A stretch of 64,000 nucleotides of DNA from a virus. Made by a program: the position numbers and the translations under genes. Within the stretch, counting starts at the first letter, position 1, and each line of letters opens with the position of its first letter. Positions 1 through 64,000 of the stretch are shown in pieces. The stretch is taken from positions 1 to 64,000 of the IMG/VR virus record IMGVR_UViG_3300032516_000011; one strand, written 5' to 3'. The notes below the pieces were generated by a model, which was not told where the DNA came from, searched no databases, and saw only the letters and a list, made by a program, of their open reading frames with translations.

Positions 1-174
1 TTGGAACGAAAAGATAATCAAAACAATGATGATTGGATGATTTTTGCATTAGAAAATATTGCAAAACGTTCGGCCTTTGAAAAAGAAGGTAGAAACCCAA
101 CGTTGGATGAACTACTTTATAATCAAACAGAAGATGAGATGTTAACAATTAACGAACTTTTGGAAAATGAATAA
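1..174 (+). CDS. 3' end of upstream hypothetical protein (partial)
   Basis: Frame 1 is open from the window edge (LERKDNQ...LLENE) to TAA 172-174, overlapping the next ATG (TAATG). Confidence 0.7.
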   Translation: MERKDNQNNDDWMIFALENIAKRSAFEKEGRNPTLDELLYNQTEDEMLTINELLENE

Positions 175-1019
175 TGGCACTAAATTTACCGATAGCAATA
201 AAGAAAGTTTTTCTTTCATTTGTTCAACAATGGTTTGCAACGCAAGATTCTCGTTTAGTTTGGAATGTAGATAAAAGGCTAACAAAAATTTTTATTGGGG
301 ATAAGTTTATTGCGGCCCCCGAAGTTGTGGAAAAAATGCCCTCAATAATTTTATCAAGAGGACAAATGGTATGGGCGCAAACCGCCATAGACCAAATGCA
401 GCAAACCGATCTTCCAATGGGACCCTCGAACAAACGAAGAACGGACCTGGTCAGAGCCAGTGTAACTTTTCAATGCCTGTCACAGAACGGCATTGAAGCT
501 GAAACGATAGCAAATACTTTATTTTTAAATTTTGTTGGGTACAAAGACCAGTTGAGGTCAAACGGTATCCATCAAATTATGGGTGTGTCGATGGGCGAAG
601 AACAGCTCGTTCGAAGTGATGTAGTTCCAAGACTTGTAGCGGTCCCAGTGAACGTGGTATTTACTACGCAGGCAAGCATTGCGACTTCACAAGATTTATA
701 TGCTATACAAGTTGTTGTTATTAGTGGAGTATATACTCCCTATATGGAAGATGGTCCATACGGACATGTGTATCAAGACTGGTTCTCTTACTATATTTCA
801 GGTAGTGCACTGTTATTTAGTACGCCACCTCCGTCTGGTGCCGTACTTAGCGTCGGCTATACCGGTAAATATACATTGCAACAATATACAAATCTCACCC
901 CTGCAGGAATCGCAGACGGTGTTAATATGAAATTTAGTTTACCAGAAGACGTATATTCTATATATAATAATTATTCAGGACTTGTAATTGATCCCTATAC
1001 AATATTATTATCCTCATGA
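174..1019 (+). CDS. Putative neck/tail-completion (tail terminator-like) virion protein
   Basis: 281 aa upstream of sheath/tube; P-x-I-I-L-S-R-G and beta-rich pattern resemble tail terminator proteins; positional inference. Confidence 0.5.
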   Translation: MALNLPIAIKKVFLSFVQQWFATQDSRLVWNVDKRLTKIFIGDKFIAAPEVVEKMPSIILSRGQMVWAQTAIDQMQQTDLPMGPSNKRRTDLVRASVTFQCLSQNGIEAETIANTLFLNFVGYKDQLRSNGIHQIMGVSMGEEQLVRSDVVPRLVAVPVNVVFTTQASIATSQDLYAIQVVVISGVYTPYMEDGPYGHVYQDWFSYYISGSALLFSTPPPSGAVLSVGYTGKYTLQQYTNLTPAGIADGVNMKFSLPEDVYSIYNNYSGLVIDPYTILLSS

Positions 1020-1951
1020 TACCAAAATCATTTTCTAATGAAATAGAAAAAATAGCGTTTCTTGCAACACTTGGAAAATTCTTTGCTAAAAATGTTCCGA
1101 GTATGTTAGAATCATTACGCGGTGCCGAAATGCTGAAAGGTGTCGTTGGCGCTCAAGCGGCTGGTATATCCAAAGCTAAGATGGTAGGCGGATTGCTTGG
1201 AACAGTAGGTGGAGCGTATGCAGGCTCTGATGTTGGTAATACGCCAGAAGCAAAACATAGAAATACTATAGCCGGAGGTATAATTGGCGGTGTTGCTGGT
1301 GCTATTGGGCTTGGAAAAATAGTGCCGAAAGTACAAGCTGCTGCAACTTCGACCGCAAAAGATGTTGCCACACTAGGAAAATTTATGCAGCAACCTGGTG
1401 CTAATATATCAAAGACCGTAGACTTTGCAGCAAAAAAGTTTGGACCACAATTTGCATCTGCTGGTAAAAATGCTCCAACTACAAAAACTTTTTTTGGACT
1501 TGGTAAAGAAACAAAAGCTATAGGCATGCAAACTGCAAAACCATCTGCTATAGGTGGTGCTATTGGTGAGTTGGCTGAAAGTATGAAAACTATAAAAGAT
1601 GCCCCAAACTTTGCTTCAGGGGTGGGAAAAGTTTTAAAACAAAATTGGGAACAGGCTAAGTCTTTTACTAAAGATGTAGGTGGTAAAACTTATAAGTTCC
1701 AACGTTCGGGTATTGGAAAAGTAGTAAACCCAGCATTAACATCTGGGCTTGGCTTTGGCGCGCTTGAGGCTGCTACTATGAAAAATGAAGATGGTTCCAA
1801 ACCAACAATGAGTAAACGTTTACTACATGGCGGTACAACCGCACTAACATGGGGAGCAGCGCCCAAATTAATGTTCGGAAAGACGCTGGCTTATGATATC
1901 CCCAAAACCTTAATTGGTATGAAGAAGCAAAAAGAAATACCAACACAATAA
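1016..1951 (+). CDS. Gly/Ala/Lys-rich putative virion protein with glycine-zipper hydrophobic segments
   Basis: 311 aa; GGLLGTVGGAYAG and GGIIGGVAGAIG zippers; N-terminal F-S-N-E-I-E-K-I-A. Confidence 0.5.
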   Translation: MIPKSFSNEIEKIAFLATLGKFFAKNVPSMLESLRGAEMLKGVVGAQAAGISKAKMVGGLLGTVGGAYAGSDVGNTPEAKHRNTIAGGIIGGVAGAIGLGKIVPKVQAAATSTAKDVATLGKFMQQPGANISKTVDFAAKKFGPQFASAGKNAPTTKTFFGLGKETKAIGMQTAKPSAIGGAIGELAESMKTIKDAPNFASGVGKVLKQNWEQAKSFTKDVGGKTYKFQRSGIGKVVNPALTSGLGFGALEAATMKNEDGSKPTMSKRLLHGGTTALTWGAAPKLMFGKTLAYDIPKTLIGMKKQKEIPTQ

Positions 1952-1967
1952 TATAGGAGTACTCCAA

Positions 1968-3620
1968 ATGGCATATGTAAAACCAGGCGTAGAAATTACC
2001 CAAGTACAACGAAGCTTTTCACCGAGCCTTATCGCTCCAGACCTAGGTGCTGTGATAGTGGCCCCGGCTTATTTCGTCGTACCCTTGGAAGGTGATGGAA
2101 GCTACGCTTATTCACCAACAAAAACATTCAGTAACGTAGCAAGTACCGTGGTTACACTTTCCGGATTAACTTCTGGTATGGTACTTGATAAAGACACTGT
2201 TTATGTGGACCTCGTCAAAAGTACTGGTCTAACAACAGGACGCATTCACCTCGATACCAACCAACTGAGCGGTATTACAGACGGTGGTACTACAGTAACA
2301 ATACCTTCAGGTGTAGCAACATCTGCATGGAATGGTGCTGATATTAGAATTGGATATCGTGCACTCAGAAAAGATATAACCGGATTTTTTACATTTGAAG
2401 CCGTCGATAAATTAGATAGTGTATTTGGTGGGGGTCAAGTAGTTTATGACAATCCCTTACCATTTGCACTTATGCAGGCTTTAAATAATACTGCCTCACA
2501 GGTATATGGCTATGCAATTCGATACGATGAGTATGCGAGTTTAGCAGGATCAGGTACCGCGGATACAGAACACGCGGCAGCTAGAAGTTGGCTTGAAAAT
2601 AATGAGGTGTATGCAATCGCCCCTTATACAACAAGCAACTCTATTATCGCAGCCTGGACAGTTCATGCTAATGCCATGTCCGTACCAACGGAAAAGCACG
2701 AGCGAATTATCGTAGCGTCTCCAGAAATTCAGTTTTACGACGTTAATGGAAATACAACTACAACTTCCGTCTCAGCCGATAAAGGATATACAGCACGATT
2801 CTTACGCGATGCAGCAGTGGCTGTTCTTGATAAGAGAACCTTTTATGTACGTCCAGATATCTGCTATTTTAATGTAGGTCAGGTTCAAGTACAAAAACTA
2901 AAGCCAGAACTACAGACTGCAACTTATGAATTAGGATACACGGCTGGAGATACAATCTACGCAAAGTTAGCGGGATCCACATCATTAGTACTTAGTACCG
3001 GTGCTACACAATTCTATTCAGCCGGAACAGATATCACGCCAACTGTTTATGCAAATCTAAAAGATGCGACAAACGCATATAAATTCGACGCCTTAGTGCC
3101 AACACCAGGCTATTTCTTGGCAGCAGCGGTTGTCGGACAAATATCTGGCCAACCTCCGGAACAAGGGCATACCAATCTTCCGATTGCGGGGCCAACAGCA
3201 CTGAAGTTCTCCACCGATTTCTTCAGCGAATCAAATTTAAACATAGTTGCCGAAGGCGGTAATTATATAATGACAAATGTTGCTGGAACAGTTGCTTCAC
3301 GGCATCAGCTTTCGACAAATATGAATTCCGTTGAACAGCGGGAACTTAGCATTACGAAGACAGTAGATTATACTGCCAAATATATTCGTAAAGCTTTGGT
3401 CGGGTTCATCGGTCGTTCATTAATTACACCTTCGTTCTTAACAATTGTTGGAGCGATAATTAATGGGCTTGGATTAACTCTTGTTAAGGAAGGCCATATC
3501 AACGCCTTTACACTTAATGGAGTTAAGCAGGATGAAGTACAGAAGGACGTTGTAAGAGTGTCCCTCGCAATTAAACCGATGTATCCTGTGAATTACATCA
3601 AAGTAGACCTGATATTCTAA
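1968..3620 (+). CDS. Contractile tail sheath protein
   Basis: N-terminal Y-x-x-P-G-V-x-I; C-terminal P-M-Y-P-V-N-Y-I-x-V typical of sheaths; AGGAG SD. Confidence 0.9.
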   Translation: MAYVKPGVEITQVQRSFSPSLIAPDLGAVIVAPAYFVVPLEGDGSYAYSPTKTFSNVASTVVTLSGLTSGMVLDKDTVYVDLVKSTGLTTGRIHLDTNQLSGITDGGTTVTIPSGVATSAWNGADIRIGYRALRKDITGFFTFEAVDKLDSVFGGGQVVYDNPLPFALMQALNNTASQVYGYAIRYDEYASLAGSGTADTEHAAARSWLENNEVYAIAPYTTSNSIIAAWTVHANAMSVPTEKHERIIVASPEIQFYDVNGNTTTTSVSADKGYTARFLRDAAVAVLDKRTFYVRPDICYFNVGQVQVQKLKPELQTATYELGYTAGDTIYAKLAGSTSLVLSTGATQFYSAGTDITPTVYANLKDATNAYKFDALVPTPGYFLAAAVVGQISGQPPEQGHTNLPIAGPTALKFSTDFFSESNLNIVAEGGNYIMTNVAGTVASRHQLSTNMNSVEQRELSITKTVDYTAKYIRKALVGFIGRSLITPSFLTIVGAIINGLGLTLVKEGHINAFTLNGVKQDEVQKDVVRVSLAIKPMYPVNYIKVDLIF

Positions 3621-3634
3621 GGAGAAAATAAAAT

Positions 3635-4279
3635 ATGTCAATTACATGGGATTTTAGAAACTCGCACGTAGACCCAGCCGCTTTAAATGAGGGCGGGAAC
3701 CCATCAGGTCCTAGGGGGAACTATATATCATCCGAATCTATACTTCTTGCTGCTGGACCTGGTACGTTGTCAGAAGCAACTGCATCAGCTCTCGATTTAG
3801 TACCGATCGGGGTATGCGATTCAGTTCAGATTCTTCAAAATAAAGGGGTCATCCAGTTATACGAAATAGGCTCACGCTTACCGTATATTATACCTGGACG
3901 TCCTATTATACAATTCCAGATTTCGCGTATTCTTTTCAACGGCGATTCCTTACTTGGAGCGCTTACAAAAAGAAGCACTGCAGATCCGGATTCATTTGCA
4001 CAAAATGTTATTGGAAAACCTGGAACAGATTTTACTCCTGCAGGTGGACAAACAAGTGGGGCATTCTATCTCAATCTTGCATCTCATTACTTTAATCAGC
4101 CAACTGGTTTGGCGATATTCTTTAAAGATTCTGAGGCGGAATGGGTGGGCGCATACTATGCAGAAAACTGTGTGGTACAAAATCATTCAATGGCTATACA
4201 GGGGCAAAATATGGTGGTTATGGAGAACGCGTCGATTCGTTGCACGGGCTTTGTACCATTAGAAAATCCTCCAGCTTAA
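3635..4279 (+). CDS. Tail tube protein
   Basis: Directly after sheath; IG...Q...YEIGS...Y-I-I-PG motif of large-phage tube proteins; AGGAG SD. Confidence 0.8.
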   Translation: MSITWDFRNSHVDPAALNEGGNPSGPRGNYISSESILLAAGPGTLSEATASALDLVPIGVCDSVQILQNKGVIQLYEIGSRLPYIIPGRPIIQFQISRILFNGDSLLGALTKRSTADPDSFAQNVIGKPGTDFTPAGGQTSGAFYLNLASHYFNQPTGLAIFFKDSEAEWVGAYYAENCVVQNHSMAIQGQNMVVMENASIRCTGFVPLENPPA

Positions 4280-4289
4280 TCGTTAAGGT

Positions 4290-4336
4290 AAAAAAAATAA
4301 GGCCTGAGTTATTTCAACTCGGGCCTTTTTTCTTTT
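4290..4336. terminator. Bidirectional intrinsic terminator
   Basis: A-tract, AAGGCCTGAGTT-ATTTC-AACTCGGGCCTT stem-loop, T-tract, at the convergence of + and - blocks. Confidence 0.85.
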
Positions 4337-4878
4337 AGTTCGTCCCACCCTGAAACTAATTCATGCGGATGTGCTTGTTTGATTGCCCCTGGTATGGTAC
4401 TCATCAATATTGTAATACACTGCGGTGCAAACCTACGTGCATCATTAATATAATATGGATTATCATCAATTAAATAGTCTATATGTAAATCGGCAATAAT
4501 CATCCCTTTTGTAGAAGTGTGATCAGCAAAATAAAGCGGTATATCACCGTATCCTATACGTTTTAATGAGTATATAGTATCAGTTCGAAATTCCTTTGGA
4601 CGTGCAGTAATAAATACAATGGAATGTTTATTGGACAGGCTAAGTAAACCATCTTTTGCACCTGGCATAAAGTCAAGAAATACAAAGCCTCCTTGATTTC
4701 CAAACTCTAATATGTTTTTTTCTCCGGTTCCTTGAGGTACTAATCCACACCCTTCGACAGACCAATCATCTATCAAATCTGTTCGGACTATTTTACGCCC
4801 ATACTTTTTATTTAAAAATACAAAGTAGGGGTCAACAAAATTAAATACTACTTCATCTAAATCTATTCCCCAAGTCAT
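4309..4878 (-). CDS. HAD-family 5'(3')-deoxyribonucleotidase
   Basis: DLDEV motif I, ITAR motif II, LIDD motif IV. Confidence 0.8.
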   Translation of the reverse strand: MTWGIDLDEVVFNFVDPYFVFLNKKYGRKIVRTDLIDDWSVEGCGLVPQGTGEKNILEFGNQGGFVFLDFMPGAKDGLLSLSNKHSIVFITARPKEFRTDTIYSLKRIGYGDIPLYFADHTSTKGMIIADLHIDYLIDDNPYYINDARRFAPQCITILMSTIPGAIKQAHPHELVSGWDELKEKRPELK

Positions 4879-5495
4879 AATTTCAACATCTCCATTAGTA
4901 TAACACCAGCCTCTGCATCAGTTGTATCAGTTGTATCAATTAAAAAATCACACTTCCGATGACGTATAATTTCTTCTACTTCAATTTCTGAAGCATGGCG
5001 TAATACACTGGAGTCTATATTACCGTACAGCGAAGTAATACGTCGCCACTGAATATCCAAATCCGTTACAACCGCAACACTAGTCCAATTATGTGCTTTA
5101 AAATAATCAAATTCATTTAAAAAGCGTACGTCATCGATGCATACATTTTCATAAAGAGAGGCACGATGGGCCGCAACTTGTATCCAGATATCATCCGCTA
5201 TACGTTTGCGTGCGCCATCCGTGCCTATAAACTGTAGTCTTTTTCTTGGCTTTGGATCTTCGCGCGGAATCTTCTTTGCCTCTTCGATGATTTTACAGAA
5301 CATAGCTTTTTGCATAGGATCGAGAATCTCCAGGTGTTTATTTACTATTTCAGTTGGAGGTAATATTTCGATATCCGCCTCTATCTCTTTTATAGGATCG
5401 GCTAAACCGATTTTTTTAAAATGATGGTAGGTGACTAAATGTTTCGCTAATGCGGTTTTACCAGTAGCCATTTTACCAGTTATAATAATTTTCAT
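4875..5495 (-). CDS. Deoxynucleoside monophosphate kinase
   Basis: P-loop GKMATGKT; LADPIK, RKRLQFIGT, DVRFLNE and HASE motifs of phage dNMP kinases. Confidence 0.85.
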   Translation of the reverse strand: MKIIITGKMATGKTALAKHLVTYHHFKKIGLADPIKEIEADIEILPPTEIVNKHLEILDPMQKAMFCKIIEEAKKIPREDPKPRKRLQFIGTDGARKRIADDIWIQVAAHRASLYENVCIDDVRFLNEFDYFKAHNWTSVAVVTDLDIQWRRITSLYGNIDSSVLRHASEIEVEEIIRHRKCDFLIDTTDTTDAEAGVILMEMLKL

Positions 5496-7295
5496 CTACT
5501 TACTCCAACAGGTACTAATCTTACCCTCTACTTCTACAGGTACATTAAACATATATTCCTTAGCTGCTCCAAGCATATCGTTTGTTATGATTTTATAGAC
5601 TTCGTCCGCGATGTCTTTATGTGTTCGTACGATGATTTCATCATGCACAGTCCCAACAATGGCAGCGTCTTTATTTGTAATATGCTCTCTAATTCTAATT
5701 AATGCCCGTTTTGTGATAGTAGCATTTCCAGCCTGCATAGGAAAATTCATACACATATTTCTAACGCGTGCGTGTTCTTTTGGATTATCTAGATCGAACC
5801 CATCTAACCAACGTAAACGATTATCGTATGGGCAACGCACACTTCCAGCAGTCATGCTTTTATCTACATGCATATCGAAAAATCTTTTGATATTGGGGAA
5901 ATTTTTCCAAAAATTCGCTACCAAAATTCGAGCTTTGTCATAGGTTAATCCTGTTTCACGTGCTAATTTCTTCGGGCCCATTCCATATCCAATTCCGAAA
6001 TTTAATGATTTGGCTGACTGTCGAAGAGAATAGTTTTCTCCGGGGTCGTCAGGTCCGTTAGTGCCAGGCTTTCTTATAGGCACCCCATATAAAATAGATC
6101 CGTTGATAGCGTGAAGATCACCCTTATCCTCAAACACTTTAATCCATTTTGGTTCTTGGGATAGGTCTGCTAAAATACGAAGTTCCATGCCTGAGTAATC
6201 CACCGTTATTAATCGATAGTTGGGATCTCCGGAAGTAAATGATTCTCTATAAACTTTTTCTCTTGGTAAGTTTTGCATGTTGGGATTAGCGCTAGAGAAG
6301 CGGCCAGTATCTGTATACATCTGACTAAAATCTGAATGGATACGGCCAGTAACAGGATTTACACAATCTAAGAATGCTGCGCCATAGGTACTTATACGCT
6401 TTTCTTTTTCTCTATAAGCTAATAAAGCTTTAATAGCAGGGTGGTCTATTTCTTTCAACGCAGCCTCTGCAGTGGACATCAAACTCGCCGCGGGTTTACC
6501 AACAACGGCTTTAAGTGCGGGTAATAATTGTTTAGGACTGTTATAATTAAGATTACAAACGCCAAACATGTCTACCCCATATATAGGAGTGAAAAATTTA
6601 TTTAATTCTTCCATAGATACCGCACGTGCTGCTTTTGCTTCTTCTTCAGCTTTAAGCCACATAGTTTTATCTACGTACATCCCAGCTAGTTCCATATCTC
6701 CCACTGCTGGAATAACGTCCATCTCAACTGCGGAAACTTTTTCAAGTCCGTGTTTACGTATATATTTTAATTGTTCTTCTCGTAATTGGTGTAAATAGGC
6801 AACATCCATAGCAGAATAATAGAGCTGTTCTTCGCTAAAGGAATCTCCATAAGACATTTTTATAAATGTCTTTCGTATCTCTTTATTCATAACTATGCCA
6901 AGATACTTATCCGCCACATCATCCAAACCAAAGCCTTGAAGTTTACGTCCTTTTAATAAAAGCATTTCTGCGATCATAGTATCGAATAGTGGTTCAACAG
7001 TGATACCAAAGGATTTTTTAAAAAACTTGTAATCAAATTTAGCATTATGAAGTATCTTCGTAATGCTCTGATTAGATAGGATATCTAGGAGAGGTACTAA
7101 ATGAGTATCTAAACGTGCTACATCAAAAACAAATTGATGCTCTGCATTACCGGCACTTATTAATAGAATTTTATTTGTTATGGGATCTGTACCGGTTGTT
7201 TCAGTATCTACGGCTATAGATTTAAAAGAGACAAGTATTTGTAAAGCTTTATTATATTCGTCTCCGGGTGCATCAATGAACTTCCATGTCGACAT
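5496..7295 (-). CDS. polA: Family A DNA polymerase (3'-5' exonuclease + polymerase, no 5' nuclease)
   Basis: Exo motifs DTETTG and HNAKFD; motif A DYSGMELR, motif B RQSAKSLNFGIGYG, motif C VHDE. Confidence 0.95.
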   Translation of the reverse strand: MSTWKFIDAPGDEYNKALQILVSFKSIAVDTETTGTDPITNKILLISAGNAEHQFVFDVARLDTHLVPLLDILSNQSITKILHNAKFDYKFFKKSFGITVEPLFDTMIAEMLLLKGRKLQGFGLDDVADKYLGIVMNKEIRKTFIKMSYGDSFSEEQLYYSAMDVAYLHQLREEQLKYIRKHGLEKVSAVEMDVIPAVGDMELAGMYVDKTMWLKAEEEAKAARAVSMEELNKFFTPIYGVDMFGVCNLNYNSPKQLLPALKAVVGKPAASLMSTAEAALKEIDHPAIKALLAYREKEKRISTYGAAFLDCVNPVTGRIHSDFSQMYTDTGRFSSANPNMQNLPREKVYRESFTSGDPNYRLITVDYSGMELRILADLSQEPKWIKVFEDKGDLHAINGSILYGVPIRKPGTNGPDDPGENYSLRQSAKSLNFGIGYGMGPKKLARETGLTYDKARILVANFWKNFPNIKRFFDMHVDKSMTAGSVRCPYDNRLRWLDGFDLDNPKEHARVRNMCMNFPMQAGNATITKRALIRIREHITNKDAAIVGTVHDEIIVRTHKDIADEVYKIITNDMLGAAKEYMFNVPVEVEGKISTCWSK

Positions 7296-7337
7296 ATATT
7301 ATGTATTATTTTACGTCGCTTAGTGGCGCGACGAGAT

Positions 7338-8105
7338 TTAATCCTTGATATTATCTAATCGTTTACGACGATCCAATCTTCTCAAAGTTTTCAAGGCGCG
7401 CATCTTTATTTGACGTACACGCTCTCGAGTTAGGTCGAGCTTTTCTCCAACCTCTTCCAAGGTGTATGACCGCTCGTGGTCTATTCCATATAACATTTTT
7501 AGTATGATTACTTCACGTTTTTCTAAATGATTTAACACCATTCCCAATTCTTGTTTAAATGCTTCTTGTAAAAGCAAATGGTCGGGAGCGGGGGTCTCTG
7601 AATTAACTAAAGTATCTATTAATAATAAGGATCGCTCACCATCTCCAGATGTTGGGGTGTGGTAGCTGATACTATATTGGTTATAGACTTCGTCAGAATT
7701 TAATTTCATTTCGTGAAAAATCTCTTGTTCCGAAGGTTCTCTCTGCAATGATTGAGATAATCCGGCCTTTGTTTTTTTAACTTGTTCTAAAATATTCACG
7801 CGATTGGCAGGTAAACGAATATGTCTATTGTGTTCGCCAAGACTCTGTAATATGGATTGTTTGATCCACCAACTGGCATAAGTTAAAAATTTGGTGCCAA
7901 GTTTTGGATCGAAACGTTCCATAGCCTTCAATAATCCTATAAACCCTTCTTGCATTAAATCGTCTAAGGGCATTCCCTGTTTTTGATATTGTCGGGCTAT
8001 CCCAGCAACAAATCGTGTATTTATTTTTATTAAAATGGTTTTGGCAGCCTCACTCCCAGCATGGGCTCTGACTGCCAATTCCGTTTGATCAATTGGTATA
8101 TCCAT
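7338..8105 (-). CDS. RpoD/RpoS-family sigma-70 factor (regions 2-4)
   Basis: DLMQEGFIGL, FDP..GTKFLTYASWWIKQ, TLEEVG...LTRERVRQI. Confidence 0.92.
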   Translation of the reverse strand: MDIPIDQTELAVRAHAGSEAAKTILIKINTRFVAGIARQYQKQGMPLDDLMQEGFIGLLKAMERFDPKLGTKFLTYASWWIKQSILQSLGEHNRHIRLPANRVNILEQVKKTKAGLSQSLQREPSEQEIFHEMKLNSDEVYNQYSISYHTPTSGDGERSLLLIDTLVNSETPAPDHLLLQEAFKQELGMVLNHLEKREVIILKMLYGIDHERSYTLEEVGEKLDLTRERVRQIKMRALKTLRRLDRRKRLDNIKD

Positions 8106-8111
8106 GTATTC

Positions 8112-8846
8112 TTAATTTACCTCGGCGGCGTTTTGTAGGACATCGACGACATAGTTTATATTTTGTGGAACTATGCCCTTATGATATTGTTTCATTGTGT
8201 TTGCTGGACCTTGTTGGTACGCTGAAATACCGTACCGAATATTTCCATTAAACATATCTGTGTAATCTCGAAGAATTTTGGCGCTGGCCATACCATTTTC
8301 AACTGGGTCCATGAGTCGTTTTTCAGTCATCTTTGGATCATAGTGTAGCTGTGCAGTTTTTAAATGTATTTGTCCGAGCCCAAATGCTTTGTATGTATTA
8401 CGAATAATCTTACCGTGCTTATCTAGTTTTCCGTCTCCTCGAGCAGTTGGATTTACTTCGCTTTCTCGCATCCATAGCCCATAGAGTATATTCCATCTCA
8501 CCTTATAAAGAGTTCCAGCTTCTTTAGCTATGGCACAATAAAAATGTTTTTTAGTCGACGCTCTAAGAGAATCTGTCATAACTACGGAAGTGCCTATGAA
8601 CTGTGCATATATTAGTAAAGATTTGATATCAGGCTGCGCGTCATAGAAATTTTTTGCTTCTTCTAAAGTCGTCGGAACTATACTAACTGTCGGCACTACC
8701 ACGATGACTGGCGGTAAAGGTGCTGTGGTACTTAGCATATAAATACACATAATGCCCATTACTAAAGCAACTACCAGGTATACTGTATTCGGTTGAACAG
8801 GATGTAAGACATAACTACGCATTTTTTTTATAAGTTTATTTAACAT
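8112..8846 (-). CDS. Lytic transglycosylase (SLT) with N-terminal membrane anchor
   Basis: RES catalytic Glu, GLGQI and AYQQG motifs; hydrophobic N-terminal helix. Confidence 0.8.
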   Translation of the reverse strand: MLNKLIKKMRSYVLHPVQPNTVYLVVALVMGIMCIYMLSTTAPLPPVIVVVPTVSIVPTTLEEAKNFYDAQPDIKSLLIYAQFIGTSVVMTDSLRASTKKHFYCAIAKEAGTLYKVRWNILYGLWMRESEVNPTARGDGKLDKHGKIIRNTYKAFGLGQIHLKTAQLHYDPKMTEKRLMDPVENGMASAKILRDYTDMFNGNIRYGISAYQQGPANTMKQYHKGIVPQNINYVVDVLQNAAEVN

Positions 8847-9111
8847 ACGGCCTCCCTTTCTTATACCGTATTGTGAGCCATACCCCTACTCCTCCCCCAA
8901 ATGCGTATGCTAACCCATTTCTCCAAAAGGACAATCCTTCAGAAGGAAGTAAATAGTGCCAAACAGTTGCGGCTGTAACGGTCATAATAACAGATAAAAA
9001 TCCAGCCCATAGCGCACGTTTTTCAATAATGGCTATAGCTTGCCAAGTAATTAATAGGTCTTGTAGTAGACCAATTAAAAAATATAAAAGCACACTCTCT
9101 ACAAGACCCAT
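8836..9111 (-). CDS. Small three-helix membrane protein (DUF5698-like)
   Basis: Hydrophobic segments; AYAFGGGVG motif. Confidence 0.55.
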   Translation of the reverse strand: MGLVESVLLYFLIGLLQDLLITWQAIAIIEKRALWAGFLSVIMTVTAATVWHYLLPSEGLSFWRNGLAYAFGGGVGVWLTIRYKKGRPYVK

Positions 9112-9114
9112 GAA

Positions 9115-9420
9115 TTATTCCTCAATTGGTATATAGTTATGAAATACAATTCCTATTCCGGTGAATGCTATAGACCTTACTCTATAAATGGTTACATCTG
9201 TTTCCATCTTTTCTTTCATGTCGAGCAGGAAAAATAGATTGGGAACATTTGTATCAATCGGGATATCGATTTTATTATCGCCCATCGCTATTCCTGGAAC
9301 AAACATTTTATTCATCCATACCATGTGTCTGGTATTTGGATCCGCTGTAAACTCATACGCGTACCCTCCAGTGATCATGGATCGTTTCAAATCCTCGAAC
9401 TTTAGATTGATTACATTCAT
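9115..9420 (-). CDS. Hypothetical protein
   Basis: 101-aa ORF in the operon, downstream of the promoter at 9474-9502. Confidence 0.6.
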   Translation of the reverse strand: MNVINLKFEDLKRSMITGGYAYEFTADPNTRHMVWMNKMFVPGIAMGDNKIDIPIDTNVPNLFFLLDMKEKMETDVTIYRVRSIAFTGIGIVFHNYIPIEE

Positions 9421-9473
9421 TTTTTATTTCATATTTCTTTGAAATTTTTGGAAAAAATTTGTTCACATACAGT

Positions 9474-9502
9474 ATTGTACTAAATTCCCCTATCAATATC
9501 AA
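9474..9502 (-). promoter_or_regulatory. Sigma-70 promoter
   Basis: TTGATA-N17-TACAAT on the minus strand. Confidence 0.65.
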
Positions 9503-10746
9503 TCTTCGGAGATACATTCTTGGGGAGTTTTATCCTCTCTAATTCTTTGTATAATGCCAAACTCAAGTTTTCCGGTTTCATCGTGTATAGATTGATATTC
9601 TATCTCTACCACAAAGGGAACTTTACGTCTGTTAGATTTCAGTTCTTCGGTAAGTGCTTTAAGCTGATCATGAGAAAGTGTGCCTGGTCCGACATAACCA
9701 CGATCAATAATTTCTCCTTTAACTCCATATTCAACCAAATGAAATTTTGAGTAGAATTGCGAGTGCTTTCCGCTCTTTCCTTTAAGTACCTCGTTTACAA
9801 CGAAATCACCGGTTTCGACAAATTTATATTTGTATGATCCCTGTCTATGTGCCTTACCATCCAGTGAGTAAGAGATTTGCGACTTGTTGGGATCTCGGAG
9901 AACGAAACCTTCCCAGCCAGTTTGCTTCGCTGTTGTAACAAGCATTGCTTCTGGACCTTCCCATGTAATCATCTCTACGAGATTTTTTAAACGTAACTTC
10001 TTAAGTATGGTATAACGTTCCATGTAAGTCTTACCCCCAACAAATTTATTGTTATGGAAAAGAATGTCAAATGGAATACACTTGAATGTACCTTCCTTAG
10101 AAAGCTCTTTGTATCTCTTTATAGCTTCTATTGGATCCTCGTTACGAATTACTTGAGCAACAAATCTTGGAACCTCTTTGTTAAGTTTGTTATGGTGGTA
10201 CACAACCTCGGATAGAACGAAGTCGCCGGCATCACAAAGTTCCAGCTGTTGGTTGATGAATGGCAGTGTAGCGCAGCTCTCTGTAAGGTTCTCCATTCTT
10301 CGAGAGTACACCATCTCGAGCCCGCCAGCCTTAACAAGGAACACACAATGGCCATTATGTTTTCTTTGAGCGATTGTGGACAAGGATTTAAAGACAGATG
10401 GTGGACATTTAGATATTGGCTTACAGGGGCAAAACGACTCGGGAATTTGGTCGAGTAAGATATGCGCGGACCATTTATTTTTATTATTGGCCGCAGGTTT
10501 TTCATCGGGAGGTGTATCGGCATATCCCTCTTTCTTTTTTAATGTGATCTTAGCCTGCATCTCTGCTTTAGCCTGTTCGGCACCAGTCAATGCATTTGCC
10601 TTTCCTATGTTCATAGGGGTACAAACCTTTGTGGTCTCTTGCATTTTACCGCCAAGTATCCCCCAGCGAGTGATTAGCAAAGAACCATCGGCCTTGATTT
10701 CTAAGAACTTGGTTTTGCCAGTTCGGGCTTTTTGATAGAGTTTCAT
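9499..10746 (-). CDS. ATP-dependent DNA ligase with N-terminal WGR-like domain
   Basis: Motif I RKHNG, FDIL, EGFVLR, KYK, C-terminal RIREDK; N-terminal RWG domain. Confidence 0.85.
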   Translation of the reverse strand: MKLYQKARTGKTKFLEIKADGSLLITRWGILGGKMQETTKVCTPMNIGKANALTGAEQAKAEMQAKITLKKKEGYADTPPDEKPAANNKNKWSAHILLDQIPESFCPCKPISKCPPSVFKSLSTIAQRKHNGHCVFLVKAGGLEMVYSRRMENLTESCATLPFINQQLELCDAGDFVLSEVVYHHNKLNKEVPRFVAQVIRNEDPIEAIKRYKELSKEGTFKCIPFDILFHNNKFVGGKTYMERYTILKKLRLKNLVEMITWEGPEAMLVTTAKQTGWEGFVLRDPNKSQISYSLDGKAHRQGSYKYKFVETGDFVVNEVLKGKSGKHSQFYSKFHLVEYGVKGEIIDRGYVGPGTLSHDQLKALTEELKSNRRKVPFVVEIEYQSIHDETGKLEFGIIQRIREDKTPQECISED

Positions 10747-10751
10747 AATGC

Positions 10752-11354
10752 CTAAAACATATGATTGAATACTGGTGGATTATCTTCTTCTCGAATAAAA
10801 TTTAGGAAGTACTGAGCCAAAATAATGGCAGCAATTTGATTTCCTAATTGTATTATACCGGCGGACAGTTCATAGTCTCGTTGACAAGATGCACCCTTTG
10901 AACTTTTATCCGGAAGTGTTTTTAGCAGCTCTTCAAGAGTATTTTTTTTATTTTTGGTATAAATAACGATTCCTTGACCCTCCGCACGCACATCAACCCA
11001 ATATTTTTCAACATGTTTATGTACGTGTCGAAACATCATATCACGAAAGTCTCTGTTATCTACACAACAAATTATAACATCAAACGGTTCCATATCCTTT
11101 GGATCTTTCACGTAACGAGACTTGGCTTGAAAATCATATCTATCAGCCATAACTTTCGCCTTGTTCTCCAGGATATCCTTGGTTTCGTAATCCTGATAAA
11201 GCGTATTTTTCTTCTCCACATCATCTCCATCAAATACGGTAAAGGTTATTCCCTCTGGTATTTGATTTTTTTGTATTAGACGGTGTATGTGCCGTAGAAA
11301 CCAGGACCCGTTTCCACCGGCACCGACAACCATTACTTTCAAATTACTTTTCAA
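10752..11354 (-). CDS. ThiF/E1-like ubiquitin-like-protein activating enzyme
   Basis: GAGGNGS nucleotide loop, DGDDVEKKN..YQ, NKA, CVDN; candidate catalytic Cys in GASCQ. Confidence 0.88.
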   Translation of the reverse strand: MKSNLKVMVVGAGGNGSWFLRHIHRLIQKNQIPEGITFTVFDGDDVEKKNTLYQDYETKDILENKAKVMADRYDFQAKSRYVKDPKDMEPFDVIICCVDNRDFRDMMFRHVHKHVEKYWVDVRAEGQGIVIYTKNKKNTLEELLKTLPDKSSKGASCQRDYELSAGIIQLGNQIAAIILAQYFLNFIREEDNPPVFNHMF

Positions 11355-11782
11355 GGCAATAACTCCGTTTTAATAAATTCGTTTCCATTCCAGTAATAAC
11401 AATGAAATTGTTCATAATGGATACTATAAATAATGTATATTCCATGATATAATCTGCCATCAACGGCTCCATACCAATCAGCTATAGATGGATATGGACG
11501 ATCAAAATAATGAGAGTGTATAATACCAATGAACTGGGTTGTATGTTCAGCACTGAATAAATCAGTATCTAATATCGCATCAAGAAACTCTACGGGAGCC
11601 ATCATAAATCCCGCAGCTTTATCTGGAGCTATATTTTTCGTAAGTCTAACTTCTTCTACAGTACCGGTTAAGTTACTTGAACATCCTACCAATACTGCAC
11701 ATACCTCATCCCCTCCGGTATCTACTGCTATACGCTTAAATTTATCACGCAATGTATTAGGAAAGGTCAGTATTTGAATCAT
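11351..11782 (-). CDS. JAB/MPN+ metallo-isopeptidase
   Basis: EVCAVLVG...HSH...PSIAD matches the JAMM E...HxH-x7-S-x2-D motif. Confidence 0.88.
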   Translation of the reverse strand: MIQILTFPNTLRDKFKRIAVDTGGDEVCAVLVGCSSNLTGTVEEVRLTKNIAPDKAAGFMMAPVEFLDAILDTDLFSAEHTTQFIGIIHSHYFDRPYPSIADWYGAVDGRLYHGIYIIYSIHYEQFHCYYWNGNEFIKTELLP

Positions 11783-12005
11783 CCGAACCCCCGATAATTA
11801 CGTTTGTTATTGTGATGATGGAGGCAGCTTTCAAATTATCTACAGTAACATTTTCGATATTGGAAAGAACCTTATCAAGATAAAACCAACCACCCTTTTG
11901 TTGGATATACATTTTGATAGTATCTAATGCCTCTACTGCTGGCTTCTCGTGTACTGAAAAGCCAGATGCGTCGAGGATCTTAAATTTTATTAATGTGTCG
12001 TTCAT
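11757..12005 (-). CDS. Ubiquitin-like (beta-grasp) protein precursor
   Basis: 82 aa; ends with beta-strand ITITNVII-GG followed by SDDSNTDLS; adjacent to JAB and E1 genes. Confidence 0.7.
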   Translation of the reverse strand: MNDTLIKFKILDASGFSVHEKPAVEALDTIKMYIQQKGGWFYLDKVLSNIENVTVDNLKAASIITITNVIIGGSDDSNTDLS

Positions 12006-13954
12006 AATGTACTAATCTCCTTAGCAAGCTTTGAATCGTTTGACAGTGCAAAGAATCTGTTGACGAGACGAGCTGTATTCGTATGTTCGTTCTGTCCTTT
12101 ATCAACCATACAGATATATCTTCCACTAGGATATTCATATACTAATAGGCCTTTGGTTTCGACTATATAATTTCTTAACCCGCCCTTAATAAGATATCCA
12201 TTCAATAACTTACCGTTTTGAGCTTTAAAATCAGGTATCTCTTCAATACCAAACATTGTCATGGTACTTTTGAGAAGGTCCTCTTCTTTTTGTCGTTGAT
12301 CAATCAGAGCTTGTCGACCAGTAGTCATCAATTGTTTAATATCGTCGCCAGACATTCCTCCTGTTTCTTCGTCTAAGAGAAGATCAATAACACGTGACAT
12401 TCCACGTGCATTAAGAATAGTTAAAAGTTTATTGGTGTTGCCGATTTTAAAACGCTTATCATTAAACACAATAAAGTTTTTATTTTTGGTTCGTGTCATG
12501 CTTATTTTGAACTCCATCTGCATATCAAAAATTTCATCGTGTACTTTTACCAAAATTCCACCATGTAAATATTTATGATATTTCAATGAACAAGAAGACA
12601 CCGTATCGCAAAATATATTAAAGGCATCAGTATCGGGAAAACAAATAGCACGTCCTAGAACTTCTCGTACCTCATCTTTATTAATACGATAATTATTAAC
12701 TTTATACACATGTGTTATTACACCATCTTTGGCTTTTCGGGCTGTGTGGTCAAGATGGAATCGGACATCGCCAATTTTACCAACTACAGGTGTAACTGAT
12801 TTTGTCGCCGCTGTGTATAAGGATTGCATCCAGATATCTAGTACACGATCAAAATTAAGATGGTCTTCTGAATACTGCCCAGAAAATTTTGTAAGTATAT
12901 CCTTCATTTCAACACCATTACAGGATATAACCTGATTCTCATATTCAAACTCATGCTTTCGAAATGTCACATCGTTATACGAGAATTCTCCACCTGTAGA
13001 CAGGTCACCAATTTTATCCTTGATCTTCTTTTCAAGCTGTTTTACAGCGGCCTGTTCATCGGCCATATCTTGTTGCTTACGCATCCATCTTTTAACTAAA
13101 GTATCGAGCGTAGCATTATCGATAGCAAGTACGGGTTGTCCTCGACGATAGTTATCTATGACGTTCTTATCTTTTGGCAGTATAGGGTTGTTATCAGTAT
13201 AAAATATATGCGGCGTATCCGTAAGCGTATCTATATGTGAGAAGTATCTATTTTCATCTGTCCAATTGTATGCTGGATCCCCTACTTTCACAATATAAAA
13301 ATAGAGGCCCATTTCAAATCCAGAGTTAGCTGCATAACCATGTTGTTGTCGTTTCGATGTATAGATAGCAATACGTGTATCATCGGGTAATTGTAGAACA
13401 CCTAGTATATGGTGTATATATGCGGGGACCTCCGAGTAATCTTTTTTCTTTACATTTAAATCGGGAGCTATTTTCTCCACACATTTATATAGCATAGATA
13501 CTGTAGCGTCAGTAAACGGATGATAGTAATCAGGCTTATAACTCGGCAGTTCTTTTGTAAGGAGTTGTTGCTTAATTTCTTCCATACTATTAAAAACTAA
13601 GTTACCATCATGTCGTTGTGGAATAAATCGTGCGGCAGTTTCGAGGAACGGTAGATCCTGGACCTGAGGTAAAAATTTTAGATATATATTCTCCATTTTT
13701 ACTGCTGGATATTTTATGGTGTCTAAGATACCATCATGTCGAGTTAGATTTAGATAGGATTCAGTTTCATGCCTATTTAAATTTAGACATAAATCATATC
13801 CAGAAGTGGCAGCCCTATAAATATATGAGAAACTAGTTAATTTTTTATAGGCATCAAACACTGTTTCAAGATGTTTTACATCTATGTCCGTAAGGCCTAA
13901 TCCGTAGATATCACTATAGATTAAAAGGCGTTCAAGTTTAAGAGCTCTGTACAT
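12002..13954 (-). CDS. Large hypothetical protein of the Ubl operon (C-terminal YICMVD Cys domain)
   Basis: 650 aa; ATGA overlap with the Ubl gene; function not recognisable from motifs. Confidence 0.7.
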   Translation of the reverse strand: MYRALKLERLLIYSDIYGLGLTDIDVKHLETVFDAYKKLTSFSYIYRAATSGYDLCLNLNRHETESYLNLTRHDGILDTIKYPAVKMENIYLKFLPQVQDLPFLETAARFIPQRHDGNLVFNSMEEIKQQLLTKELPSYKPDYYHPFTDATVSMLYKCVEKIAPDLNVKKKDYSEVPAYIHHILGVLQLPDDTRIAIYTSKRQQHGYAANSGFEMGLYFYIVKVGDPAYNWTDENRYFSHIDTLTDTPHIFYTDNNPILPKDKNVIDNYRRGQPVLAIDNATLDTLVKRWMRKQQDMADEQAAVKQLEKKIKDKIGDLSTGGEFSYNDVTFRKHEFEYENQVISCNGVEMKDILTKFSGQYSEDHLNFDRVLDIWMQSLYTAATKSVTPVVGKIGDVRFHLDHTARKAKDGVITHVYKVNNYRINKDEVREVLGRAICFPDTDAFNIFCDTVSSCSLKYHKYLHGGILVKVHDEIFDMQMEFKISMTRTKNKNFIVFNDKRFKIGNTNKLLTILNARGMSRVIDLLLDEETGGMSGDDIKQLMTTGRQALIDQRQKEEDLLKSTMTMFGIEEIPDFKAQNGKLLNGYLIKGGLRNYIVETKGLLVYEYPSGRYICMVDKGQNEHTNTARLVNRFFALSNDSKLAKEISTL

Positions 13955-14228
13955 TTTTAAGTTTTTTGGTTAATTTTAATCTTACGATGTTCATCAAGTC
14001 GGTAAATATCTCTCTCCGCATACGTTGGCGATGACCATCTATTCTTATAATATTTTCTTGAAAATCTATAATCACTAAAGAATCGAAAAACTGTGTTGTA
14101 CCTTTTCTTAATAATACACCATTCTCAGTGATTACACCAGCAGGATACCAAGGCTGGCGCTTATATAGGGTAGCTTCGATTAAAGCAAGCCCTCTTTTTG
14201 TTTGACTCATTTTCATTTGGCGCTCCAA
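13938..14228 (-). CDS. Hypothetical protein
   Basis: 96-aa ORF overlapping the 650-aa gene; start uncertain. Confidence 0.55.
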   Translation of the reverse strand: MERQMKMSQTKRGLALIEATLYKRQPWYPAGVITENGVLLRKGTTQFFDSLVIIDFQENIIRIDGHRQRMRREIFTDLMNIVRLKLTKKLKNVQSS

Positions 14229-14232
14229 ATAT

Positions 14233-14266
14233 AAAAAAAGAAGCTCAGGATTATCCCGAGCTTCTT
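14233..14266 (-). terminator. Intrinsic terminator after tmRNA
   Basis: AAGAAGCTCGGGA-TAA-TCCTGAGCTTCTT hairpin followed by a T-run on the minus strand. Confidence 0.8.
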
Positions 14267-14651
14267 GGTGGACCTGCGGGCTTCGAAGCCCGGTCCGATC
14301 GTTAATCTAGTTCATCGAATTAGTATGCTTAGATTGCAGATGTTAACTTCGCCATAAAGACTTCTAGCTTAAACATGTATGTCTTTATAGTATATCCAGT
14401 CTCTCCTGGTTGTCGGCTCCAATAACATGGACATTATGAGCGTGTTCATGTCCATGTTCAGACGGTTGTCAGTTTAAGCTAAAGCAAAAACTGGTGCAAC
14501 GCTCTTCATACCAACGGGCTTGCCGAAGGTGAAGATGTCTGCGAAAGTGCTGTTGTTTTTGGCACTTAATGTTTTAACAGTTTTTACGTGGACCATCGCC
14601 ACGGCATACCGACTCCCCTCGTTATACAACCGTCGAATCCATTTCAGGCCC
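14266..14651 (-). ncRNA. ssrA: tmRNA
   Basis: 5' GGGCCTGAAATGGATTCGAC and 3' CAGGTCC-A-CCA form an acceptor stem with G3.U70; T-arm CGGGC-TTCGAA-GCCCG; internal tag frame TTAAGT|GCC...TAA at 14563-14474. Confidence 0.93.
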
Positions 14652-14660
14652 ATACTTATA

Positions 14661-14960
14661 CTAGATTTCGTGAGAAATCCAAGTGTGACTTAAAGCTGAT
14701 GCCGGCACCAATGTAGCTAAATTCGCTGCTACAAAAGAGTCGTGTGGACTATCAGCTTTCTTTGCACCTGTTTGATCCACAGTCGTTACCCACCATTCAA
14801 TGGCGGCATCTGTAGGAAATATGTATTCTACAAAACTAACTAACATCAACTGGTTTGTTACAATTACTGTTGGAGCTCCTGCTATTAAAGCGTGGACCTC
14901 TTGTTCGTTTGCAAAATCAGAAGGTGATTGTAGCCAACTGAGCCTATATTTTTCTGCCAT
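14661..14960 (-). CDS. Hypothetical protein (beta-rich)
   Basis: 99-aa ORF with AAGGG upstream. Confidence 0.6.
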   Translation of the reverse strand: MAEKYRLSWLQSPSDFANEQEVHALIAGAPTVIVTNQLMLVSFVEYIFPTDAAIEWWVTTVDQTGAKKADSPHDSFVAANLATLVPASALSHTWISHEI

Positions 14961-14964
14961 ATTT

Positions 14965-15090
14965 TTACCCTTTATTTTCTAAAAATGTATGTGTAAGATG
15001 ACTTGCCGGCCTTATCTTCCGCCATTTACGATACAGATAAACACCCATCGCGACAAATCCCCCACCTGATAATATATACACTATAATCAT
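14965..15090 (-). CDS. Small single-TM protein (41 aa, not in ORF track)
   Basis: MIIVYILSGGGFVAMGVYLYRKWRKIRPASHLTHTFLENKG; ATG 5 nt after a perfect -10 box. Confidence 0.55.
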   Translation of the reverse strand: MIIVYILSGGGFVAMGVYLYRKWRKIRPASHLTHTFLENKG

Positions 15091-15095
15091 AAAAT

Positions 15096-15124
15096 ATTAT
15101 ACCAAAAATTATAGTTAGTATCAA
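15096..15124 (-). promoter_or_regulatory. Sigma-70 promoter
   Basis: TTGATA-N17-TATAAT, with TG extended -10. Confidence 0.75.
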
Positions 15125-15136
15125 GTACCATATACA

Positions 15137-15859
15137 TTAGTTGTATAGAAGGATTGGCCTAATATAGTAACTTATTCTTAAAACTACCTGCAAATTGCCA
15201 GTTTGTTGATCGCCCAGCATTTTTATTGGCTCAACCATCATCGAGTACTTTGGAAGCCATATATCTAAAGCGCTACCCATAGTAATTTGTCCTAAGGATG
15301 TCCACGCACTAAATGAACTAGAATAGGCACTACGTACTCTAAAGGCGTAGGTCTTATTGACATTTAGATTATAGAGTACTATCGAAGTATCTGTAAGTAA
15401 AGTATCGATAGCAAGCTTAGAAAAAATCGAGTCTCCGGCTTGAAAATTATATCTTAGTGCTGCATTATCTTTTGGCCACGATTTGGCCATGTCCCCAGAT
15501 AAATAATACTGTGTATTATAGACACTGTTGTATCCTAAATAGGTTTGTACTCGTCGGGTTGATTTTGGTCCTATCCACGTCGCAGTATAAAAACTGGTTC
15601 TATTATTTCCAGCCCCCTTTGTGCTGTCAAGTCGAAAGCTAAAATTCACCGTATCACATTGTATAGAAAAATAGTTCCCGGGCCTTAATTTTATAGTATC
15701 CGCTTTTACTGATTTAGCCCATTGGTCATAATAGGCTGACTCATATTTTTGCATTGTTGGTGTATAGACATTAGTAGCCTTCATCGTTGAGTCGATCACA
15801 GATTGTGATTTCAAGAGGGATGTTAGCAGTAACGTCAACACTATAATTTTTTTAATCAT
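15137..15859 (-). CDS. Secreted protein with FN3-like segment
   Basis: Signal peptide MIKKIIVLTLLLTSLLKS|Q; NLNVNKTYAFRVRS...SAWT FN3 signature. Confidence 0.7.
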   Translation of the reverse strand: MIKKIIVLTLLLTSLLKSQSVIDSTMKATNVYTPTMQKYESAYYDQWAKSVKADTIKLRPGNYFSIQCDTVNFSFRLDSTKGAGNNRTSFYTATWIGPKSTRRVQTYLGYNSVYNTQYYLSGDMAKSWPKDNAALRYNFQAGDSIFSKLAIDTLLTDTSIVLYNLNVNKTYAFRVRSAYSSSFSAWTSLGQITMGSALDIWLPKYSMMVEPIKMLGDQQTGNLQVVLRISYYIRPILLYN

Positions 15860-15934
15860 ATTATCCTTGGTTTAGTTTATGAATTTATGGGGTCGGCAGG
15901 TATAGTTAATCCTGCCCACCGCGTCTCCACCAGC

Positions 15935-16309
15935 TTATGGTGTACCATTGTCATAAGCAACAATAGCCATAAAACCATTTGGTTTAGGCTCTAAGGTTAC
16001 TTCTTTACCTATCATATCAGAAACATTTTCTGCTTTCAGATATTGTAGAAATTTTGCTAGAAGACTAGTAGCTAATAGTTGTTCTCCCGTAGAATCAAAA
16101 TTCAACCATAAGCCTTTAACAGTTAAACTTCCAGTATGGTCTTTTACCCAAACCTCATTCACTTTGTATTCGGCGCCATCATCTGATTGCGTGTATACAT
16201 AAAAACGTTTGTTCGGATTACCGATGACAGAAGGCTTAACGTCGATGTTTATGATCTTAACTTTTTTCTTATTGCTACCGATCTTTAAATTAAATAACTC
16301 GTTGTTCAT
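15935..16309 (-). CDS. Hypothetical protein (possibly OB-fold)
   Basis: 124-aa ORF in the operon; ends in a MIGKEVTL motif. Confidence 0.6.
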   Translation of the reverse strand: MNNELFNLKIGSNKKKVKIINIDVKPSVIGNPNKRFYVYTQSDDGAEYKVNEVWVKDHTGSLTVKGLWLNFDSTGEQLLATSLLAKFLQYLKAENVSDMIGKEVTLEPKPNGFMAIVAYDNGTP

Positions 16310-16560
16310 TCATTTTGTTTTGGTTCAATCTTGGCATATCCAATGCTTAATCTGTCCTGTATTTTTTTATTCACTATATCCAGAGCATCGGGATATGAAC
16401 CTGCAAATGCAGGTGTGGCGGGTTGAAAAATGGAATCATCGCCGTTGGGGCCTACTATTCCGTAGGTAACTATCACTGCAAAATTGTCCCCGGAAAGTGG
16501 CATTAAATTAATATCATACCACTTAGTTGCCGCATCAGCTCGTTTACATTCGTATCTCAT
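16306..16560 (-). CDS. WGR-domain protein
   Basis: KWYDI...TYGIVG...K...GY pattern of WGR domains. Confidence 0.65.
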   Translation of the reverse strand: MRYECKRADAATKWYDINLMPLSGDNFAVIVTYGIVGPNGDDSIFQPATPAFAGSYPDALDIVNKKIQDRLSIGYAKIEPKQNE

Positions 16561-16569
16561 ATTATTTTC

Positions 16570-18693
16570 CTAATTACTTAGTATTGGAAGTTCACATTGT
16601 CCCCCAGCACATACCAACTCTTGTTGAAGTGACGTATGATCTTCTTCTTCAATAAGTTGCGTATAATCAACTGGGCGAAAATCCTTTATAAGTCTATTCC
16701 ATAATTCTTCATCTTGTGGAGTAGTAATAGCCTCTAGAGGTGCTTGTTTGAAATCTTTATCACCGCTTCTCGACAAGAAGGAAACGGCCGAAAAGAAATT
16801 TCTATTAGCGTAAAGGTACTCACTAATTTCTTTCCATTCGCCCGCATCCACAATGACCGTACAAGATACATTATGCGAGACGTCTTTTTTATTGTTGTCA
16901 CTGGTGCCATTCAATACCCAATTTGTTTGCGTACTTTTAATAATATCAAGATGCATAAGTGCAGGTAAGTCCGCTTTAACCATAGCTGTCGCAGAGACTT
17001 CCACAGGAAAGGTTATTACATCATCGGTATGATTAGCACTCCAAACACTTTCTTCACACATATGCGGGTTAGTTTTTTTAAAATGCTTATAAACAGGGTC
17101 CATTTTATTTACTTGAACCCTTCTAAAATAACGTTTCGCATGGTGTGGGTGAATACCTGAAGCTGCTTTTAAAACCAGGCTCGATGTCCCTTCGGGCTTA
17201 ATACAAGTTGTACGTGCTGCTTGATTGGTACCTAAAATTTTAGCCCAACGTTTATTTGTTTCAACAACATGTTTGGCAGCCTTTTGTTGGAATTCAGGAT
17301 TTAAAAGAATTTCTGGACTATCCATCATACCTGTTATGGATACTCCTAGCAACGCTTCTTCCTCCGTTAACCATTTAGATGAATTTGAAAGGTATGGAAA
17401 ATGCGTATATGCAGCTTGTATCGTACCTATTATGGTCGCAGCGGTAGCGGCTCGATAAAAATCCTCTGCACTTCCAATTTGTGCACCATTAATAGACGTA
17501 AGATTACAAAACTGAACCCCCGTAACTCCATCGGCAGCGACGGGTATGAAACCAATTTCAAAACACGGGTTATAAAGAGTGTCAGGATTATTAGCAAATA
17601 CAAACCCGGGCTCACCAAACTGTTTAGTTCTATCGAATATGGTGACGAATGTTTTAAAATCAATCTGATTACGCAAGAGCAGGACGCTATTATTACTCCG
17701 CGCGCGATGGGGATACACAGCATACCAACTAATGGTCTTTTCATTTTTTAATTTTTCATATTCCCATTCTTCTATTTCAACTTTAATATACTCCTGCTTT
17801 GGATATGCTGGATCCTCTATTATTACAAACCCCTCATATTTACCTGTTTCTTTATCCTGTTCAAATTGTTTTTTCTTTTTAACTGGTAGCATGATTTTTG
17901 CATTAAGCATATCTTGATCATCAAAATCAAATATTATCGATGTAGCAGAACGCCGAATGCCCCCAGACAACACAGCATCAGCGCAATGCATAATCACATC
18001 ATATACATTGATCGGATGAAATTGTGCTTGGTGACCCTCTTCTATAATGTTATCAAGCAAAGCTTTTATCTTTGCATGGGCATTTTTAAGGCCTTTGTAA
18101 CCAGGTGCTTTTCCACCGCCTATTTTAAGTGGTGACCCTTTTTTCCTGATTTTCGAATAGTCAAAAACAATCTTTCTACCAGTGTACGGAGTGTTTCGGA
18201 AATAACAACTAAGAAGCGCTTCGACAGAATCCGCCCATCCTTCGATCGTATCTTCTACTGTATACGCAAGAACAATTCCCGTCTTATCATTTGCATCAAC
18301 AAGGTTTGGAAGTCGTCTAAGGTATTTTTTTGATAGACCAATGCCTACTCCGTTTCCGCATAATAGCATGTAAAAAATTTCTGAAAATGAACGAAGAGAA
18401 TCTACATGTTTAACTGAACAATTATACACACGCGCTTCGTGTGCTTCAATGGCTTTCCCTCCGAATTGAAGAGATCTCATTGAAGGCACTATTTTACGTT
18501 GTCGAATAAAATCAAAGGCCTCGGATAATTCTTTTTTTTCTGATTCTTTAAGCCAAGCAAACCTTTTTAAATGCATAGACTCAAGTCGGGAAACGGCTTC
18601 TAACCAAGTCTCCCGACGCTTATGTCTTTCATCATAACGAGCATATTTACTTGTAAAAATAAACTGCGATAGCTCTTCTTTGAAATCAATCAC
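16570..18693 (-). CDS. nrdJ: Class II (adenosylcobalamin-dependent) ribonucleotide reductase
   Basis: RRETW, PSMR, YNC, GGIRRSA, NPCFE, CNL, TCIKPEGT, C-terminal CAGGQC. Confidence 0.92.
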   Translation of the reverse strand: MIDFKEELSQFIFTSKYARYDERHKRRETWLEAVSRLESMHLKRFAWLKESEKKELSEAFDFIRQRKIVPSMRSLQFGGKAIEAHEARVYNCSVKHVDSLRSFSEIFYMLLCGNGVGIGLSKKYLRRLPNLVDANDKTGIVLAYTVEDTIEGWADSVEALLSCYFRNTPYTGRKIVFDYSKIRKKGSPLKIGGGKAPGYKGLKNAHAKIKALLDNIIEEGHQAQFHPINVYDVIMHCADAVLSGGIRRSATSIIFDFDDQDMLNAKIMLPVKKKKQFEQDKETGKYEGFVIIEDPAYPKQEYIKVEIEEWEYEKLKNEKTISWYAVYPHRARSNNSVLLLRNQIDFKTFVTIFDRTKQFGEPGFVFANNPDTLYNPCFEIGFIPVAADGVTGVQFCNLTSINGAQIGSAEDFYRAATAATIIGTIQAAYTHFPYLSNSSKWLTEEEALLGVSITGMMDSPEILLNPEFQQKAAKHVVETNKRWAKILGTNQAARTTCIKPEGTSSLVLKAASGIHPHHAKRYFRRVQVNKMDPVYKHFKKTNPHMCEESVWSANHTDDVITFPVEVSATAMVKADLPALMHLDIIKSTQTNWVLNGTSDNNKKDVSHNVSCTVIVDAGEWKEISEYLYANRNFFSAVSFLSRSGDKDFKQAPLEAITTPQDEELWNRLIKDFRPVDYTQLIEEEDHTSLQQELVCAGGQCELPILSN

Positions 18694-19178
18694 TTTCCAC
18701 TACTCCCAAAACCTTTTATTCCACGATCACTGGATGACAACTCAACTACTTCTTGAAATGTAACATCCGGTATCTTGCCAAATAACATCTGTGCAATTTT
18801 ATCTCCCGTAACGATTTCATAAGGGTATTCGCTATGATTAACTAATACCACCTTTATTTCGCCACGGTACCCAGGATCCACAATACCCGCATCAACCATA
18901 AGAGGTGTGCGAAGTGCATTTCCACTTCGGTTACGTATGTTGCCATACCAACCCATCGGAATGGCCAGGGCAATACCCGTTTTAACGGCTATCTTTCCTA
19001 GACCCGGAATTCGTACAGTTTCATTTGAATATAAATCCCATGCAGCATCTGGTATATCCCTTTGTGCTCTCTCAGGAAGTTTGGCTTCCGGGGAAAGTTT
19101 TTTAATTTGAATAGTTAGGGCGTTCAGTGTTACCAAATCCGCCATAACTTTGTCCGTATTCTTTAATTGCTTTTTCAT
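18690..19178 (-). CDS. dut: dUTPase (trimeric)
   Basis: AAWDL, RSG, GIVDPGYRGE, KIAQ, RGIKGFGSSG. Confidence 0.95.
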   Translation of the reverse strand: MKKQLKNTDKVMADLVTLNALTIQIKKLSPEAKLPERAQRDIPDAAWDLYSNETVRIPGLGKIAVKTGIALAIPMGWYGNIRNRSGNALRTPLMVDAGIVDPGYRGEIKVVLVNHSEYPYEIVTGDKIAQMLFGKIPDVTFQEVVELSSSDRGIKGFGSSGK

Positions 19179-19404
19179 TAATTGTATCGATGTCCACTAT
19201 ACCACGTATATCCTCGGTGTGGATATGGAACTCTCCTTGAACAGGTACCCACGGTAAGTGGTTCTGTTGATAGGCCTCGTCCCATGGTATTAATTTTATA
19301 AAATTATCGCCAGCATCCGATAACTGAAGTATACCACAAAAAAAGTTAGTGGTCGATGTCCAGTTTGTTATCAGCTGTACGTGTCTGTTTATTAGTTTTT
19401 GCAT
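19102..19404 (-). CDS. Hypothetical protein
   Basis: 100-aa ORF overlapping both neighbours. Confidence 0.5.
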   Translation of the reverse strand: MQKLINRHVQLITNWTSTTNFFCGILQLSDAGDNFIKLIPWDEAYQQNHLPWVPVQGEFHIHTEDIRGIVDIDTINEKAIKEYGQSYGGFGNTERPNYSN

Positions 19405-19870
19405 TGAAATATTCTAAGTAATCATCTATTGAGGTTAACCACTCAGCTTTAAAATCGGTGTAGGGTATACTTTTCCTGCCGGTGGGATTGTCCCAATATT
19501 TATTGATCAATTCCACTGGAGTTATATATGCCTTATCTGGGTGAATTTCTTTGAAGTGTATAAAGAAAAATCCTTCCCCTCCCAATTCAATCCATAGTTT
19601 TAAATATTCCAACTGATGTTGGTGGATATTTTTTAGGGGGAAGGATGTAGTGCTTTCACATTCTTTGGTATCGAAAGCAATAGCTTTTCCGAATTTTTTT
19701 CTACCTTTATAGTAGGAAAATACTCCATAAAAGTCAATGGTGCTGAGTGTAGCAACCATTCCTTTTGCAGTTAATCGTATAGGAACTTCAAGTTTTTGTA
19801 TTAAAGCTTTGTATTCTTTACGATAACGTAGATTCGCTTTTCGTACTCTCGTCTCTAGTTGGTTCGACAT
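19346..19870 (-). CDS. recU: RecU-family Holliday junction resolvase
   Basis: STIDFYG, AFDTKE, FPLKNIHQHQLEYL. Confidence 0.85.
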   Translation of the reverse strand: MSNQLETRVRKANLRYRKEYKALIQKLEVPIRLTAKGMVATLSTIDFYGVFSYYKGRKKFGKAIAFDTKECESTTSFPLKNIHQHQLEYLKLWIELGGEGFFFIHFKEIHPDKAYITPVELINKYWDNPTGRKSIPYTDFKAEWLTSIDDYLEYFNAKTNKQTRTADNKLDIDH

Positions 19871-19887
19871 CTATAGTGTGTGGAAGA

Positions 19888-20124
19888 TCATAGGCTAGGA
19901 GCACTGCTCGTATCGCCCTGATTATCTCCTCGTCCTTTCGATTCATCGGATTTTCTAGGATCTTGATGTATATTTCTTTCATATTCATCCGTGTTAAATA
20001 TCTGCTCTAATGAATTATTGTACCTTGTTACTATATCTCCATTCATTAGTGCAGTCAATGACTGGGTAAAAACTTCCATACCGTCAATTTTCTTTTGCGT
20101 ATCTTCGTCTGGAACTAAATTCAT
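19888..20124 (-). CDS. Hypothetical protein
   Basis: 78-aa ORF with ATGA coupling. Confidence 0.5.
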   Translation of the reverse strand: MNLVPDEDTQKKIDGMEVFTQSLTALMNGDIVTRYNNSLEQIFNTDEYERNIHQDPRKSDESKGRGDNQGDTSSAPSL

Positions 20125-20315
20125 TCTGTTTTTTTGAGTTCACATCGCTGCTGGAAATCTTCCACGTTATGCAGTTCCTGTGTGTGACCTATTTTTTTTA
20201 GGTGGTAAGTAAGCTTAACGTGCTTTCTACCATTGCAATAGGAACACTTTGTATTAATAGATTTAATTTTTCCTCGTCCCATACATGCTGGGCATCCGAT
20301 CTTAATTTGATTCAT
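20121..20315 (-). CDS. Small zinc-finger protein (DnaJ-type CxxCxGxG)
   Basis: CPACMGRG and CSYCNGRK. Confidence 0.65.
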   Translation of the reverse strand: MNQIKIGCPACMGRGKIKSINTKCSYCNGRKHVKLTYHLKKIGHTQELHNVEDFQQRCELKKTE

Positions 20316-21055
20316 ATCGTTCCGTGTATAATTTTATGTCCTGCCCTAATTAATTTTACAATACGTTGAATATTGTAACGCTTTAAAATTAGCCTAGTCT
20401 CTTCATTTTCAATTTTATCAAGCCTATTATTTTCCAAAAGACGCATAAGACGTCGTGGATCATATTTAGAAAATGCTGCACACTGTTTAATCGATCTATG
20501 TACAAAGCTATTTTTATCGCTATGAGTTGTAAACGTCTTCATCCATTGGATAGCACGAAAAAAATCGTGTTCATTAATTTCCATAGCTAAACTCATTGCA
20601 TAAACAGCCTCTTCTTTATAGTCTATTGACGGATCATCAGCTAACATACAAGATAATATATCGTTTGTTCCTTCATACATAATCTTATATGAGCCAAATG
20701 TTCCGGTAGCGTATTGAAAGAAATGTATAAATTCATGCACTATGGTGGACATGGGTATTACAAAAGTATCAATCTCTGTGCCATCTCTGTATGAAAATCC
20801 TTGGAACACTACATTGTCTTTGAGATGATCGAAGAAGGCAGCGGTTTTAGAATTGATTTCAGCAATTTTTTCTTGGTTCAATTCTTTACTTCGGGTTTCA
20901 TAGTTCTCAAAAAGATTTGCATATTTCTTTGCCGATGATGCAAAAATTACTGTAGGAACTTTAATGGGTACGTATCCTATATGATGTGATACATATTGGA
21001 TTATGCCTTTTATTTCCTGTTTTGTAAGAGGTGATGTAATTGCTGGTTTTAGCAT
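20312..21055 (-). CDS. Putative zincin metallopeptidase
   Basis: HEFIH plus downstream YEG third-ligand motif. Confidence 0.6.
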   Translation of the reverse strand: MLKPAITSPLTKQEIKGIIQYVSHHIGYVPIKVPTVIFASSAKKYANLFENYETRSKELNQEKIAEINSKTAAFFDHLKDNVVFQGFSYRDGTEIDTFVIPMSTIVHEFIHFFQYATGTFGSYKIMYEGTNDILSCMLADDPSIDYKEEAVYAMSLAMEINEHDFFRAIQWMKTFTTHSDKNSFVHRSIKQCAAFSKYDPRRLMRLLENNRLDKIENEETRLILKRYNIQRIVKLIRAGHKIIHGTI

Positions 21056-21057
21056 AA

Positions 21058-21087
21058 TAAAAAAAGGGCGAGTATTACTACCCGCCC
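21058..21087 (-). terminator. Intrinsic terminator
   Basis: GGGCG...CGCCC hairpin followed by a T-run on the minus strand. Confidence 0.7.
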
Positions 21088-21102
21088 AATTATTTGTATT
21101 GA

Positions 21103-21534
21103 TTACTTTAAACGAGTAAAGTCTAGACCGTCATCTTCGACGATGTCAACTACAACATTTTTATTTTTATAGTCGGACACGTTTGTACGTGGCTTACCAT
21201 TGTCCCCGTTTGTTGTGGAAAGGTATCCTGATACCTCTAATCCTGTTAGGGCTGCACACAGGGTTTCTGGAGTTGCCGATTCGTTATTCATTTCGGTGCT
21301 TTCTCCAGCCTCAAGAAGGGCATACATTTTCCAGGTTACCCAAGGCATGTAGATATTATCCCATACCTTTCGTCCCTTAAAATCACCGTCTGTAATAGTG
21401 AAAGTAATCTCAAAACGGTGGCCATCCTTTCCGTCTTTTTGATGGGGATCGACTTTGACGGCGTCGACTTTTAATAAGTAACGGCCGTCAGAAATGGGTT
21501 CAAAACTGGACTTACCCTGCTTTAGATTGTACAT
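21103..21534 (-). CDS. DUF669-like single-stranded DNA-binding protein
   Basis: FEPISDGRY, GDFKGRKVWDN, acidic tail; follows a Sak4-like ATPase. Confidence 0.7.
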   Translation of the reverse strand: MYNLKQGKSSFEPISDGRYLLKVDAVKVDPHQKDGKDGHRFEITFTITDGDFKGRKVWDNIYMPWVTWKMYALLEAGESTEMNNESATPETLCAALTGLEVSGYLSTTNGDNGKPRTNVSDYKNKNVVVDIVEDDGLDFTRLK

Positions 21535-23262
21535 CAGATTCTGTATTGGTTAAATCTTTGAGAAGCATTTGCGCTTCATCCTCACGAAGATCGAGCAGGC
21601 TTTGGACCGAGTAGTCATCGTTCAATTTATCTCTAAGTTGAGTTTCGGCCATGCCATTTGTTGCCTTCATAAGTTTAGTTAGTGTATCTCCTACAATGCC
21701 CGCGGTTAAAAAATCCTTGCCGCCAATCTTAACACTGATGCTTCTATTCGAAACCTGATTAAGTACTTGTTCAGCACGGAGCTTTACTGGGGGTCGTTCA
21801 AGATCCTTGATCCCAAAATACTTCACAAGCTCTTGATAAGAGAATTCAAGACTTGCTGGAAGTGTGTTGGTACGATCTTTCTTTACTGTTGCAATTCGGG
21901 TTTCATTTGGACCAAAGTTTAATTCTAAGACGACATCAAAAAGATACGGTGCGTCTTTAGGTCCATCGGGTTCAGTGCCTGCCAGCTTCATGAACTCTCC
22001 AGAATCCTGGGAATACATGTTTTTTACTTGCGCTGTAGCAATGATGTTCATATCAAGTGCGAGGAGCTTATTAATGAATGCTCTCAGGTCACTTTTTATT
22101 GTTTTGTAATCTGCCTGTTACCCCTATTTTTATTATATAGGGAGTGGACTGTGTCATTATCCTTTCGGATACCCTTGTCAGTCTCTCGAGCGTTTCTATG
22201 ATTGACGCTTCGATAGTTGCCCATTAGGTTTATGGGGATTCTTCGATATTCGGGTTTTCATGGGAGATTTCTCTAACCATGCCGCCAGTTTTAATAGTGT
22301 GCGATTTTTTCTCTTCATGCCAAAAGGACTGGTTGATAGTAAGTTTATAGCATTGATAAGATCGTTTTGTTTACTTATCTCTAGTCTACTTATATTGCCT
22401 TTTGGATAAAGTTTGTGTTGGATATGTAATTGTTTTCGTACCCATTCCAATAAATCTTTGGTACCATTGAAATACATTCCACACCGCGTATCAGTCCTAT
22501 TCACAGAATAAATTCCTACAGAACCATCCCCATCTAATAAACCACGTAAAAAACTTCCAATAAATTTCTTTGGTAACTTCTTCGGTGCTTTAAGAATCAG
22601 TGATTTGTTAGGAACTACGCCATACTGCTCTAAGCTTTTCGCAAGATATTTACTACATATCTGTAATCTATCTCGTGTATAGTTAGCTGTTTTTTGATCG
22701 TATAGTATGGGACCTGTGTATCCTAATTGTTTTCGGATATATTCTAATACATCGCGCCCATTTGCATGCTGTGTAAAATCTAAACGATACGAAACACTCT
22801 TTGTTCTAGCAATACCACCATCAGCAAAAATGAATCCCAAAATATAGGCTTTTGCCGATGTATCAATATTGTCGAAGTAGTGTGCGTTTAGTTTATACAT
22901 ACGCAAGTTAACGGTTGAAATACATATTGGGGATTACCCTTTTTTACTCTTAAACGTTTAAGGTGTTTTTCTTGTAGAAGGTCCCAGAACTTTGTGAATG
23001 AATCGATCACAAGAGTTTTATAATCTTGCGGATCTTTTATTAACGCATCCACTGCTTGGAAAACCTTATCTACATCCGTTGTTCTCAGCTTTGAGAATTT
23101 GAAAGCCTCGGCATACCAATCGGTACCGCCATCAAGATCTACTACGGCAGCATTTGGGAAAGATAAACTTGTTACAGTTTTCCCAGTTCCATGTGTACCG
23201 TAGATGTACATCTTTAGCCTTCGTTGTTCTGGCAAAGCAGGTGAAAATAGATTAGTACTCAA
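21512..23262 (-). CDS. AAA_24/Sak4-like ATPase, intron-split: join(23262..22911, 22113..21512), about 317 aa
   Basis: Exon 1 has Walker A GTHGTGKT and Walker B VIDS; splicing restores YVFQP-S-DYKTIKSDLRAF in frame with the 21512-22051 ORF (PYLFDVV, KDRT). Confidence 0.85.
22114..22910 (-). mobile_element. Group I intron with LAGLIDADG homing endonuclease
   Basis: 5' exon ends in U and intron ends in G; P7 pair GAGACTG/CAGTC, P8 ATCC-GAAA-GGAT, P9 CCCTAT/ATAGGG; removal restores the host frame. Confidence 0.88.
22196..22900 (-). CDS. LAGLIDADG homing endonuclease (two motifs)
   Basis: YILGFIFADG and FLRGLLDGDG; ATG at 22900 (track starts at TTG 22906). Confidence 0.92.
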   Translation of the reverse strand: MYKLNAHYFDNIDTSAKAYILGFIFADGGIARTKSVSYRLDFTQHANGRDVLEYIRKQLGYTGPILYDQKTANYTRDRLQICSKYLAKSLEQYGVVPNKSLILKAPKKLPKKFIGSFLRGLLDGDGSVGIYSVNRTDTRCGMYFNGTKDLLEWVRKQLHIQHKLYPKGNISRLEISKQNDLINAINLLSTSPFGMKRKNRTLLKLAAWLEKSPMKTRISKNPHKPNGQLSKRQS

Positions 23263-23276
23263 TTATTAAGTTTTGG

Positions 23277-23918
23277 TTATTTTTTGTATATGAATGGCAT
23301 AATCTTTTCAGCTAACAGATATGTGCTTTGAAGATCTCGTAAACAATACTCTGCAATTTCTTTTATACGCCCTTCATAGTAAGCCTTACCTACCTCAGCG
23401 GCAACTATACCGCCTTCTTTAGGAGAAGGAACATTAAAAAATTCGCAAGCCTCGTGTAGGCTATAAAACTGTTCGCGCCCGCCGCTTATCTGTAGAAATA
23501 CATCAAGATGTTGCGGCATCGGATCATATTTGGTGTATTGAAGAAACTGTATATTTGTGGGTTTAATTCCGTGATGTAACGTTCTTCTTATTATAAACGG
23601 AATGTCAAAGCGTATTCCATTATAGGAAATAAAAGTACCGCTGTATCCGGCGATACCATTCCAGAAAGCTTCTAGGATAAGTTTCTCATCGTCGTTCGTT
23701 AAAGCAGTGCTTTTACCTGTTTGGGAATGATAGAGTCCGATACAAACTATACGAGATAAATAAGGATCGGTTCCTTTCAATTCCCCTTCTTTTGCTTTTG
23801 GGTCAACGGTGGGATCTCTTCGAATTGCAGAGTCCAGCTTCTTTTTTATATATCCTTTTTGTGTTTCTGAATACTCTTCTTCTTTAAATGGAGCGGTTTC
23901 AATGTCAAATACTAGCAT
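23277..23918 (-). CDS. PolB-like 3'-5' exonuclease (DEDD)
   Basis: FDIET, YNGIRFDIPF, YCLRD. Confidence 0.85.
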   Translation of the reverse strand: MLVFDIETAPFKEEEYSETQKGYIKKKLDSAIRRDPTVDPKAKEGELKGTDPYLSRIVCIGLYHSQTGKSTALTNDDEKLILEAFWNGIAGYSGTFISYNGIRFDIPFIIRRTLHHGIKPTNIQFLQYTKYDPMPQHLDVFLQISGGREQFYSLHEACEFFNVPSPKEGGIVAAEVGKAYYEGRIKEIAEYCLRDLQSTYLLAEKIMPFIYKK

Positions 23919-23939
23919 GTTATGTATTGGGTTAATGGT

Positions 23940-24335
23940 TTAATCCTCGTAATTTTCAGAGTCGTCAAGTGAGATTTCATCTAAACGAGGTTGAGAATTG
24001 TGTATAAACTCGTTGCACAAGACGACCATACGATCTACTGCTCGTAGGTTGTCTAATTTTTCACAGCTTCGAACCTCTAAAAATTTGTTTTGTTTCATCG
24101 CATAACCCATGACATTTTGTATGGTTTCGTCAGAGATTGCACGTCCTGCTACTATTTCTATTTTTTGTTTCTTCTCAAGTAACAATACGCTTGTAGATGG
24201 AGCAGCGTATCGTACCATGGGTTTTTTACCAGGCATATTATTTGGAACTATGGTTGTTTCTGCATGCCTAAATAACCCTGGGCCGATCTCCCAAATCTCT
24301 TCAACTCCAGGATCGAATACAGGGGAAGTGATCAC
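23940..24335 (-). CDS. Hypothetical protein
   Basis: 131-aa ORF coupled to the upstream gene. Confidence 0.55.
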   Translation of the reverse strand: MITSPVFDPGVEEIWEIGPGLFRHAETTIVPNNMPGKKPMVRYAAPSTSVLLLEKKQKIEIVAGRAISDETIQNVMGYAMKQNKFLEVRSCEKLDNLRAVDRMVVLCNEFIHNSQPRLDEISLDDSENYED

Positions 24336-25078
24336 AAACCTACTGCACCATCAAATGGAGCCACGAAAAATTTTGCCTGATGTTTAGCATTTGGAAAGTA
24401 TTCTTTTATTCTTTCCTGCAATTTAGCGGGGCTATTTGTACGTTCACTAAGATGTCCGATGACCACTGTTTTGAGCCTATCAATGCCTAACGACTGGATA
24501 AACTCTAAGGCTTGCTGATTAGATAAATGTCCAAAATTACTGGCAATTCGATCTTTCAGATCCGTGGTGTAGTCTTCGTACGCTTTCAATAAATCATCAT
24601 CATAATCACATTCCAGTAATAATGAGGTGCATGGTTTAAGAGCTTCTACCATACTTTTTGAGAAGCTTCCTGTATCGGTGACATATCCGAATACAGTATC
24701 TTTGTCCGTTAATATAAATCCAAACGCTTGTACTGCATCGTGTTTAGTTGAGAAAGGCTTTACCTTTATAGACCCGATTTGGATCTCTTGGGTATCACTT
24801 AGATCTTTAACTAAACAACGATTAAATATAGCTGGTTTTTTATTACGGACAAGAGGGCTTACGTATACTGGTACTTTTGTTTTGCGGTGTAATGCTCCGG
24901 CACTTTTAATGTGGTCTGAATGTTCATGCGTTATTAAAAGTGCGTCAAATGATAGGCGCTTGGTTTTTGTCAAGACCTGTTTAACGGGGATACCTGCATC
25001 AATTAAAATAAAAGTGTCGTCGTTGAAGATCAGTGTTGAATTACCGCTAGACGATGAACCTATAGATATTATTTGCAC
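24332..25078 (-). CDS. Metallo-beta-lactamase-fold nuclease (YycJ/WalJ-like)
   Basis: SSSSGN, THEHSDH, HDA, TDTG, GHLSN, HLSERTN. Confidence 0.88.
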   Translation of the reverse strand: MQIISIGSSSSGNSTLIFNDDTFILIDAGIPVKQVLTKTKRLSFDALLITHEHSDHIKSAGALHRKTKVPVYVSPLVRNKKPAIFNRCLVKDLSDTQEIQIGSIKVKPFSTKHDAVQAFGFILTDKDTVFGYVTDTGSFSKSMVEALKPCTSLLLECDYDDDLLKAYEDYTTDLKDRIASNFGHLSNQQALEFIQSLGIDRLKTVVIGHLSERTNSPAKLQERIKEYFPNAKHQAKFFVAPFDGAVGL

Positions 25079-25499
25079 GTCGTATGTGTGTATTTCCTTG
25101 CGCTCTCCAACGGGGATTATGGTGTCTCCGGATGGCGCCTATTTGTCGCGCGGTCATTGCCAAGAATCGAATTAATATGTTTGAGGGCGTACAGCCCCAT
25201 CCCGAGATTTCTTGGATAGATGTGGACCTGCTTGTATCATCATAATCCTTAAACGATGCTATAGCTGGATTCGTTTTCAAACTTCTCCAATTATTATCGG
25301 CTGTACGAAGTCCTACACTACTGGTCATAGGAAGGAAGTTTTGCATTCGTAACACATCTTTGATCTTTGTTGTTCTTGGATTCAATGGATCTTTACGCGC
25401 TTCTTGCACGAAGGCGGAGGAAAGTGCTGTACCGAGGACTGTAGCTTTGTGTCGTTGTCCTCTTTTAAACGACTGTTCTTTTTGAAGTTTTTTCTTCAT
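25047..25499 (-). CDS. Hypothetical basic protein
   Basis: 150-aa ORF in the operon. Confidence 0.5.
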   Translation of the reverse strand: MKKKLQKEQSFKRGQRHKATVLGTALSSAFVQEARKDPLNPRTTKIKDVLRMQNFLPMTSSVGLRTADNNWRSLKTNPAIASFKDYDDTSRSTSIQEISGWGCTPSNILIRFLAMTARQIGAIRRHHNPRWRAQGNTHIRRANNIYRFIV

Positions 25500-25746
25500 A
25501 CTCTTTTTTATATTTTAGGAATACTTTAATGTTTAATTCATCATGTCGCCATATGGAGTTTAGCCATTGGACGAAATCCTCATCTTTTAAATCATCTTTA
25601 GTTACAGCTCGGGCCGCAACATACTGGCCTTTAAATCTAAAGATCTTAGCGAACTCACTTCTTATACCAAAAAGCTGGTCTGGTGTAGCGAAGTCATTAG
25701 TAACAAGAACCACGAATTTACCTATATATGGAGAAAAATCTATCAT
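25465..25746 (-). CDS. Hypothetical protein
   Basis: 93 aa; ATG 6 nt after a -10 box. Confidence 0.6.
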   Translation of the reverse strand: MIDFSPYIGKFVVLVTNDFATPDQLFGIRSEFAKIFRFKGQYVAARAVTKDDLKDEDFVQWLNSIWRHDELNIKVFLKYKKEYEEKTSKRTVV

Positions 25747-25752
25747 GGTTCT

Positions 25753-25781
25753 ATTATACTAATTTTTTAGCTCAAAGTCAA
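25753..25781 (-). promoter_or_regulatory. Sigma-70 promoter
   Basis: TTGACT-N17-TATAAT. Confidence 0.78.
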
Positions 25782-26278
25782 ATTTGGATCTTTGGTGCGG
25801 TATATACCGCTAATAGAGGGTGTTTGTTAAGTAGATATTGCCCAAGTGTGTCCAAGGGTATCTCGATGGCTATATCTGGTGCTATACCGCTTGGTTGGGG
25901 TGAAGGAGTTTGTCCTTCTATTCTATACTCAACCCAAGTAACCTTGCCTTTTTGTATGTGTTCTTTTATTTGCTGTTGTTTTTTACTCAGGCTTGATTGT
26001 CCAGACTTGACTTCTAAAAATACAACCTCATCGTCTGTAAACACTACATAATCTATTGGCATTCCGATGAAATGGGCCTGTTTTGGATTATATGGAAAGT
26101 TCGCTAGGAACGGTGCCATTTGTTCGGCTATTTGTCCCGTTCGCACTTCCGAGGATTTTTTCTGCCCCAGAATTTTTATATTCTGGTCTTCGAGTTGTTG
26201 GATTTTGTTCGCTTGACGACGGGCTAGAAACGCTTGAACTATCAGTACTGCGAACAAAAGTAATATCAGGAATACCAT
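25778..26278 (-). CDS. PD-(D/E)XK endonuclease related to archaeal Holliday junction resolvase, with N-terminal TM
   Basis: GQIAEQMAPF, FIGMPIDYVVF, FLEVKSG. Confidence 0.85.
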   Translation of the reverse strand: MVFLILLLFAVLIVQAFLARRQANKIQQLEDQNIKILGQKKSSEVRTGQIAEQMAPFLANFPYNPKQAHFIGMPIDYVVFTDDEVVFLEVKSGQSSLSKKQQQIKEHIQKGKVTWVEYRIEGQTPSPQPSGIAPDIAIEIPLDTLGQYLLNKHPLLAVYTAPKIQI

Positions 26279-27341
26279 TACTTAGAGCCCTTTCAATTTT
26301 TTTCTTTAGTAGTTTAATTTTTCGCATGGAGATTTTTTGTGGTGTTCCACTACGATCGGCTTCTCGTATACGAAGTAAATCAAAAATATATTCTTTGCCT
26401 ACTTTACGTATGAGACGTCTAACCGATTTGTCGGTCATTCTAGGATCCGCATCAAACATGTGGTGTAAGATTAGATGGGATACCTTGTGAACTGTTTCCT
26501 TTGAAAAGTTCCAATATTTAAGATATGTTTTGGCGATCTTCGCTCCGTATATCTCGTGCTTAAAAAAGTGTATATCTCCGTTTGCATTACATTGTAGCGT
26601 TTGAGGCTTAGCAATGTCATGAAAAAGTATAGTCAATCGAAGATCCATTTCCGTAGGGCACGCATCTAACGCATACATAATATGGTCAAACACATTATTT
26701 ACACCAGAACGTTTGCTCTGTATAACCGTTTTACACGCAGCTAATTCTGGAAGAATATACTCGAGAAGTCTTGTTTCTTGAAGATGTTTAAATACTGGAC
26801 TGGGAGATGGAAGTGATAGGATTTGTTCTATTTCATGCCGTATAAGATCTGGCCCCATATGCTTTATAATTTGGGCTGTATCATATATATTGAACCAGGT
26901 TTCAACATTCAAATTAAAACCTAATTCACCGGCCAATCGGCACGCTTCAATCATTTTTATAGGGTTCCCTAAAAAGAGTTTATTAGGGGCTGTAATTATT
27001 TTATTTTTAATATCTACAACCCCATGAAATGGATCATAATAGGTATCAGTTAAAGGATTCAAATATATATTGTTAATCGTGAAATCGATAGGTTCGTTGA
27101 GTTCCTGGATATTAGTTATTAATCGTATTAGCAGGCTCTCAGTTTCTATCTCTGTGGAACTAGAATGTTTAATAGGTATTTCAAGTTTCTCAATTATATG
27201 AACCAGTTGTTGTTCTGATAATCTATTAATGACTATATGTTCTTTTTGATAAGGAATCCCCAAGAAGTGATTACGCAACGAAGGGCCTGTTCGAAATGTA
27301 ACGCCTCCTGCTGCAGCAACCTCTAAATATAATTGTTTCAT
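26088..27341 (-). CDS. CCA-adding/poly(A) polymerase-like protein with HD domain and degenerate NTase site
   Basis: DFTIN, YYDPFHG..DI, ILPEL..C....Q, FHDIAKP, HE..GA, HHM, EADR. Confidence 0.8.
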   Translation of the reverse strand: MKQLYLEVAAAGGVTFRTGPSLRNHFLGIPYQKEHIVINRLSEQQLVHIIEKLEIPIKHSSSTEIETESLLIRLITNIQELNEPIDFTINNIYLNPLTDTYYDPFHGVVDIKNKIITAPNKLFLGNPIKMIEACRLAGELGFNLNVETWFNIYDTAQIIKHMGPDLIRHEIEQILSLPSPSPVFKHLQETRLLEYILPELAACKTVIQSKRSGVNNVFDHIMYALDACPTEMDLRLTILFHDIAKPQTLQCNANGDIHFFKHEIYGAKIAKTYLKYWNFSKETVHKVSHLILHHMFDADPRMTDKSVRRLIRKVGKEYIFDLLRIREADRSGTPQKISMRKIKLLKKKIERALSNGIPDITFVRSTDSSSVSSPSSSEQNPTTRRPEYKNSGAEKILGSANGTNSRTNGTVPSELSI

Positions 27342-27811
27342 TGAGTTAGGACTATACCTTTTTGATAAAATTCGGGGGTTTGTTCGAAGGGAATAAACGT
27401 ATATTCAGGAAATAAATCTCCATGTAAATTTTCACGATACTCCTCAACATACATTTCATAATCTATTTCTGCATTGTGTTTATAACGCCCGCGTACTTCG
27501 GCAATTAAATGTGATATACCTTGATCCAGTTTTCCTATATTAGTTTCCAGCTGTACATTGAATACTAATAGGCTACCTCCACCCCATGCTTTATTTGCAT
27601 GTGCAGTGAAATAACTTATAAGATTTATATCTAATTCGCCGGCCGAAACTAATGTAACCTCTAAATTTGTTACTACCGCCTCTACATAGGGGCTTACATG
27701 AGTAAGTGTTTTATTGGTCGCAATTAATAGCATTCTGTGGAAGTTTGTATCAAAGGGTTTCTTTAGCCGTGCGTACACACTAGGCTCGGGCCTAAAAGAA
27801 AGGATATTCAT
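27338..27811 (-). CDS. Hypothetical protein
   Basis: 157-aa ORF with ATGA coupling. Confidence 0.6.
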   Translation of the reverse strand: MNILSFRPEPSVYARLKKPFDTNFHRMLLIATNKTLTHVSPYVEAVVTNLEVTLVSAGELDINLISYFTAHANKAWGGGSLLVFNVQLETNIGKLDQGISHLIAEVRGRYKHNAEIDYEMYVEEYRENLHGDLFPEYTFIPFEQTPEFYQKGIVLTQ

Positions 27812-28053
27812 ATAGCATCGTCGGGCAATTTAGCTTTATGTGTAAGGGCTGGTTTTTGTACCAGGGCCCTGCTCTTTATCCAGGTATGTGCGTCACAGAC
27901 TAGCATTATATGTGAGCTCAAGGGCTTGGCTTTTGGATCTGTTATAGTAGGTAATTTACAAAGCCCATTAGCACTGGTTGGAACACTCCGTTTAAAAAAA
28001 TAGCAATTCCTACAACAACGGACTAATGTGAAATTTGTTCTTGGGTCATTCAT
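27808..28053 (-). CDS. Small Cys-rich hypothetical protein
   Basis: CRNC...C...C..H putative metal-binding pattern. Confidence 0.6.
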   Translation of the reverse strand: MNDPRTNFTLVRCCRNCYFFKRSVPTSANGLCKLPTITDPKAKPLSSHIMLVCDAHTWIKSRALVQKPALTHKAKLPDDAI

Positions 28054-28513
28054 AATCGGTTATTAACTTTCCTTGTAAGTGATCAAACTCATGTAACCAG
28101 ATTCTGGCAAGTACATATTGAACATGTTGGGCCTCCATTTTGTTTGCTTCTTTATCCATGAAATTAATTACGATATGTTTAGGCCGTCTAATCTCACAAA
28201 ACTTGCCCGGAACAGACATACAACCTTCACGTATAATGACTTGTTTATTAAAACTCTTTATAAGTGTAGGATTTATAAAGGGCATAATACCGACTTCCAT
28301 TCTAATAACAAATATTGCTGGGGGAGGTTCGATACGATCAGTCCATATCTGATTTGAACTTAGGCCAACACAATGCTCATTAGATACACAGGTTTCTGCT
28401 AAATCGTTTACAAGACTTATTATGTCGTCTGTAATACTTAAAACGGGCACACATTTAGTTCGCAGCATCTTTAAATCATCTGGGTTTGTAACTACATTTA
28501 TTTTTTTTACCAT
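28046..28513 (-). CDS. def: Peptide deformylase
   Basis: GLSSNQ, EGCMS, HEFDHLQG motifs. Confidence 0.9.
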   Translation of the reverse strand: MVKKINVVTNPDDLKMLRTKCVPVLSITDDIISLVNDLAETCVSNEHCVGLSSNQIWTDRIEPPPAIFVIRMEVGIMPFINPTLIKSFNKQVIIREGCMSVPGKFCEIRRPKHIVINFMDKEANKMEAQHVQYVLARIWLHEFDHLQGKLITDYE

Positions 28514-29838
28514 TATAAGTTCCTTATAATTTTGTGTCTAAAATACCACTGGTGTTTTAACAACTCAACGCGTTTATCGACGAAGTCAACTATGATCGGT
28601 TTCTTAGCGATTGTTCCGGATACGCGCATAAGTCGTCCAGCACTTTGTCTAACTTTTACTACACTTTTTATTGGTGCACATATAAATAAAACCTCAAGAT
28701 TTGGTAAGTCTATACCAGTAGAGAACAGGGAGAAGGTAGATACCACCACTCTATGAGTTCCGTTTAACAGGCCCTTCATAACAGCTATACGATCCTTCTT
28801 CTTCATCGTACCAGTTAACATAACAGCGCCCGATATATTATTTTTTAGATACTCTACTTGCTCTTTCCTTTGACATAGAAGTACACACTGCTGTGTAGGG
28901 TAATTTTTCAACTCAGTAAGTATTAATGTGTTTCGTTCTACATCCTTTGACAAATCAGTTATCATCTCTCCATATTCAGAAGAGCTGAATAACGGAAAAA
29001 AATAATTCGTATCGATTACCTTGTTGGTTGGTTTTATAATAACTTTTCCAAGCGCAGAAACTGGTACTGAATGTCGTAAAGGGCCAGTAACCCAAAAAAT
29101 AACTTTATCTAATCCATCCGATCTTTGAGGTGTGGCAGAAGCCCCGTATTTATACATAGCATTAATTGATGAAAGTGCTTTGTAATAAGTTTCTGCTGGC
29201 GATATGTGTACCTCATCACAAACAACTCCGGACCATTTATTGGCTAAATTCTTTGGGTCCATTGAGGTGATTGTTTGTAAAAGGGCAACCGTGATGTCTT
29301 TATATGTACGTACACCTTCTCCAATAAATCCAATATCGCTGCCTTGAAGATTTGTAAATTTTACTAGTGCCGCTCTAAACTGATGTGCTAATTCAATTGT
29401 GTTTACAAGAATTAGAAAAGGTTCTTGAAGATCGCAGATAAGTTTTATTAGCACCACTGTTTTACCCGATCCAGTCAGTGCCATTAATACACCGCTCTTA
29501 TGTTTCTTCATTTCATTAACTGCGGTGTCTTGGTAGTCGTGCAGTGTCCCTGTGAAACAGGCTTTTATTTTTTTATTTTTTAAGAATCGTTTGTCTATAA
29601 CGTTTGCTTGTGGGTAGGCTTGAATAAGAGAGTCTAAGATACCCGCTGGAACCATAAGTTTATCTGGGACTTCAGTATAATACTTTAACTTTTGTGGTAC
29701 GCCCCACAAAGATTTATTCATTCGTGAGGCGATATCCCATTTAGGATTGATTAGGGTTAGCCCATTTTTTATACTTAGGGCCTCTCCATCCGTATACTCC
29801 TCAACTATAATTTCATTTGCTACTGTTAATTTCATCAA
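28513..29838 (-). CDS. SF2 DNA/RNA helicase
   Basis: YQ, TGSGKT, DEVH, SATP, TGID, QSAGR. Confidence 0.9.
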   Translation of the reverse strand: MMKLTVANEIIVEEYTDGEALSIKNGLTLINPKWDIASRMNKSLWGVPQKLKYYTEVPDKLMVPAGILDSLIQAYPQANVIDKRFLKNKKIKACFTGTLHDYQDTAVNEMKKHKSGVLMALTGSGKTVVLIKLICDLQEPFLILVNTIELAHQFRAALVKFTNLQGSDIGFIGEGVRTYKDITVALLQTITSMDPKNLANKWSGVVCDEVHISPAETYYKALSSINAMYKYGASATPQRSDGLDKVIFWVTGPLRHSVPVSALGKVIIKPTNKVIDTNYFFPLFSSSEYGEMITDLSKDVERNTLILTELKNYPTQQCVLLCQRKEQVEYLKNNISGAVMLTGTMKKKDRIAVMKGLLNGTHRVVVSTFSLFSTGIDLPNLEVLFICAPIKSVVKVRQSAGRLMRVSGTIAKKPIIVDFVDKRVELLKHQWYFRHKIIRNL

Positions 29839-30236
29839 TGACCTAAATAAAAAACTGTAACTTCTCTGGATATTTTATTGACCTCTGCACCCGCTAACTT
29901 CAAAAGAAGACGAACTTCATCAAATAACAGCGAGATTTTTTTATCCCGAACCTTATAACTTCCGGCTAATTGCAAATATACAAGCATCGAATCAGTAGCG
30001 ATATGGCTGATTGAAATGCCTTGCTTAAGGCAAAATTTAAGACATGCTATGCATATCATATACTCAGCCTCGTTATTAGTTCTATTGCCAAATTGTATTG
30101 TTTCACGAGCTATCGTGGTGGTATCCTGCATCTCGAAAGGTGAGGGCCCTTCCACAATGAGGAACGTACCATAGGCCTGTCTTTTGTTCGGATCTTGATT
30201 ATTTCGAGATCCTCCATCAACTAAAGCATATATCAT
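29835..30236 (-). CDS. rnhA: Ribonuclease HI
   Basis: DGGSRNN, TNNEAEY, TDS..V..Q..G.YKV. Confidence 0.8.
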   Translation of the reverse strand: MIYALVDGGSRNNQDPNKRQAYGTFLIVEGPSPFEMQDTTTIARETIQFGNRTNNEAEYMICIACLKFCLKQGISISHIATDSMLVYLQLAGSYKVRDKKISLLFDEVRLLLKLAGAEVNKISREVTVFYLGH

Positions 30237-30241
30237 GAATT

Positions 30242-30286
30242 CTTATACCATAAACCCTTGATATTATACTAAAAATTTCCTATAAT
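30242..30286. promoter_or_regulatory. Divergent promoter region between replication and tail blocks
   Basis: + strand TTGATA(30258)-N17-TATAAT(30281); - strand TGG-TATAAG extended -10 just before the rnhA ATG. Confidence 0.7.
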
Positions 30287-30308
30287 ACATTAAACCAAAA
30301 CATAAACT

Positions 30309-30737
30309 ATGACACTTACAAATGAACAAATGACCCTATTGGACCAAATTCTGGTACAGGGATACGCCGTTAAGATCATTCCGATCTTGGGCGGAAAAGC
30401 AGAAGTTACTTTCAATTCAATGACCGCGGGCGATCAACTAAATGTCGAATCCTATATGAAAAATATAGACGGAGCTCCTGCGTTTGTCGTACACACGTAT
30501 TCGATTAAACTATTAGCGCAAGTATTAAAAGCATATCATTATATAGGTAAAGATGTAACATTGTTTAAAGATGCTAATGAAGCCGAAACTTTTATTAAAG
30601 GACGCCCATCAACTATTGTGGACGCCATGATATCGGCACAAGGAGCATTTGAAAAAGAATTAGGGCTGTTAGCACGTATGGAGAATTTAGAAGAAAATTT
30701 TACTCCGACCCCATCGCCCGTAGCCGAGCCAACTTAA
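30309..30737 (+). CDS. Tail assembly chaperone (G-like)
   Basis: Precedes the tape measure gene; slippery A-AAT-TTT at 30695-30701. Confidence 0.8.
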   Translation: MTLTNEQMTLLDQILVQGYAVKIIPILGGKAEVTFNSMTAGDQLNVESYMKNIDGAPAFVVHTYSIKLLAQVLKAYHYIGKDVTLFKDANEAETFIKGRPSTIVDAMISAQGAFEKELGLLARMENLEENFTPTPSPVAEPT

Positions 30738-31051
30738 TACTTGATGGGGTTGATCTATCTGTTAAAACACCGCTACAAACGCGGCTCTTGCTATATGCAA
30801 AAATTAGAAATGAGAACATTGAATACTTACGCTATATTGTTCTTTTAAAAGCATTGTTATTAGATCGTACAAAAGCCAACAGCGTCACCGAGTTCAATGA
30901 AACGGTAGACCAATTAATGTCTTTGGAACAACTTAAACCAAAGAAGAAAAGACGTACGGCTGAAGAGGCGCAAGATCTAATTAAAGACTTTGAAAAACAG
31001 TTTCCAAAAATAAAAGAACAAAAGCTAAAGAACTTCAAGAGAGCTGACTAA
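30701..31051 (+). CDS. Tail assembly chaperone -1 frameshift extension (T-like part of a GT fusion)
   Basis: The -1 frame from the slippery site is open (YSDPIARSRANL...LLYAKIRNEN...) through the 30788-31051 ORF. Confidence 0.8.
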   Translation, partial: YSDPIARSRANLILDGVDLSVKTPLQTRLLLYAKIRNENIEYLRYIVLLKALLLDRTKANSVTEFNETVDQLMSLEQLKPKKKRRTAEEAQDLIKDFEKQFPKIKEQKLKNFKRAD

Positions 31052-34000
31052 TGCCTGATGAAACTATAAATTATAAAGTTAATGTAGACACAAGTTCCTT
31101 AGCTGATCAACTACAGCAAATAAAAAATCAGGTTGATCAGGCTATGGCGACATATACTTTTAGTGCTACACGTCCCGACCCAGTCCCACTTGCATATGCT
31201 TTCCCTTCTGAACAACTTACTTCGCAGATAGCCGCTACTAGTTCAAATGCGGCTTCGGCGGCATTAGATACTGGCAGAGATTTGGGCCATGCTGTCGAAG
31301 CGCTAGACGCACATACCACAACGTTTGTGGATAGTGCACGGCTAGGATTTCAAAAATTTACTCATGACGTGCAAAATACAATGTTGATGACTCCGGTAGG
31401 GGCTAAACCACAATTTGCACAACAAATACCCGGCATGGCACCACCACAATTTCAAACTATGTCTGGAGCCCGTCTTGGATTTGAAGCGGTAACAGGATTT
31501 GGGTACGATACAAATTCTTCAATGACTCCTGGACGATATCAAAGAATGGCGAGAGAAGCATTCTCTGATCGCTCAATGGAAATGCTTTTAGGCGGGTTAG
31601 ATTTTGCAGCGGGGGCAACAACTATCGGAGGATTCGCTGCGAGTATGTTGGGTATGACTGGAACCGCCGCAACGTTAGGAACTGCGGCAGCTTTACTTGC
31701 ACCTCCGGCGCTTCTTGCGGGGGCTGGTATGGCGACTTTTGGTTATGATGTTAATGCAGCTCTTCGAGGACGAGCGTTTATGCGCGATGCGTCCCCAAGA
31801 TTTTTAAGTGGTCCATTAACAGCACCCGAGTATTCGGCGCTTGGTACACAAATTGCTACAGCTGCCAGAGACCCTGAATTGATAGGTAAGGGTATTTCAC
31901 AGGGCGAGGCAATGGCAGATATTCAAATGCTTACTCAAATGGGTGGCTACGATATGGTACGCAGCGCAGAAGACTTACGTAAAAGAATAAAAACAGATTT
32001 AAAAGATTTGACAGATGTGCAAAAAATTCTTGGAGTAACGAAAGAAGAGGCCGGACAAATTCTTATAGATACTAATCGTATGGGATTACGTCCTACTGAA
32101 AATTTTGCGGCGGGCATTCAAGCACAAGCGTATCAAGCTGGATATACGGGAGCCGAATTTAATCGGTTTGGTTTACAAGCTGCAGAGATGGCACGCGGCA
32201 CAGGCATTATGATGGGCAGCGCATATCTGGGCGGACAGGATGCATTAGCTGATGTTCGCAATATGATGCGTACCGGGGCTATTCCACTTGAATTAATTAA
32301 TCAGCTTGGTGGACAAGAAAATGCAGCGGCTACTATAAATCGTATGGGATCGAATTTTGGACTAAGTCCAACTGGGCTTACATACTTTGCTGCACGAGAC
32401 TTACTTGGACCCAAGGCCGCTTCTATGGATCCGTTACAAACTATCACCGCGGCTACACAAAGAATTCAAAGCATTCCAGACTTTCTTAGTTTCCGTGGAG
32501 CACAGGCTCGAATGACTGGGCAAGTTGGGCCCGAAGCCTTATTCAATGCCGAGACTGCAATGTTCTTAAATGAATTTAAAATGCTACAACAGGCTACTCC
32601 CAACCTTAAACTTACTGAAGACACGTGGGCAGGTTTTATGCAGCAAAAAGGTGAGGCAGATCCAATCGCTAGGCTTCGTTTCTCCATGATTGGCGCAGCA
32701 GCGGGTGGAGCTGGAGCTAAACGAGCTGGCGGTGAAGATGCAGAACGTGCACGTTTATTAGACGAGAATCGTCCAGGACAGATTCAGCTATTAACCGATA
32801 TAGCAAAAAATACATTGGCAAAAGCATTTCAAACAGAAGCCGTCGCAGAAGGTGCGACCGAAGTAGCAAACTGGTTTGATCGAACAATACGAACAGTTGA
32901 AAGGGCTGGGCAACGGGGTGATATACTCGGCGGCCTGCTAGATTCTGTTACTGGACAATCATCGGGACTAGGTGCATTTGCAAGAGCTATTGGATATGAT
33001 TCTATAAACACACCAAAAGTTGCATATAATGAAAGGGCGGTTTTAGATGGGCTTCGTTCATTAGCCCCAGAAACACAAAAACGATTTTTTGGAAATACAT
33101 TTGATCACATAACGGCTGCTTCCGGAATAATCGCACGTGATGTTCTTGATATAAAAACTACAGATATATGGGGAGTACAGGCCAAATTAGCTACAGTACC
33201 AGCTACGTCCACTGCAGGTGCGGGTGTATTACCTTATACAGACGGTAGCCCAGAAGAAAAATTTAAAGCAGCAATGAATGAATGGAAGGATTATGCTGAG
33301 ACAGTAAAAATTGGAACCGCAAAAGGTGAGAATAGAATGGATGTCGAAGAAAAGAAAACTTTCGATAGAGCACGAGCTGTAATGGTGGCGACTGGCGATG
33401 ATCCTGCCAAATTTGTAGCTGCAGTTCTGAATCCAGTTGGAGCAGCGGGACAAGAAACACGAAAATATTTGACCCCATTACGCGAGCTTACTCCAAAGGA
33501 ATCTGTTGTTCAGGTAGCTGAGAAAGTTATAGCAGAATTTAATACTGCATTTGACAAAGCATTTCCATTAACAAAAGTTGCTCAAGAGAATCCTTGGTTA
33601 TCCGCCAAAGTTAGTTCAACCAAAGAAGTTGATCTGTTAGAAGCAAGAAACCTGTTTAAAAAAATAGGGGCAGATGCAACTGAGGGGCAGTCGATGGCAC
33701 AAGCAGTTCTCACTAAACGCGAAGCCCTTGGACCCACAGAGTTTAAAACACAGTTATTTAATGCCTCTGTTGGTATGGGCACAGTTTCCGAACGCGAAGA
33801 TAGGGTTCAGCGTATAGTTGCCGATGTGGACAAATTTAGAGAAAGTAAAGAAGTAAAGCAACTTATGGCGACCGACGTATTGGCTAGATTATCGACAGAG
33901 GGGGCTAAGGACTATATTGTTGAAATGAGTAAAGCTATGGGTAAACCAATTTCAAAAGAAGAACTTTCCAATGCCGCCGGATTACAAAATGCGTTGTTAA

Positions 34001-34320
34001 AAGCGCCCGGCCAACTTCAAAAATTAGCAATTAATTATGCTGACGCCAGTACTTACATATCGACGAACAACACCACTAAAGATATAATGGATCAAAATCA
34101 AAAAACTTTACGAACAAATCTAGCCCAATCGGAAGTAGCTTTGTGGGAGACAGTTAAGGGAATAAATGCTGATCTTAGTACCGTAACAACTCAACAAATA
34201 CAGGAAGCTAAAGATAAACTTATGGTTTCTAGTTTAGTAGCTATATCTAATACTATAAGAACTGGAACCCAAGGTACAGCAATGAACGTAAAAGTTATAA
34301 ATAAAGACGATAAAGAATGA
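31051..34320 (+). CDS. Tape measure protein
   Basis: 1089 aa, Ala/Gly-rich, helical, with a hydrophobic stretch; follows the chaperone pair. Confidence 0.8.
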   Translation: MPDETINYKVNVDTSSLADQLQQIKNQVDQAMATYTFSATRPDPVPLAYAFPSEQLTSQIAATSSNAASAALDTGRDLGHAVEALDAHTTTFVDSARLGFQKFTHDVQNTMLMTPVGAKPQFAQQIPGMAPPQFQTMSGARLGFEAVTGFGYDTNSSMTPGRYQRMAREAFSDRSMEMLLGGLDFAAGATTIGGFAASMLGMTGTAATLGTAAALLAPPALLAGAGMATFGYDVNAALRGRAFMRDASPRFLSGPLTAPEYSALGTQIATAARDPELIGKGISQGEAMADIQMLTQMGGYDMVRSAEDLRKRIKTDLKDLTDVQKILGVTKEEAGQILIDTNRMGLRPTENFAAGIQAQAYQAGYTGAEFNRFGLQAAEMARGTGIMMGSAYLGGQDALADVRNMMRTGAIPLELINQLGGQENAAATINRMGSNFGLSPTGLTYFAARDLLGPKAASMDPLQTITAATQRIQSIPDFLSFRGAQARMTGQVGPEALFNAETAMFLNEFKMLQQATPNLKLTEDTWAGFMQQKGEADPIARLRFSMIGAAAGGAGAKRAGGEDAERARLLDENRPGQIQLLTDIAKNTLAKAFQTEAVAEGATEVANWFDRTIRTVERAGQRGDILGGLLDSVTGQSSGLGAFARAIGYDSINTPKVAYNERAVLDGLRSLAPETQKRFFGNTFDHITAASGIIARDVLDIKTTDIWGVQAKLATVPATSTAGAGVLPYTDGSPEEKFKAAMNEWKDYAETVKIGTAKGENRMDVEEKKTFDRARAVMVATGDDPAKFVAAVLNPVGAAGQETRKYLTPLRELTPKESVVQVAEKVIAEFNTAFDKAFPLTKVAQENPWLSAKVSSTKEVDLLEARNLFKKIGADATEGQSMAQAVLTKREALGPTEFKTQLFNASVGMGTVSEREDRVQRIVADVDKFRESKEVKQLMATDVLARLSTEGAKDYIVEMSKAMGKPISKEELSNAAGLQNALLKAPGQLQKLAINYADASTYISTNNTTKDIMDQNQKTLRTNLAQSEVALWETVKGINADLSTVTTQQIQEAKDKLMVSSLVAISNTIRTGTQGTAMNVKVINKDDKE

Positions 34321-36767
34321 TAACAAAGCGAATACATTGTACCGTATACTTGGAAGGTGTGAACGTAAATTTTAATTCGGTTCAGATTCAAGAGGGAATT
34401 GGAAATCCGCCAACAGCAACAGTTTCTTTTCCTGCTGATAGTGGGGCCCTAACTATATTGCCGAAAACCGTTATACATGTTTTCTATCGTGATGATGCTG
34501 GACAAGATGTTTTAATATTTATGGGCGAGCTTAGCGGTTCTGGAATTACATTCACACCAGATAAACGTGCGATCCAACTAACCTTTTCAGGATTTTCACA
34601 GAATTGGAACACTAACATTGTTATACCTATGGATCTTCAGGTACGTACCATGTTATCGAATGCATTATATGCTCAGATTACTCCCACACAAAGAGCTACA
34701 TCTAATCCTATAGGAGTAGCTAAAAGTAATGTCTACGTTGGTACCCTAAAGAAAAAACCATTCGATGAAATTAAATCTTATATATCGTTTGCCGAATCAT
34801 CGGGTAATCCATATAAAACACATCTAAATACAGATGGGACACTTGACACAGGATTATATCAGATTAATGACATACACTTGATCCCTGTTAATGAGCCTAA
34901 AGAAGCATTACGCGTAGAAATTGATACCATATTATTTGATGCAGGGGTTGCAGAAAATGCTCCTATAGAAGTAAAGCAAAGCGCACTTTTAAATCCCACT
35001 ACAAATGAAAAAGTGGCCGCGGCTATATATAAGCATAAGGGTTTACAAGCATGGTCCACAAGGAATACCGTAGCCGCAAGATATTATAAAGACAATCCTG
35101 CTATATTGGAGAATACCACAACAGCACAAGAAGTAGAAGCTTCAATGATGGCACAGTCTTCGGATGCCGACAATAAAATTAATACAACAGTGATAAACTT
35201 TATGAATATTACTGGAGCGAGTTTTATTACCCCTATACTAAACGAATTGATTAAAGGTAAAAGCTTGGTCCAAGTATTTACTTCGTTAGTGGACACCTTC
35301 AGTACGAATTTTAAGGGGGTTTATTGGTCCATGTTGTCTAAGGCTTTTGATTTTAAAAACATGGTAAAAATCGTCGATCACCCAGGAAATACACAGATTG
35401 AGTCGCTTATTAAACATCAAGCCGTTATGCAATATATTAATTCCTTAGCTATGGGTGTTCTTCCTGATAATAGTATAAGTGTTATGCTTAATACTATATT
35501 AAATGCTGCTGGATTTGATTATTGTGAAATTGCGGCGCCAACAGATTTAGGTGGAGTACGTGCACATATCTTAATCAAACCAAAAACACACTTCTTTCCA
35601 CCATTAAAGCACAATCTGGTAGTAGATGATAACATTGCGCAACTCTCTTTTACAAGGGCGTTTGATAATGAGCCTACAAGAATGTTGACGCAAACACTTC
35701 CATTTATGACAACAGATACGTCAGAGTTTGAAAAAAATATAATGGGTGTAATGATTCCGGGTGAGGTGAACGTACCCACAGGTATAAAAGCTACGATAGA
35801 TGGGCCTGAAGATTACGCCAATCTAAAGATGTTTGGATTAAGCCAAGAGGAGCAGTGTCGGGGTGTTGTATTAATTTCTAAAGAAGATCATACAGCAATA
35901 GAAAATGCTTTTCTTACCGCCTCTTTAAATGATAATGGAAAGCCCGAGATTGCTACAATCGAACAATCAAACATTGGCGGGGCGTCCTCGACGAGAGTTA
36001 AGCGTACAGATTCCAAAGCGTTTCACGATACTATAGCCGGTCCTCCTGAGCCTAGTGCCTCTTTCGCTGTTCGAAAATACTGGATTAATATGGCATCCTC
36101 ACAATTTTATGACCGTCGTCATGCTGCTCGTGCGATGCAGGTCAATTCTCCTTTTAGTCCTTATCGCATGGTGGGGTTTCCTGGAGTCATAATAAGCAAA
36201 TATTTTCCTAAAGATACTCCTGCCATGTTAGGAATGCTGGCATCTATTACATCTAATATTTCAGCGGACGGGGATGCTTCACAAGCATTATCTTTCACTC
36301 ATTGTAGATTTGTAGATGGCCAAACGGGAACCACAGCACGACTTGGATTCTTGGATGATGATACAACAAATCTTATATCATGGTATTCCGATTATGCCAA
36401 TAGAAATAGTGTTAATAAGTTCTACGAGCAATTTACAGGAGATTCAAAATCCGCTGTGATTGATGAAGGGGCGGAAAATGAAGATGTGGCGATTTATCGC
36501 GGAGTGAAAAATATTATTTACGATCTAAATAAGAATTTATCTGGTAAAGATATGGGGTCTATTCAAGCATATATACTTAATAAAACAAAAAGAAAATTAG
36601 TATCCAGAGAAACAATTGATGCGTTATATCCAAGTGATCCAAAAAAATTACGTACTTTAGTAAATAGTCCAAAAATTGTATATCAAGATTCCGAAATCTT
36701 TCCGTATGTAAAAGAACGTAGAGAACGCGTATTAGCAGTTTTTGATGTAGTTAAGAAAGGGCAATAA
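34317..36767 (+). CDS. Baseplate hub protein with inserted lysozyme/SLT-like domain
   Basis: N-terminal hub-like beta pattern; AESSGNP...DTGLYQIN...GLQAWST lysozyme-like insert. Confidence 0.72.
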   Translation: MITKRIHCTVYLEGVNVNFNSVQIQEGIGNPPTATVSFPADSGALTILPKTVIHVFYRDDAGQDVLIFMGELSGSGITFTPDKRAIQLTFSGFSQNWNTNIVIPMDLQVRTMLSNALYAQITPTQRATSNPIGVAKSNVYVGTLKKKPFDEIKSYISFAESSGNPYKTHLNTDGTLDTGLYQINDIHLIPVNEPKEALRVEIDTILFDAGVAENAPIEVKQSALLNPTTNEKVAAAIYKHKGLQAWSTRNTVAARYYKDNPAILENTTTAQEVEASMMAQSSDADNKINTTVINFMNITGASFITPILNELIKGKSLVQVFTSLVDTFSTNFKGVYWSMLSKAFDFKNMVKIVDHPGNTQIESLIKHQAVMQYINSLAMGVLPDNSISVMLNTILNAAGFDYCEIAAPTDLGGVRAHILIKPKTHFFPPLKHNLVVDDNIAQLSFTRAFDNEPTRMLTQTLPFMTTDTSEFEKNIMGVMIPGEVNVPTGIKATIDGPEDYANLKMFGLSQEEQCRGVVLISKEDHTAIENAFLTASLNDNGKPEIATIEQSNIGGASSTRVKRTDSKAFHDTIAGPPEPSASFAVRKYWINMASSQFYDRRHAARAMQVNSPFSPYRMVGFPGVIISKYFPKDTPAMLGMLASITSNISADGDASQALSFTHCRFVDGQTGTTARLGFLDDDTTNLISWYSDYANRNSVNKFYEQFTGDSKSAVIDEGAENEDVAIYRGVKNIIYDLNKNLSGKDMGSIQAYILNKTKRKLVSRETIDALYPSDPKKLRTLVNSPKIVYQDSEIFPYVKERRERVLAVFDVVKKGQ

Positions 36768-36769
36768 AA

Positions 36770-37726
36770 ATGGCAGATTTACCAGTAAAAGGATCTATAG
36801 CAGCCGCATCATCGAAGGAATTTTTTCGAGATATTAATAGTTCTACTCTCGGTGGACAATATGTTGCTTTTAATATGGGACTTCCCCAACTCAGATTCCC
36901 GAGTGCAACAGATTTAGGACTTGTAGCTCCAGGCGCTTTAAGTATAAATAATCAGTATGATTTATTTCCTTTTAAAGATAATAGCCTAGCCCTTACTGAA
37001 ATTGAAGTTCCAACTACTATAATGATTCTTGATAAGAAGACCAGTAATATACAACTACAAACTAATAGGTTTATTTTGCAATCCATTTCAAAGCCCGAAC
37101 AAGAAAGATTTCAAATCATCGAAACATTTGGTGAACCCTCCGTATATTTCTATGATCAGCGCACACGTGTATATACCCTACAGGGGATGCTATTAGATTC
37201 TGAAGATCCAAAACAAATAGAAAATCAAGGAGGATCTTTGAGTGCGGACAAGGCCAAAGGAAAATATTATTGGGCAACGGCGTTTCAAGCTTTCTACGAT
37301 GATTATTTACGAGGAACTAAATTAAAAGATTCTAATAGTATCGCGGCCTTATTTGTAGACAATAATTTTATAAAAGGTTATCCTATACAGCTTGTACTGG
37401 GCAAATCTTCTGGAGATACTGCACATGTTGTGACGTTTCAAATGACTTGGGTTATTGAAAGTGAGACGTTGCTATCGCGCAGAAAAGCAGAGTGGTTATT
37501 TAAACAAGGCCGAGTTAATAAAGAAACAGTCGCCGCTATCAATGCTTATTTTGATGCACTTAACACATATAATCTTGCCTACGTTGATTGGAACCGGGAA
37601 GCCACACCGGTTGGAAGTGTCACCGCACTATCGACAAAAAAAGATGCTGCGGAGACAGCAGTTATACAGGCATTAAAAGCTGTTAAAGCGGCGCTTGATA
37701 AAGCTGCTGGACAGTCCAGCAAGTAA
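36770..37726 (+). CDS. Putative baseplate/tail structural protein
   Basis: FILQS...QERFQIIETFGE motif; position in the tail cluster. Confidence 0.55.
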   Translation: MADLPVKGSIAAASSKEFFRDINSSTLGGQYVAFNMGLPQLRFPSATDLGLVAPGALSINNQYDLFPFKDNSLALTEIEVPTTIMILDKKTSNIQLQTNRFILQSISKPEQERFQIIETFGEPSVYFYDQRTRVYTLQGMLLDSEDPKQIENQGGSLSADKAKGKYYWATAFQAFYDDYLRGTKLKDSNSIAALFVDNNFIKGYPIQLVLGKSSGDTAHVVTFQMTWVIESETLLSRRKAEWLFKQGRVNKETVAAINAYFDALNTYNLAYVDWNREATPVGSVTALSTKKDAAETAVIQALKAVKAALDKAAGQSSK

Positions 37727-37755
37727 TTGATTTTTGCCTATAAATTAACTATAAT
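37727..37755 (+). promoter_or_regulatory. Sigma-70 promoter of the second sigma gene
   Basis: TTGATT-N17-TATAAT; ATG 6 nt downstream. Confidence 0.75.
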
Positions 37756-37761
37756 AACATC

Positions 37762-38475
37762 ATGGATGAGAAATCACAAGAATTGGATTTGTGGAAAAAA
37801 TGGAAAAAAACCGGCGATAAAAGTTATATGAACTCGCTAATCGTTTCCTTGGATCCTTATCTTCAATCACATGTAAATAAATTTTCCCATGCCCCGATAC
37901 CAAGATCAGCTTTAGAAAGTCAAGCAAAGCTTTTGGCTCTAAAAGCATTGCAAACGTATGATCCAAAACGAGGTACACAGATTAATACACATCTCGGACA
38001 TGAATTAAAACATTTAAATCGCTACGTCATTGATTTTCAGAACGTCGGAAAAATACCTGAGAACAGGGGTATTGCTATATCCAAATTTCAAAATATTAAA
38101 TCTAATCTTACAGAAGATTTCAACCGAGAGCCAACAGTTATTGAATTGGCAGATACGCTTCAATGGTCCCCAGCTGAAGTGGAACGTATGCAGAATGAGC
38201 TGAGAAGTGATATTCTCATTGCCCAGGGAAAAGAAGAAGCGTTTTTTGATACTGCATATAATTTATCTGACCGTCCCAAAGATATAGTAGAATTTGTATA
38301 CTATCAATCATCTCCAGATGAGAAAAAAGTATTGGAATATACCTTTGGTTTAGGTGGAAACCCTAAACTTTCAGTAGTTGATATTGCAGCAAAATTAAAT
38401 AAGACACCCGCAGAAATACGTACAATGGCAAAACAACTGGCAAAAACTATAAACGACGCATCAGCCCAATATTAA
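37762..38475 (+). CDS. Divergent phage sigma factor (candidate late sigma)
   Basis: YDPKRGTQINTH (region 2), REPTVIELA (region 3), C-terminal HTH. Confidence 0.8.
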   Translation: MDEKSQELDLWKKWKKTGDKSYMNSLIVSLDPYLQSHVNKFSHAPIPRSALESQAKLLALKALQTYDPKRGTQINTHLGHELKHLNRYVIDFQNVGKIPENRGIAISKFQNIKSNLTEDFNREPTVIELADTLQWSPAEVERMQNELRSDILIAQGKEEAFFDTAYNLSDRPKDIVEFVYYQSSPDEKKVLEYTFGLGGNPKLSVVDIAAKLNKTPAEIRTMAKQLAKTINDASAQY

Positions 38476-38477
38476 AA

Positions 38478-40286
38478 ATGGATCCTTGTACTATAACTAA
38501 AGCTGCTCGAGAACAACAAAAGTTGTTAGGTGCGGACGTCACAAGTCTGGATCAGAAGCTAGATTTATTGGCTAAACAAGCTAATAAAAATATGGGTATG
38601 CTAGGTATGCCTCCAGCTATACGCACCCTACTAAATGATTTTACAGACGTAGTAAACTCTACAATGACTGGAGCCCTGTCCTCTATAACCGAAGCAATTG
38701 CCGCAAAGATAGGACAGGCGGTCCAAGTAACTGGAGCTTTGGTCGCACTTATTGCCATGGTTGCTTCCGCCGGTAATCAGGTACAACTGCTTTTGATATC
38801 ACAATTACGGCGAGAGTTGACAGTGCGTATTTTAATATATCAATTATTGTTATATCATTATAGGAACATACTCAAAACATTAAATTTATTAAAATCTCCT
38901 CAGAGTACAACCTATAAAAAACTTTTGGCGGCACTACCATATGTGCGTAGAGCAGAATCACGGCTATCTAGAATTGTGTTGGCGGAATCTGCTGGAGGAA
39001 TACCGGCACAAATTAGTTATAGAACATTACAAGCAGCTTTTATCAATCTAGAACAAGCCTCTAAAATTTTAAGTTTTGATGGTAGTCAAGGGGGTAAAGC
39101 GTTAGGACGTGCACTTAGCGACCCGTTAAATATATCTAAACAAAAATGGGATTATATTGCACAAACTATAGCCAAGGATGTGTTCTTTAAATCAATAGCA
39201 CAATCTTTGTCATATATAGAATATCTTACTTGGAACTATATGCGTATAGCAACGTTATTGCCTATACCTTTTGAAGCGGTAGATTCTATTTTTCAGCCTA
39301 ACAATTATACCGAACAATGGTTAAAAAATAATGGGGTTACAGATGTAAAAGTTCAACGCTTTAGTAGGACTGAAGAAGATGCCCTATTAGCAACCTACAG
39401 AGAAGGTCTAATACAACGAGAAAACGAAACATTTTTAAATACTACTGCTCAAGTAATTCTGGGAGTGGATTTATTAAAAGGAATTATTCCCACCAATATT
39501 GTAATAAATAGTTTGCTTGAGACTATAACAAATTTTCCTGATTTTAAATTGAATTTGGAAAAAGCAACATCGACGTTAATTACTACACTGATTCCTTTAT
39601 TAGATACAGTGACTGGTATACGTCAGGGTATGGAAGATTCTTTAAGTCAACAAGATAGTGACATAGTATTGGCTGGAAAAGAAGGTATTTGGTTAACCAA
39701 ATTAAACACAATTATATTATTAAAAGATGGTATACTGCCGATTTTTGAGGGTCAATTTCGAATGTTACAAGATCAACAAACCATTGATGCTCTTATTACT
39801 TATATTGACGAACATGCCGGAGAATTTGTAATTGCAGATAGAATACCAAAAATAATTGTACAGAGCTTGCAGATATTGCGAGCGCCTTTTAGTGCACGTA
39901 GTTTAGAAGAATCTATAATATACACTACGGCTATAATCAAACAACTAGATCGTGGAATGCGTATTGATCGTTCGCTACTGCACAAGACGATGCTTATATC
40001 GGAACCTTTACAACAATTTTCACAGCTATTAAAAGTTGCCTCAAAATTACCTCCGCCGATATCAAGCATAGCTAATGCCTTATCTACTGGACAAGCGCAG
40101 GCTGTACTGGGATTTATTGCGGGAATAACTTTAGGTACAATAGATAGTATTAAAGAACTATTTGATCCATCATGTCCAGAAGTTACTACTACAGAAGATG
40201 TGTCCATCAATACCAATGACAAATTAAATGATACCCAAGATGAATATTTTGGCATCGGCGGGGGAGAGACTACGGCTATAAAATGA
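38478..40286 (+). CDS. Hypothetical helical protein in baseplate cluster
   Basis: 602-aa ORF; positional inference only. Confidence 0.55.
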   Translation: MDPCTITKAAREQQKLLGADVTSLDQKLDLLAKQANKNMGMLGMPPAIRTLLNDFTDVVNSTMTGALSSITEAIAAKIGQAVQVTGALVALIAMVASAGNQVQLLLISQLRRELTVRILIYQLLLYHYRNILKTLNLLKSPQSTTYKKLLAALPYVRRAESRLSRIVLAESAGGIPAQISYRTLQAAFINLEQASKILSFDGSQGGKALGRALSDPLNISKQKWDYIAQTIAKDVFFKSIAQSLSYIEYLTWNYMRIATLLPIPFEAVDSIFQPNNYTEQWLKNNGVTDVKVQRFSRTEEDALLATYREGLIQRENETFLNTTAQVILGVDLLKGIIPTNIVINSLLETITNFPDFKLNLEKATSTLITTLIPLLDTVTGIRQGMEDSLSQQDSDIVLAGKEGIWLTKLNTIILLKDGILPIFEGQFRMLQDQQTIDALITYIDEHAGEFVIADRIPKIIVQSLQILRAPFSARSLEESIIYTTAIIKQLDRGMRIDRSLLHKTMLISEPLQQFSQLLKVASKLPPPISSIANALSTGQAQAVLGFIAGITLGTIDSIKELFDPSCPEVTTTEDVSINTNDKLNDTQDEYFGIGGGETTAIK

Positions 40287-40720
40287 GAACTTTACAAGTA
40301 TATGAACCTGATAGTATAACCGGTGTTTTGGTGATGCGCTTCCCAAAAAACAGACCTTCATCAGTAACTGGTGTCCAAACCTTGTTGCAAAACATTGTCC
40401 TTTATTTAAGGACAAAGCCTGGATCAGATGCCTTTTCTACTGATCGCGGATCTATTTTAGGAGATAGTCGTGCTTTATCCAAGGTTCTAAATAACCAAAC
40501 ACAGCTAAAGGTATTGATATCTGACTCAATCCAACGCTGTCAATCTTATATTATTGATCAACAAACAAAACAACGAGAACGTGGACAAATATTAGCTCCA
40601 GATGAAACACTTAATAAACTTGAGATAAATAATATTTATCAAGGGGCAGATATCACTTCCATATTTGTAGAAATTTTAGTATATACAGATGGTAACAAAC
40701 AATATTTCCTAACGGTGTAA
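40283..40720 (+). CDS. gp25-like baseplate wedge protein
   Basis: G.Q.L.Q....L.T.PGSD....RG motif; precedes baseplate J. Confidence 0.72.
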   Translation: MRTLQVYEPDSITGVLVMRFPKNRPSSVTGVQTLLQNIVLYLRTKPGSDAFSTDRGSILGDSRALSKVLNNQTQLKVLISDSIQRCQSYIIDQQTKQRERGQILAPDETLNKLEINNIYQGADITSIFVEILVYTDGNKQYFLTV

Positions 40721-40721
40721 A

Positions 40722-43694
40722 ATGAATATAAAAGAATATATTATTGATAGACTTAATTCCTACGATCCCACTTTAGATACCAGCGATAATTCGGCGCTTG
40801 TGGATTTATTAGTTAATCCAGGTTCTGCAATGCTGGATCCGGTTATTTCCCAACTAAACTATTTATTAGACAATCTAGGACTAACAAGTCCAGATAATAT
40901 AAGTGATAGTGAATTAGATGCTATAGCTAAAAATTTTCTAAAGGCCAGGAAGTTGGGAGCTCAAGCTGTTGGTACTGTAGAATTATTTTATAATAATCCT
41001 ATTGATTTAGATATACCGGCGGGAACAACCTTTACTAGTTCTACTGGAACTGTGTTCGTCACCAAACAAGCAATACATATACCGCTATCTGCTATGGCAG
41101 GAAATACATGGAACTTTCCAAGATACTCAACAGGAAATATTCCGGTTGTTGCTCAAGAATTTGGTCTTATAAGTTCTATTGCCCCAAACAATATAAAAAC
41201 TACAAATTTAGTTCCTGCCCCAGCATTAGTTACCAATCCCTCAGCATTTACTGGTGGGGTAGACCAAGAAAATAATGTTAATTTTATTTCCAGAATCATT
41301 GAAGAGGTTCTTACCGCAGCATTAGGAAGTGCAGCAAGTATAAAAACTAATCTTAGTCCAGCTTATCCATCCATTAAAGAAATTAAAACACGTGGAATGA
41401 ATGATTTGGAGATGCTTAGAGATCTGGTATACTCTGGAATACAGGTTTATTTAAATTATTATGTCGTCGATTTTTACGGTAAATTTTCAGGCATCGGCGA
41501 TCTTCCATTTCCACAAAGTATAGCTTATTGGAATGTATTTTTTGATGATCCTACAACTACAGGATTAATTCCAGACTTACCACCCGTGGCCGAATTTTTT
41601 GATGAGTTTACTACAACTCAGTATGGTGGAATTTATAAGTTAAATGATGCCCTTAAAACTACGATACAAACCCTTACAATATTAAAAGACGATTTTCAAG
41701 CAACCACGCTTGATTCGGCATGGGATCTATCTGATGCGATGACTGGTAACGGGGGACTCAAGGATCCAGATGAAATTGCGTTAACAACAATTAGTGGTTC
41801 TCAGATGCTTCGTGTCGGTCACCAACTTTCTATTAGCGAAGCTGACCAATTTAACATTGTATCTATTACACAACAACAGTTATACAATGCTTTGAATAGG
41901 TTAATGAGTGTTGATGTGTTAGGACAAGATATTGTACAAAACTGGTTAGCAAAGTTTGGTATTACGGGTAAATGGCAGATCCTTTCCTATGTACATTTAT
42001 TACAAGTCTTGGCTGCCAACCCAGTAAATGAAAGTACAGTTACTGCTCAAGAACGTATACTATGGGAGTTAATATTAGATTTAGCAAATGCTGGTCGTAT
42101 TGAAGTCTCCCATAATTTTTATCCAGTTGTTAAACGTTGGCTCGCTAAACACCACGGTATCACAGTGACTGGACGATTTATGACCGATGATACGATTACC
42201 ACCGACAGCACATTATCTTATGTTACAGTTTTACGTGATGAAACTTCTATAGATCCAACCAATGGGTATGGTTTTGCATGGATGATTAATGATGCTGCCA
42301 ATAGTATCTTCAATGTTTACCTGGTCGATAATAGTCCTATGGCTAATGATTTATTTGTGAGCCCAACATTCATTGTTCAGCCTCAGGGCGAAAACCCATT
42401 TAAAGCCGCGGCACAAATAGATATAAAGGCGAATAAGCTATATAGATATAAATTGGTTATAGGTACCGATTACGCCATGTCATTGAAGATATGGCTGGAC
42501 GGTGCGGCGGAACCAGGATCTCCACAACTTACAGCAGGAGCTCCTCTTAATGTTTCTGCCACTGGTACACACATAGGTTTCGGTGTGATGGGAACCCATA
42601 ATGCGCGTTGGTTTTATGATGATCTGTTAGTAGAAAATAGTGCGGGCGTACATACTGCGGCACTATATAGGTTGAAAGCAGACCCCGCGTTATTTCCAAA
42701 CGGAACTTATTCTAGAGTTAATCATTATGGGTATGGATATGATTCTGCGACCTACGGTTTAAGCGCATTTATTAAATCATTCAATGGAAGTGCTTGGATA
42801 TGGACACTTATTGGTACTAATACAAGTACAAATGTAAGTGATAAAACTAGTACCAAAGTATTATATGAATTTACCATGGGTAGTACGTATAGAGATACTG
42901 ACAATTTTATCGATGTTTTAGTAACGTCTACGACCGCACAACAAACTATTACAGAAGTAAGTTCGTACTATGTAAGTTTAGAAACAGGTATTCCATCAGG
43001 CGTTCATACGGGTGGATGTGCAGATATTTATATAAACGATCCTGCTTCGATATTAGTAGCTGAACAAACTGTGAATAATGTGACGGGCAATTTATCGCTC
43101 GATGTGTCCAATGGATTTGTGGGGCCATTACACAGCATAGTAGATGTACAAACAGCGTTGGTAGGTGATTCTTTAATACAGAATGAAGACTGGACATTGA
43201 TCACAACTAATCCAGCTACAGCATTTTCTACTTTAGAATTTCCATATCTTGCATTTACCCCAAGCTTAATTAATACTAAGGTAAAGGTTATATACAGATA
43301 TTATGCCTATGGCGCAGATGTCCAAACAAGAATAACTTCTGATGACTATCGTTATTCAGGAACAAGTAACCTGGCAAAAATAATGCCTCCAGTTATAGTA
43401 CGTATAAACAGTTTAAATTATCGTGGACCTATTTCAGTGGCCCAAGTACAAACTGCTATATCAAACTATGTTAATAATAGTAGTACAAGAATTACGCGCG
43501 ATGAGGTTGTAACCGCAGTATATTCGGCAGGGATAACTTTCGTGGATCTTGCCACATTGGATATTGAGACTATCACGACTAACTATAAACGGATAACCTC
43601 CGATCCTGCACAACTTGTTGGTGAATATATTAAACCAGATTTAGCTGGCTTTTTTACGGATACATATGATATGAATGGAGTTATTAAGTTATAA
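40722..43694 (+). CDS. Baseplate J-like wedge protein with central insertion
   Basis: R..G..A.G.V, IPAGT.F, VTNPSAFTGG.D.E, C-terminal HTGG..DIY. Confidence 0.82.
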   Translation: MNIKEYIIDRLNSYDPTLDTSDNSALVDLLVNPGSAMLDPVISQLNYLLDNLGLTSPDNISDSELDAIAKNFLKARKLGAQAVGTVELFYNNPIDLDIPAGTTFTSSTGTVFVTKQAIHIPLSAMAGNTWNFPRYSTGNIPVVAQEFGLISSIAPNNIKTTNLVPAPALVTNPSAFTGGVDQENNVNFISRIIEEVLTAALGSAASIKTNLSPAYPSIKEIKTRGMNDLEMLRDLVYSGIQVYLNYYVVDFYGKFSGIGDLPFPQSIAYWNVFFDDPTTTGLIPDLPPVAEFFDEFTTTQYGGIYKLNDALKTTIQTLTILKDDFQATTLDSAWDLSDAMTGNGGLKDPDEIALTTISGSQMLRVGHQLSISEADQFNIVSITQQQLYNALNRLMSVDVLGQDIVQNWLAKFGITGKWQILSYVHLLQVLAANPVNESTVTAQERILWELILDLANAGRIEVSHNFYPVVKRWLAKHHGITVTGRFMTDDTITTDSTLSYVTVLRDETSIDPTNGYGFAWMINDAANSIFNVYLVDNSPMANDLFVSPTFIVQPQGENPFKAAAQIDIKANKLYRYKLVIGTDYAMSLKIWLDGAAEPGSPQLTAGAPLNVSATGTHIGFGVMGTHNARWFYDDLLVENSAGVHTAALYRLKADPALFPNGTYSRVNHYGYGYDSATYGLSAFIKSFNGSAWIWTLIGTNTSTNVSDKTSTKVLYEFTMGSTYRDTDNFIDVLVTSTTAQQTITEVSSYYVSLETGIPSGVHTGGCADIYINDPASILVAEQTVNNVTGNLSLDVSNGFVGPLHSIVDVQTALVGDSLIQNEDWTLITTNPATAFSTLEFPYLAFTPSLINTKVKVIYRYYAYGADVQTRITSDDYRYSGTSNLAKIMPPVIVRINSLNYRGPISVAQVQTAISNYVNNSSTRITRDEVVTAVYSAGITFVDLATLDIETITTNYKRITSDPAQLVGEYIKPDLAGFFTDTYDMNGVIKL

Positions 43695-45184
43695 TGATCC
43701 CGCAAATTACAAGACTTTGGGATTATGTTGGAACAGCCTGGGATAGTTTTGAGAACAAAGATGTAATAGAAACATTTTGGCTTGCTCTCCTAAGTGGTCA
43801 TCAACATATAATGGAATACACTGGAAATGTACAATTCAGTCGTACAATAGACATGATGTATCCTACATATGACTATGGCCCAGAAAATTATATGATTGTG
43901 TATTCGGGAGCAATAGAGGATCTAACTGTGGGACCTATAAAAACTACTGTGGAGCAGGTGCTTAATGGTGGTTTTGAAATTAGTACTTCTGGTTGGTCTT
44001 ATAACGCTGCTGCATCTCCGTTCTCAAGATCTAATACAGTAGTACATGGTGGATCGTGGGCTTTAAAGATACCAGGTACACAGAGAAGTAATGATGCAAC
44101 TTATGTATTTGGTGGAACTCAGCGCGGATCTTCTACATTAACGGCGTGGGTATATATAGCATCTGGTTATCTGAGTACGGATTTTGGTTCAGTAGGCATG
44201 GCGGTTCAAGGACCTATTAAAAAATCTTTTCCAAAAGGAACAAAGGAAACTCCACTAGCTACAGATTTTTGGTATACCGCCACTATGGCGAGCGTACTTG
44301 CAAACCTGAGTATTCCTGGATGGCAAAAATTAACCATGCATATTCAAGCGGGTAATATTACACAAATACAAATAGTTAATACTACCAACAAAGATATTTA
44401 TTTAGATGACGTATCATTTAAAACGTTGGCTTTATTTGAATACCCACTTCCTGATTTTACATATTCGGTGCCAACATTAACCTATAAATATACTTATAAT
44501 GGAGTAGTTTATAGTGGGATTTATACACAAGACGTTGATTATGTTATGTCTGCCGAATTAAATTCTTTGGCATGGGTAGGTAGTGGAATAGTTCCAGACC
44601 AACGTTTTACTAATAAAGGTGTATTGATGTCCACGGCCGACCATGTGTATCGAATTAATCCGGTACTTGGGCATGTATGGGCTAAACAATGTGGGTTTAA
44701 TATACCATCCATGTATTCACAATACCGGGCCTATGGACAAGATAAATATACGCATTTAAAACAATTTATTTGGTCACTTGATTATTATCAAAATCAAGCA
44801 CCCAATATCACCACATTAAAAAATGCTTATGGCGTCGCTAGAGGATTGCCCTTTGCATATGAATCTGGGTTAATGAGCTATTCTCTTATTAGCGGTCTCT
44901 ATACCACCTCAATCGGTGGATACTCACATATTTTTCCTTCTGGAGTAATGCCACTGGCTTCGGGATACTACAATAAATTTTCTGTACTTGTCAGTGGATT
45001 AGATTTATATGATTATACCACGAACCCAGCATTAATTGATAGCTATACAAATGTATATACACGTAGATCAACGCTAGTTTACAAAGTTAGCCCCACTTTA
45101 TCGGGGATATCCTTTTCACAGGATTTTCTGGATTCTTATACGGCAAAGATAATGCCAGAACAAATACAATATTTAATAAAATAA
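43694..45184 (+). CDS. Baseplate protein with carbohydrate-binding-module-like insert
   Basis: NGGFE...GW...HGGSWALK...IYLDDVSF CBM-like pattern; GLPF motif. Confidence 0.6.
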   Translation: MIPQITRLWDYVGTAWDSFENKDVIETFWLALLSGHQHIMEYTGNVQFSRTIDMMYPTYDYGPENYMIVYSGAIEDLTVGPIKTTVEQVLNGGFEISTSGWSYNAAASPFSRSNTVVHGGSWALKIPGTQRSNDATYVFGGTQRGSSTLTAWVYIASGYLSTDFGSVGMAVQGPIKKSFPKGTKETPLATDFWYTATMASVLANLSIPGWQKLTMHIQAGNITQIQIVNTTNKDIYLDDVSFKTLALFEYPLPDFTYSVPTLTYKYTYNGVVYSGIYTQDVDYVMSAELNSLAWVGSGIVPDQRFTNKGVLMSTADHVYRINPVLGHVWAKQCGFNIPSMYSQYRAYGQDKYTHLKQFIWSLDYYQNQAPNITTLKNAYGVARGLPFAYESGLMSYSLISGLYTTSIGGYSHIFPSGVMPLASGYYNKFSVLVSGLDLYDYTTNPALIDSYTNVYTRRSTLVYKVSPTLSGISFSQDFLDSYTAKIMPEQIQYLIK

Positions 45185-45194
45185 TGGATAAATC

Positions 45195-47735
45195 ATGGAA
45201 CGAGTAATAGTAAATGAAGGTACAAAAGTTGATCTGTTCAATCTGTTCGAAGATTTACAGAACTATACAGCAAGCAACTTTAATAGACTAGTCGGTCTTT
45301 TTATAGAGAGCTACGGTATTAATGCTAGTACGTTGGAGAATGGGCAAATATACCCATCTGATAACTCTCTACAAGTTACCGCATCAGCGGGCACATTTGT
45401 AAATGTGGCGGTTGGAGAGGCTATTACTTCGGGATTACATTATATAGGAATCACTACTCCTACAACAGTATCGCTTGTAGGCTTAGGTATTGGTATACAT
45501 ACATTGTATATGCGGCATCAATATACATATGGCAATCCTGTTAATGTAATGAGTGGTTTCGCAATCGGTCTTGTCGGAGGATCACAGAAAAATTCTCGTA
45601 CACACGATTCTTATGCGTTTGTTTGGGATACAAGTCCCGCAGTTAGTGGAGTTATATTAGCACAAGTAAATGTTTTAGATGGTGCATATAACCACACCGT
45701 CACGGCAGATTATCGTTGGACTAATGTATTTAAACTTGCCGCTAACGCTATGCCAGGATGGGATATAGTTAGAAAAAATTATCCGGGTGTACAAACAATG
45801 GCGTCCGGTATTCAAGCTGCATCCTATATGGTCAAGAGTACCTTAACTCCTAGCAATTCTTTTTTTCTGACTACAGGTAGCGGAATTAATACTTTAACAG
45901 GGTCAGAGGCCACCTCATTAAAAGCTTTAAGTCATATCCAAAATACAGATACATATACTACAGCGTCTGGTTTTTGGGTAGGCGGCGGTCCAGGTGTAGG
46001 GGCACTTGTTCTAACTGTGGCTGATGATCCTATGATGCCATTAAATCTTCGTATAACAGATATATCTCCTGTTACGTTAAGTAACTATCGACAACCCGGA
46101 TACGAAACAAAGCTTGCATTACCAGTTGCTCAAGGGATAATTTCCCATGACGCTGCATTCACGATCAGATGGAACTGGGATAATGTATTGATTAATAGTT
46201 TTGATGGTACTAATATTATGACAGTTGTATTAAATCCTGGTCCTATTCATAGTGTAGTTGTTAATGCATTAATAGGATATCATTTTTGGCACCCTGCAAA
46301 CTTTGATTATGTAGTAACGGCTAATACGGCAAGTGTATTACAGGTTGCGGGATCCAATATATACACCACACAATTAACGGTACAACCATACAAGCATACT
46401 ACTAATATAAACACATTAGGACTTTTATTTTCTGGATCCCCCACAGCGGGATGTATACATAGTAACGCTATTCATTATGAAATAAATACACAAGTTTTTG
46501 CAGTACATCAAATGACTGTGCGAGAAGAACGCTATGAAAGTACTATAGTTGGAATAGATATTCCAGATAGTTTAATAACTAAAGAAAATTACTACTTAGG
46601 AGAATCAATAGGAATAAATATACGTGCACGAACTATGAATAAAGTGTCTGGATGGCAAACTTTGCTTGGGGGCTCGTTCACAAAACCTTCGCCATGGAAA
46701 TCTCCGGTGTACTATGAATTTCCAACGCTTGTACAAATCCCGGATATCTCTTCAGTTGGGGCCTCGGTCTCTGCTTCAGCAACTACGGCTGGATTCGTAG
46801 TGAATATAAATGGATGGACTTTAGCCACTGCGTTTGAATTGGTGTGGTCTACTGATGCTAATAGTACGGATTTTACTAATACAAGAGCTTTCCGCACGGT
46901 AAGTTCTTCTAGAACAATAGATATTAGTACCACTGATTCAGCAAAATATTATATAAAAGTTCGACCACTCATTTCTGGACAGGCGGTTGCTGATCCTTTA
47001 TCGGTAAATGTCACATCAGGGGCTGGAGGAATGGGAGTTATAATATATTCATTTGGCCCAGTACGTTCACATTTAAGAAGCTATTCCGGAACCCTTGGAG
47101 GATTGGCTACCGGAAGTTATGGATATTCTTGGACCGTTTCTGGCCTGGCAAGTCCCGCTGGAACTTCCTATTCTGGAGTGCTTAGTGATTTTCCAACTAT
47201 AGAGGGGGAAATTTTAACAGTAGGCAATAATGATTATACAATAGATTATATGATCCCAGACTGGCCGGGCAATGGACCTGCTGCTAATTCTCTTGTATTA
47301 TTAGATTCCACAGGTGCCCAAGTATCGACTGGGCTGGCTGGACAAGCTTTTACAATAGGTGTATCAAAATTTGCACGAGAACTAATAACATGGACAGGCC
47401 CAGACTTTGACTTTACAATAACACAAATTGAGGTTTCTCAATATGGCAGACCCGGATATAGTTTATATCCTGTAGCTCCCGTTGTACGAGTATATCCTCT
47501 AGCAATGGAATCGGATGCGGATTCGGTTATATGTAGCACAAGTGGACAAATTAAATATACACAGCCTGCAGACATTTTTATAACTCAAATTAATGGAAAT
47601 CGTATAGTACGTATTGATGCTTATGACCCTAGTGGAGTAGCGGGTGCAAATAAAATGGGCTTAGTCGCCGATATCACATTAACTTATATGAAAGCTGTAA
47701 CACATACAAATATTACTAAAGATTTTGTAAGCTAA
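45195..47735 (+). CDS. Virion structural protein (FN3/beta-sandwich rich)
   Basis: 846 aa; YYIKVRP FN3-like segment; Ser/Thr/Gly-rich. Confidence 0.6.
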   Translation: MERVIVNEGTKVDLFNLFEDLQNYTASNFNRLVGLFIESYGINASTLENGQIYPSDNSLQVTASAGTFVNVAVGEAITSGLHYIGITTPTTVSLVGLGIGIHTLYMRHQYTYGNPVNVMSGFAIGLVGGSQKNSRTHDSYAFVWDTSPAVSGVILAQVNVLDGAYNHTVTADYRWTNVFKLAANAMPGWDIVRKNYPGVQTMASGIQAASYMVKSTLTPSNSFFLTTGSGINTLTGSEATSLKALSHIQNTDTYTTASGFWVGGGPGVGALVLTVADDPMMPLNLRITDISPVTLSNYRQPGYETKLALPVAQGIISHDAAFTIRWNWDNVLINSFDGTNIMTVVLNPGPIHSVVVNALIGYHFWHPANFDYVVTANTASVLQVAGSNIYTTQLTVQPYKHTTNINTLGLLFSGSPTAGCIHSNAIHYEINTQVFAVHQMTVREERYESTIVGIDIPDSLITKENYYLGESIGINIRARTMNKVSGWQTLLGGSFTKPSPWKSPVYYEFPTLVQIPDISSVGASVSASATTAGFVVNINGWTLATAFELVWSTDANSTDFTNTRAFRTVSSSRTIDISTTDSAKYYIKVRPLISGQAVADPLSVNVTSGAGGMGVIIYSFGPVRSHLRSYSGTLGGLATGSYGYSWTVSGLASPAGTSYSGVLSDFPTIEGEILTVGNNDYTIDYMIPDWPGNGPAANSLVLLDSTGAQVSTGLAGQAFTIGVSKFARELITWTGPDFDFTITQIEVSQYGRPGYSLYPVAPVVRVYPLAMESDADSVICSTSGQIKYTQPADIFITQINGNRIVRIDAYDPSGVAGANKMGLVADITLTYMKAVTHTNITKDFVS

Positions 47736-47738
47736 TTT

Positions 47739-48953
47739 ATGCTAGATAATTTATCCATAGCGCAACCTAATATAGATAGACTGACCATACTTAATTCAGG
47801 TACGATCACTCTTATAGAAGATTTATATAGAGATGAGTTTGTATTAGATCGAAGTCGAGTTAAAGTAACTGTTGCTTCAGTACAGGTATCTGGAGTTATT
47901 AGTAGACTATATTATGAAATATATGGTGGGGATTTAAAGGCTGATAATGTTATAACATTTATTACGGCTCCTTCTGGCACCGAACTAATTGAAATAGCCG
48001 GTACGAAATATAGATTTGCTAACAGTCTCTCTGGTATAAATGATGTGCCAAGAAAGAATACAGCTTTAGGAAATGCAGTAGCTTTATACCGCGTATTAAA
48101 TATTGCTGGTTTATCTGGAGCTGATTATTATTCAGGACAAAATGCAAACATATATGTATCGGGGTTATTAGCTGATAATCCGTTGTATATTCAGGTGCGC
48201 GTATCCGGTATAATTGGAAACACTTATACTATACGTAGACAAGCTTCATCTAGTGCAATAAAAATATATAATTGGAAATTTACTAAGGGTATGGTACAGG
48301 ACCTAACAGATGCGATACAATATGGATACGTTGCATATTCTGGGGTTAACGGAACTACCTATTTACCCGAAGTACCATCTTCCGATTATGGCAATATATA
48401 CTATGTGCGCTTATATTTTGCTAATAATAGTGGATTACAAGCCTTAAATACTGCGCAACAATTATCGGACTATTGGTTATATACCCCGACATTTTATGGG
48501 CGTACCTCATTACCTTATTATGCCGAAGTATCTGGACTTATAGGATCAGACTTAGTAGGAGGAAAAATTCCATCTATAGGAGAACTATCATTAAATTGGC
48601 GTGATATGATAGCATTCTCTGGAATTACGGCTATGTTAGCTTCGCCAACTACTTCGGGAACACCCACCCAGTCTACTGACTATTATGATATGATAGAGTT
48701 GGGACAAAAATTTCATTACATAGTATTTGTATTCAAATCTGCTGCGGGCTCGTCCCCACAACGAAGCTGGCCAAGACCTCAGGATAATAATGGTACTTGG
48801 TATTATGCTGGCCGTACGGAAAAAATTTTTACTAAAGTAATCATGCCTTTTGGAACTACGTATTCTGTTTGGGTAGGTTTTGGAAATGCTGGTACACTAC
48901 AAACATCAGGACTTCCTTTTGATGTTGTTCATCCACAGATATACCTGGAATAA
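47739..48953 (+). CDS. Putative virion structural protein (Ser-Gly-rich)
   Basis: 404 aa between baseplate and fibre genes. Confidence 0.55.
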   Translation: MLDNLSIAQPNIDRLTILNSGTITLIEDLYRDEFVLDRSRVKVTVASVQVSGVISRLYYEIYGGDLKADNVITFITAPSGTELIEIAGTKYRFANSLSGINDVPRKNTALGNAVALYRVLNIAGLSGADYYSGQNANIYVSGLLADNPLYIQVRVSGIIGNTYTIRRQASSSAIKIYNWKFTKGMVQDLTDAIQYGYVAYSGVNGTTYLPEVPSSDYGNIYYVRLYFANNSGLQALNTAQQLSDYWLYTPTFYGRTSLPYYAEVSGLIGSDLVGGKIPSIGELSLNWRDMIAFSGITAMLASPTTSGTPTQSTDYYDMIELGQKFHYIVFVFKSAAGSSPQRSWPRPQDNNGTWYYAGRTEKIFTKVIMPFGTTYSVWVGFGNAGTLQTSGLPFDVVHPQIYLE

Positions 48954-48955
48954 CT

Positions 48956-51900
48956 ATGGCATATTTATTAAAACGAACCGCCGATAGTGTAGTATATGGA
49001 ACAAAAATAAAAAACGGCTCGCTTGTTGTAGGTGCCTATGTTGTTCTATATAACTCTACTACCTCCGCACTTCTCGGACAAACTACAACCGATCAGTATG
49101 GTCGCTGGTCATTTATTTTAAATACTATTTCTCCCACACCAGGAACATACGAAGTACGTTTCTATGGTTCTGGATTAACCTCTTCTCTTCCTCCCGCAGG
49201 TGACTGGGAATTCGTCGAAGTCATTGATCTCTCGGCAGTTACAGCTTCTGCAATAACCTATCGTGGAATATGGAATGTTTCAAAACAATACTACGGTACA
49301 TCTACATATCATGAAGCTGTAAAAGCTCCCGATGGTAAATATTACTATTCAATAGCTAACAGTTTAGGTGTATCCCCTCCCAATGCTACTTATTGGACAT
49401 ATTTTTCTGACCAATTTTCATCTGTAGCTACCGACCTTCTCCTCGCGCAAGATGTAGCTGTAGGACGAACTATAACTCTTGGTACAGCATTAGACGATGG
49501 TGGCGCTGGTGGGATATTGAAAACTGCTGGTGTGGGGACGTTGTATACAGGTACTGGAGGATTTTATGTTAAAGGTTCGGGACTTAGCGAACTTCGAATA
49601 GGGACGGTGAATGGTAGCTCAGCTTTGATCAGCGGTATTCTATGGGACGGCCCAAACGGTGTATTTGAAATTCGCTCGAAGAATTTTGTAGTAGATCGTT
49701 TTGGAAATGTAATATTGAGTGGTACTATAACGGCGGCGTCTGGCATAATTGGTGGTTGGAATATAGGCCCTACTTATTTATATAGTAATGTAGGAGCAGG
49801 TGCTGGACTAGCTCCAAAAGAGTATCCTTTTTTTGGCGGTGCTCTATATGCTTCACGTGCAACTGCTCCATTTAGAGTTGATACTTCAGGGAATATGTGG
49901 GCTACGGCCGGATATATTGGGGGAAATAGTACTAGTGATGGTTGGCAAATTACTACCGGATCATTAAGTACAGGGGATATACTTATAGTGGACGAGTACT
50001 TTCAAGTTAGTGCTGCCCTTAAACGTTTCGGAGTTGGGCCTTTCTATGCAGGCATGTTTACTCACTATAGTGGTAGTGGTCGAGATGCTAGATCGGGAGT
50101 TCTTGGAACCACTTCAGAAAACGTTCCAGCAATTTATGTATCTGCCAATGTTGAACCCCCAATTATAGATTTTGACACCATTGCTTTTTATGTAGATCAG
50201 TATGGTGGAATGAAGGCATCGCACATTGATCTACTGCAAACTGCCTACTCCACCACACTAATATCTAATAACTTATTAAATACAGTAATTAAAAAAGATA
50301 TTATTGTAGGAGATATAATACCACGAAGCTTTAATACTTTAGGTAGTGGAACTGCTTTGGGTTTTGATACACTAACTGGATACTGGAAACCGTTCACATA
50401 CACTAAGGCTATAAGACAAAAAATTGATGTGTTCCCAGATATATATCAGAGTACTTTAAGTGGCTGTCTTAGTACTTATGGAACTGTTAATCTTACTACA
50501 TCCTTTCCTATATATGCTACTGATGCGGTGATGGTGTTTGATCGTAACGATTCGACTGGATATAAAGGACTATCGTTACGCGGACAAAACCGAATTAACA
50601 GTACAGGGTTTTTAACAGGCGGTAACTCTCTACTTAATTTATACCAACTAAGTAATGAAGATGCAGCAACACAAACCGTAGAAATTTTTCATAGCCTCTC
50701 AGGTATCACAAGTGAAGTACAAAAAACACTTTTTATTAGTTCCACTGGCTACGGAGATAATAGAACCATATACGTGATGGCGGACTCGCGCGTTGAAAAA
50801 CCCAATGCTATACATGCAGCGCGCGGTGTATCGGCAGAAGCATATTCCAATGCCAGTGGTTTGGCTTATGGTGTACAAGGATATGCGTATGGCAACGGAG
50901 GCACAAGCCGTGCTGTTGGTATTGTTGGTTATGCATCTGGTGGGGGAACTGGTGGAACATACGCCGGTTTATTTGATAATGCCCCGGTACAATTTAGATC
51001 GTACGAAGAGCTATGGGAAATCGCAGCTCCGGGAACGCCTGCTACTGGAACAGGATTTCTTTACCCAAAAGCAAACCATCTTTTATATTGGAAGAGTCAA
51101 GCCGGTATTGAGTATGATTTGACTGGAGCAACTACAGGCTCTGGAATAACAAGTTTAAACGCACTCACTACCAGTACTCAAAATTTTGTACCCGGTACAG
51201 CGGGATCCACTTTTAATATATCCTCTGCAGCCAGTACGCACACATTTAATATTCCGAATGCGGCGCTTTCGGCTAGTGGGTTAGTTACTACAAGTGCCCA
51301 GACGTTTGCAGGAGACAAAACCCTTCGAAATTTTTTAATCTTCGATACCTCTAATATTGCTCCTCCAAGTGGAAGTACTCGGTCACTTGGTACTCGAGCT
51401 GTTCTATATTCACAAGTTGGTGGCGGTAATGCAGACTATGCGATAGGAATAGATAATGGATCATTTTGGCTTAGTCTTCCACTTCCTGACTCTGGATATT
51501 CATATCAATGGTATGGTGGTACAACAAAAGTAATGACTCTCGACGCGACTGGGGTATTAGCAATACTTGCTTCTGGAGTTAGTACGAATATTAGTAATTT
51601 TATTGAACTCAATGAAATTATCGCCCCCATTTCTCCTGGTGCTAGTAAAGGAAGATTATATGAAAAAACAGATAGACGACTTTACTTTAAAAACGCAACA
51701 GGAACAGAGTATGATTTAACTTCATCGGGCATAACCGCATTAAATGGTTTAACAGACCCTGGACAAACATTAGCTACTGGAACCGCCGGCTCAACATTCA
51801 ACATCGTTTCGTCAGCAGGAACACATACGTTCAATATACCAGTAGCTGGAACAACTGCTAGTGGTTTGATGACTACGAGTGCTCAAACATTCGCTGGAAA

Positions 51901-53371
51901 TAAATCCTTCAGTGATACAATAGATGTTGGTGGCGGTACTCTTTCCTCCGCTGGATTTAGCTTCTTACATCCTACACAAAACTGGATTGACTTTAAAACT
52001 CCAGGAATTAATCCTCCAACATATACTACGCGTTCTACGGGTACAAAGATAGCTCTATACAATGCACTCAACTCAACACAAGTTGACTACGCTCTTGGAA
52101 TCGAAATTAATACTCTCTGGTATTCAGTACCACAGTTTGCTGCTACATATCATCACAAATGGTATGCTGGAACTTCAGGCATCATGGACCTCTCCGGCCA
52201 AGGAGATCTTACAGTTGCTAAGCACATCAACGCTGGTGGCTTACTACAGCTTCGTGGAGCTGACGTAAACGTAGCCGGCACTCTATCGAATGTTGCTTAC
52301 CTCAATCAAGCAAATACTTTTACCGCTACGCAAAATATGTCTGTAGCCGGAACCTCTACAACTCCAGCTGTATTATTAGGTGGGACAACCCAACGTTGGA
52401 TAGATTTTGGTGCGATTGGAGCAGCGGCTCCGGCATATACAACAAAGTCTATAGGTATAAAACTAAATTTATTTGAAGGTATATCTTCAACTCAAGTAGA
52501 CTATGCAATAGGTATTGAAGCAAATACGCTATGGTATTCTACACGACAAGCAACCAATGCATTTTTTCACAAATGGTATGCTGGAACTTCTGGTATTATG
52601 GATATTAGTGGTGTTGGAGACTTGCGTGTATTTCATAATCTTCATGCTGGAGGAACCGGTATATTCATGGGGCCCGTAGGAGTTGGAGAGGCTTCTCCGC
52701 GATTTTCCCTTGAAGTGCTCGGAGACATTGGCCAATCGATGTCACGAAGAGAGATGCGGGTGTTGGTGAACGCAGGTGCTACAACTATAAGTACACTTGG
52801 TTTAGCTGCTGCTCCCGCCATCAATGCCACGCTTAGCAATGCAGATTCGACTGACGGTCCGTGGCTTAATCATGCCACAACTGGTTCTGGTGGACACACA
52901 GAAGTAATTAGTGCCTTTACTGTTATACGTAGAGATTGGGAAGTTGAATATGTAACCCGAGTAAAAACAGATGCCACAACTATTGCTGGGCTTAGATATT
53001 GGATTGGACTATTTGAGACTGATCCATCAGCTGTTACTCGTACAGGTAATTTTAATACGATATCATTCAGCTATGATTCAGCACTGGACAGCACAAATTT
53101 TTGGAGAACCTGTACTTCTATAAGCGCGGGAACGTGGACTACTAACACAACAACTGCAGCAATTGCGGCCAATACATCTTATCAACTAAGGATAATTTGT
53201 AATACAGCTAATGCAGATGTAAGGTTTTACGTGGATGGTGTATTAGTGACTACGCATACTACTAACTTACCTAATGCAGCGGTCTTAATGGGTTATGGTA
53301 ATGTTGTTACCGCCCTCACTGCGGGTGTTCGCAATATAAAGTGGAGTAGAATTTTAATAAGACATAATTAA
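48956..53371 (+). CDS. Tail fibre / receptor-binding protein
   Basis: 1471 aa, Gly/Ser/Thr-rich; G.IGGW.I repeats, internal duplications, C-terminal lectin-like domain (FYVDGVLV). Confidence 0.8.
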   Translation: MAYLLKRTADSVVYGTKIKNGSLVVGAYVVLYNSTTSALLGQTTTDQYGRWSFILNTISPTPGTYEVRFYGSGLTSSLPPAGDWEFVEVIDLSAVTASAITYRGIWNVSKQYYGTSTYHEAVKAPDGKYYYSIANSLGVSPPNATYWTYFSDQFSSVATDLLLAQDVAVGRTITLGTALDDGGAGGILKTAGVGTLYTGTGGFYVKGSGLSELRIGTVNGSSALISGILWDGPNGVFEIRSKNFVVDRFGNVILSGTITAASGIIGGWNIGPTYLYSNVGAGAGLAPKEYPFFGGALYASRATAPFRVDTSGNMWATAGYIGGNSTSDGWQITTGSLSTGDILIVDEYFQVSAALKRFGVGPFYAGMFTHYSGSGRDARSGVLGTTSENVPAIYVSANVEPPIIDFDTIAFYVDQYGGMKASHIDLLQTAYSTTLISNNLLNTVIKKDIIVGDIIPRSFNTLGSGTALGFDTLTGYWKPFTYTKAIRQKIDVFPDIYQSTLSGCLSTYGTVNLTTSFPIYATDAVMVFDRNDSTGYKGLSLRGQNRINSTGFLTGGNSLLNLYQLSNEDAATQTVEIFHSLSGITSEVQKTLFISSTGYGDNRTIYVMADSRVEKPNAIHAARGVSAEAYSNASGLAYGVQGYAYGNGGTSRAVGIVGYASGGGTGGTYAGLFDNAPVQFRSYEELWEIAAPGTPATGTGFLYPKANHLLYWKSQAGIEYDLTGATTGSGITSLNALTTSTQNFVPGTAGSTFNISSAASTHTFNIPNAALSASGLVTTSAQTFAGDKTLRNFLIFDTSNIAPPSGSTRSLGTRAVLYSQVGGGNADYAIGIDNGSFWLSLPLPDSGYSYQWYGGTTKVMTLDATGVLAILASGVSTNISNFIELNEIIAPISPGASKGRLYEKTDRRLYFKNATGTEYDLTSSGITALNGLTDPGQTLATGTAGSTFNIVSSAGTHTFNIPVAGTTASGLMTTSAQTFAGNKSFSDTIDVGGGTLSSAGFSFLHPTQNWIDFKTPGINPPTYTTRSTGTKIALYNALNSTQVDYALGIEINTLWYSVPQFAATYHHKWYAGTSGIMDLSGQGDLTVAKHINAGGLLQLRGADVNVAGTLSNVAYLNQANTFTATQNMSVAGTSTTPAVLLGGTTQRWIDFGAIGAAAPAYTTKSIGIKLNLFEGISSTQVDYAIGIEANTLWYSTRQATNAFFHKWYAGTSGIMDISGVGDLRVFHNLHAGGTGIFMGPVGVGEASPRFSLEVLGDIGQSMSRREMRVLVNAGATTISTLGLAAAPAINATLSNADSTDGPWLNHATTGSGGHTEVISAFTVIRRDWEVEYVTRVKTDATTIAGLRYWIGLFETDPSAVTRTGNFNTISFSYDSALDSTNFWRTCTSISAGTWTTNTTTAAIAANTSYQLRIICNTANADVRFYVDGVLVTTHTTNLPNAAVLMGYGNVVTALTAGVRNIKWSRILIRHN
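51000..52630 (+). repeat. Intragenic module repeats in the tail fibre (approximate bounds)
   Basis: Two copies of EYDLT..SGIT.LN.LT...GTAGSTFNI...THTFNIP...SGL.TTSAQTFAG.K and three of P....T(R/K)S.G...L(Y/F)...DYA(I/L)GI...W.S...W-Y-(A/G)-G-T; identical DNA run CACAAATGGTATGCTGGAACTTC twice. Confidence 0.8.
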
Positions 53372-53381
53372 GGAGAAATAA

Positions 53382-53627
53382 ATGCCGTTTAATAAAGAAA
53401 GTTCACAAATTCCTTCCACTATAGGTAGTTTTTCCGTTGTTATAAATACTCCAAACGGAGTGGCCCCAGCAACAATTAATGCCTTTGTGGATGTACTTGC
53501 AGGAGATGGAAGCATCATTCGTAGGGTTAGCTTAGATTTATTACCCCATTTAGCAGGTGCACAGATAACAACTATAGAGACTTTTATGGCTAATTTAAGA
53601 ACTAAAGCTGTTGTTGAAATGATTTAA
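53382..53627 (+). CDS. Small hypothetical protein (possible fibre chaperone)
   Basis: 81 aa, AGGAG SD, directly after the fibre gene. Confidence 0.6.
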   Translation: MPFNKESSQIPSTIGSFSVVINTPNGVAPATINAFVDVLAGDGSIIRRVSLDLLPHLAGAQITTIETFMANLRTKAVVEMI

Positions 53628-53630
53628 TGC

Positions 53631-53659
53631 TTGATACTTTTATAATAATTTCGTATAAT
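53631..53659 (+). promoter_or_regulatory. Sigma-70 promoter
   Basis: TTGATA-N17-TATAAT. Confidence 0.75.
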
Positions 53660-53684
53660 AATACATAAACCAATACCAATAACT

Positions 53685-54074
53685 ATGAAATATTATCAAA
53701 TCTTAGAAGTTAAAAATGCACTTACCGACTTAGGTCGCGAGCGTTTACCCATTGCATATGAAGTAGCGAAAAACATTCGCATATGCAATAAAATTATAGA
53801 TGAGACTGCAGAGCTATCAAAAGATATGTTTGAGAAATTTGCAGATAAAGGTTCTGATAACAAACCTATCATGGTGCCTGATGAAAAAAATGGTAATCAG
53901 CCTACAATGAAAATTACCGATGCTGTTAATTTAGCAGCTTATCAAGAAGAAATAATGAAGATCTTAAATGCAGATCATAAAGTGGAATTTATCAAGATTT
54001 CAAAGATTCGTATTCAAAGTGAAAAATTAACGGCCTCTATGATTGTGCCGCTAATTGATGCGATTATAGAATAA
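53685..54074 (+). CDS. Hypothetical protein
   Basis: 129-aa helical ORF behind the promoter. Confidence 0.65.
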   Translation: MKYYQILEVKNALTDLGRERLPIAYEVAKNIRICNKIIDETAELSKDMFEKFADKGSDNKPIMVPDEKNGNQPTMKITDAVNLAAYQEEIMKILNADHKVEFIKISKIRIQSEKLTASMIVPLIDAIIE

Positions 54075-54084
54075 TGGATTATCG

Positions 54085-54822
54085 ATGCCAAAGAAAGCTA
54101 CCGCCAAAGAAAGACGCCATACTACGGGCAAATTGAATGACGGCGTTAAAGAATATATAGATGGGGTCACAATGAAAATACATGATGAGTTAATATCTAA
54201 ATTAAATGTTATTGATAACCGTGATAAAGCTCAGTATGATGCTGCAAAAAAAATAATACTGGATACTAATGCAGTATTTGATCGACGGCAACAAACTATA
54301 GAAGATACCGTATCACGAATGGAGATCGCATTAAACACGGTGCAGAAGGAGCGTGAGACTACAGATATTAAACTAACTACTTCTATAGCAAACATCCACA
54401 GAGAGTTTAGAACCCATATACACGATGAAACAGATGAGTTTAAGCAAATAGCTTCTAACCAACTTAACATGGCAACTAATATTGCTGATATCCAAACCAC
54501 ATTAAATACTGTATCAGCTAATGGAAATAAAGGATTGCACGCCTCTTTACGTGATCTATATGAAAAAAATAGTGAGGTTCATACTGATTTAAAGGAAATA
54601 AAAATCCTGTTAGCTCCAGCACTTGATCGACATCAATGGTGGGAAAGTACAAAGAAAGTATTTAAAACTTCCGGTATATTTACTATAGTAAAAAGTAAGG
54701 TTGGCCGCCTGGTATTATTATTATGTATACTATTACTAGTGAATACCGTTTTGCATCCATTTTTTGGTGGTAACTTTGATCTACAGAGTATCCTGGAATT
54801 TTTTGGCATTGGAAAGGGTTAA
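54085..54822 (+). CDS. Coiled-coil protein with C-terminal TM (possible lysis accessory)
   Basis: Heptad-rich body, NGNKGL motif, hydrophobic C-terminus. Confidence 0.55.
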   Translation: MPKKATAKERRHTTGKLNDGVKEYIDGVTMKIHDELISKLNVIDNRDKAQYDAAKKIILDTNAVFDRRQQTIEDTVSRMEIALNTVQKERETTDIKLTTSIANIHREFRTHIHDETDEFKQIASNQLNMATNIADIQTTLNTVSANGNKGLHASLRDLYEKNSEVHTDLKEIKILLAPALDRHQWWESTKKVFKTSGIFTIVKSKVGRLVLLLCILLLVNTVLHPFFGGNFDLQSILEFFGIGKG

Positions 54823-54825
54823 TAT

Positions 54826-55092
54826 ATGAATTGGATTGAGCGCCAGATAGAGTGGGGAAAAAGTTTTCTTAGCGAGTCTTATAAAATTGGAGTTGCCGGA
54901 AAAGCTTCCTCACGCAGAGTTATCGAGCTCGGCGTTGTATGGGCATTTATATTCTCCTATGTTAAGATCGCAATTGCTTCTGCAACTGTGATCGATATTC
55001 CAACGACTTGGGGGATGGTTATATTAGGAATCCTGGGAATCAAGGTTTGGGATAAAATTAAAAATAAAGATATATCAGAAACTAAGCCATAA
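54826..55092 (+). CDS. Putative holin
   Basis: 88 aa; SSRR followed by two TM helices and a charged C-terminus. Confidence 0.55.
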   Translation: MNWIERQIEWGKSFLSESYKIGVAGKASSRRVIELGVVWAFIFSYVKIAIASATVIDIPTTWGMVILGILGIKVWDKIKNKDISETKP

Positions 55093-55180
55093 AATATTGC
55101 TGTTGAGTTAAAAATGTTAAATACTCTACGCAAATAAAAGTAAAAGTATAGAATAACAAACTGTTTATAAGGAATAAATA

Positions 55181-56242
55181 ATGAAAAAGTTTGCAGGGAT
55201 ATCGTATGATGTCACAGATTTAGTTTCCGATGGGAGAATTGAATACCTTGTTTCTCTTACAAAGGATGACGCTGATGACTTAATAAAGAATGCCCACATC
55301 CCCTCTAAAGATGAGGTAGAAGCTATGCCATCAGAAGACTTTGCCGTCATTCTGTATCATCCGCATACGGGCTTTCTAAAAAAATTCGCATGCCATGATA
55401 AGTATGTAACAAAGTTAAACATAAAGATTCTTCAGGATACAAATCAAAATTATCCCGATGAGATCTCCAAGACAGCGGCGTTTTACTTGACCAAAGCAGC
55501 GAAGCATTTTCGGCTTGAAGTGCCAGAGAATTTAAAGAAATTAGCAGAAGGAAAACATGTAACAAATATTGTAGACCTTGATGAGATTGATCGCACAGGG
55601 TGGTATAAAAAACATACGTCTCAAATAAAGGTAGCTGAATCTAAAGAATTTGCTTTACCAGAAGTAAAAAAGTATCCTATTGATACTGCCACATTAACGA
55701 AGACAGCTGTGCAGTACTTCGAAAAGAATGCAACTAAGTTATCGCCTAAAGATGCTATTACCTATGCTCTCAATGTAAAAAAAGCATCAAAAAAATTCTC
55801 TGTTGATACGACAGATACACGTATTGAAAAGTATGCGGCTCTTACTGCATCACATTTCAACGACGATTATAGAGAACACATTCGCTCAAGAAAGATTTTC
55901 ACCACCGAAGATAATCGTGGCATCTACGAAGAGCTTCTTGATCATGCTGAAGATTTTGGAGTAATAAAAACAGCAGAAGTTCTCGAACATATAGATAAAA
56001 CATTGGATGTATATCGTGAATGGGGACATGATATTGTAGATCCTTATATATCTGTTTTAGGCATGAAGAAAGAAGCAAATTGTAGCCATAAGGGTAAAAA
56101 GATACAGGTATCTATGCTAAAGAAAGCTGCAGAAGGTATCGTAGATTCTGGCACACTTAGAGATTTAGACGGCCCTGAAGCTGCGTTTGTATTTGATTCA
56201 CTTCCGACACCCATAAAAGATAAGATAATTAACAACATATAA
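55181..56242 (+). CDS. Putative head-assembly protein rich in K-x-A motifs
   Basis: Duplicated FA...K(F/Y)(A/P) elements, about 15 K-x-A tripeptides, two genes upstream of the portal. Confidence 0.55.
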   Translation: MKKFAGISYDVTDLVSDGRIEYLVSLTKDDADDLIKNAHIPSKDEVEAMPSEDFAVILYHPHTGFLKKFACHDKYVTKLNIKILQDTNQNYPDEISKTAAFYLTKAAKHFRLEVPENLKKLAEGKHVTNIVDLDEIDRTGWYKKHTSQIKVAESKEFALPEVKKYPIDTATLTKTAVQYFEKNATKLSPKDAITYALNVKKASKKFSVDTTDTRIEKYAALTASHFNDDYREHIRSRKIFTTEDNRGIYEELLDHAEDFGVIKTAEVLEHIDKTLDVYREWGHDIVDPYISVLGMKKEANCSHKGKKIQVSMLKKAAEGIVDSGTLRDLDGPEAAFVFDSLPTPIKDKIINNI

Positions 56243-56739
56243 TGCACCCAGCACTAAAGGCTCTTATAACGAGCCAAGAAAATATTCTCGAGCCGGAAAC
56301 TATAAGACAGTTCGAACCAGGCATGAGCGAAGAGGACGTTAATAAAATATTAGCGTTAGCTACTCTTTATAAGTCTCGAGTCTTCTTCGAAGATTATAAT
56401 TCATTTGAGGATATTACACAAGCATTGAACGGATTAGTTCCAACCCCCAATGTATTGCAAGGATGCTCACCCGAACAAATATGGTATGCACTTGATATGG
56501 CGCATAAATTATATCCTGATCGTGAATATAGTCTCGAAGTCCTAAAATATATAGAGTTTATATTCAATGAATCTGGTGTATTTATTTATCCGAGCTATCT
56601 TCCAATTGATAATCCATATTTTGATAAGGCTGTAGAGCTTGCAACCAATGGTCCCTTCCCTTTGGGAGAGACTACTGAAGAAATTCAGGCGGCAAAGTAC
56701 CTCGCAATACAAGCGTACTTAACACAAAAAAAGGACTAA
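56242..56739 (+). CDS. Hypothetical protein (portal-adjacent)
   Basis: 165-aa ORF with TAATG coupling. Confidence 0.6.
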   Translation: MHPALKALITSQENILEPETIRQFEPGMSEEDVNKILALATLYKSRVFFEDYNSFEDITQALNGLVPTPNVLQGCSPEQIWYALDMAHKLYPDREYSLEVLKYIEFIFNESGVFIYPSYLPIDNPYFDKAVELATNGPFPLGETTEEIQAAKYLAIQAYLTQKKD

Positions 56740-56745
56740 TAAGCT

Positions 56746-58728
56746 ATGCCAACACTTCCATTTGATGGGACAGCTCTTTCGGCTTCGGACGCAACTATAG
56801 CAACATACAGCCGGCTCCAGTATCCCAACCCATTCTTTGATTTATCCAGGCATTATTTTCCAAAAACAGTTAAGACACTGTTTAAATATTGCCGTATCTT
56901 TTTTTATCAAAATGAATTTATCAGTAATGTTATCACCAAGTTAGCCGAATACCCTGTCACTGATTTCCTCTACGAAAATATTCAGGACAAAGAAGTTAAG
57001 GCTAACTATAAGGAGTTAATAGATCACCACCTCAATTTAAAGTCATTCCTTATTGAATGTGGACTGGATTACTTTACTTACGGTAACTGTATCATCTCTG
57101 CAAACATGAAGTTCAAACGCTTCTTGCAGTGTCCTGCGTGTAAAGAAATGTTACCTGCAGAAAATGTAAAATTTAGATGGGTAAATTATGCCTTCATTGG
57201 TAAGTGTGAAAAATGTAGCGTCGAAGGAGTAACCTTCAAGATAGTCGATAAATATTTAAAGAGCCCGCGGTTCTTAAAATTTATACGCTGGGCCCCAGAA
57301 AATGTTAATTTAGATTACGATGATTTGACTGGCGAAACCGTGTACTATTACACGATGAACGATAAAACAAATAAAGCTATACGAGAAGGCAAGCCCGAAG
57401 TTCTGGTACGAGTCCCTAAAATTTTCATTGATGCTATCAAGAACAATAAAAAAATAGTACTTGACGCACACAACCTATTCCATCTGAAACGTCCTACTCT
57501 TGCCGAAGAAGATCAGGGCTGGGGCAAACCATTACTCCTTCCCACTATGAAAATGCTTTGGTATATGCAGACATTACGCAGAGGAAATGAAGCCATAGTA
57601 GCAGACCATCTTATCCCTAACCGTGCTGTATTCCCTTCGTCTCAGGGCAACCTCGATCCATTTACACAGCTTAATATGGGTCAATGGAGAAGTAACGTCG
57701 AAGATCAAATACTCAAGTGGAGACGCGATCCTAATGCGATTGGCATATTCCCTATACCTATTGGATATCAATCCCTTGGTGGAGATGCACGCGTACTTAT
57801 GGTTACTCCCGAGTTAAAGTATCTTGAAGAGTCAATCATCAACGCGCTCGGTGTTCCGGTTGAATTTATTAAAGGCGGTTCTACATGGACCAGCTCTTCG
57901 GTATCTCTACGGATAGTAGAGAACCACTTCCTTACATACCGGGAAGAGCTCGACAAATTTATAAACTATTTTATTGTGCCTAAAATCCGGTATTTTTTAG
58001 GCTACCCTCCTGTAACAGTTCGTCTAAAGAAGTTTAAAATGATGGATGATTACCAAACTAAAGAAATTATGTTGCAGATGTCACAGCTTGGGAAGCTATC
58101 GGATACTACCTTCTATTCTGAGATGGGTATGGATCCACAGGAAGAGATAGAGAATCGGCGTCAGGAAGCAAAGGTACAAACAGATATACAGACGCAATCA
58201 ATGCTTGCTCAAGCTGATGCTCAAGGTAAGTCACTGGTTCTGCAGGCACGGTACCAAGCGAAAGCACAGTATGATGCTATCGAAGAGACAGCCCGTATAA
58301 AAGAACGTAAGTTTTCTCCTGAGCTTATAAAAGAATTACAGCTCACAGACATTGATCCCTCGGACTTTCTGGAAAAGCAATCGATTATGATCGAAGGATT
58401 GGATCCAGCTAAACAACAACAGTTACTTGAAATATACCAACAAAAGGCTCCGGTAGCATTTGGTTTTTTAATGAAAAGATTACAAGGACTGTCCGGGCTA
58501 ACTCCTGAAGCTATGGCGCAGCAACAAATGGAAGCAGAGAGTATGAAGCAGCAAGATAAGATGCAAGGTAAACAACACGAACGAGATATGGAAAAAGCAA
58601 AGGTTGAAGAGAAGCATTCAAAGACCGAGCACGAACGTCATATAGAACGTACATCAGTTGATATGGCAAAGAAAGAACATGCTGCACAAGTAGAAAAAGA
58701 AAATCCAAAGGAAGAAAAAAAGAAATGA
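56746..58728 (+). CDS. Portal protein
   Basis: YPNPFFD, KLAEYP, DYFTYGN, WGKP, I..ALGVP..F..G motifs; CxxC insert; charged C-terminal tail. Confidence 0.8.
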   Translation: MPTLPFDGTALSASDATIATYSRLQYPNPFFDLSRHYFPKTVKTLFKYCRIFFYQNEFISNVITKLAEYPVTDFLYENIQDKEVKANYKELIDHHLNLKSFLIECGLDYFTYGNCIISANMKFKRFLQCPACKEMLPAENVKFRWVNYAFIGKCEKCSVEGVTFKIVDKYLKSPRFLKFIRWAPENVNLDYDDLTGETVYYYTMNDKTNKAIREGKPEVLVRVPKIFIDAIKNNKKIVLDAHNLFHLKRPTLAEEDQGWGKPLLLPTMKMLWYMQTLRRGNEAIVADHLIPNRAVFPSSQGNLDPFTQLNMGQWRSNVEDQILKWRRDPNAIGIFPIPIGYQSLGGDARVLMVTPELKYLEESIINALGVPVEFIKGGSTWTSSSVSLRIVENHFLTYREELDKFINYFIVPKIRYFLGYPPVTVRLKKFKMMDDYQTKEIMLQMSQLGKLSDTTFYSEMGMDPQEEIENRRQEAKVQTDIQTQSMLAQADAQGKSLVLQARYQAKAQYDAIEETARIKERKFSPELIKELQLTDIDPSDFLEKQSIMIEGLDPAKQQQLLEIYQQKAPVAFGFLMKRLQGLSGLTPEAMAQQQMEAESMKQQDKMQGKQHERDMEKAKVEEKHSKTEHERHIERTSVDMAKKEHAAQVEKENPKEEKKK

Positions 58729-58931
58729 TGGAAAAGTACGGGGTAGTAAAAGAAGTAGTGATGGGCGAGGTACGTTTTCAAGTACCCCTTAATGCTACAG
58801 AGGAAGAAATAATAAGGGAAGGTGATGCTAGAGGAGTTGAATTTGAGAAAATGGCTTCTTGGAAGGAGGTAGACGATGGAGGAACGGAGAGTGTCCACAT
58901 TCGATCTGAGCAATCTACAGGAGAAAATTGA
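58725..58931 (+). CDS. Small acidic hypothetical protein
   Basis: 68 aa, ATGA overlap with the portal gene. Confidence 0.55.
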   Translation: MMEKYGVVKEVVMGEVRFQVPLNATEEEIIREGDARGVEFEKMASWKEVDDGGTESVHIRSEQSTGEN

Positions 58932-59037
58932 GTACGAGAGGATCCTGAACAAGTACGGGATTATTAAAGAAGAGTTCGCGTATATGAGGGACAGTACTCC
59001 AAAAGTTACTGTCTGGTATGTAGTGGAGGATGAATAA
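58876..59037 (+). CDS. Small hypothetical protein (53 aa, not in ORF track)
   Basis: AGGAGGT SD, then MEERRVSTFDL...VWYVVEDE; stop directly before the terminator. Confidence 0.65.
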   Translation: MEERRVSTFDLSNLQEKIEYERILNKYGIIKEEFAYMRDSTPKVTVWYVVEDE

Positions 59038-59069
59038 AAAAGGCCCTTATTACAGGGCCTTTCTTTTTT
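59036..59069. terminator. Bidirectional intrinsic terminator
   Basis: A-run, AAAGGCCCT...AGGGCCTTT hairpin, T-run, between convergent genes. Confidence 0.85.
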
Positions 59070-59073
59070 GCTT

Positions 59074-59463
59074 TTATTTTTTTATTTTGTAAGGAAGATA
59101 ATGAATTATAGTGGAGCTATATAATATCAAAGATACAATTGTTGCAAGTGTCATTGTTAATGGTGGTGGTGTAAATATAATGCCGAGTAACATTACTGCG
59201 TAGCAGACTATACGTGCACATATTAAATGTACTAACGCATAGATGCCTATTTCCGGTATTATAGTATATTGTAGAAGTAATTTACCGATGAAGGAGCCGT
59301 AATTAAATTCCTTTTGGCTCATTAATTTTGTAAATACCAAAGTAGCTATCAATGCCTCAACAACTATACCCATAGCATATGGTAGCCATATCAATGGTGG
59401 TGAAACAAAAATAAAGGTTAGCAATACTGCAAGTCCGCTATAGGGTACGCGTATTTTAAGCAT
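59074..59463 (-). CDS. Multi-pass membrane protein
   Basis: 129 aa, mostly hydrophobic; overlaps the glycosyltransferase stop. Confidence 0.6.
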   Translation of the reverse strand: MLKIRVPYSGLAVLLTFIFVSPPLIWLPYAMGIVVEALIATLVFTKLMSQKEFNYGSFIGKLLLQYTIIPEIGIYALVHLICARIVCYAVMLLGIIFTPPPLTMTLATIVSLILYSSTIIHYLPYKIKK

Positions 59464-61004
59464 ATTCTTTCAACCAACCGAGCATCTGTGCCCGTTTTTC
59501 GTCCCACATAAAGTTCTTGTAGACACGATCAATGGCAGCTTCATTAAGAACTCTTTTCCGTCCATTGGCTACCCATTTTTGATATTCTTTTTCTAATGCT
59601 TCAACATATAGCCTTGTATTAACAATTGGGCGAAGATGCCCATTGTCCATTGCAATATTGATGTGTGCAACGTTCGGGATTATGTGGCCTGTTTCTCCAA
59701 GCATTTCTGGAATTGAAGAGTTGTTTGGAGCAATAGTTGTAGTGCCTACTGCAGAGGCTTCAATCAGCGACAGCCCTACGCCTTCACCAAGAGCAGTGCT
59801 AAGATTAACATCTGCCATGTTATAAAACCCATTCAATTCTTCGTCCGAAATAGGATTAGCATATACGTTACCAGCGAATGCGGTAATAGTGTTGTTGACA
59901 TCGGTGTTCTCGAAGCCTGCATTAATCATGTGTGCCTGAAGAATATTCGCGCGTCCAGGACCCATCATACGCTCTTGTGTATTACAGTGTAAATAAAGAA
60001 TTGCATCCTGATGCCCCCCATGCTGTTCAATAACATCAGTGGCCGCACATCCGTTGAGATCGCATGTTGGGCGAGTTGCAACGTAGGAATTACCGCACTT
60101 GCATACTTTATAGCCCTTTGTAAAATGTGCCCACGCACGAAGTGTTCCAGGTATAAATTTTCTTGGTTGAAATCTATTGTTTGAAATAGCCATAAATTTA
60201 TCATCCCAGCCACGTGCTTTACGCAACTGTGTTATTGCTACCTGTGGTAATGGGTAGAATATTTCGGTATTGACTCCGTGATATAGATATTCAATATTGG
60301 TTGTCGCAAGTTCGGGTATAGCTTCTTTTATACTTTTAATGCCCCATTTTGTATAGGTAACGAGTTTATTCATGCCTAACATGGTATTTCCCCACGAACG
60401 AGAAACGGGACTACCATCTATAGGAAAATAACCCACGATAGGGATTTTGTCATTAAATTTCTTTACAGAAGGCAATACGAAATCAATGTTGAATATATCT
60501 TGGAAAAGAAGAATGATGTCGGGATTGAAATCCGGCAGAACTCTCTGCATGCGATCGAGGCCAAGCATGTCCTGTAGATCGACGGGGTATATAAAGTACT
60601 TCGTAGTATCATAACGATGGATACCATAATAATTGACTCCGAGAATAGCAACTTCAAATTCTTGATGTAGATCTCTGAAGAGATTTTCTGCTACTATTCC
60701 GAAACCTGTTTTAACTGTTGGAGCGTCACCTACATGTTATCCTAAGGGCTTTTTATCCCTTAGTTCTTACAATTTTATTCTTGTAAGTCCAGCATATATT
60801 TTCAACCATTTTAAGGTTGTCGGGCACTCGTGCGAGCATTATATTTATTCAGCTCGTATGCGTTACACTGTCAATAGACCTTTAGCAATTCCATTGATTA
60901 GCACGGTATTGGCATTTCAGCGTTCACCGTTTTTGTCCGATTCATCATACAAGTTTCCTTGTATGCGGGCATTGCTACCAAATAAGTAACTTCTTTTTAT
61001 TCAT
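59456..61004 (-). CDS. GT4 (GT-B) glycosyltransferase, intron-split: join(61004..60977, 60729..59456), about 433 aa
   Basis: Spliced N-terminus MNKKKLLIW-C-DAPTVKTGFG; HGVN, NRFQPRK, GEGVGLSLIEA motifs. Confidence 0.88.
60730..60976 (-). ncRNA. ORF-less group I intron (247 nt)
   Basis: P1 GGU|A-GCAA-UGCC with U.G splice pair; P2 CATACAAG/CTTGTATG; P7 GCATA/TATGC; P9 hairpins; terminal G; splicing removes an in-frame TAG. Confidence 0.9.
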
Positions 61005-61038
61005 TTTGTAGTGTTGGTTAATGTTTTAATGTACCCCT

Positions 61039-61067
61039 ATTATACGAAAAATATATGACAAAATCAA
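61039..61067 (-). promoter_or_regulatory. Sigma-70 promoter of the glycosyltransferase
   Basis: TTGATT-N17-TATAAT. Confidence 0.75.
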
Positions 61068-61116
61068 GTTTTGGCCAGCAAAAAATGGTTTTGGCCACAT
61101 TTAATTTGGGCAAAAT

Positions 61117-61145
61117 TTGACTCTTATTAGTTTTATTTGTATAAT
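61117..61145 (+). promoter_or_regulatory. Sigma-70 promoter of the HNH gene
   Basis: TTGACT-N17-TATAAT followed by AGGAG SD. Confidence 0.78.
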
Positions 61146-61163
61146 AATTTAGGAGACTACTAT

Positions 61164-61676
61164 ATGACAAAAATCGAAAGAAAAGAATACCAACGAAAAT
61201 GGAGAGAATCTCACAAGGGATACTATAAACTATACTGTGAAAAAAATAAGTATCAAATAAGTGCCAATCGTAAACGATGGTGGGCAACCCATAAGAAAAA
61301 ACATATAGAGTATGAAAACACAAGAAAAAAGAAATATATTTATAAGCCAGAATCAGAAAAAGTAAGTAAGCATAAGAACTACTATTTATGGGTTCATGCA
61401 AAACGTAGAGCTAAAAAAAGTAAGGTTCCGTTCACTATAAAAGTAACGGATATAATTATGATGGAGCATTGTCCATATTTAAATATCCCGCTATATAGAG
61501 GTAATAAAATACATTGTGCGAATAGTCCTTCCATAGATCGCATTGTTCCAGAGAAGGGGTACATCCCCGAGAACATACAGGTGATATCATATAAAGCAAA
61601 TCTTATGAAGAATGACGCCAGTATCGATCGCCTAATAATTTTTGCCAACAACATATTAAGAATACATAGTTCTTGA
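61164..61676 (+). CDS. Free-standing HNH-like (beta-beta-alpha) homing endonuclease
   Basis: CPYL...SPSIDRIVPEKGYIPENIQVISYKANLMKN; basic N-terminus; ATG 61164 after SD. Confidence 0.8.
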   Translation: MTKIERKEYQRKWRESHKGYYKLYCEKNKYQISANRKRWWATHKKKHIEYENTRKKKYIYKPESEKVSKHKNYYLWVHAKRRAKKSKVPFTIKVTDIIMMEHCPYLNIPLYRGNKIHCANSPSIDRIVPEKGYIPENIQVISYKANLMKNDASIDRLIIFANNILRIHSS

Positions 61677-61750
61677 TAAGGTAAAAAAAATGCAAGACGA
61701 TTATGCACCTTTTCTTTTACTTTAAATGTCACTACTTGGTATTGGTTAAA

Positions 61751-61777
61751 TAAAAGGGGAGCCCAAAGACTCCCCTA
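61751..61777 (-). terminator. Intrinsic terminator
   Basis: AGGGGAG...CTCCCCT hairpin then TTT on the minus strand. Confidence 0.7.
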
Positions 61778-61780
61778 ATA

Positions 61781-62668
61781 CTATTCGTTCCAGCCCAGTG
61801 TTTTCAACTGGAGCTTATATTGTTTTTTATTGAAAGATATCTTGCCAACGCAATTATTGCAATATTCCTTGCCGGCTATTGTACCACATCTTTCTTTTGT
61901 TTTTTTCCAATCATCATGTAACATATTGGGGCGTAAATCTCCGTGACCATAACTAAATAGGCCGGTAGATTTCGCTTCATCCCAAGTTATATCCTGTCGG
62001 TTCTTTTCAAACACGGCTTTACTTGTATAATGCAGGGGCGTCAGTAAAATGCCCGCTGATCCCATTTCTTTGAATACTTGTTTATGGAAATCAGTCATTG
62101 GCAATGTTATATCGGCCACTATACGTACCTGTGTAGGACAGCTTATTTTTTTATATTGAATAGCTTGCTGTAGTCGCCATTCATTGGTCGCGCCTTGCAA
62201 AACTGGACCTTTTTCTAACGCATCCGCTCCTAAGCTTATGTGTACAATACCTTGTGATTGTATTACGAGATTTGCTACCCTAGGATCGTATTCTAATATC
62301 TTAGATGTTACAACCGGCCTCATTTTGTATTTGACACAATACTCTAAAACTTGATATAATTGTGAGCGTGTGTTTCTATGACCACATTCAACATTCTTAC
62401 CCAATCTTAAAATATGTGCTGGGTACTTTAGGGCTATTTTTTTGAATTCTGATTCTTTTACTTCCTTGACTTTATAAGCATCTGGATCTTTTTTATAGAG
62501 GTACGCAGCATAACAGTATGCACATGCTTTATCTCTATCTGCTTTTCCGGCTGCGTCTAAAGTGACAGAACAAACATTCGATTCAATATCTAAATTGAAA
62601 TCTAAAATACATAGCTCATAATGTTGCCCTTTTCCGGGCACTATTTTTGCTACGGGATTATTTGACAC
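61781..62668 (-). CDS. Radical-SAM-like / SplB-like protein
   Basis: C-x15-CAYCYA, LRLG, VTSK TIM-barrel pattern; C-terminal C...CNNC. Confidence 0.55.
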   Translation of the reverse strand: MSNNPVAKIVPGKGQHYELCILDFNLDIESNVCSVTLDAAGKADRDKACAYCYAAYLYKKDPDAYKVKEVKESEFKKIALKYPAHILRLGKNVECGHRNTRSQLYQVLEYCVKYKMRPVVTSKILEYDPRVANLVIQSQGIVHISLGADALEKGPVLQGATNEWRLQQAIQYKKISCPTQVRIVADITLPMTDFHKQVFKEMGSAGILLTPLHYTSKAVFEKNRQDITWDEAKSTGLFSYGHGDLRPNMLHDDWKKTKERCGTIAGKEYCNNCVGKISFNKKQYKLQLKTLGWNE

Positions 62669-62867
62669 TTCCTCGACTCACCCCTGCTATATACTCATCG
62701 CGTTCGATAAGTCTTGCATAGAGTAAGCGACCAAAGGGTATTTTCCTTACAACGTTGAGTAATCCACCGATTGCTTCTTTATCGGAAGCTTTTACCCAAA
62801 TTGTTTTCTCGAATTGTTTTTTCTTTTTAAGCGATCCGCATGTAACTCTCGCTCGATAATACTTCAT
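62658..62867 (-). CDS. Small basic hypothetical protein
   Basis: 69-aa ORF overlapping the next gene. Confidence 0.55.
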   Translation of the reverse strand: MKYYRARVTCGSLKKKKQFEKTIWVKASDKEAIGGLLNVVRKIPFGRLLYARLIERDEYIAGVSRGSVK

Positions 62868-63043
62868 TCTTTAGTGGTATTCCTCAGTACTTAACCTTAC
62901 ACCTTATATATCCTTGCTTATGCTTTTTTCAGGTATTTCTCGATCCTATCATAAAGAAGGGTCGCTATTACAATTGAAAGAGTTGCAAACGCAAATACAA
63001 ACTCTTTTCTCTGAATATGCATAGCCGGTGTGCTGGTCTTTGA

Positions 63044-63436
63044 TTACGAAGTATGACAGTACAGTATGTAGAACCTGTTAGCCTCGTCGATCAGTATATT
63101 TATAGCTTCGTCTATATCTCGTAAATCTACGAGTAACCGGGATATCACAACGTTCTCTTTTTGTTTTAATCTGTAATTGAACCCCGGTATTTTTGTCATT
63201 GATAGGTGAATGTTGAGCGGCTTGCTCAACTCTTGTTGCAGTTCCCTTGTAAAAGCATGCCCTTTGTCTAATAATTGGTAAGACCAACTGATTCTCATGG
63301 GATGTACTAAACGATCACCAGTAAATGACCATTTCTTTACATGTGCCAAGGGCATTAGAGCGGAGGCATAGAATCCAATCAAAGGTATATCGAATTCTAA
63401 TCTTGATAATTTTTGTTGCTGAAACAACTCGTCCAT
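63044..63436 (-). CDS. Hypothetical protein translationally coupled to the RT
   Basis: ATG (MDELF...) overlaps the RT stop as TAATG at 63434-63438; the track uses an upstream start at 63508. Confidence 0.6.
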   Translation of the reverse strand: MDELFQQQKLSRLEFDIPLIGFYASALMPLAHVKKWSFTGDRLVHPMRISWSYQLLDKGHAFTRELQQELSKPLNIHLSMTKIPGFNYRLKQKENVVISRLLVDLRDIDEAINILIDEANRFYILYCHTS

Positions 63437-64000
63437 TACACTACATCTATGTTCAAAAGTTGTTGGAGTAATTGGTTGCCCCGAGACGGGTTGAGAGATC
63501 GGATCCATTCTATTTGGCCCCTTAATTGCTGAAAATTTGTGGTGGTTATTGTGATGCCACTGTGTTTCAAATTATGAAGCTGGGCACGTAGATTTCTCCA
63601 AACTTCTTTTCTTATACTTGTTTTTTTATTGACCACAACGCCGGTTATTTGTTGCCTTTGATAATATCTTCTTATTTTTGTCTTTTTTTTATTCGGACGC
63701 AATCCATACGCAAAAATGTGTGAATATACGGTTGCCTTTAATTTTAATATGTTTGGAGTATCGCCTGAAATTGCAATATCGTCTGCATAGCGCGTAATGG
63801 ATACGTTGTGCACTGTTGCTAGATCTGATAATTTTTTATCCAGTCCTAAGCATACTAAATTTGATATAATTGGAGAGGTAGGCGCACCTTGTGGCAGGGA
63901 GCTATCATAGCACATTAAGTTTGTAATTATGTTAACATCTTCTTCTGTGTATGCAAAAAGTTTTTGTTGCTGGAATAACCAATTAAGAGTACCGTTAACA
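63436..64000 (-). CDS. Retron-type reverse transcriptase (5'-truncated by window edge)
   Basis: LPQGAPTSPIISN, TRYADDIAISG, N.KKT, QITG (retron VTG-like); frame is open to the window edge. Confidence 0.88.
   Translation of the reverse strand, partial: VNGTLNWLFQQQKLFAYTEEDVNIITNLMCYDSSLPQGAPTSPIISNLVCLGLDKKLSDLATVHNVSITRYADDIAISGDTPNILKLKATVYSHIFAYGLRPNKKKTKIRRYYQRQQITGVVVNKKTSIRKEVWRNLRAQLHNLKHSGITITTTNFQQLRGQIEWIRSLNPSRGNQLLQQLLNIDVV

What the first reader, a model, noticed from the sequence alone, without database searches (positions are those of the whole stretch)
10752..14228. Phage-encoded ubiquitin-like conjugation operon: large Cys protein, Ubl precursor, JAB, E1
Seen: five overlapping minus-strand genes (96-aa ORF, 650-aa protein, 82-aa protein ending ...TNVII-GG-SDDSNTDLS, JAB peptidase with intact E/HSH/S/D, ThiF/E1 with GAGGNG and a lone SCQ Cys but no CxxC zinc motifs), running on into DNA ligase. 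Known: E1+JAB+Ubl triads occur in bacterial sulfur-carrier pathways and in protein-conjugation systems (PRTRC, Bil, CBASS Cap2/Cap3), where Bil and CBASS act in host defence. Inference: no thiamine, molybdopterin, cysteine or tRNA-thiolation client and no classical E2 is recognisable in the window, so this may be a virus-side protein-tagging system. It could modify host or phage proteins, or decoy/reverse host Ubl-based defence. Best candidate for an undescribed system here.
Basis: partly seen in the sequence, partly recalled or inferred. Interest (0 to 1): 0.92.

Follow-up and report, generated by a model that had tools for sequence, protein, structure and literature searches.

The report
Phage ubiquitin-like tagging gene cassette
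A large sediment phage carries a four-gene set (a small ubiquitin-like protein, its activating enzyme, a trimming peptidase and a large unknown protein with one invariant cysteine) that recurs in hundreds of uncultured phages, was found in only one bacterial or archaeal genome record (a likely phage contig), and most likely attaches the small protein covalently to other proteins.

Summary
Five overlapping minus-strand ORFs are at the stated coordinates. The JAMM (E/HxH/S/D) and E1 (GxGG, SCQ) motifs are intact, and the 82-aa protein ends GG plus a 9-residue cap.

Four genes form a conserved module: a 650-aa protein ("BIG"), Ubl, JAB and E1. The 96-aa ORF is clade-specific and the ligase is only a neighbour.

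- The module is syntenic in 44 distinct phage systems.
- The Ubl GG is invariant (28/28 aligned). Many Ubls end exactly at GG, one is fused to JAB, and one carries a 160-aa extension.
- The E1 type occurs on at least 350 IMG/VR contigs. At least 77 of the 80 fetched loci also carry a long or short BIG-like gene.
- Only one cysteine of BIG (C615) is universal.
- BIG has no Pfam family and no convincing fold match. An E2-like fold is not shown.
- Five carrier genomes hold no rhodanese, cysteine desulfurase or PP-loop thiolase.
- The nearest bacterial E1s are PRTRC ThiF proteins, which sit beside Prok-E2_D.

Favoured reading, unproven: a phage Ubl activation and conjugation relay with BIG as the Cys carrier or acceptor. 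A sulfur-carrier role remains possible.

I found no publication. This scan noted the same cassette earlier on another genome.

The parts
12002..13954 (-). BIG: a 650-aa protein of no known family, translationally coupled to the Ubl gene (ATGA overlap). It is a conserved partner of Ubl and E1.
   Evidence: No Pfam, NCBIfam, PHROG or PADLOC hit. There are 26 full-length homologues at 35-100% identity. The AF2 model has pLDDT 81, with no Foldseek PDB match at E<=1e-3 and a best VIA Z of 4.8. It lies next to Ubl in 44 distinct systems.
12005..12373 (-). C-terminal domain of BIG (residues 528-650): a long helix, 4-5 strands, a loop carrying C615, then two helices. It is the most conserved part of the protein.
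   Evidence: The domain model has pLDDT 86 and pTM 0.72. A profile of this domain finds 496 clusters among 1.84 billion representatives, nearly all 600-800 aa with the domain at the C-terminus. It has a weak Pfam DUF7737 similarity in 17 of 25 members, best E 1.4e-5. It is homologous to the short 380-437-aa phage proteins: hhalign probability 91%, E 1e-6 over BIG 413-650.
12110..12112 (-). Codon of Cys615 (motif YEYPSGRYICMVDK), the only universally invariant cysteine of BIG.
   Evidence: Invariant in 51/51 long forms and 43/43 domain sequences. It aligns to the invariant Cys of the short forms (GPICIDN). Codon checked.
11757..12005 (-). Ubl precursor, 82 aa: a 73-residue body ending GG, plus a 9-residue cap (SDDSNTDLS).
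   Evidence: GG is invariant in 28/28 aligned homologues. The tails are absent or variable, 0-13 residues among the 44 distinct systems. There is a natural Ubl-JAB fusion in L030 and a Ubl with a 160-aa extension in L064. No Pfam hit. The nearest named ESM-Atlas cluster is ThiS at 0.84, which is only a lead.
11787..11792 (-). Gly72-Gly73 codons (GGGGGT), the predicted mature C-terminus and the site of adenylation.
   Evidence: for the codons. for invariance.
11351..11782 (-). JAMM/MPN+ metallopeptidase (JAB), 143 aa. It is predicted to remove the cap after GG and may also deconjugate.
   Evidence: Pfam Prok-JAB E 3.7e-8. E26, H89xH91, S99 and D102 are invariant. The profile hits solved JAMM1 desampylase at 4.5e-13, and also BRCC36, AMSH and Rpn11. 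All 13 systems whose Ubl has a tail carry a JAB gene.
10752..11354 (-). Minimal 200-aa E1-like adenylating enzyme (TTG start overlapping the JAB stop), with an invariant Cys157 (codon 10884-10886).
   Evidence: Pfam ThiF 51.8 bits. The best NCBIfam hit is PRTRC_ThiF at 69.8 bits, below its cut-off of 144.75. Invariant residues are GxGG, D42, K49-N50, Q54, D99-N100, R104, D121, R123 and S156-C157-Q158. The profile hits solved TcdA, Cap2, Uba1, UBA3 and MccB.
13938..14228 (-). 96-aa ORF overlapping the BIG start. It is clade-specific and not a conserved member of the module.
   Evidence: Homologues are found only in the window, L001/L007 and L013. No family hit.

Best explanation
This is a phage-encoded system that activates a ubiquitin-like protein and most likely conjugates it to other proteins. 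The proposed steps are as follows.

1. Inferred from motifs and co-occurrence: the JAMM peptidase cuts the 9-residue cap off the 82-aa precursor and exposes Gly72-Gly73.
2. Inferred from family membership and intact active-site residues: the minimal E1 adenylates that C-terminus with ATP and takes it onto its invariant Cys157.
3. Hypothesis: the Ubl then passes to the single universally invariant cysteine (C615) in the C-terminal domain of the 650-aa partner. That protein acts as a dedicated carrier or ligase, E2/E3-like in role although not in any recognisable fold. From there the Ubl goes to lysines of phage or host proteins that are still unknown.
4. Inferred: JAB also reverses the conjugates, because most systems keep it even when the Ubl needs no trimming.

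The cassette sits in the replication and transcription gene block, which suggests action early or in mid infection (inference).
For: - Anatomy: the JAMM and E1 catalytic residues are intact and invariant.
- Ubl terminus: the C-terminal GG is invariant in 28/28 aligned homologues, and many Ubls end exactly at GG.
- Precursor forms: there is a natural Ubl-JAB fusion and a Ubl with a 160-aa extension after GG.
- JAB and tails: all 13 tailed Ubls come with JAB, and all 8 JAB-less systems have a Ubl ending in GG. One of these is a 215-kb phage genome rated complete, with no JAB match anywhere.
- JAB retention: 23 systems with a GG-ended Ubl still keep JAB.
- BIG and Ubl linkage: the two genes are adjacent in every gene order, including E1-BIG-UBL, and often overlap by 4 nt.
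- Universal cysteine: only one BIG cysteine is universal across long and short forms.
- E1 affinities: the nearest bacterial relatives are PRTRC ThiF proteins and a Deinococcus plasmid ThiF (26-31% identity), and these sit next to Prok-E2_D proteins. The E1 is far from ThiF proper (27 bits against a cut-off of 275).
- No sulfur genes: no rhodanese, cysteine desulfurase or PP-loop thiolase in five carrier genomes, four of them rated complete, while the controls rang in 13-14 of 14 genomes.
- JAB affinities: the profile's closest solved relatives are Ubl and ubiquitin (iso)peptidases.
- Complex prediction of BIG with Ubl 1-73: weak support. The score was 0.56 (runs 0.56, 0.59, 0.00) against a best control of 0.01. 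The mark was reached by 58 of 80 solved complexes and 2 of 110 mismatched pairs. At 0.60 or under it was reached by only 7 of those 80 and by both mismatches. The runs agree in at least 0% of their contacts, and the partner's pLDDT is at least 66.
Against: - No conjugate, thioester or target has been observed. Everything past adenylation is inference.
- BIG's C-terminal domain has no significant match to E2, UBC or Prok-E2. Foldseek's best hit was a WYL domain at probability 0.28. VIA gave TSG101 UEV at Z 3.7 (rmsd 5.2, 89 aligned) and Ubc2 at Z 2.9 (rmsd 3.7, 69 aligned). hhalign against PRTRC B gave probability 0.25%.
- Tight 1:1 translational coupling of a Ubl with a large partner is also typical of sulfur-carrier and synthase pairs.
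- The tail and JAB association is only a trend (Fisher p 0.08, not corrected for phylogeny).
- The beta-grasp fold of the Ubl was not modelled.
- Archaeal SAMP-type systems conjugate with an E1 alone, so BIG need not be an enzyme.
Confidence: 0.5

Rival explanations
1. Sulfur-carrier pathway. The E1 adenylates the Ubl, a host persulfide converts it to a C-terminal thiocarboxylate, and BIG is an unknown sulfurtransferase or synthase. BIG would use it, perhaps through C615, to make a thiolated nucleotide, nucleic-acid modification or cofactor. JAB would only mature the precursor.
For: - E1, GG-Ubl and JAB triads are classic sulfur-carrier machinery (Iyer et al. 2006, PMC1779556).
- BIG and Ubl are translationally coupled, as MoaD/MoaE-type pairs are.
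- The cassette lies beside tmRNA or tRNA genes and nucleotide-metabolism genes in several phages.
- The nearest named ESM-Atlas cluster for the Ubl is ThiS, at 0.84, which is only a lead.
- JAB is dispensable where the Ubl ends in GG.
Against: - No rhodanese, cysteine desulfurase or PP-loop thiolase was found in five carrier genomes.
- The E1 scores far below the ThiF and MoeB equivalog cut-offs and is closest to the PRTRC and Cap2-type E1s, which accompany E2 domains.
- BIG has no enzyme-like fold match and only one conserved cysteine. Its best weak matches are small beta-barrels and helices.
- 23 systems keep JAB although their Ubl needs no trimming.
Confidence: 0.2
2. E1-only conjugation with BIG as the dedicated substrate. 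As in archaeal SAMPylation, the E1 alone transfers the Ubl, and BIG is the main acceptor. Its activity or stability would be switched by reversible Ubl attachment and by JAB. BIG may be a nucleic-acid-binding factor of the replication and transcription module.
For: - BIG and Ubl show strict adjacency and coupling.
- The BIG with Ubl complex prediction gave weak support: 0.56 against a best control of 0.01, with the calibration counts given under the best explanation.
- JAB is retained in systems whose Ubl ends in GG.
- BIG has weak OB-like (residues 178-260, Z about 4) and WYL-like matches, which would suit a binding protein.
- No E2 family was found.
Against: - No lysine is universally conserved across long and short forms. 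K619 is lost in the short forms.
- The one universal residue of obvious chemical significance is a cysteine, which suits a thioester carrier better than a lysine acceptor.
- The fold matches are too weak to assign nucleic-acid binding.
Confidence: 0.15
3. Counter-defence. The phage Ubl, E1 and JAB exist to jam or reverse host Ubl-based immunity (Bil, type II CBASS). JAB might strip host Ubl from phage proteins, or the phage Ubl might act as a decoy.
For: - Host Bil and CBASS systems use E1, E2, JAB and Ubl against phages (PMC10097602, PMC10557695; listed).
- The phage JAB and E1 give weak PADLOC hits to the JAB and E1-E2 models.
Against: - A deconjugase alone would do that job. Here the E1, the Ubl and BIG are the conserved core, and JAB is the dispensable member.
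- The PADLOC hits are weak and cover only generic catalytic cores.
- The module lies among core replication genes and is conserved across very divergent phages, unlike typical accessory anti-defence genes.
Confidence: 0.07

Closest known systems
PRTRC system (ParB-related, ThiF-related cassette) of plasmids and ICEs: ThiF (TIGR03736), protein A (JAB), protein B (Prok-E2_D), protein C (small Ubl-like), protein F (alpha-hel2)
   Same: The best family hit of the phage E1 is PRTRC_ThiF (2.1e-19), and the nearest plasmid homologues are PRTRC ThiF proteins at 26-31% identity. Both have a JAB gene directly upstream of the E1, a small protein of about 70 aa, and a Cys-bearing partner.
   Different: - The E1 score is below the family cut-off (69.8 against 144.75).
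- No ParB, E or F genes lie in the cassette.
- BIG and the Ubl show no significant similarity to proteins B, F or C.
- PRTRC C proteins end in a single Gly, not GG.
- PF14460 was not found in five phage genomes.
- The phage system is viral, not plasmid-borne.
Bil (BilABCD) and type II CBASS Cap2/Cap3 bacterial ubiquitin-like conjugation systems
   Same: Both have an E1, a JAB and a Ubl-like substrate with a C-terminal Gly, and both pass it through a Cys relay. The solved Cap2 E1 domain is among the profile hits (E 1.8e-4). PADLOC JAB and E1-E2 models give weak hits.
   Different: - Those systems are host defence systems with a recognisable UBC-like E2. Here no E2 family is detectable.
- The partner here is a protein of 380-790 aa with no known fold.
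- This system is encoded by the virus.
Archaeal SAMP / UbaA / JAMM1 and Thermus TtuB / TtuC systems
   Same: Both have a minimal E1, a GG-ended Ubl and a JAMM desampylase. The closest named solved relative of the phage JAB profile is P. furiosus JAMM1 at 4.5e-13, after an unnamed 2kks chain at 1.3e-13, and its best NCBIfam hit is the haloarchaeal desampylase (1.1e-12, below cut-off). Conjugation without an E2 is possible in those systems.
   Different: Those Ubls double as sulfur carriers and have known clients (MoaE, TtuA/NcsA). No such client or PP-loop enzyme was found in the phage genomes searched. They have no counterpart of BIG.
Lambda and T1 tail assembly proteins I (Ubl domain) and K (JAB + NlpC/P60)
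   Same: This is the previously described phage pairing of a Ubl with a JAB peptidase (PMC1779556). The phage JAB here gives weak PHROG hits to those tail proteins.
   Different: The lambda pair has no E1 and lies in the tail module. Here there is an E1 and the cassette lies in the replication block, far from the tail genes.

Membership tests
E1-like adenylating enzymes (ThiF/MoeB/Uba superfamily, PF00899) | Match to the family model above its cut-off, with the nucleotide-binding GxGxxG and the catalytic Asp, Arg and Lys residues | tested here: met
   PF00899 scores 51.8 bits against a cut-off of 28.1. GxGG, D42, K49-N50, Q54, D99-N100, R104, D121 and R123 are invariant in 20 sequences.
E1-like adenylating enzymes (conjugating type) | A conserved cysteine able to take the Ubl as a thioester | tested here: inconclusive
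   S156-C157-Q158 is invariant. Its structural equivalence to the crossover-loop Cys of ThiF, UbaA or Cap2 was not established, because the PDB profile alignments stop before it.
JAMM/MPN+ metallopeptidases | The E...HxH...S...D zinc and catalytic motif, and a family match | tested here: met
   Prok-JAB scores 33.7 bits against a cut-off of 25. E26, H89, H91, S99 and D102 are invariant in 16 sequences. Solved JAMM1 is hit at 4.5e-13.
Ubiquitin-like modifiers and sulfur carriers (beta-grasp with C-terminal Gly-Gly) | A conserved C-terminal diglycine that is exposed or can be exposed | tested here: met
   GG is invariant in 28/28 aligned homologues. 31 of 44 distinct systems end exactly at GG, and the others have tails of 1-13 residues.
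Ubiquitin-like modifiers and sulfur carriers (beta-grasp with C-terminal Gly-Gly) | Beta-grasp fold | not tested
Sequence profiles find no Ubl family. ThiS is the nearest named Atlas cluster at 0.84, which is only a lead.
PRTRC system | ThiF protein scoring above the TIGR03736 cut-off | tested here: not met
   69.8 bits against a cut-off of 144.75.
PRTRC system | Protein B (Prok-E2_D) and protein C present | tested here: not met
   PF14460 was not found in five carrier genomes, while its control rang. No NCBIfam PRTRC B or C hit for BIG or the Ubl. hhalign probabilities were 0.25% and 0.4%.
E2/UBC-like fold (UQ_con, Prok-E2_A-E, RWD, UEV) for the BIG C-terminal domain | UBC-like alpha/beta fold with a catalytic Cys after the beta-meander | tested here: inconclusive
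   - The order of secondary-structure elements (helix, 4 strands, Cys loop, 2 helices) is compatible.
- Matches are weak: TSG101 UEV at Z 3.7 (rmsd 5.2, 89 aligned), Ubc2 at Z 2.9 (rmsd 3.7, 69 aligned), and a KMN RWD domain at Z 3.5 (rmsd 10.1, 104 aligned).
- The hhalign top alignment to Prok-E2_D puts Cys on Cys but is not significant (probability 0.25%).
ThiS/MoaD-type sulfur-carrier pathway | E1 of the ThiF or MoeB equivalog, and a sulfur-mobilising or client enzyme in the genome | tested here: not met
   TIGR02356 scores 27.1 bits against a cut-off of 275. No rhodanese, Aminotran_5 or ATP_bind_3 in five genomes, while the controls rang in 13-14 of 14. Host enzymes could substitute, so the mechanism is not excluded.
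Bil / CBASS Cap2-Cap3 defence systems | Matches to the PADLOC E1-E2, JAB and Ubl models, with an E2 domain | tested here: not met
   Only weak hits to the E1 part of the E1-E2 models (2.7e-4) and to JAB (3.1e-6). There were none for the Ubl or BIG.

The most novel reading that the evidence does not exclude
Large environmental phages encode their own ubiquitin-like conjugation pathway. In it, a previously unknown protein family (380-790 aa, with one universal catalytic cysteine and no recognisable E2 or E3 fold) replaces E2/E3 and tags host or phage proteins during infection. This would be a virus-side counterpart of the bacterial Bil, CBASS and Bub systems and a new class of Ubl-transfer enzyme.
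Probability: 0.35. Interest if true: 0.9.

Novelty: new variant of a known kind. Interest (0 to 1): 0.8.

Why it matters
Ubiquitin-like conjugation in prokaryotes has so far been characterised as host machinery: sulfur carriers, SAMPs, and the antiphage Bil, CBASS and Bub systems. A conserved, virus-encoded E1-Ubl-JAB module with a dedicated partner of unknown fold would show that phages also use covalent protein tagging.

It recurs on at least 350 viral contigs. In one genome for each of 185,579 bacterial and archaeal species it was found only once, on a 9.9-kb MAG contig that looks like phage DNA.

It offers a compact four-protein system that could be tested in E. coli. It may also define a new kind of Ubl-transfer enzyme and open the question of which host or phage proteins are tagged.

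Tried and rejected
I used the search for related loci for genomic context instead.
- Nucleotide search and tblastn of the cassette and of BIG against 50,697 GenBank phages found no match. The E1 gave only partial, weak hits to ThiF genes of cultured jumbo phages, none covering 80% of the query.
- Foldseek of full-length BIG against the PDB gave nothing at E<=1e-3. VIA wide gave a best Z of 4.8.
- For the C-terminal domain model, Foldseek's best hit was a BrxR WYL domain at probability 0.28, and no E2 was listed. The VIA wide list was filled by single long helices, because I included the 33-residue helix in the model.
- Profiles of the Ubl and of the C-terminal domain against PDB sequences gave nothing meaningful.
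- The ESM Atlas search with the C-terminal domain gave no usable hit.
- DUF7737 lead: no paper mentions it. It was not found in 201 genomes of the phylum of G001 (the genome holding L033) or in five PRTRC or ThiF plasmids, so it stays unexplained.
- UQ_con, Prok-E2_A and Prok-E2_B were not found in five phage genomes. Their controls rang nowhere, so these negatives carry little weight.
- hhalign of BIG or the Ubl against PRTRC B, F and C was not significant.
- Sequencing runs: no RNA holder is listed. The holders are sediment-metagenome DNA runs, and read laying was not used.
- I rejected a PP-loop or Fe-S thiolase reading of BIG. There is no PP-loop family match, and C438, C455 and H460 are not conserved in the short forms.

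Full report
**1. What is in the window**

They are 96 aa (13938-14228), 650 aa (12002-13954, here called BIG), 82 aa (11757-12005), 143 aa (11351-11782) and 200 aa (10752-11354). An ATP-dependent DNA ligase (9499-10746) follows.

The gene junctions overlap by 17, 4, 26 and 4 nt. BIG/Ubl share ATGA and JAB/E1 share TTGA.

The window belongs to a 103,723-bp IMG/VR virus record with a CheckV completeness of 47%. It encodes tail sheath, baseplate wedge, DNA polymerase, RNR, helicase and a CCA-enzyme homologue. It is therefore a large contractile-tailed phage. Near-identical DNA occurs in sediment metagenomes.

**2. Identity of the recognisable parts**

- The 200-aa protein is a ThiF-family E1 (PF00899, 51.8 bits). 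Its best NCBIfam model is PRTRC_ThiF (2.1e-19), but below that family's cut-off. The ThiF proper equivalog scores only 27 bits.
- Across 20 homologues the nucleotide-binding and catalytic residues and an S-C-Q motif (C157) are invariant. There is no CxxC. The protein has two further, non-conserved cysteines.
- The 143-aa protein is a JAMM peptidase (Prok-JAB 3.7e-8) with E26, H89xH91, S99 and D102 invariant. Its profile's nearest named solved relatives are the archaeal desampylase JAMM1 (4.5e-13), BRCC36, AMSH and Rpn11. An unnamed chain, 2kks, ranks first at 1.3e-13. The named relatives all cut at Ubl or ubiquitin C-termini.
- The 82-aa protein has no family hit but ends ...IIGG plus nine residues.

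**3. Conservation**

BIG has 26 full-length homologues (35-100% identity), all from metagenomes and none with a Pfam domain.

Scans of IMG/VR and JGI metagenomes with the BIG alignment gave 32 loci. The order BIG-Ubl-JAB-E1 recurs in them.

In the Ubl alignment the diglycine is invariant (28/28). Most sequences stop exactly at GG, and the others carry unrelated tails of 1-13 residues.

Three natural variants bear on how the Ubl is processed:
- In L030 the Ubl is fused through ...LEGG to a JAB domain.
- In L064 the Ubl carries a 160-residue extension after GG and is followed by a separate JAB gene.
- The 215-kb phage behind L002, rated 100% complete, has BIG-Ubl(GG end)-E1 and no JAB match anywhere.

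Among 44 distinct systems, all 13 with a tailed Ubl have JAB, and the 8 without JAB all have a Ubl ending in GG. This is a trend only (Fisher p 0.08, no phylogenetic correction). Another 23 systems keep JAB although no trimming is needed, which suggests a second role such as deconjugation.

**4. Breadth**

Of the 80 best loci:
- 42 contain long BIG by HMM, including rearranged E1-BIG-Ubl orders that keep BIG next to the Ubl.
- 35 contain a shorter protein of 380-437 aa about 1-2 kb upstream of the E1.

That short protein is homologous to BIG residues 413-650 (hhalign probability 91%, E 1e-6, 237 columns). Independently, Foldseek of the BIG model against BFVD finds three viral proteins of 416-452 aa at probability 1.0.

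Complete phage genomes of 93-98 kb in this short-form group also have a JAB-like, sub-threshold match; by my coordinate check it lies just downstream of the E1 in the 29%-complete G205 and about 1.7 kb from it in G204.

A profile of the BIG C-terminal domain finds 496 clusters among 1.84 billion representatives. Nearly all are 600-800 aa with the domain at the very C-terminus.

By contrast, one genome for each of 185,579 bacterial and archaeal species yielded a single hit. It is a 9.9-kb contig of a MAG that carries the same phage genes. GenBank phages have no BIG and only partial, weak E1 hits.

**5. What BIG is**

It has no hit in Pfam, NCBIfam, PHROGs or PADLOC.

The AF2 model is confident (pLDDT 81) and multi-domain, but it has no PDB match. 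Foldseek gave nothing at E<=1e-3. The best VIA Z was 4.8 (rmsd 2.1, 62 aligned), and there is an OB-like barrel at 178-260 at Z about 4.

Only one cysteine, C615 in YEYPSGRYICMVDK, is invariant in all long forms (51/51). It aligns with the invariant Cys of the short forms (GPICIDN). C438, C455 and H460 are conserved only in long forms.

The C-terminal domain folded alone (pLDDT 86, pTM 0.72) is a helix, four strands, the Cys-bearing segment and two helices. That order matches a UBC-like domain, and the local motif recalls G-x-I-C-L-D of E2 enzymes (my recollection, so only a lead).

The tests do not establish this:
- Foldseek's best hit is a WYL domain at probability 0.28.
- The second-look aligner gives TSG101 UEV at Z 3.7 (rmsd 5.2, 89 aligned), an RWD domain at Z 3.5 (rmsd 10.1, 104 aligned) and Ubc2 at Z 2.9 (rmsd 3.7, 69 aligned).
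- hhalign against seven PRTRC B (Prok-E2_D) proteins puts Cys on Cys, but at probability 0.25%.

I therefore call BIG E2-like in proposed role only.

A weak, unexplained similarity to Pfam DUF7737 appears in 17 of 25 members (best E 1.4e-5).

The BIG with Ubl complex prediction gave weak support. The score was 0.56 (runs 0.56, 0.59, 0.00) against a best control of 0.01. The mark was reached by 58 of 80 solved complexes and 2 of 110 mismatches, but at 0.60 or under by only 7 of the 80 and by both mismatches. Contact agreement was at least 0% and the partner's pLDDT at least 66.

**6. Conjugation or sulfur transfer**

Three findings favour conjugation:
- The nearest bacterial E1s are PRTRC ThiF proteins and a Deinococcus plasmid ThiF. 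Their neighbours include Prok-E2_D proteins (PRTRC protein B) and a JAB. The E1 lineage is thus the one that accompanies E2-type partners, not the ThiF or MoeB lineage.
- Five carrier genomes, four rated complete, hold no rhodanese, cysteine desulfurase or PP-loop thiolase, while the controls rang in 13-14 of 14 genomes.
- JAB is retained where trimming is unnecessary.

Several points favour or permit sulfur transfer:
- Host enzymes could supply the sulfur.
- BIG-Ubl coupling resembles carrier and synthase pairs.
- The cassette lies beside tmRNA or tRNA genes in several phages.
- Nothing beyond adenylation is demonstrated.

I put conjugation with BIG as Cys carrier at 0.5, sulfur carrier at 0.2, BIG as dedicated substrate of an E1-only system at 0.15, and counter-defence at 0.07.

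**7. Comparison with known systems, and novelty**

The cassette works like the PRTRC, Bil, CBASS and SAMP systems but is a member of none of them. It fails the PRTRC cut-off and lacks proteins B, C, F and ParB. It lacks the E2 of Bil and Cap2. It lacks the clients of SAMP and TtuB.

The only phage Ubl-JAB pairing I found described is the lambda/T1 tail-assembly pair, which has no E1 (PMC1779556). The 2021 comparative overview of 224 jumbo phages does not mention a Ubl, E1 or JAB system (PMC7824862), and full-text searches found no paper on one.

Cultured jumbo phages such as Acinetobacter phage ME3 carry annotated ThiF and PRTRC-A-like genes, but with a different small protein and partner.

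I class this as a new variant of a known kind: the E1, Ubl and JAB chemistry is known, while the viral setting and the partner family are new.

This scan had already flagged the same cassette on another genome (e1-5895319).

Noticed in passing
window 14266-14651 (-): ARAGORN calls a phage tmRNA with a 29-residue tag ending FALA, directly upstream of the cassette. tmRNAs with similar tags lie in the same position in L001 (4768-5157) and L013 (7296-7673).
   Followed up: partly
L002 133-207, 6545-7978; L014 994-4975: tRNA genes lie just upstream of BIG in other clades. L002 has four, including one with a CTA (amber-reading) anticodon that ARAGORN calls tRNA-Pyl. L014 has an array of 21. The CTA tRNA may hint at TAG recoding in that 215-kb phage.
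   Followed up: no
window 7338-8105 (-); L002 11543-12343; L004 10966-11769; L092 5207-6052: A phage sigma-70 factor followed by DNA polymerase I lies a short way downstream of the E1 in all the long-form loci I read (window, L002, L004). In the short-form group, a protein with a TFIIB-type zinc ribbon (PF08271, 3e-6) sits between the short BIG-like gene and the E1. I could not tell whether this reflects a functional link or only conserved genome order.
   Followed up: partly
L030 1420-2025; L064 5750-6457: L030 carries a natural Ubl-JAB fusion protein (201 aa, joined at ...LEGG). L064 carries a Ubl with a 160-residue C-terminal extension of unknown nature after GG.
   Followed up: partly
L033 (PWNH01000053.1, 9908 bp): The only hit in 185,579 species genomes is a 9.9-kb contig binned into a Methanomassiliicoccaceae MAG. 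It carries BIG, Ubl, E1 and a 599-aa ORF matching in size and position the phage PolA, so it is probably a mis-binned phage contig. Its JAB frame has an in-frame TAA.
   Followed up: partly
window 9499-10746 (-); L127 4775-5017; L130 1838-2236: The ligase next to the E1 has a weak N-terminal WGR-domain match (E 0.016). Annotated WGR-domain proteins also lie next to or near PRTRC ThiF genes on two plasmids. This may be coincidence.
   Followed up: no
window 12005-12373 (-): 17 of 25 members of the BIG C-terminal domain alignment give sub-threshold matches to Pfam DUF7737 (best E 1.4e-5). That family rings in the Deinococcus radiodurans and Bacteroides thetaiotaomicron control genomes. I could not retrieve an example to see its context.
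   Followed up: partly
L118 (Acinetobacter phage ME3, KU935715.1 132612-140833): This cultured jumbo phage has an annotated PRTRC protein A-like JAB and a 350-aa ThiF, followed by a 72-aa protein ending ...VLG and a 549-aa protein. It may be a different phage Ubl-like module.
   Followed up: partly
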